Sequence record: SRR31156797_826
Strand: one strand, 5' to 3'
Length of the DNA: 20,000 nucleotides
Both the position numbers and the translations under genes were made by a program. Under the pieces are notes generated by a model, which saw nothing but the letters and a program-made list of their open reading frames with translations, was not told the DNA's origin and ran no database searches. Below, one piece after another: positions 1 through 20,000 of the stretch. Within the stretch, counting starts at the first letter, position 1. Every line of letters begins with the position of its first letter.

Positions 1-635
1 TTATTGTCAAACCCTGCTATACCTGACGAGTTAAGCATACTCGTATGGCATTTCAGTTTATTCTTATCTACAAACTGCTTAAATTCTTTAATCTGCTGGT
101 CGGTAAATTCCTTATCTGAATCAGATGACGACAGATGGCTCATCACATGCACAGGTCTGAGGCGTGGAAACATGGTGGTAAACTCGTACCAGCTCATGTC
201 AGTATTAAAGCCGAGCCTGTTCATTCCAGTGTTGATTTTAACTGATACGTCCGCCACAAGATCGTGTTTAGCTAAAAATTCGTTATATCTAGCTGCTGTG
301 TCCGTATCATTTATTGTAAGTACGATATTGTGCGTAAACGCCTCTTCATAAAATAGTTCGTCGATATAGCCGAGGCAGAAAACTGTTATAGAGCTGCCTA
401 GCTGTTCACGGAGGATAATCCCCTCTAAAACCGTTGCTACTGCGAATTTCGTACAGTTGCACGTCTCATAAGCGTAGGTGCTTATCTCTAGCTCGCCGTG
501 GCTGTATGCATCAGCTTTGACTATGGCTATAACATCACTGCCGGATAGTTTTCTGGCAACCTCGAGATTATGCCCGAAGGCTTTGAGGTTAATCTCAGCA
601 TATGTAGGTCTGAGTGCTTTAAGCTTACTGTTCAT
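1..635 (-). CDS. alr: Alanine racemase, 5' part (runs off the left edge of the window)
   Basis: Not in the ORF track. Manual translation from ATG at 635 gives MNSKLKALRPTYAEINL...IVKADAYSHG...VKINTGMNRLGF...HVMSHLSSSD...MLNSSG, which contains the PLP-lysine motif and the TGMNRLG motif of Alr. The start overlaps the prfB end by 11 bp. Confidence 0.93.
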   Translation of the reverse strand, partial: MNSKLKALRPTYAEINLKAFGHNLEVARKLSGSDVIAIVKADAYSHGELEISTYAYETCNCTKFAVATVLEGIILREQLGSSITVFCLGYIDELFYEEAFTHNIVLTINDTDTAARYNEFLAKHDLVADVSVKINTGMNRLGFNTDMSWYEFTTMFPRLRPVHVMSHLSSSDSDKEFTDQQIKEFKQFVDKNKLKCHTSMLNSSGIAGFDN

Positions 636-1740
636 CAGTACCTATACCTGCTGTATGGAGAAGATATGCTCTGATGAAAGGATCAAGATTCCCTCCCATA
701 ACAGAATCAACATTGCCCGTCTCGTGCCTTGTGCGGAGGTCTTTGACCATCTTGTACGGGTGCATAACATAAGAGCGAATCTGGTTACCCCATCCGATCT
801 CAGTTTTAGTATCTTCAAGCTTCTGCTTCTCTTCGTTCTTTTTACTTATCTCAAGCTCGTAAAGCCTCGCCTTAAGGATCTTCATAGCGTGTGCTTTGTT
901 CTTATGCTGGCTTCGTTCTGACTGGCAGGTGACTACAACATTAGTCGGAACGTGAGTAATACGCACCGCAGAGTCAGTGGTGTTTACGTGCTGACCACCA
1001 GCACCGGAAGCTCTGTAAGTATCTATCTGTAAGTCAGATTCACTGATATCTATCTCAATATCGTCTTCGATCTCAGGCATAACAAACACAGCCGCAAAAG
1101 AGGTGTGCCTGCGGTTTGCTGAATCGAAAGGAGATATGCGCACAAGCCTGTGAACGCCCGTCTCGCTCTTTAAGTATCCGTAAGTGAAAGGTCCTTTTAT
1201 GTTGATAGTGGCGTTTTTGATGCCCGCCTCTTCACCCTCCATATAGTCGAGGATGTCGCATTTATAGCCGTTCTTTTCAGCGTAGTGAGTATACATTCTG
1301 TAGAGCATTCCCGCCCAGTCGTTCGCCTCGGTACCGCCTGCACCTGAATTTATGGTGATGATCGCACTGTTTCCGTCACTCTGACCGGAGAGGACAAGCT
1401 GAAGTTCGAAAGCTGCGATAGTTTTCTGAAGCGTGCGGATACCATCTTCGATATCGCCTTCAAGCCCCTCTTCGCCCTCTTTAAGGAGCTCGATAAGGAC
1501 TTCCACATCATCAAGCTGACCTTTAAGTGAGTGCCACTCTTCGAGCTTCTTCTTTTTGATAGCCTGCTCTTTCATGATCCCTTTCGACTCTTTGCTGTTC
1601 CAAAAGTTAGGGTCGCTCATGGACATTTCGTCGATCTTGGCGATCTCGTCCTCAAGCTCTTTCTCATTGATAGCAGTCTCAAAACTCGCTATATCTTTTC
1701 TCGATTTATCTAATTCGTTGATAATATCTTCGATGATCAT
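625..1740 (-). CDS. prfB: Peptide chain release factor 2
   Basis: GAGGQHVN (GGQ) motif, RF2-specific SPF motif (RISPFDS), and GWGNQIRSYV. Single uninterrupted 371-aa ORF. Confidence 0.97.
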   Translation of the reverse strand: MIIEDIINELDKSRKDIASFETAINEKELEDEIAKIDEMSMSDPNFWNSKESKGIMKEQAIKKKKLEEWHSLKGQLDDVEVLIELLKEGEEGLEGDIEDGIRTLQKTIAAFELQLVLSGQSDGNSAIITINSGAGGTEANDWAGMLYRMYTHYAEKNGYKCDILDYMEGEEAGIKNATINIKGPFTYGYLKSETGVHRLVRISPFDSANRRHTSFAAVFVMPEIEDDIEIDISESDLQIDTYRASGAGGQHVNTTDSAVRITHVPTNVVVTCQSERSQHKNKAHAMKILKARLYELEISKKNEEKQKLEDTKTEIGWGNQIRSYVMHPYKMVKDLRTRHETGNVDSVMGGNLDPFIRAYLLHTAGIGTDEQ

Positions 1741-1745
1741 TTAAA

Positions 1746-3062
1746 TTAAACTCCGCTCACTGACATTTTATCAAATAAAGTATCCGATGTAGTAATATTC
1801 CCGAAAGTTCGGCTGTTGTCAAATATATGTACTGTTCCTTCTAACAAGTCGGCGAGGTTGCCAGCCAGCACAGCCTCTTTGAAAGGGTATAAAGCTTCGC
1901 CATTTTTGCAGTATATACCTGATATACCAACAGAAAAATTACCACTGACAGGGTCAGCCGTGTGCATCCCCATAACTTCTGTTATTTTCAGATACTCGCT
2001 ACATATATCATCCGGCTTTGCAGATGTTGTCGGTATGGTCGAAACATTAGTAGTCCCAACAGATATGCTACCGCCACCTGATACACGTGCACGAAAGTTA
2101 TTTTCCACCCCTAAAGCTTTCGCAGTATAGCTTGTATGCAGATAGTTTTGAAGTACGCCACCAGAGAATATATCAACCTTACCGCACTTCTGACCTTCGT
2201 CGTCAAAGTTAGTAGATGCCAAACCTTCTCTCAAAGTCGGATCATCTGTCAGGTTAAACTGTTTAGATGCGCAAGCCTTGCCAATCTTGCCTTTCAGCAG
2301 GCTGACATCTTTATAAACATTCTCCCCGTCAACAAGTTCCATAACAAGATCTATAAAACTTGACATAACATCAGCTGAGAAAAGTATATTATATTTCCCA
2401 GTATTTATATGTTTTGCACCAAGAAGCGAACATGCGTTCTCGGCAGCATAAATCCCTGACTCTTTATGGTTTAATTTATCCATACTGATAGCTGAAACAT
2501 AATCATAACCGTCACGCTCATCGTCACCGTCAGAGGCTATAAGATATGCACCGGCAGAATAGCTTATCTTTGCACTGTTTAGCACCGGACCAGCAGTCGA
2601 GATGATAGTCTTCTCACCGAATGTCACGGACACTGACGACTGTTTAACAGCAGTTACACGCTTATCGAACCCCATCGCCGCATCAGTAAGCTCAACAGCC
2701 TTAGAGACGAGCATATCAGTAGTTACAGATTCGAAATCAGCCTCGCTATAATTATGCCCTTCGACAAAACTGTACTCAGGTATAAACCTGAATTCATCAG
2801 CAGGAAGATTACTGATAAGTGCTGTATGGCTATTAAGGAAATCGTTTATGGTCTCTACATCTCCACCTGAAAAACCGCTGGAGACTACCCTTCCGCCTTT
2901 AACAGCACGGACAACAACTTTAGTGTCATCAGAAAGATCAACAGTCTCAATTTCATGCCCATCCAACTGAACAGTTTTTGACCTGCCAGCGGATATACGC
3001 ACAGAGATATTGTCGTAGCTAGATTTGTAACTATCTATTATATTTTGGATTTTTTCAGTCAT
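1746..3062 (-). CDS. pmbA: TldD/PmbA family protein, PmbA/TldE-like
   Basis: 438 aa with FDDEG, GVLQNYL and C-terminal GMHTADPVSGNFS motifs. Lacks the HExxGH motif of TldD. Confidence 0.85.
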   Translation of the reverse strand: MTEKIQNIIDSYKSSYDNISVRISAGRSKTVQLDGHEIETVDLSDDTKVVVRAVKGGRVVSSGFSGGDVETINDFLNSHTALISNLPADEFRFIPEYSFVEGHNYSEADFESVTTDMLVSKAVELTDAAMGFDKRVTAVKQSSVSVTFGEKTIISTAGPVLNSAKISYSAGAYLIASDGDDERDGYDYVSAISMDKLNHKESGIYAAENACSLLGAKHINTGKYNILFSADVMSSFIDLVMELVDGENVYKDVSLLKGKIGKACASKQFNLTDDPTLREGLASTNFDDEGQKCGKVDIFSGGVLQNYLHTSYTAKALGVENNFRARVSGGGSISVGTTNVSTIPTTSAKPDDICSEYLKITEVMGMHTADPVSGNFSVGISGIYCKNGEALYPFKEAVLAGNLADLLEGTVHIFDNSRTFGNITTSDTLFDKMSVSGV

Positions 3063-3508
3063 AATGTTTTCATCATAGCAATTTCATCGCAGTCAGGGAA
3101 CTTTGTACATTTGAGGCAATCAGACCATATCTTCTTAGGAAGCTGTTCTTTTTCAACCTCTTCAAAGCCCATTTTTGCGAAAAAGCCCGGAACATAAGTG
3201 AGGAGAAAAACTTTCGATATCCCAAGATTTACAGCAGTTTCAAGGGATCTTTCAACCAGAGCAGAGCCTATACCTTTTTTCCCGATGTCCTGACGTACAG
3301 CTATGGAACGAATCTCAGCCAGATCTTCCCATGTAGGGTGCAGAGCACAGCATCCGATTATCTCGCCAGACTCTTCCCAGACGACAAACTCGAGAATTTT
3401 CTCATAGATGTCGTTAATGCTGAGCGGGAGCATCTCACCGTCTTTAGCAAAGTAATTCACAAGGGTCTGAATGTTTTTCGCATCAGACATCACAGCGGGT
3501 CTTATCAT
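3059..3508 (-). CDS. GNAT N-acetyltransferase, short ArgA-like (probable amino-acid N-acetyltransferase)
   Basis: LAEIRSIAV, GKKGIGSALV (acetyl-CoA loop), FFAKMGF, and C-terminal KIWSDCLKC...C, typical of short ArgA-like GNATs. 4-bp overlaps with both neighbours. Confidence 0.82.
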   Translation of the reverse strand: MIRPAVMSDAKNIQTLVNYFAKDGEMLPLSINDIYEKILEFVVWEESGEIIGCCALHPTWEDLAEIRSIAVRQDIGKKGIGSALVERSLETAVNLGISKVFLLTYVPGFFAKMGFEEVEKEQLPKKIWSDCLKCTKFPDCDEIAMMKTL

Positions 3509-3903
3509 TTCATAACTTCTTTTACAAAGGTACGGTAAAGTCTTATGGATGTCTCTTTATCTGGTATCAGCTCAATGTGTTTTTTTGTTCTGATTGCGAC
3601 CTCTGTCGCTGTATCGTTAACAGGTTTGATAGTCACATAAACGATAGATTTACCAAGCTGAGCTTTGATATTACCATCCGTAATGCTAGATTCAGCTATC
3701 TGACCATCCCAAGTTGTCAGGATACCTATCATAGTCTCAAACGCCTGCTCTTTAGATATGTTAAATGTATCTTTGATGTGATCGTTAGTAGTGGAATAAA
3801 CCGCTCCGCCTGATGCCCCGCCTATGATAAGAGGTGCAGGAACACATGCAGTAAGAGCCAAAATCAGCACTGTTAAAACTACAGAAAACTTTATATTCTT
3901 CAT
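3505..3903 (-). CDS. Lipoprotein of unknown function (DUF3568-like)
   Basis: Signal peptide with lipobox LTAC followed by Gly-rich IIGGASGGAVY. GGGGG RBS upstream. Confidence 0.75.
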   Translation of the reverse strand: MKNIKFSVVLTVLILALTACVPAPLIIGGASGGAVYSTTNDHIKDTFNISKEQAFETMIGILTTWDGQIAESSITDGNIKAQLGKSIVYVTIKPVNDTATEVAIRTKKHIELIPDKETSIRLYRTFVKEVMK

Positions 3904-3931
3904 AACGCCCCCAAGTCTTTATATTATCTTG

Positions 3932-3960
3932 ATTTTATCGAAAACACCTTATTTAATCAA
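3932..3960 (-). promoter_or_regulatory. Putative sigma70 promoter of the lipoprotein-GNAT-pmbA-prfB-alr operon
   Basis: Minus strand reads TTGATT-N17-TAAAAT, ending 28 nt upstream of the ATG at 3903. Confidence 0.55.
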
Positions 3961-3969
3961 CAAAATTCG

Positions 3970-3999
3970 TTGACAAAGATTAAGATGAAAGGCTATTAT
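3970..3999 (+). promoter_or_regulatory. Putative sigma70 promoter of pyrR-pyrB-pyrC
   Basis: TTGACA (3970-3975), N18 spacer, TATTAT (3994-3999). Confidence 0.6.
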
Positions 4000-4055
4000 T
4001 TTTTGGGTGAAAAATGAGACATAAAATCGAGAATACGAAGTAACTTTGAGAACAC

Positions 4056-4096
4056 AGCCTTTTGGCCGCAGTTAGCGGTTGAAAGGCTTTTTTTTT
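4056..4096 (+). terminator. Intrinsic terminator / attenuator in the pyrR leader
   Basis: AGCCTTTTGGCCGC-AGTTA-GCGGTTGAAAGGCT forms a 14-bp stem (3 G-U pairs) followed by T8. It lies between the promoter and the pyrR RBS. Confidence 0.85.
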
Positions 4097-4116
4097 GTAT
4101 ATTTATGGAGGATAAA

Positions 4117-4650
4117 ATGTCATCCAAAGAGATAATGAACGAAGATGAAATGTTGAGAACACTCAACAGAATGGTTTTTCAGATTTTAGAAGATGTTAAA
4201 GATACCAAAGAGATATGTCTTGTTGGTATCCGCAGGGGTGGAGCCTTTTTGGCTGACAGGCTTAACGACATTTTCAAATCAGAAGGTATCGTTGACATAA
4301 ATGTCGGATATCTTGACATCACCCTTTACAGAGACGATCTCACATCCATCGCTGAGTATCCGGTGCTCCACGGGACAGAGATCGACTTCGATGTAAATGG
4401 TAAACATGTAATACTGGTAGACGACGTGATCTATACCGGAAGAACAACAAGGGCAGCGATGGACGCACTCATAGATCTGGGCAGACCGGGTAAGATATCT
4501 CTCGCCGCATTCGTAGACAGAGGGCACAGAGAGCTCCCTGTTCAGCCGGATTTCACAGGTAAACTAGTACCTACGTCACTGAGCGAAATAGTAGAAGTGT
4601 CACTTAAAGAAAAAGACGGAAGTGACTCAGTAATAATACAAAAAAAATAA
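4117..4650 (+). CDS. pyrR: Pyrimidine attenuation regulator / uracil phosphoribosyltransferase PyrR
   Basis: [13 protein letters not shown] motif [21 protein letters not shown]. Start moved from 4105 to ATG 4117 because GGAGG lies at 4107-4111. Confidence 0.96.
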
Positions 4651-4660
4651 GGGGAGTTTA

Positions 4661-5605
4661 ATGTCATTCAAACGTAAAGACCTTTTGGGCATGTCTGATC
4701 TGACCAGCGAAGAGATAACCTATCTCCTCGATACTGCGCAGTCTTTCTGCGAGATAAATGAGAGAGATGTAAAGAAAGTCCCTACCCTCAAAGGTAGAAC
4801 TGTTATTAACCTTTTCTTTGAACCATCAACAAGAACAAGGACATCTTTTGAGATAGCAGGTAAAAGACTTTCCGCTGATACTATCAATTTTAGCTCATCA
4901 GCGAGCAGTACGACAAAGGGAGAGACCCTCATCGACACTGTGAAAAACATGGAAGCTATGCACTCTGACCTCTTTGTTGTGCGTCACGCATACTCTGGTT
5001 CAGTTAAGTTTATCGCTGAAAACACTGATGCCGCAGTTGTTAACGCTGGTGACGGACTTAACGAGCACCCTACTCAGGCTTTATTGGATTTACTTACGAT
5101 ACGTCAAAATAAGGGTGATATAAAGGGGCTTGAGATTGCTATTATCGGTGACATAACACACTCAAGGGTAGCAAGGTCCAACATCTGGGCTATGAACACC
5201 CTCGGTGCTAATGTCCGCCTGTACGGACCGCCGACTATGCTTCCTAAATATATAGAGCCTTTCAACTGTAGAAAATGCTCCAGCATGGAGGAAGCTATCG
5301 AGGGCGCAGACGTAGTTATTATGCTCCGTATCCAGCGTGAGCGTCAGGGTAAGCTACTTCTCCCTTCAACACGTGAATACGCAAAGTTCTTCGGACTTAC
5401 TAACGACAGACTCGCACAGGCGAAAGAAGATGCAATTGTTATGCACCCGGGACCTATCAACCGTGGTGTCGAGCTTATGACTAATGTTGCGGACTGTAGC
5501 AGATCAGTTATTTTACCGCAGGTATCTAACGGTGTTGCCGTTCGTATGGCGGCACTCTACTTACTCGGACTGAAAAAAGGAGGAAACAGTGAAGACGCTT
5601 CTTAA
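4661..5605 (+). CDS. pyrB: Aspartate carbamoyltransferase catalytic subunit
   Basis: [20 protein letters not shown] and MHPGP motifs. Confidence 0.98.
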
Positions 5606-6854
5606 AAACTGTAAAATAGTTAACCATGACAAGACAATAGATGGAAATATCCTTATCGACGGCGAGCTTATCGCAGCTATCGGCGCTACGGATGAGCAAG
5701 CAGACGAGGTTATCGACTGCGAAGGAAAATACGTTATCCCTGGTATGATCGACCTTCACGTTCACCTCAGAGACCCGGGGCTTGAGTATAAGGAAGACAT
5801 TCATTCCGGTGCAAAAGCTGCCGTAGCTGGCGGTGTGACTGGTATCTGCCCTATGGCGAACACAAAACCTATCAATGACAATAGTACAATCACTAAATAT
5901 ATGGTAGACAAAGGAAAAGAACTTGGCATATGCGATATTATGCCTATCGGAGCTATCACTAAAGGACTCACCGGCGAGGAGCTCACTGAGATGGGCGACA
6001 TGACAGAGGCCGGCGCAATCGGTTTTTCAGATGACGGCTTACCTGTTTGTTCTGCTGAGGTTTTCCGCAGAGCCGCTGAGTATGCATCACAGTTCGGCTC
6101 GTTTGTAATCAGCCACGCAGAAGACAAGTCAATCGCAGGTAAAGGCGTTATAAACGACGGCGAAGTAGCTACTCTCACAGGTCTCAGAGGCATCCCTGCT
6201 GAATCTGAAGAGATTATGGTTGCTCGTGACATACTCGTTTCAAAGCTTACTGGTGCTCACGTACATATCTGTCACATAAGCACAAAAGGGACACTTGAGC
6301 TTGTTCGCTGGGCGAAGGCTCAGGGGCTTAAAGTTACTTGCGAAGTGACACCTCACCACTTTAAACTGACTGAGAGAGAGCTTCTCTCATACGATACAAA
6401 CTACAAGATGAACCCGCCACTCCGCACACAGGAAGATGTGGACGCTATGATAGATGGTCTCGCTAAAGGCGACATCGACTGCATAGTTACAGACCACGCT
6501 CCTCATCATATCGACGAGAAAAATGTTGAGTTTGACCTTGCGATGTTCGGGATCCTCGGACTGCAGACCATGCTTCCGCTCTCACTTGAGCTTGTGGCAA
6601 ATGGTCACATCAACATGAACGATTTCGTAAGGCTCACATCATACGCTCCTGCTCAGCTTATCAAAAAGACTGACAGAGGCGAGATTGCGGTTGGCAAGCT
6701 TGCTGATTTGGTAGTAGTGGATGCTGATAAAGAGTATGTTTTCGATGAGGAACTTAACCAGTCGAAATCGACAAACTCACCTTTTATGGGCAAGACTATG
6801 AAGGGTGCGGCACTCTACACAATTAAAAACGGTAAAATTGTCTATCAGGCTTAG
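5589..6854 (+). CDS. pyrC: Dihydroorotase (long, type I)
   Basis: DLHVH, EVTPHH, KMNPPLR and TDHAPH motifs. GTG start with AGGAGG RBS, overlapping the pyrB end. Confidence 0.97.
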
Positions 6855-6864
6855 CAGCCTGTGG

Positions 6865-6930
6865 CATAACACTATACTGTGAATGTAAGCAGTGCTACCA
6901 CATTTTACGGTTCATTACATTCACCTGATA
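6865..6930 (+). repeat. 66-bp repeat motif A, copy 1
   Basis: Aligns without gaps to 6989-7054 and 10650-10715 (47/66 identical to the latter, hand count). Contains a perfect 10-bp inverted repeat, GTGAATGTAA/TTACATTCAC. Confidence 0.8.
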
Positions 6931-6938
6931 TAATTTAT

Positions 6939-6969
6939 AAGCCCTCGTGTTAAAAGCATGGGGGCTTTT
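6939..6969 (+). terminator. Intrinsic terminator after pyrC
   Basis: AAGCCCTCGTG-TTAAAAG-CATGGGGGCTT stem running into TTTT. Confidence 0.65.
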
Positions 6970-6988
6970 CTGTGTGTAGTCACACACC

Positions 6989-7054
6989 CATATCACTATA
7001 CTTTGAATATTTAATATATTGCATTGACTTACGGCTCACTAAGTTCGCCTAATA
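6989..7054 (+). repeat. 66-bp repeat motif A, copy 2 (more degenerate)
   Basis: CATATCACTATACTTTGAAT...TTACGGCTCACTAAGTTCGCCTAATA. Same 40-nt distance from the start to TTACGG as in the other copies. Confidence 0.7.
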
Positions 7055-7077
7055 AAGCCAATTTTTTTTCATTTAAC

Positions 7078-7153
7078 AAGTGACCAGCGGAAACGCATGA
7101 GCTAAGTTAGTTGAAATAATATAGAACTTTGTGATATGCGAGTGCTGCTAAGC
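7078..7153 (+). repeat. Repeat motif B (right end of element), copy 1
   Basis: AAGTGACCAGCGGAAACGCATG...ACTTTGTGATATGCGAGTGCTGCTAAGC. Aligns without gaps to 10810-10880 (43/71 by hand) and resembles the reverse complement of 16573-16649. Confidence 0.7.
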
Positions 7154-7156
7154 ACA

Positions 7157-7909
7157 CTACTTTGGAATTACGAAAGGGCGACCTTCTGCGGTGATGATAT
7201 CCACGTCAAAGTCGAAAACATCTTTTATCAGATCGGCACTGATGTCAGCCACGGCGCACTGACCGCTAACCTGACCGTCTTTAATGAAAATAAGCTTATC
7301 TGAAAAGCGTATAGCTGTATTAATATCGTGCATAACAATTACAGTAGTAAGGTTCTTATCTAGTGTAATATCCCTAATAAGTCCCAGAACTTCCATCTGG
7401 TTAACCATATCGAGATGATTCACAGGCTCATCAAGAAGCATTATTTCAGGCTCCTGCACCAGCGCCCTCGCTATAACAACCTTCTGAAGTTCACCACCCG
7501 AAATCTCCGTGGTGTTACGACACGCTAAATGCTGTAAACCTATAAGCTTAAGTGTCTTTTTAGTTACATCACGATCATTATCATTGATATTAAAAGTGAT
7601 ATGAGGTCTGCGCCCTGTCAGAACAGCATCCATAACTGTGGCGTCTATCCCTTCACTCCGCTGAGAGAGGAAACCGACAATCTTTGATACCTGCTTGGCA
7701 GACATCGACTGCATATCTTTTCCGTCAAACTTTATACTGCCGGACTGAGGTTTAAGTATATTATTGATATTCTTGAGTAAAGTTGACTTACCTGATCCGT
7801 TTCTGCCGAGGATGGATGTCACCTGACCTTTCGCAAATGATGCGGACAGATCATCTAAAACAACCTTTTCCTTGCTGTACCCATAGGTAAGCTTGCTAAC
7901 TTCTATCAT
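7157..7909 (-). CDS. Iron-chelate/cobalamin-type ABC transporter ATP-binding subunit (FecE/BtuD-like)
   Basis: Walker A GRNGSGKS, signature ISGGELQ, Walker B MLLDEP, and MHD switch. Confidence 0.93.
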   Translation of the reverse strand: MIEVSKLTYGYSKEKVVLDDLSASFAKGQVTSILGRNGSGKSTLLKNINNILKPQSGSIKFDGKDMQSMSAKQVSKIVGFLSQRSEGIDATVMDAVLTGRRPHITFNINDNDRDVTKKTLKLIGLQHLACRNTTEISGGELQKVVIARALVQEPEIMLLDEPVNHLDMVNQMEVLGLIRDITLDKNLTTVIVMHDINTAIRFSDKLIFIKDGQVSGQCAVADISADLIKDVFDFDVDIITAEGRPFVIPK

Positions 7910-8959
7910 CTATCCCCTCTTCCCATGCTTACGCAGAAGCAGATAAATAAAGAACGGCACACCAACTATCGATGTCATAATGCCTACAGGTACGTCTATA
8001 TCTTTTATAATATTCCTTGAAAGTACGTCAGCAGCGAGCAGTAAAACCGCTCCGGAGAGAGCACTGTAAGGGATTAGAAATCTGTTATCACCATTTACAA
8101 AGAGCTTTACCATATGAGGCGCCATAAGCCCCACAAAGCCTATAATGCCGACAAAAGAGACAGGAATAGCGACTATCACAGAAGCGACAATAAGGCTTAT
8201 CATGCGGAAAACTGTCGTTTTAATGCCGAGACCTTTCGCTACCTCGTCACCCCAGAGGAGACATGTATAATTCCAGCTGTTAGCGTAAAAATAGACCGTA
8301 GCAGGGAGAAGAACAGAGAGGCAGGCGAGGCTCTCTTTATAGCCAGCTTTTTGCAGGTCGCCAAACGACCACATAACACTAGCCGCAATCTCAGTGTCTG
8401 ATGCGAAATACTGCATAAACATTGTGAGTGCCGCAAAGAATGAGCTGATAGCTATACCAGCTAAAATGATAGACTCTGATTTTATATTAATAACTGATGC
8501 CATAAGGATTATTATCGCTACAGTGATAAGGCTCCCGGCAAAAGCAGACAGAGCTACAACAGATATTGAGCTAACCCAAACCTCTGTCCCTGTAACATTA
8601 GCAGATGCCGCACCAAGAAATATGATCGCAAAGGTAGCACCGAACATCGCACCCTGTGAAACACCCGTGGTGAAAGGAGATGCTAGCGGATTTTCAAGTA
8701 CAGACTGCATAATCAGACCAGCCACACCGAAGGATGCACCAGCCACAAGAGCTATGACAACTCTGGGCAAACGTATATTATAAAAGATATGCTGAGCTAA
8801 AGGGTTAGAACTTTCACCAGTAATAAGGTTGAATATCTCAGCGAGACTAATCCCGTAAGAGCCTGTCACTAATGATATAGTAACAAGTAAAAGGAGCAGT
8901 AAGATAAGCAGAGCACCGGAAAAAAGCCTTACAGACTTCACCTTATTACATGAGAACAT
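7910..8959 (-). CDS. FecCD/BtuC-family ABC permease
   Basis: IRLPR, ENPLASPFTTGVSQGA, GIIGFVGLMAPH, PVGIMTS. Start taken at ATG 8959, just after the upstream stop at 8967, rather than 9034. Confidence 0.92.
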   Translation of the reverse strand: MFSCNKVKSVRLFSGALLILLLLLLVTISLVTGSYGISLAEIFNLITGESSNPLAQHIFYNIRLPRVVIALVAGASFGVAGLIMQSVLENPLASPFTTGVSQGAMFGATFAIIFLGAASANVTGTEVWVSSISVVALSAFAGSLITVAIIILMASVINIKSESIILAGIAISSFFAALTMFMQYFASDTEIAASVMWSFGDLQKAGYKESLACLSVLLPATVYFYANSWNYTCLLWGDEVAKGLGIKTTVFRMISLIVASVIVAIPVSFVGIIGFVGLMAPHMVKLFVNGDNRFLIPYSALSGAVLLLAADVLSRNIIKDIDVPVGIMTSIVGVPFFIYLLLRKHGKRG

Positions 8960-8966
8960 ATCAAAA

Positions 8967-10064
8967 TCAGTTTCTGATGCGGATACCGTCCTTCTCAAAA
9001 ATAATTCTCCTATAGATAGGCTCCTGATATGCAATCAGCCTATACGGGTCTACTTGCAGGAAGTCATTATATATCTCTCCTGCTTTCAGGGCAACATCTA
9101 CATCTGCAAATTTATCAGGATATATTACCTTGCCCATGAAATAGGCCGTGAGGAAAATATTTTCTATATTAGAGTTATACCAGTTATAAGGCATTATACT
9201 GTATACGTGATTGTTCTTCGTTGCGCTCAATAAGCTGATAAACGGATAAAGCCTGCCGTAATCTTTCTTAAGAGCATCAAGCCCTGTCACGTCGTAAAAG
9301 ATAAATTCCGGCTGAGCTTTCAATATGGATTCCATCTGCATCATTAAATGCGTACCCATCCCGCCCTCAGCTTTGATATCATCAGCTATGTTGTGCAGGT
9401 TAAGCATCTGGCATGACGGATGGTCTCGCTCAGTGCTGTTAAAGCCACGGCTCCCCTTATAGGCAACAGAAGCCATAAAAACTGATTTCGTTTTTTCGCC
9501 CTCAACCCTCTGGATGATATCTTTACGCATGAGCGCTATCTTGTTCATAAGGTTCTGGGTAATTTTCTGAGTATGGACGATATAACCTATCTGCCTGATA
9601 GATTTCATTATTATATCGATATCAACATGACCTACGCTACCGTATGAAAGCCCAACAACGGGTATGTTAGTCATACGGCTGATAGTATCCATCTGAGCAG
9701 GGGTGAATGCGACCGCAAAGATAACATCTGCCTCACTGATAAGCAGCTTTTCGATATCCGGCATTTTCCCTGGACCGCCAGCGGATATTACAGGTAATTC
9801 GTAATAGCTTTTAGGTATTTTATAAGTGTAAGGTCTGAGCGGTTTAGACAGTTTATCTTCGAAAAGCTCACGCCCGACAACCTTGTCCTGTGCGCCGGCG
9901 TAGGTAATCAGCCTGAGTGCGCCAGGTCCGATCGCAATAACACGATCTACCTTATCAGGTATATAAACTGTTCTTCCAAAAAGATCTTTGACGCTGACCG
10001 CATGTGCGAAGCCCAAGTTAAACGTAAATAGCAGTGCAATAAAAACAAATAAAATATATCTCAT
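8967..10064 (-). CDS. Periplasmic binding protein of a FecB/BtuF (TroA-like) ABC importer
   Basis: Signal peptide MRYILFVFIALLFTFNLGFAHA, then VKDLFGRTVYIP..VDRVIAIG and PDIEKLL...ADVIF. AGAGGA RBS before ATG 10064. Confidence 0.88.
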   Translation of the reverse strand: MRYILFVFIALLFTFNLGFAHAVSVKDLFGRTVYIPDKVDRVIAIGPGALRLITYAGAQDKVVGRELFEDKLSKPLRPYTYKIPKSYYELPVISAGGPGKMPDIEKLLISEADVIFAVAFTPAQMDTISRMTNIPVVGLSYGSVGHVDIDIIMKSIRQIGYIVHTQKITQNLMNKIALMRKDIIQRVEGEKTKSVFMASVAYKGSRGFNSTERDHPSCQMLNLHNIADDIKAEGGMGTHLMMQMESILKAQPEFIFYDVTGLDALKKDYGRLYPFISLLSATKNNHVYSIMPYNWYNSNIENIFLTAYFMGKVIYPDKFADVDVALKAGEIYNDFLQVDPYRLIAYQEPIYRRIIFEKDGIRIRN

Positions 10065-10129
10065 AGTATCCTCTATGGTATCTACTGGAATGATATCTAA
10101 AATGAGGCGATGGCGCAATAAAATATTAT

Positions 10130-10157
10130 TGACATAATAACCTTATATATTATGTTA
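10130..10157. promoter_or_regulatory. Palindromic candidate operator overlapping a TTGACA -35 box
   Basis: TGACATAATA-N8-TATTATGTTA, 9/10 inverted match, in the divergent intergenic region. TTGACA at 10129-10134. Confidence 0.5.
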
Positions 10158-10194
10158 CTACTGTTATTAAATTTTATTACATAATGGTGAAAAC

Positions 10195-10647
10195 ATGTCT
10201 GACTCTATCGCTGTAAATGCCTCCATAGATGCTGTTAAACTTTTCAAAGCGGGTTACCACTGCTCAGAGGCGGTTTTACTAGCTTTCGAAAAACATACGG
10301 AGAAGGAATTCTCTGACGACTGCAAAAGAGGAATGTCAGCTTTTGTTGAAGGTGTTGGCACATCGGGATGTATATGCGGCGCACTCGCTGGAGGAGTTTT
10401 TGTTCTAAGCACTATGGGCGGACGACTCGACCCTAAGGAGAAAACAACCCATCTCGAAAAGGTTGTTAAAGAGCTCCACGATAGCTTTAGGGAAGAATTC
10501 AAATCAGCCTGTTGCAGGGTTATAAAAAAGAACAGCTCAAAGGTTTTCGGTATCGGAAAATACAATTCCTGTCATAAAACAGTAGATTTCGTCTCAATGA
10601 AGATAGTTGAACTCGCTCAGCGTGAAGGCTGGATCGCCAACGACTAG
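10195..10647 (+). CDS. C-GCAxxG-C-C family putative redox-active protein
   Basis: YHCSEAV, CICGALAGG, SACCRVI and SCHK give the cysteine pattern diagnostic of the family. Confidence 0.88.
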   Translation: MSDSIAVNASIDAVKLFKAGYHCSEAVLLAFEKHTEKEFSDDCKRGMSAFVEGVGTSGCICGALAGGVFVLSTMGGRLDPKEKTTHLEKVVKELHDSFREEFKSACCRVIKKNSSKVFGIGKYNSCHKTVDFVSMKIVELAQREGWIAND

Positions 10648-10649
10648 GG

Positions 10650-10883
10650 CTTATCACAATACTGTAAATGTAGTTTGAACTACCAGGTTTTACGGCTCAC
10701 TTTGTTAGCCTGATATTACTATCTATAGGCGCCAATCACAATGTTGCGCAAAGTTTTAAATGTCTATATCTCATCTTTTTTAGAAATGATTAATCCTTCT
10801 TAATATAGCGAGCGACAAGCTGGAGCGTATAGGCTTATACCATCAGACTATTTCACGACTTAGTGCTATGCCAGTCCTGCAAG
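10650..10883 (+). repeat. Second, degenerate copy of the MITE-like element (motif A 10650-10715, motif B 10810-10883)
   Basis: Same A...B order as 6865-7153. Begins 2 nt after a TAG stop and ends GTGCTATGCCAGTCCTGCAAG, a decayed terminal inverted repeat. Confidence 0.65.
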
Positions 10884-10886
10884 GAC

Positions 10887-11048
10887 AAAAAAATCCCGGC
10901 AACATGCTTTAAGGGGGGAGGAGGGATAAAGCATAGAGATTGCCGGGCAAAAGTCCTTAGTTATTTACCGATTCTATTATTCTATATTTTAAAAAGAGTA
11001 CTGTTATGCAATTAATAAACAATAAAGTTTTAAATCTGAGTTTTCCTA
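10887..11048 (-). ncRNA. Candidate small RNA with a C-rich anti-SD hairpin loop
   Basis: Lies between a consensus promoter (11055-11082) and a 3' hairpin plus T7: CCCGGCAA..ATGCTTTA-[TCCCTCCTCCCCCCT]-TAAAGCAT.TTGCCGGG-ATTTTTTT. No ORF with an RBS. Confidence 0.6.
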
Positions 11049-11054
11049 CTACTA

Positions 11055-11082
11055 ATTATAGTAGTTCAAAAGATGATGTCAA
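11055..11082 (-). promoter_or_regulatory. Consensus sigma70 promoter with no downstream CDS
   Basis: Minus strand reads TTGACA-N16-TATAAT, immediately after the cimA terminator. Confidence 0.75.
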
Positions 11083-11086
11083 GGAT

Positions 11087-11115
11087 AAAAAAAGCCGCCC
11101 TGAGTAGAGCGGCTT
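11087..11115 (-). terminator. Intrinsic terminator of the hom-apgM-lysC-cimA operon
   Basis: AAGCCGCTC-TACTCA-GGGCGGC-TTTTTTT, starting 8 nt after the cimA stop. Confidence 0.9.
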
Positions 11116-11123
11116 ATCGTTAG

Positions 11124-12710
11124 CTAGTTTACTTTTTCTTTATCTTTCAAAAGTTTATATTCTATCGAGTCCATCAATGCCTGATATGAGGCATCAACAA
11201 TATTTGTTGCAACCCCCACTGTGCCCCACATAGAGTCCGAATCTTTCGATTCTATAAGAACCCTTGTTAAAGCCTCAGTTCCGGTTCCCGCTGTAAGGAT
11301 TCTCACCTTATAGTCAACGAGTTTCATGTCGTCGAGATTAGGGTAAAACTTAAGAAGAGCTTTTCTGATAGCGAAGTCGATAGCATTCACAGGACCGTTA
11401 CCAGTCGCTGCTGTGTGCTCTTTTTCACCATTAACTTCAAGCATTACAGTCGCCTCAGCGAGTGGATCCTCACCGCTTGACCTCTTCTCATCGAGAACTC
11501 TATAGCTCATTGAGTCGAAGAAAGGTGTGAAGGTTCCCATGGTTTTACGCATAAGTAGTTCAAAAGAAGCTTCTGCACCTTCGTACTGGAAGCCTTTGTT
11601 TTCAAGCTCTTTAAGACGCTCAACAACAGCGTTAACCTTAGGGTCGCTGCTGTCTACATCAAGACCGAAGTCTTTAGCCTTATATATAAGGTTAGACTTA
11701 CCGGAGAGGTCAGAAAGGAGAACTCTCTGTCTGTTACCGACAAGTTCCGGCTCGATGTGCTCATATGTGCTGGAGTTCTTCATAATAGCGCTAACGTGCA
11801 CCCCGCCCTTGTGTGCGAACGCAGAACGTCCGACGTAAGGCTGGTGAATGTTATGCTTAAGGTTTCCAAGCTCATTTATGTATCTTGATACTGTTCTTAA
11901 ACTTTTAAGTTTTTCAGCCGGTACACAGTCGTAACCGTATTTAAGCTGAAGGTTAGGAATTACAGACATGATATTTGCGTTACCGCATCTCTCGCCGTAC
12001 CCATTGATAGTACCTTGAACTTGTGTGATACCGTTGCGCACAGCTATAATTGAGTTAGCAACAGCACAGTCACCGTCGTTATGGCAGTGGATACCTAGTG
12101 GATACTCACCAGTAACTTCCTTCTTAACCTCTTGAATGATGCTTGCGATCTCCTCTGGCATAGTACCGCCGTTAGTGTCGCAGAGGATGAGGCAGTCAGC
12201 CTTAGCATCCATAGCAGCTTTCAGGGTTTTAAGAGCATACTCTTTGTTCGCCTTATAGCCGTCAAAGAAGTGCTCAGCATCATAGAAAGCTCTGTCCACC
12301 TTAGTTTTAAGGTATGAGAGAGAGTCGTTTATAAGCTCAAGATTCTGATCAAGCTCGATTTTAAGGGCTTCAGTAACGTGAAGATCCCACGTCTTACCAA
12401 AGATGGTGAGATTAGGAACTTCAACCTCAAGGAGTGCCTGAATGTTCTCATCGTTGTCACAAGTTCTTTTAGCACGCCTTGTGCTTCCGAAAGCGGCGAT
12501 ATTGTCATCAGGTACAGACGATTCCTTCACAGCTTTGAAAAAGCCGATGTCCCTTGGGTTAGAGCCTGGCCATCCACCTTCGATATATCTGACACCGAAA
12601 TCATAAAGTGACTCAGCTATCTTAACTTTATCTTTGATAGTAAAATTTACGTCTTCCGACTGAGTACCATCTCTGAGCGTAGTGTCGTAAATCTCTACTC
12701 TTTTTGACAT
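11124..12710 (-). CDS. cimA: Citramalate synthase (Geobacter-type, DRE-TIM fold with LeuA-like regulatory domain)
   Basis: [39 protein letters not shown] and HKGGVH motifs. Confidence 0.92.
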
Positions 12711-12728
12711 AATAATTCTCCGAAGTTT

Positions 12729-13202
12729 TTACGCTTCAACAAAAGCCTTGTGGAGAGTCTGAACAGCAAGCTCAGCATACTTCTCGTCCACTACACATGA
12801 AACTTTTATCTCACTGGTTGTTATCATCATAAGGTTAACGCCTTCATCAGCCAGCAGTGTAAACATTTTAGCAGCTACACCGGAGTGGCTTCTCATTCCA
12901 ACGCCTACAATACTAACTTTGGCGATGTCTTCGTCTGCCAGAACCTCCTTGGCGCCAATTTCTTTTGCAACAGCAGTGCAAACTTCCTTAGCTTTGATGA
13001 TATCAGTCTTCTGAACAGTGAAAGAGAGATCAGTATTACCCTCTTTACTAACGTTCTGAACGATAACGTCTACGTTTATATTATCTTCTGCGATTTTATT
13101 AAAAATAGTTGATGCTATACCTGGCTGATCAGGTACTTCAGTGATAGTCAGTTTAGCCTGATTTTTATCAGCAACAACACCAGTTACTACAACCTGCTCC
13201 AT
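12729..13202 (-). CDS. Probable aspartate kinase beta subunit from an in-frame internal start (Met248)
   Basis: Internal AAAGGAGG 8 nt upstream of in-frame ATG 13202 ([13 protein letters not shown]), at the kinase/ACT domain boundary. Confidence 0.65.
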
Positions 13203-13943
13203 TTCATCGTCCTCCTTTGTTACAAGTGTTCCCGGTTTGTCCTCCATAGAGGAGAGTACAAGAATATCTACGTCGTGGTTCATTCCAAGCTCTACACATC
13301 TTGACTGGAGCACTTTCGCTCCGAGTGATGCGAGTTCAAGCATCTCATCGTAAGAGATTTTATCGAGCTTTTTAGCGTTTTTAACAACCCTTGGGTCTGC
13401 TGTGTAAATACCGTCAACGTCGGTGTAAATCTCACAAACGTTAGCTTTAAGTGCAGCAGCGATAGCAACAGCAGTAGTGTCTGAACCGCCTCTTCCGAGA
13501 GTATTTATATCATCGGTATTCGGGTCGAGACCCTGAAAACCTGCGCATATACAAATTTTGCCTTCCTTGAGCTCCTTGAAAATTCTATCAGGGTTAATCT
13601 CAAGAATACGGCTCTTAGAGTATGAACCGTCCGTTATCATACCAAACTGGTATCCCGTAAGTGAAACAGCAGGATATCCCATCGTAATAAGTGTCTGAGC
13701 TACCAGAGGCGTGCTAGCCGTCTCTCCGGTATGTACAAGTTGGTCGTATTCACGAGCACTAAAGTTCTCGTCTACCTCTTTCAGAAGATTGATGAGTCTA
13801 TCTGTCTCCCCTGCCATAGCAGAGCATGTGACAACAACGTCATGCCCTTCTCTCTTCTTCTTTGCGATAATTTCCGCAACATTTCTGATCCGTTCCAGAG
13901 AACCTACGCTGGTTCCTCCGAACTTCATAACAACAATGCCCAC
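12729..13943 (-). CDS. lysC: Aspartate kinase with two ACT domains
   Basis: [32 protein letters not shown] start with AAGGAGGGA RBS. Confidence 0.96.
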
Positions 13944-13961
13944 AGGTCCCTCCTTGTGTGG

Positions 13962-15128
13962 CTAACCGTTTATAACGGCGCTTTTAAGAAAAAATTCCGC
14001 GATCTTGTATCCGTCCTCTATAAAGAAGGTCGGTTTCATAAATTCGTCATAGGTCTGATTTTCATCAGGGTTCACACCGCTTCCGAATATTATTGCAGGT
14101 ACAGGCTCTGCAACGTGTGTGCGGAGCTTTACAGGTGTCGGGTGGTCAGGGGAAACGAGTATCCTGAAATCACCATATTTCTTCATCCCTTCGAGTATGA
14201 TAGGGATCATTCTGCTATCGATATTCTCAACAGCTTCTATCTTAGTTTCGATAACGCCCATATGACCAGCCTCGTCAGCCGCCTCTACATGGAGAAAGAC
14301 GTAATCTACATCTTCGAAAGCCTTAACAGCATACTCAGCCTTACCTTCGAAATTAGTGTCTATAAATCCGGTTGCACCCGGAACAGTAAGAACATCCATT
14401 CCGCCAAAGTTGCCTATCCCTCTTATGAGGTCAACAGCAGCAACAACAGAACCGTCCATACCGTAAAGGTCTTTGAAAAGAGGCATAGAAGGACGTTTCC
14501 CTTCGCCCCAGAACCATATACCGTTCGCACGGGCATAATCGCCACCAGCAAAAACAGCCTTCGCACGCTCCATAACATCAATCAGCTTATCAGCACCCTT
14601 CCCTTTCGGGAGATGCTCTTTAGCATTTTGCCCCATGATGTCGTGCGGTGCGGTAGTCGTAAGGTCAAAGTCGACATTACGAAGTATCATAAGGTTTCTG
14701 AAACCGAGCCCCTTATGGAACTCGACACCTTCAGCCTTGAACATCTCATTAAGAGCGTCCACAGCCTTAGATGCGGTTTCGTTATCTATATGGTGAGCGG
14801 CATTATCTTCCATTATGTCACCGTCAAAAGTGACGAGATTACATCTGAAAGACATATCATTTTCGCCAAGCTCTATGCCGGAACTGCCAGCCTCAAGCGG
14901 GCTTCTGCCGGAGTAATACTTAGTCGGGTCGTAGCCTAGCATAGAGAGGTTACATATATCACTTCCGGGGTAGTAACCGTCCGGAGTGGTTTTGATGAAT
15001 CCGCCGACACCATTTTTAGCCATATAGTCCAGATTAGGAGTATTGGCGTGTTGCATAATAGTTTTTCCGCCGAGTTCATCTATCTTCAGGTCGCTCATTC
15101 CATCTGTGAGCAATACCAGATATTTCAT
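13962..15128 (-). CDS. apgM: ApgM-type cofactor-independent phosphoglycerate mutase family protein (proposed homoserine kinase subfamily)
   Basis: DGMSD, PGSDICN, GRSPLEA, EAADEAGH, PDHPTP..RTH. Located between hom and lysC. Confidence 0.88.
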   Translation of the reverse strand: MKYLVLLTDGMSDLKIDELGGKTIMQHANTPNLDYMAKNGVGGFIKTTPDGYYPGSDICNLSMLGYDPTKYYSGRSPLEAGSSGIELGENDMSFRCNLVTFDGDIMEDNAAHHIDNETASKAVDALNEMFKAEGVEFHKGLGFRNLMILRNVDFDLTTTAPHDIMGQNAKEHLPKGKGADKLIDVMERAKAVFAGGDYARANGIWFWGEGKRPSMPLFKDLYGMDGSVVAAVDLIRGIGNFGGMDVLTVPGATGFIDTNFEGKAEYAVKAFEDVDYVFLHVEAADEAGHMGVIETKIEAVENIDSRMIPIILEGMKKYGDFRILVSPDHPTPVKLRTHVAEPVPAIIFGSGVNPDENQTYDEFMKPTFFIEDGYKIAEFFLKSAVING

Positions 15129-16448
15129 TTATACAAGCTCCTTAACACGGATAGCCATTGTCTTGTCTTTTATAACATCAGATCTGTCTATCTCTGCGAT
15201 GGCGTCGTAAATCTTCCTTGTGATAGTTTTATGAGTCATGAAAACCATGCTCACAGCCTCACCAGGTGCACGCTCGTCCGTCTGTATAGCCTCAGAAATG
15301 CTGATGCCGTATTTAGCGAGAACGCCGGCTATCATAGCCATTGATCCAGGCTCGTCCACCACGCTGAAACGAAGGTAGAAAGCGGACTGGATGTCTTTTA
15401 TGTCCTTAACAGGATAGTAGTAAGTATAGTCTTTTTTGAATCCGAGTATAGGAGTTCTTTTACCACAGCCAGCGGCTATGTCACGGGCAAGCCCGATAAC
15501 ATCACCAACAACAGCAGAACCAGTAGGTTTACCGCCTGCACCACGTCCGTAATGCATCGTTTTGTCTGCCATATCACTGATGATCTCAACAGCGTTAAAA
15601 ACACCGTCAACCTGAGCCATAAGCTCGCTGTCAGGAAGCATTGTAGGGTGAACCCTTACCTCGATGTCGTCCTCGTGCTTCTTAGCGATAGCGAGGAGTT
15701 TTATCTTACAGTCGAGCTTTCTTGCAAACTCGATATCAGTCTGAGTGATACTTGTGATGCCTTCAACGTAAATTTTCTCAAAAGGTATAAGTGTGTTAAA
15801 CCCCATAGAAGCTAGTATTGCTATCTTATGAGCTGCGTCCACTCCCTCTATGTCGAAAGTCGGGTCAGCCTCAGCATAGCCAAGCTCCTGAGCAGACTTA
15901 AGTACATCAGCGAACTCCAAACCTTCCTTCTCCATCTTAGAGAGGATATAGTTTGCTGTACCGTTGATGATACCAAAAACTTCTTTGATATTGTTTCCTG
16001 CGAGATCCTCTTTAATAACTCTGAGAACAGGGATACCACCGCCAACAGCACCTTCGAAAAGGATGCTGACGTTGTTCATCTCAGCCGCCTGATAAAGCTC
16101 TGTTCCGTGCATAGCGAAAAGCGCCTTATTAGCAGACACAACATGTTTCTTAGCGTTTAAAGCCTTGATAATGAAGTCTTTGGCGTGGGTATATCCGCCG
16201 ATAAGCTCAACTACTATGTGAATCTCAGGGTCGTTAATGATGTCGTCTGCATTATTCGTAACTACTTCACATTGCTTAAGAAGCTCGTCAGGGTTTGCCG
16301 TGTCGACTGCAAGGTCTGCAACCGTCTTAAGGCATACATTTATTCCTGTATTTTCAAAAATCGTAGATTTGTTATTAATAAGTACCTCGGCAGTCCCTTT
16401 GCCTACTGTTCCGTAACCGATAAGTCCAACATTTACTTTGTCAGCCAT
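15129..16448 (-). CDS. hom: Homoserine dehydrogenase with C-terminal ACT domain
   Basis: GYGTVG, SANKAL, EGAVGGGIP, NGTANY, GYAEADP..D. Start at ATG 16448, following GGAGG. Confidence 0.97.
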   Translation of the reverse strand: MADKVNVGLIGYGTVGKGTAEVLINNKSTIFENTGINVCLKTVADLAVDTANPDELLKQCEVVTNNADDIINDPEIHIVVELIGGYTHAKDFIIKALNAKKHVVSANKALFAMHGTELYQAAEMNNVSILFEGAVGGGIPVLRVIKEDLAGNNIKEVFGIINGTANYILSKMEKEGLEFADVLKSAQELGYAEADPTFDIEGVDAAHKIAILASMGFNTLIPFEKIYVEGITSITQTDIEFARKLDCKIKLLAIAKKHEDDIEVRVHPTMLPDSELMAQVDGVFNAVEIISDMADKTMHYGRGAGGKPTGSAVVGDVIGLARDIAAGCGKRTPILGFKKDYTYYYPVKDIKDIQSAFYLRFSVVDEPGSMAMIAGVLAKYGISISEAIQTDERAPGEAVSMVFMTHKTITRKIYDAIAEIDRSDVIKDKTMAIRVKELV

Positions 16449-16501
16449 TGAATCCTCCATTTTTGGATATAGCTATACTGCGTAAAAAAATATGTTCGAT
16501 G

Positions 16502-16530
16502 ATATTAGTTTATTTCGGTACTATAGTCAA
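16502..16530 (-). promoter_or_regulatory. Putative sigma70 promoter of the hom operon
   Basis: Minus strand reads TTGACT-N17-TAATAT, about 55 nt upstream of hom. Confidence 0.55.
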
Positions 16531-16572
16531 GGTTGTGAGGGGTATTTAGGATAATTTTTCTCAGGTTTCTGG

Positions 16573-16649
16573 CTAGCAGCCCGTGGCACATCATAAAGTC
16601 GTGAAATTAGTAAATAATTCTGTAGTACAAGCGTTCCTGCTAGTCACTT
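16573..16649 (-). repeat. Repeat motif B copy 3 (solo element end, inverted orientation)
   Basis: Plus strand starts CTAGCAGCCCGTGGCA (compare TTAGCAGCCTGTGGCA at 6851). Minus strand reads AAGTGACTAGCAGGAACGC...ATTTCACGACTTTATGATGTGCCAC, matching 7078-7153 and 10810-10883. Confidence 0.75.
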
Positions 16650-16662
16650 ACCATAGTTACAA

Positions 16663-16696
16663 GTCATTGCGAGGAATGAGATGACGACGCAATCTC
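16663..16696 (+). repeat. CGTC-family REP-like palindromic unit
   Basis: GTCATTGCGAGG-AATGAGATGA-CGACGCAATCTC resembles the widespread GTCATTGCGAG...GCAATC repeat. Internal ATTGCG/CGCAAT stem. Confidence 0.6.
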
Positions 16697-16787
16697 AAAC
16701 CAAAATCAACCGACCATCAGGAGGTGGATAAACTTAGTCAGTACAAAAGGTTACAAAACTAACAACCTCGCCCGTCGATGCAATCGA

Positions 16788-17708
16788 CTATTTTGATAGG
16801 TCTACTTTGCCTGTGAGGTCAGAGAGATTATCTATATCATTCTCCTCAAGGAAAGTCTCAAGGTCATCGATAATATTCAGCGGAATCTGAGGATCGACAA
16901 AGTTCACAGTACCAACCTGCATAGCGGAAGCCCCTACCAGAGAGAACTCCACGACATCCTGCCAGTTAGTTATACCGCCAATTCCCATGATAGGAATCTT
17001 GACAGTGTTATATGTTTCATGAACCATCCTGACAGCAACAGGCTTGATAGCCGGACCTGAAAGTCCGCCTGTAACGTTAGAGATGTAAGGTTTTCTGGTG
17101 TTTATGTTGATAGCCATACCTAGGAGTGTGTTGATCGCACTAATAGCGTCAGCACCGCCGTCCTCGCAAGCTTTTGCAAATACTCTTATGTTGGTCACGT
17201 TCGGGCTGAGCTTAACCATAAGCGGCTTATTTTTGAGAACATTTTTAACTTCGCTGGTAACTCTTAGGGTCATATCAGGGTCAGTTCCGAAGGCGATACC
17301 ACCCTCTTTTATATTTGGACAGGAGATATTCATCTCAAGCATATCTACATCTTCACCGTCGAGGATTTTCGCTACCTCAACATATTCCTCAAGGGTTTTA
17401 CCCCAGAAGTTTACGATTACTTTTGTGTCGTGTTTACGGAGCGCAGGGAGTTTCTCTTTCAGAAAGCGTTTGATACCAACATTTTGAAGACCGATGGCAT
17501 TAAGCATACCTGATGTAGTCTCCATAATCCTAGGCATAGGATTACCCTGAACCTCATCGAGCGAGATACCTTTAACTGATATACCGCCGAGCTTGCTTAT
17601 ATCAACGTGCTTGGCATACTCCAGCCCATAGCCGAATGTACCACTCGCAGGGATAATCGGGTTCTTAAACTCTACACCACAAAATGTTGTCTTTAATCTA
17701 TTACTCAT
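16788..17708 (-). CDS. pyrD: Dihydroorotate dehydrogenase class 1B, catalytic subunit
   Basis: ASGTFG, NAIGLQN, NISCPN, VKLSPN and GGLSGPAIKP motifs. Confidence 0.97.
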   Translation of the reverse strand: MSNRLKTTFCGVEFKNPIIPASGTFGYGLEYAKHVDISKLGGISVKGISLDEVQGNPMPRIMETTSGMLNAIGLQNVGIKRFLKEKLPALRKHDTKVIVNFWGKTLEEYVEVAKILDGEDVDMLEMNISCPNIKEGGIAFGTDPDMTLRVTSEVKNVLKNKPLMVKLSPNVTNIRVFAKACEDGGADAISAINTLLGMAININTRKPYISNVTGGLSGPAIKPVAVRMVHETYNTVKIPIMGIGGITNWQDVVEFSLVGASAMQVGTVNFVDPQIPLNIIDDLETFLEENDIDNLSDLTGKVDLSK

Positions 17709-17797
17709 CAGTAAACTCCATAAACTAAATCAGCTTTCCAACGGAAAGCGTTAAACTAGGATGCACAAAGAGTCCTCTCTTAATATACCCCAAGGTG

Positions 17798-18574
17798 CTA
17801 ACCTTGCCAGACTACTTTTGAGCCGTCAAAGACAGGTCCTTCCACACAGCACCTCTTCTGAACGACTTCGTCACCCTCTTTTACATAGATGATACAGCCT
17901 AAGCATGCGCCGAGCCCGCAAGCCATTCTCTCATCGAGAGATACCTCAACAGGAAGCTCAGCTTTAACAGATATCTCGCTGACAACTCTAAGCATTCCTT
18001 TAGGACCACAACCATACACCATATCGTATGAAACTATATTTTCAGAGAAGGGTTCAGTAACCAGACCTTTGATTCCTGCGGAACCGTCATCGGTTGTAAC
18101 TATCAGATGATCAGTGATCTCCTTCAGCTCTTCGAGCATAACAACGTCATCAACTGTGCGACCGCCGTAGTAAAGGTCAACAACACAGCCACGCTCTTTC
18201 AGAGTTTTCGCCAGCCAGTAAACAGGTGCGATACCTATACCACCGGCAAGGAGTGCTGTGCGCTGATTTTCAACCAGGGAAAATGTACTGCCGAGGGGAG
18301 CGGAGAATGATATAATCTCCCCCTTTCTCATCTCACTAAGCTGACGTGTTCCCTTTCCAACTATCATGTATATAAGAGTAAATTTTGAACCGTTAATATC
18401 AGCGATACCGAGCGGTCTTCTGAGTAGCGGGTCATTTGTATAATCCTGATGACGTGTGTTTATCATCAGAAACTGACCAACTTTTGCCTCACGGACAAAT
18501 TCCTCACTTTTAATCTCAAGCAGGTAATACTTGTCGTTAATCTTCTGGTTGCGGACGATTTTACCTTCCATCAT
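17798..18574 (-). CDS. pyrK: Dihydroorotate dehydrogenase electron-transfer subunit
   Basis: LRRP, GGIGIAP, CGP, and the [2Fe-2S] motif MACGLGACLGC...C.EGPVF. Adjacent to pyrD. Confidence 0.95.
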   Translation of the reverse strand: MMEGKIVRNQKINDKYYLLEIKSEEFVREAKVGQFLMINTRHQDYTNDPLLRRPLGIADINGSKFTLIYMIVGKGTRQLSEMRKGEIISFSAPLGSTFSLVENQRTALLAGGIGIAPVYWLAKTLKERGCVVDLYYGGRTVDDVVMLEELKEITDHLIVTTDDGSAGIKGLVTEPFSENIVSYDMVYGCGPKGMLRVVSEISVKAELPVEVSLDERMACGLGACLGCIIYVKEGDEVVQKRCCVEGPVFDGSKVVWQG

Positions 18575-20000
18575 TTACCCCTTATAGTATTCCTGAATCG
18601 GAGTCACATCTACACCTTTCTGGCTCGCTTTAATAGCGATTATAGAGGCGTTAGCTGCCTCTATAGATGTAACATAAGGTACGCTGTAGTTAAGCATTGC
18701 ACGCCTGATAGACTCTCCGTCAAGACGTGACTTTTTACCTTCCGGAATGTTTATAACAAAAGCAATTTTATCATTCTTAATCTTATCAACGATGTTAGGT
18801 CTTACACCTTCGTGTACTTTTGCGACCTTCTCAACCTCAAGACCGTTTTCAATAAGAAATTTATATGTACCTGAAGTAGAAATCAATCCGAAACCAAGCC
18901 CCTGAAGCTCTTTTGCGATAGTAAGCATTTCAGATTTTGCATCGTCTCTCACACTGATGAAAACAAGTCCTTTCTTAGGGAGCTTATTACCAGCAGCGAG
19001 CTGAGCCTTATACTGAGCCGCACCGTAATCAGCATCGATACCCATAACTTCGCCCGTGGACTTCATCTCAGGTCCGAGAACAACGTCTGTTCCAGGGAAT
19101 TTCACGAATGGGAATACGGATTCTTTTACAGTATGATAGTTAATATCAACCTCTTTTGTAAAACCGAGGTCTTTGAGCTTAGCACCGGCCATAACTCTTG
19201 CAGCCATCTTAGCGAGCGGAACACCTATGGATTTTGATACATAAGGTATGGTTCTGGAAGCTCTCGGGTTAACCTCAAGCATGTATATAACGTCATCTTT
19301 AATAGCGTACTGGATGTTCATAAGTCCAATAACATTAAGCTCTTTCGCTATCTGCTTTGTCTTTTCCATAAGCTGAGCTCTAACATCTTCTGAGATAGTC
19401 CTTGTAGGGATAGAACAAGCTGAGTCACCAGAGTGAACACCCGCCTCTTCGATGTGCTGCATGATAGAACCGATAACACATGTCTCTCCGTCACTGATGG
19501 AGTCAACGTCCACCTCAGTAGCGTGGAGAAGGTATTTATCGATAAGTACAGGATGATCTTCACTAGCTTTAACAGCGTAAACCATATAGTTTTCAAGTGA
19601 TTCCCTGTCGAAAACAATCTCCATCGCACGCCCGCCTAGAACGTATGAAGGACGAACAACAACAGGATAGCCGATCTCGTCAGCGATTGCATATGCCTCT
19701 TCAGCTGCCTTAGCAATACCGTTTGCAGGCTGTTTGATGTCGAGTTTATGCATGAGCTCCTTAAATCTCTCTCTGTCCTCTGCGCAGTCGATGCTGTCTG
19801 GGGATGTGCCGAGTATAGGAGCGCCAGCTTTCTCAAGTGGAACCGCGAGTTTTAGAGGTGTCTGACCACCAAACTGAACGATGATACCGTCAGGCTTCTC
19901 TTTCTCTACAATATTTAAAACGTGCTCTCTTGTGAGAGGCTCGAAGTAAAGTCTGTCTGATGTGTCGTAGTCTGTTGAAACTGTCTCAGGGTTACAGTTA
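18575..20000 (-). CDS. carB: Carbamoyl-phosphate synthase large subunit, 3' part (starts beyond the right edge)
   Basis: The frame stays open to the window edge (NCNPETVSTDYD..LYFEPL..QFGGQTP). Also VRPSYVLGG, GVHSGDS, EVNPRASRT, GPEMKSTGE and the MGS domain. Confidence 0.98.
   Translation of the reverse strand, partial: NCNPETVSTDYDTSDRLYFEPLTREHVLNIVEKEKPDGIIVQFGGQTPLKLAVPLEKAGAPILGTSPDSIDCAEDRERFKELMHKLDIKQPANGIAKAAEEAYAIADEIGYPVVVRPSYVLGGRAMEIVFDRESLENYMVYAVKASEDHPVLIDKYLLHATEVDVDSISDGETCVIGSIMQHIEEAGVHSGDSACSIPTRTISEDVRAQLMEKTKQIAKELNVIGLMNIQYAIKDDVIYMLEVNPRASRTIPYVSKSIGVPLAKMAARVMAGAKLKDLGFTKEVDINYHTVKESVFPFVKFPGTDVVLGPEMKSTGEVMGIDADYGAAQYKAQLAAGNKLPKKGLVFISVRDDAKSEMLTIAKELQGLGFGLISTSGTYKFLIENGLEVEKVAKVHEGVRPNIVDKIKNDKIAFVINIPEGKKSRLDGESIRRAMLNYSVPYVTSIEAANASIIAIKASQKGVDVTPIQEYYKG

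Follow-up and report, generated by a model that had tools for sequence, protein, structure and literature searches.

A candidate small RNA gene of Deferribacterota with a conserved anti-Shine-Dalgarno-like terminator loop

The cimA locus and its downstream hairpin

The window, a stretch of 20,000 nucleotides, carries on its minus strand a hom/apgM-like/lysC/cimA operon. The cimA gene (11124-12710, minus strand) is recognized by the TIGR00977 model with 773.9 bits, and the operon ends at an intrinsic terminator (11115-11092, minus strand) that is built from a 10-bp stem with six G-C pairs and a T-run. The cimA sequence is 89% identical to that of a Denitrovibrio MAG, 84% to that of Deferribacteraceae UBA6793, and 83% to that of Seleniivibrio woodruffii, and the window is therefore placed in the phylum Deferribacterota. 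The gene between hom and lysC (13962-15128, minus strand) matches models of cofactor-independent phosphoglycerate mutases and with 449.1 bits barely exceeds the 446.3 bits required by TIGR02535 (“proposed homoserine kinase”); a homoserine kinase would suit its position in the hom-lysC-cimA operon. A scan of the window for tRNA and tmRNA genes returned none.

Directly after the operon terminator, which separates it from cimA, lies a perfect promoter sequence on the minus strand (P1, 11082-11055). It consists of a −35 box TTGACA (11082-11077), a 16-nt spacer, and a −10 box TATAAT (11060-11055), matches the consensus at 12 of 12 positions, and has a predicted transcription start at ~11048. Between 9500 and 12500, P1 is the sole perfect site; the number of promoter-like sites in this region is not enriched by itself (3, compared to a mean of 5.8 in shuffles). 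P1 has no coding sequence to drive, because the next gene, a member of the C_GCAxxG_C_C family (10195-10647, plus strand), is convergent and located 240 nt away. The first-pass annotation had described both the consensus promoter and its lack of a coding sequence, and both descriptions hold. A weaker alternative promoter, P2 (10979-11007, minus strand; ATAACA-N17-TAGAAT, 9/12), is located closer to the hairpin described below. Two transcript lengths are predicted from the sequence, ~160 nt from P1 or ~85 nt from P2, since the distance between promoter and stem varies among relatives and P2 is present in the window. The shorter form would have a leader whose length resembles that of many relatives.

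The leader of the long form (10948-11047, minus strand) is A/U-rich, ~100 nt long, and poorly conserved, and no credible ORF was found in it. A coding reading of the hairpin itself was rejected: two minus-strand ORFs of 22 and 20 amino acids run over it, and the ATG in the inner stem is missing in other clades. An inverted repeat, ACTACTA-N4-TAGTAGT (11048-11065; 7-nt arms, 100% matching), overlaps the −10 box of P1; a regulator of the RNA might use it as its operator. It is kept in one relative (G028), occurs with one mismatch in a second (G027), and is missing from a third (G001). Its genome-wide frequency equals that of the control, and a search for a regulon found none.

The hairpin takes on a two-tier architecture (10947-10895, minus strand) that is supported by inverted repeats, folding, and covariation. 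In the outer helix, 10947-10940 pairs with 10902-10895 (CCCGGCAA/UUGCCGGG), which appears in the DNA as the inverted repeat CCCGGCAA/TTGCCGGG at 10895-10902 and 10940-10947. The inner helix is formed by 10934-10927 and 10911-10904 (AUGCUUUA/UAAAGCAU) and corresponds to the inverted repeat ATGCTTTA/TAAAGCAT at 10904-10911 and 10927-10934. It closes a 15-nt apical loop, UCCCUCCUCCCCCCU (10926-10912, minus strand), that is unpaired in both the minimum free energy and the centroid structure and is the presumed seed. A U7 tract (10893-10887, minus strand) completes a Rho-independent terminator with an expected RNA 3′ end near 10888. The loop and the U7 run had both been pointed out in the first-pass annotation and lie where it had seen them. 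Of the three nested inverted repeats that it had listed, all are present in the DNA, but the outermost, AAGGAC/GTCCTT (10881-10886 and 10953-10958), is probably irrelevant because it is located beyond the U-tract and is not retained in relatives. The 67-nt hairpin folds with −22.9 kcal/mol compared to −9.5 ± 2.1 kcal/mol for shuffled sequences (z −6.4; matched by none of 200 shuffles); over all 181 nt, the stability does not exceed that of shuffles (z −1.0).

Occurrence and covariation in Deferribacterota

The hairpin is also found downstream of cimA in the Denitrovibrio MAG, Deferribacteraceae UBA6793, and Seleniivibrio woodruffii. In these three relatives, the inner stem and the loop are identical to those of the window, and the outer stem carries compensatory changes from CAA/UUG to CUA/UAG or UUA/UAA. 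At the cimA site of a relative with 65% identity, the hairpin is missing. The 15-mer of the loop occurs in one copy in each of three related genomes, and its reversed control does not occur. BLAST searches followed by a covariance model (R1) were run over 68 genomes of the phylum. The model yields exactly one strong match (E ≤ 7.9e-10) in each of 34 genomes, and its six remaining matches are weak (E ≥ 8e-4); the window hairpin itself scores 89.4 bits (E 6.4e-22). The first-pass annotation had raised the possibility that the hairpin is part of a multicopy repeat without a promoter. Since each of the 34 carrier genomes holds one strong match, this possibility fails, and a REP-like element is rejected on the same count.

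Twenty stretches of metagenome contigs were picked up in a pattern scan; nine are family members (66.9-91.2 bits), and 11 are unrelated. The family member on contigs L189 (1173-1242, plus strand) and L191 (1197-1266, minus strand) shows a C-run of C8 versus C6 in its loop; the length of the seed homopolymer therefore varies in nature.

No Rfam family matches the window at the gathering score. When the threshold is relaxed to E ≤ 10 over 10600-11200, nine matches appear that are all far under their thresholds. The majority sit at the terminator of cimA, and the hairpin is touched by a single one, sau-13 (E 7.9, plus strand). Literature searches found no paper on this RNA and no small RNA described for Deferribacterota, which agrees with the earlier designation of the element as undescribed. 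With 35 genomic and nine metagenomic sequences and a working covariance model, the element is a ready-made and well-delimited candidate that could serve in annotating genomes and in experimental work on cultured relatives.

Covariation was analyzed in an alignment of 35 sequences (29 distinct) that were fitted to the covariance model. In this alignment, 90.7% of the cells are paired, and 6 of the 16 pairs change on both sides, in 27 cells. The covariation score of 0.175 exceeds that of shuffled alignments (0.090 ± 0.009, none of 500 reaching it) and that of alignments with slid partners (≤0.063). RNAalifold, which makes its own structure prediction, arrives at the outer helix with its 8 pairs and at a core of 4 pairs in the inner one; compensatory changes are seen in 4 of these 12 pairs. 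Conservation of hairpin and loop and covariation of the stem were the comparative checks that the first-pass annotation had proposed, and both come out in its favor: the hairpin lies downstream of cimA in three close relatives, it occurs next to one gene or another in 34 of the 68 genomes searched, and both helices carry compensatory changes. The 3′ flank is conserved as well. In 25 distinct aligned sequences, the stem is followed by an invariant A and five invariant T, and the sixth T is nearly so. In the loop, the core CCUCCCC is present in 35 of 35 aligned sequences and the longer stretch CCCUCCUCCCC in 31 of 35.

The C-rich loop, its possible targets, and a second gene with the same seed

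The loop UCCCUCCUCCCCCCU includes CCUCC, which is the core of the 16S anti-Shine-Dalgarno (anti-SD) sequence. The 16S 3′ end of the relatives is GGAUCACCUCCUUU with the canonical CCUCC; the anti-SD core thus occurs two times in the exposed loop, which is complementary to ribosome-binding sites of the GGAGG type. The exposed, anti-SD-like C-rich loop that was proposed from the window alone is supported by a loop that is predicted to be unpaired, an invariant core, and the match of CCUCC to the 16S tail. The loop would be the selected part of the RNA, as its core is invariant while the stems covary and the same seed is found in a second gene.

The first-pass annotation had also drawn attention to an exact complement of the loop at lysC in the adjacent operon. 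The 8-nt match is there: lysC does have AGGAGGGA (13954-13947) as its ribosome-binding site. The link is not specific, however, and lysC was rejected as a dedicated target: the match shrinks to AAGGAGGA in two relatives, another gene of the window pairs better, and in other clades the RNA gene lies away from lysC-cimA. Among the in silico duplexes between the loop and the ribosome-binding sites of 18 genes in the window, the best is formed with an ABC ATPase gene (−17.7 kcal/mol), and lysC reaches −15.4 kcal/mol; the loop duplexes within the window are unremarkable.

Searches for targets in relatives were carried out at several levels of stringency. Exact 11-nt complements of the seed are rare, inconsistent, and located at unrelated places, and complements with one mismatch are as frequent in five relatives as those of the reversed control. 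A wobble-tolerant 10-mer, GGGRGGRGGG, was searched in five genomes, and 20 of the 21 sites outside the sRNA gene were examined; here the reversed control is uninformative because the pattern reads identically backwards. Comparable genes in different genomes never shared one of the 20 sites. A single site did recur, the antisense of a second sRNA-like gene, which was found in this way, as the search repeatedly matched one locus. Two G10 tracts were observed: one in the place of the ribosome-binding site of a G027 gene whose product has a lipoprotein-type signal peptide (L215:~600-630, minus strand) and one in the leader of a 61-aa ORF in G018 (L205:~590-630, minus strand). Both are homopolymeric G-repeats like the targets of RepG, a small RNA of Helicobacter pylori.

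The second gene carries the same seed CCCUCCUCCCC in a different architecture. It consists of a TTGACA-N16/17 promoter, a leader of 7-35 nt, CCCUCCUCCCCCCUCCUUAAAAUAUAU, and a GC-rich terminator hairpin with U6, and it has no Rfam match. It is located at L220:1440-1580 (plus strand), at L140:1320-1465 (plus strand) and L141:1300-1435 (plus strand), and also on L221-L230, L233-L236, L200, L206, L208, and L210. BLAST detects the gene in 17 of 68 genomes, and two further instances were recognized by eye. These 19 genomes coincide exactly with those 19 of the 34 carriers in which the loop of the first sRNA is of the CCCCUC type. The other 15 carriers are window-like and have no second gene; the loops of their first sRNA, as that of the window, contain the longer C6 version. 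In two genomes, the second gene is located ~110 nt from the first in convergent orientation.

As the same seed is found on two different scaffolds, the C-rich stretch is pointed to as the functional part, and this sharing is the best available argument from sequence for such a role. A broader proposal can be built on it, which is put forward tentatively and is on balance doubtful: Deferribacterota may keep one anti-SD-like seed of 11-14 nt (CCCUCCUCCCC) on two unrelated scaffolds, a terminator-loop sRNA and a 5′-seed sRNA, with the seed having moved between them, and the pair might act throughout the phylum as a regulator, in competition with the 16S tail for a class of mRNAs with strong SD sequences or G-tracts. 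If so, the two-scaffold seed would be a global device for tuning translation rather than a single-target sRNA.

Both Hfq and CsrA are encoded in 5/5 relatives tested. In G001, G010, G021, G027, and G033, a canonical Hfq (open frame of 74-90 aa) is accompanied by a frame of 171-200 aa that contains two consecutive matches to the Hfq domain.

Proposed function and alternative explanations

The element looks like a real, uncatalogued sRNA gene that is restricted to the phylum and belongs to a well-known functional kind. It combines features of a trans-encoded sRNA gene, namely its own promoter and Rho-independent terminator, an intergenic position, the absence of an ORF, and covariation that preserves the structure. 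Judged from these sequence features, it is very probably an independent RNA gene, and an sRNA-type gene with an exposed, conserved anti-SD-like loop is supported. The full reading, a base-pairing regulator with its seed in the loop, is given a probability of about two in three. In this reading, a free-standing minus-strand gene would be transcribed from a sigma-70-type promoter, from P1 (~11048) as an RNA of ~160 nt or possibly from P2 as one of ~85 nt. Transcription would end at the Rho-independent terminator near 10888, and the terminator hairpin would at the same time be a working part of the RNA. With its loop UCCCUCCUCCCCCCU as the seed, the RNA may pair with mRNAs at G-rich stretches, primarily at SD regions (GGAGG and flanking G). 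The pairing would block ribosome binding, alter mRNA stability, or both, and Hfq may assist by binding at the U-tail. Since the seed is conserved, target discovery should be straightforward once a transcriptome exists.

RsaE/RoxS of Firmicutes is a trans-acting sRNA whose C-rich loops pair with G-rich or SD regions. A similar mode of action is reported for the 6C sRNA of Actinobacteria and sX13 of Xanthomonas. All of these RNAs differ from the window element in having two or more C-rich loops and in belonging to other phyla, and none of their Rfam models matches here.

By analogy, the window RNA would work most like RepG of H. pylori, in which a C/U-rich terminator loop is the seed that pairs with a G-repeat in an mRNA leader (PMC8295292). 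The window element likewise holds a C/U-rich, unpaired loop in a Rho-independent terminator hairpin. It differs from RepG in its phylum and in the exact anti-SD core CCUCC of its loop; no Rfam 15 family matches it.

In the cuckoo RNAs of Alphaproteobacteria (RSs0680/CcsR, ar14-type), a loop motif, CCUCCUCCC, is read as an anti-SD mimic and is repeated in each of two to four adjacent hairpins (PMC4615179). The window loop UCCCUCCUCCCCCCU includes exactly this 9-mer. Cuckoo RNAs often occur in several copies per genome, whereas the window RNA has one hairpin with one motif and one copy per genome, and its leader contains no second C-rich loop. Neither ar14 nor the related Rfam models match the window element at E ≤ 10 or at the gathering score, and a literature search for the 9-mer CCUCCUCCC gave cuckoo-related and unrelated eukaryotic papers among the matches listed. 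Together with its seed-sharing sibling, the element would add a further independent case to the recurring design of a C-rich, anti-SD-like seed loop.

An RNA that is directed at a protein or at the ribosome instead of mRNAs would explain part of the conservation. The invariant C-rich loop and the stem base would then titrate or recruit a protein or mimic the 16S 3′ tail. The five G-C pairs at the stem base, CCCGG/CCGGG, are invariant in the 29 distinct sequences, as is the A and U-run that follows, which is beyond the needs of pairing and hints at an additional constraint. The target searches gave no conserved mRNA site, and the relatives encode Hfq, the tandem two-Hfq-domain frame, and CsrA as conceivable partners. 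However, the scan of flanking ORFs revealed no candidate protein partner next to the gene at any locus, and the second sRNA shares the single-stranded C-rich stretch alone and not the stem. A nucleic-acid seed therefore fits better than a structured protein site, and the protein- or ribosome-directed function is considered unlikely.

The GC-rich stem and the U7 tract would also be expected from a well-conserved intrinsic terminator or a 3′-UTR element of the upstream gene that has no function in trans. Some relatives have no separate terminator between cimA and the hairpin: the promoter comes next after the stop codon of cimA, and in these genomes the hairpin therefore terminates the upstream mRNA as well. 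Of the 32 loci with an upstream ORF, 31 have the nearest one on the same strand. In the window, by contrast, cimA has its own terminator, which is followed by a perfect promoter, and the preservation of a 15-nt loop throughout a phylum, in single copy and with a changing host gene, is not a property of ordinary terminators. Promoters are enriched upstream of the hairpin: on the RNA strand, a site with at least 10 of 12 matches is present within 140 nt at 23 of 35 loci, compared to 4/35 in the reverse complement of the same stretch and 1/35 in a downstream control. Several of the remaining loci have sites of the TTGCAA or TTGCAT type that are missed by the filters of the scan. Between the −10 box and the stem lie 10 to 110 nt, depending on the locus, and 107 nt in the window, and in the four closest sequences the promoter and the hairpin are conserved with a leader that is not alignable. 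The same seed moreover occurs in the second RNA, which has its own promoter. Host genes were surveyed by scanning 41 of 64 flanking ORFs. The upstream gene is cimA at those window-like loci that were scanned, and one further clade shares this arrangement. In other clades, a glycosyltransferase gene, panD, or a 4HBT thioesterase gene is located upstream, the last with an NlpC/P60-SPOR gene downstream, and a HAD hydrolase gene and others also occur as neighbors. As the flanking genes differ by clade, the hairpin belongs to an independent RNA gene and not to a cimA or lysC element, and a terminator or 3′-UTR role by itself is quite improbable.

A cis function would make the hairpin a leader or attenuator of a following same-strand gene or a cis-antisense regulator of a convergent C_GCAxxG_C_C gene. 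In two clades, a same-strand gene begins 2-21 nt past the U-run: in five loci an NlpC/P60-SPOR gene, 7-21 nt after the hairpin, and in two loci a hemerythrin gene at a spacing of 2-8 nt. Seven window-like loci have a convergent ORF of 148-157 aa as the nearest one downstream, with its end 1-5 nt away from the hairpin; one of these seven ORFs was scanned and belongs to the C_GCAxxG_C_C family. Yet no single downstream gene is common to the clades, and that of the window is convergent and 240 nt off. The general function can therefore not be in cis, and the cis explanation is very unlikely; a trans-acting RNA with a loop seed is preferred.

That the functional transcript is instead the opposite, G-rich strand, whose hairpin loop AAGGGGGGAGGAGGGA would serve as a CsrA-type decoy through its several GGA motifs (the recognition element of CsrA when placed in such a loop), is hardly credible even with CsrA encoded in the relatives, as no U-run follows the hairpin on that strand, eight G-U cells of the alignment would turn into A-C mismatches so that only the C-rich strand fits, and the promoters are located on the C-rich side.
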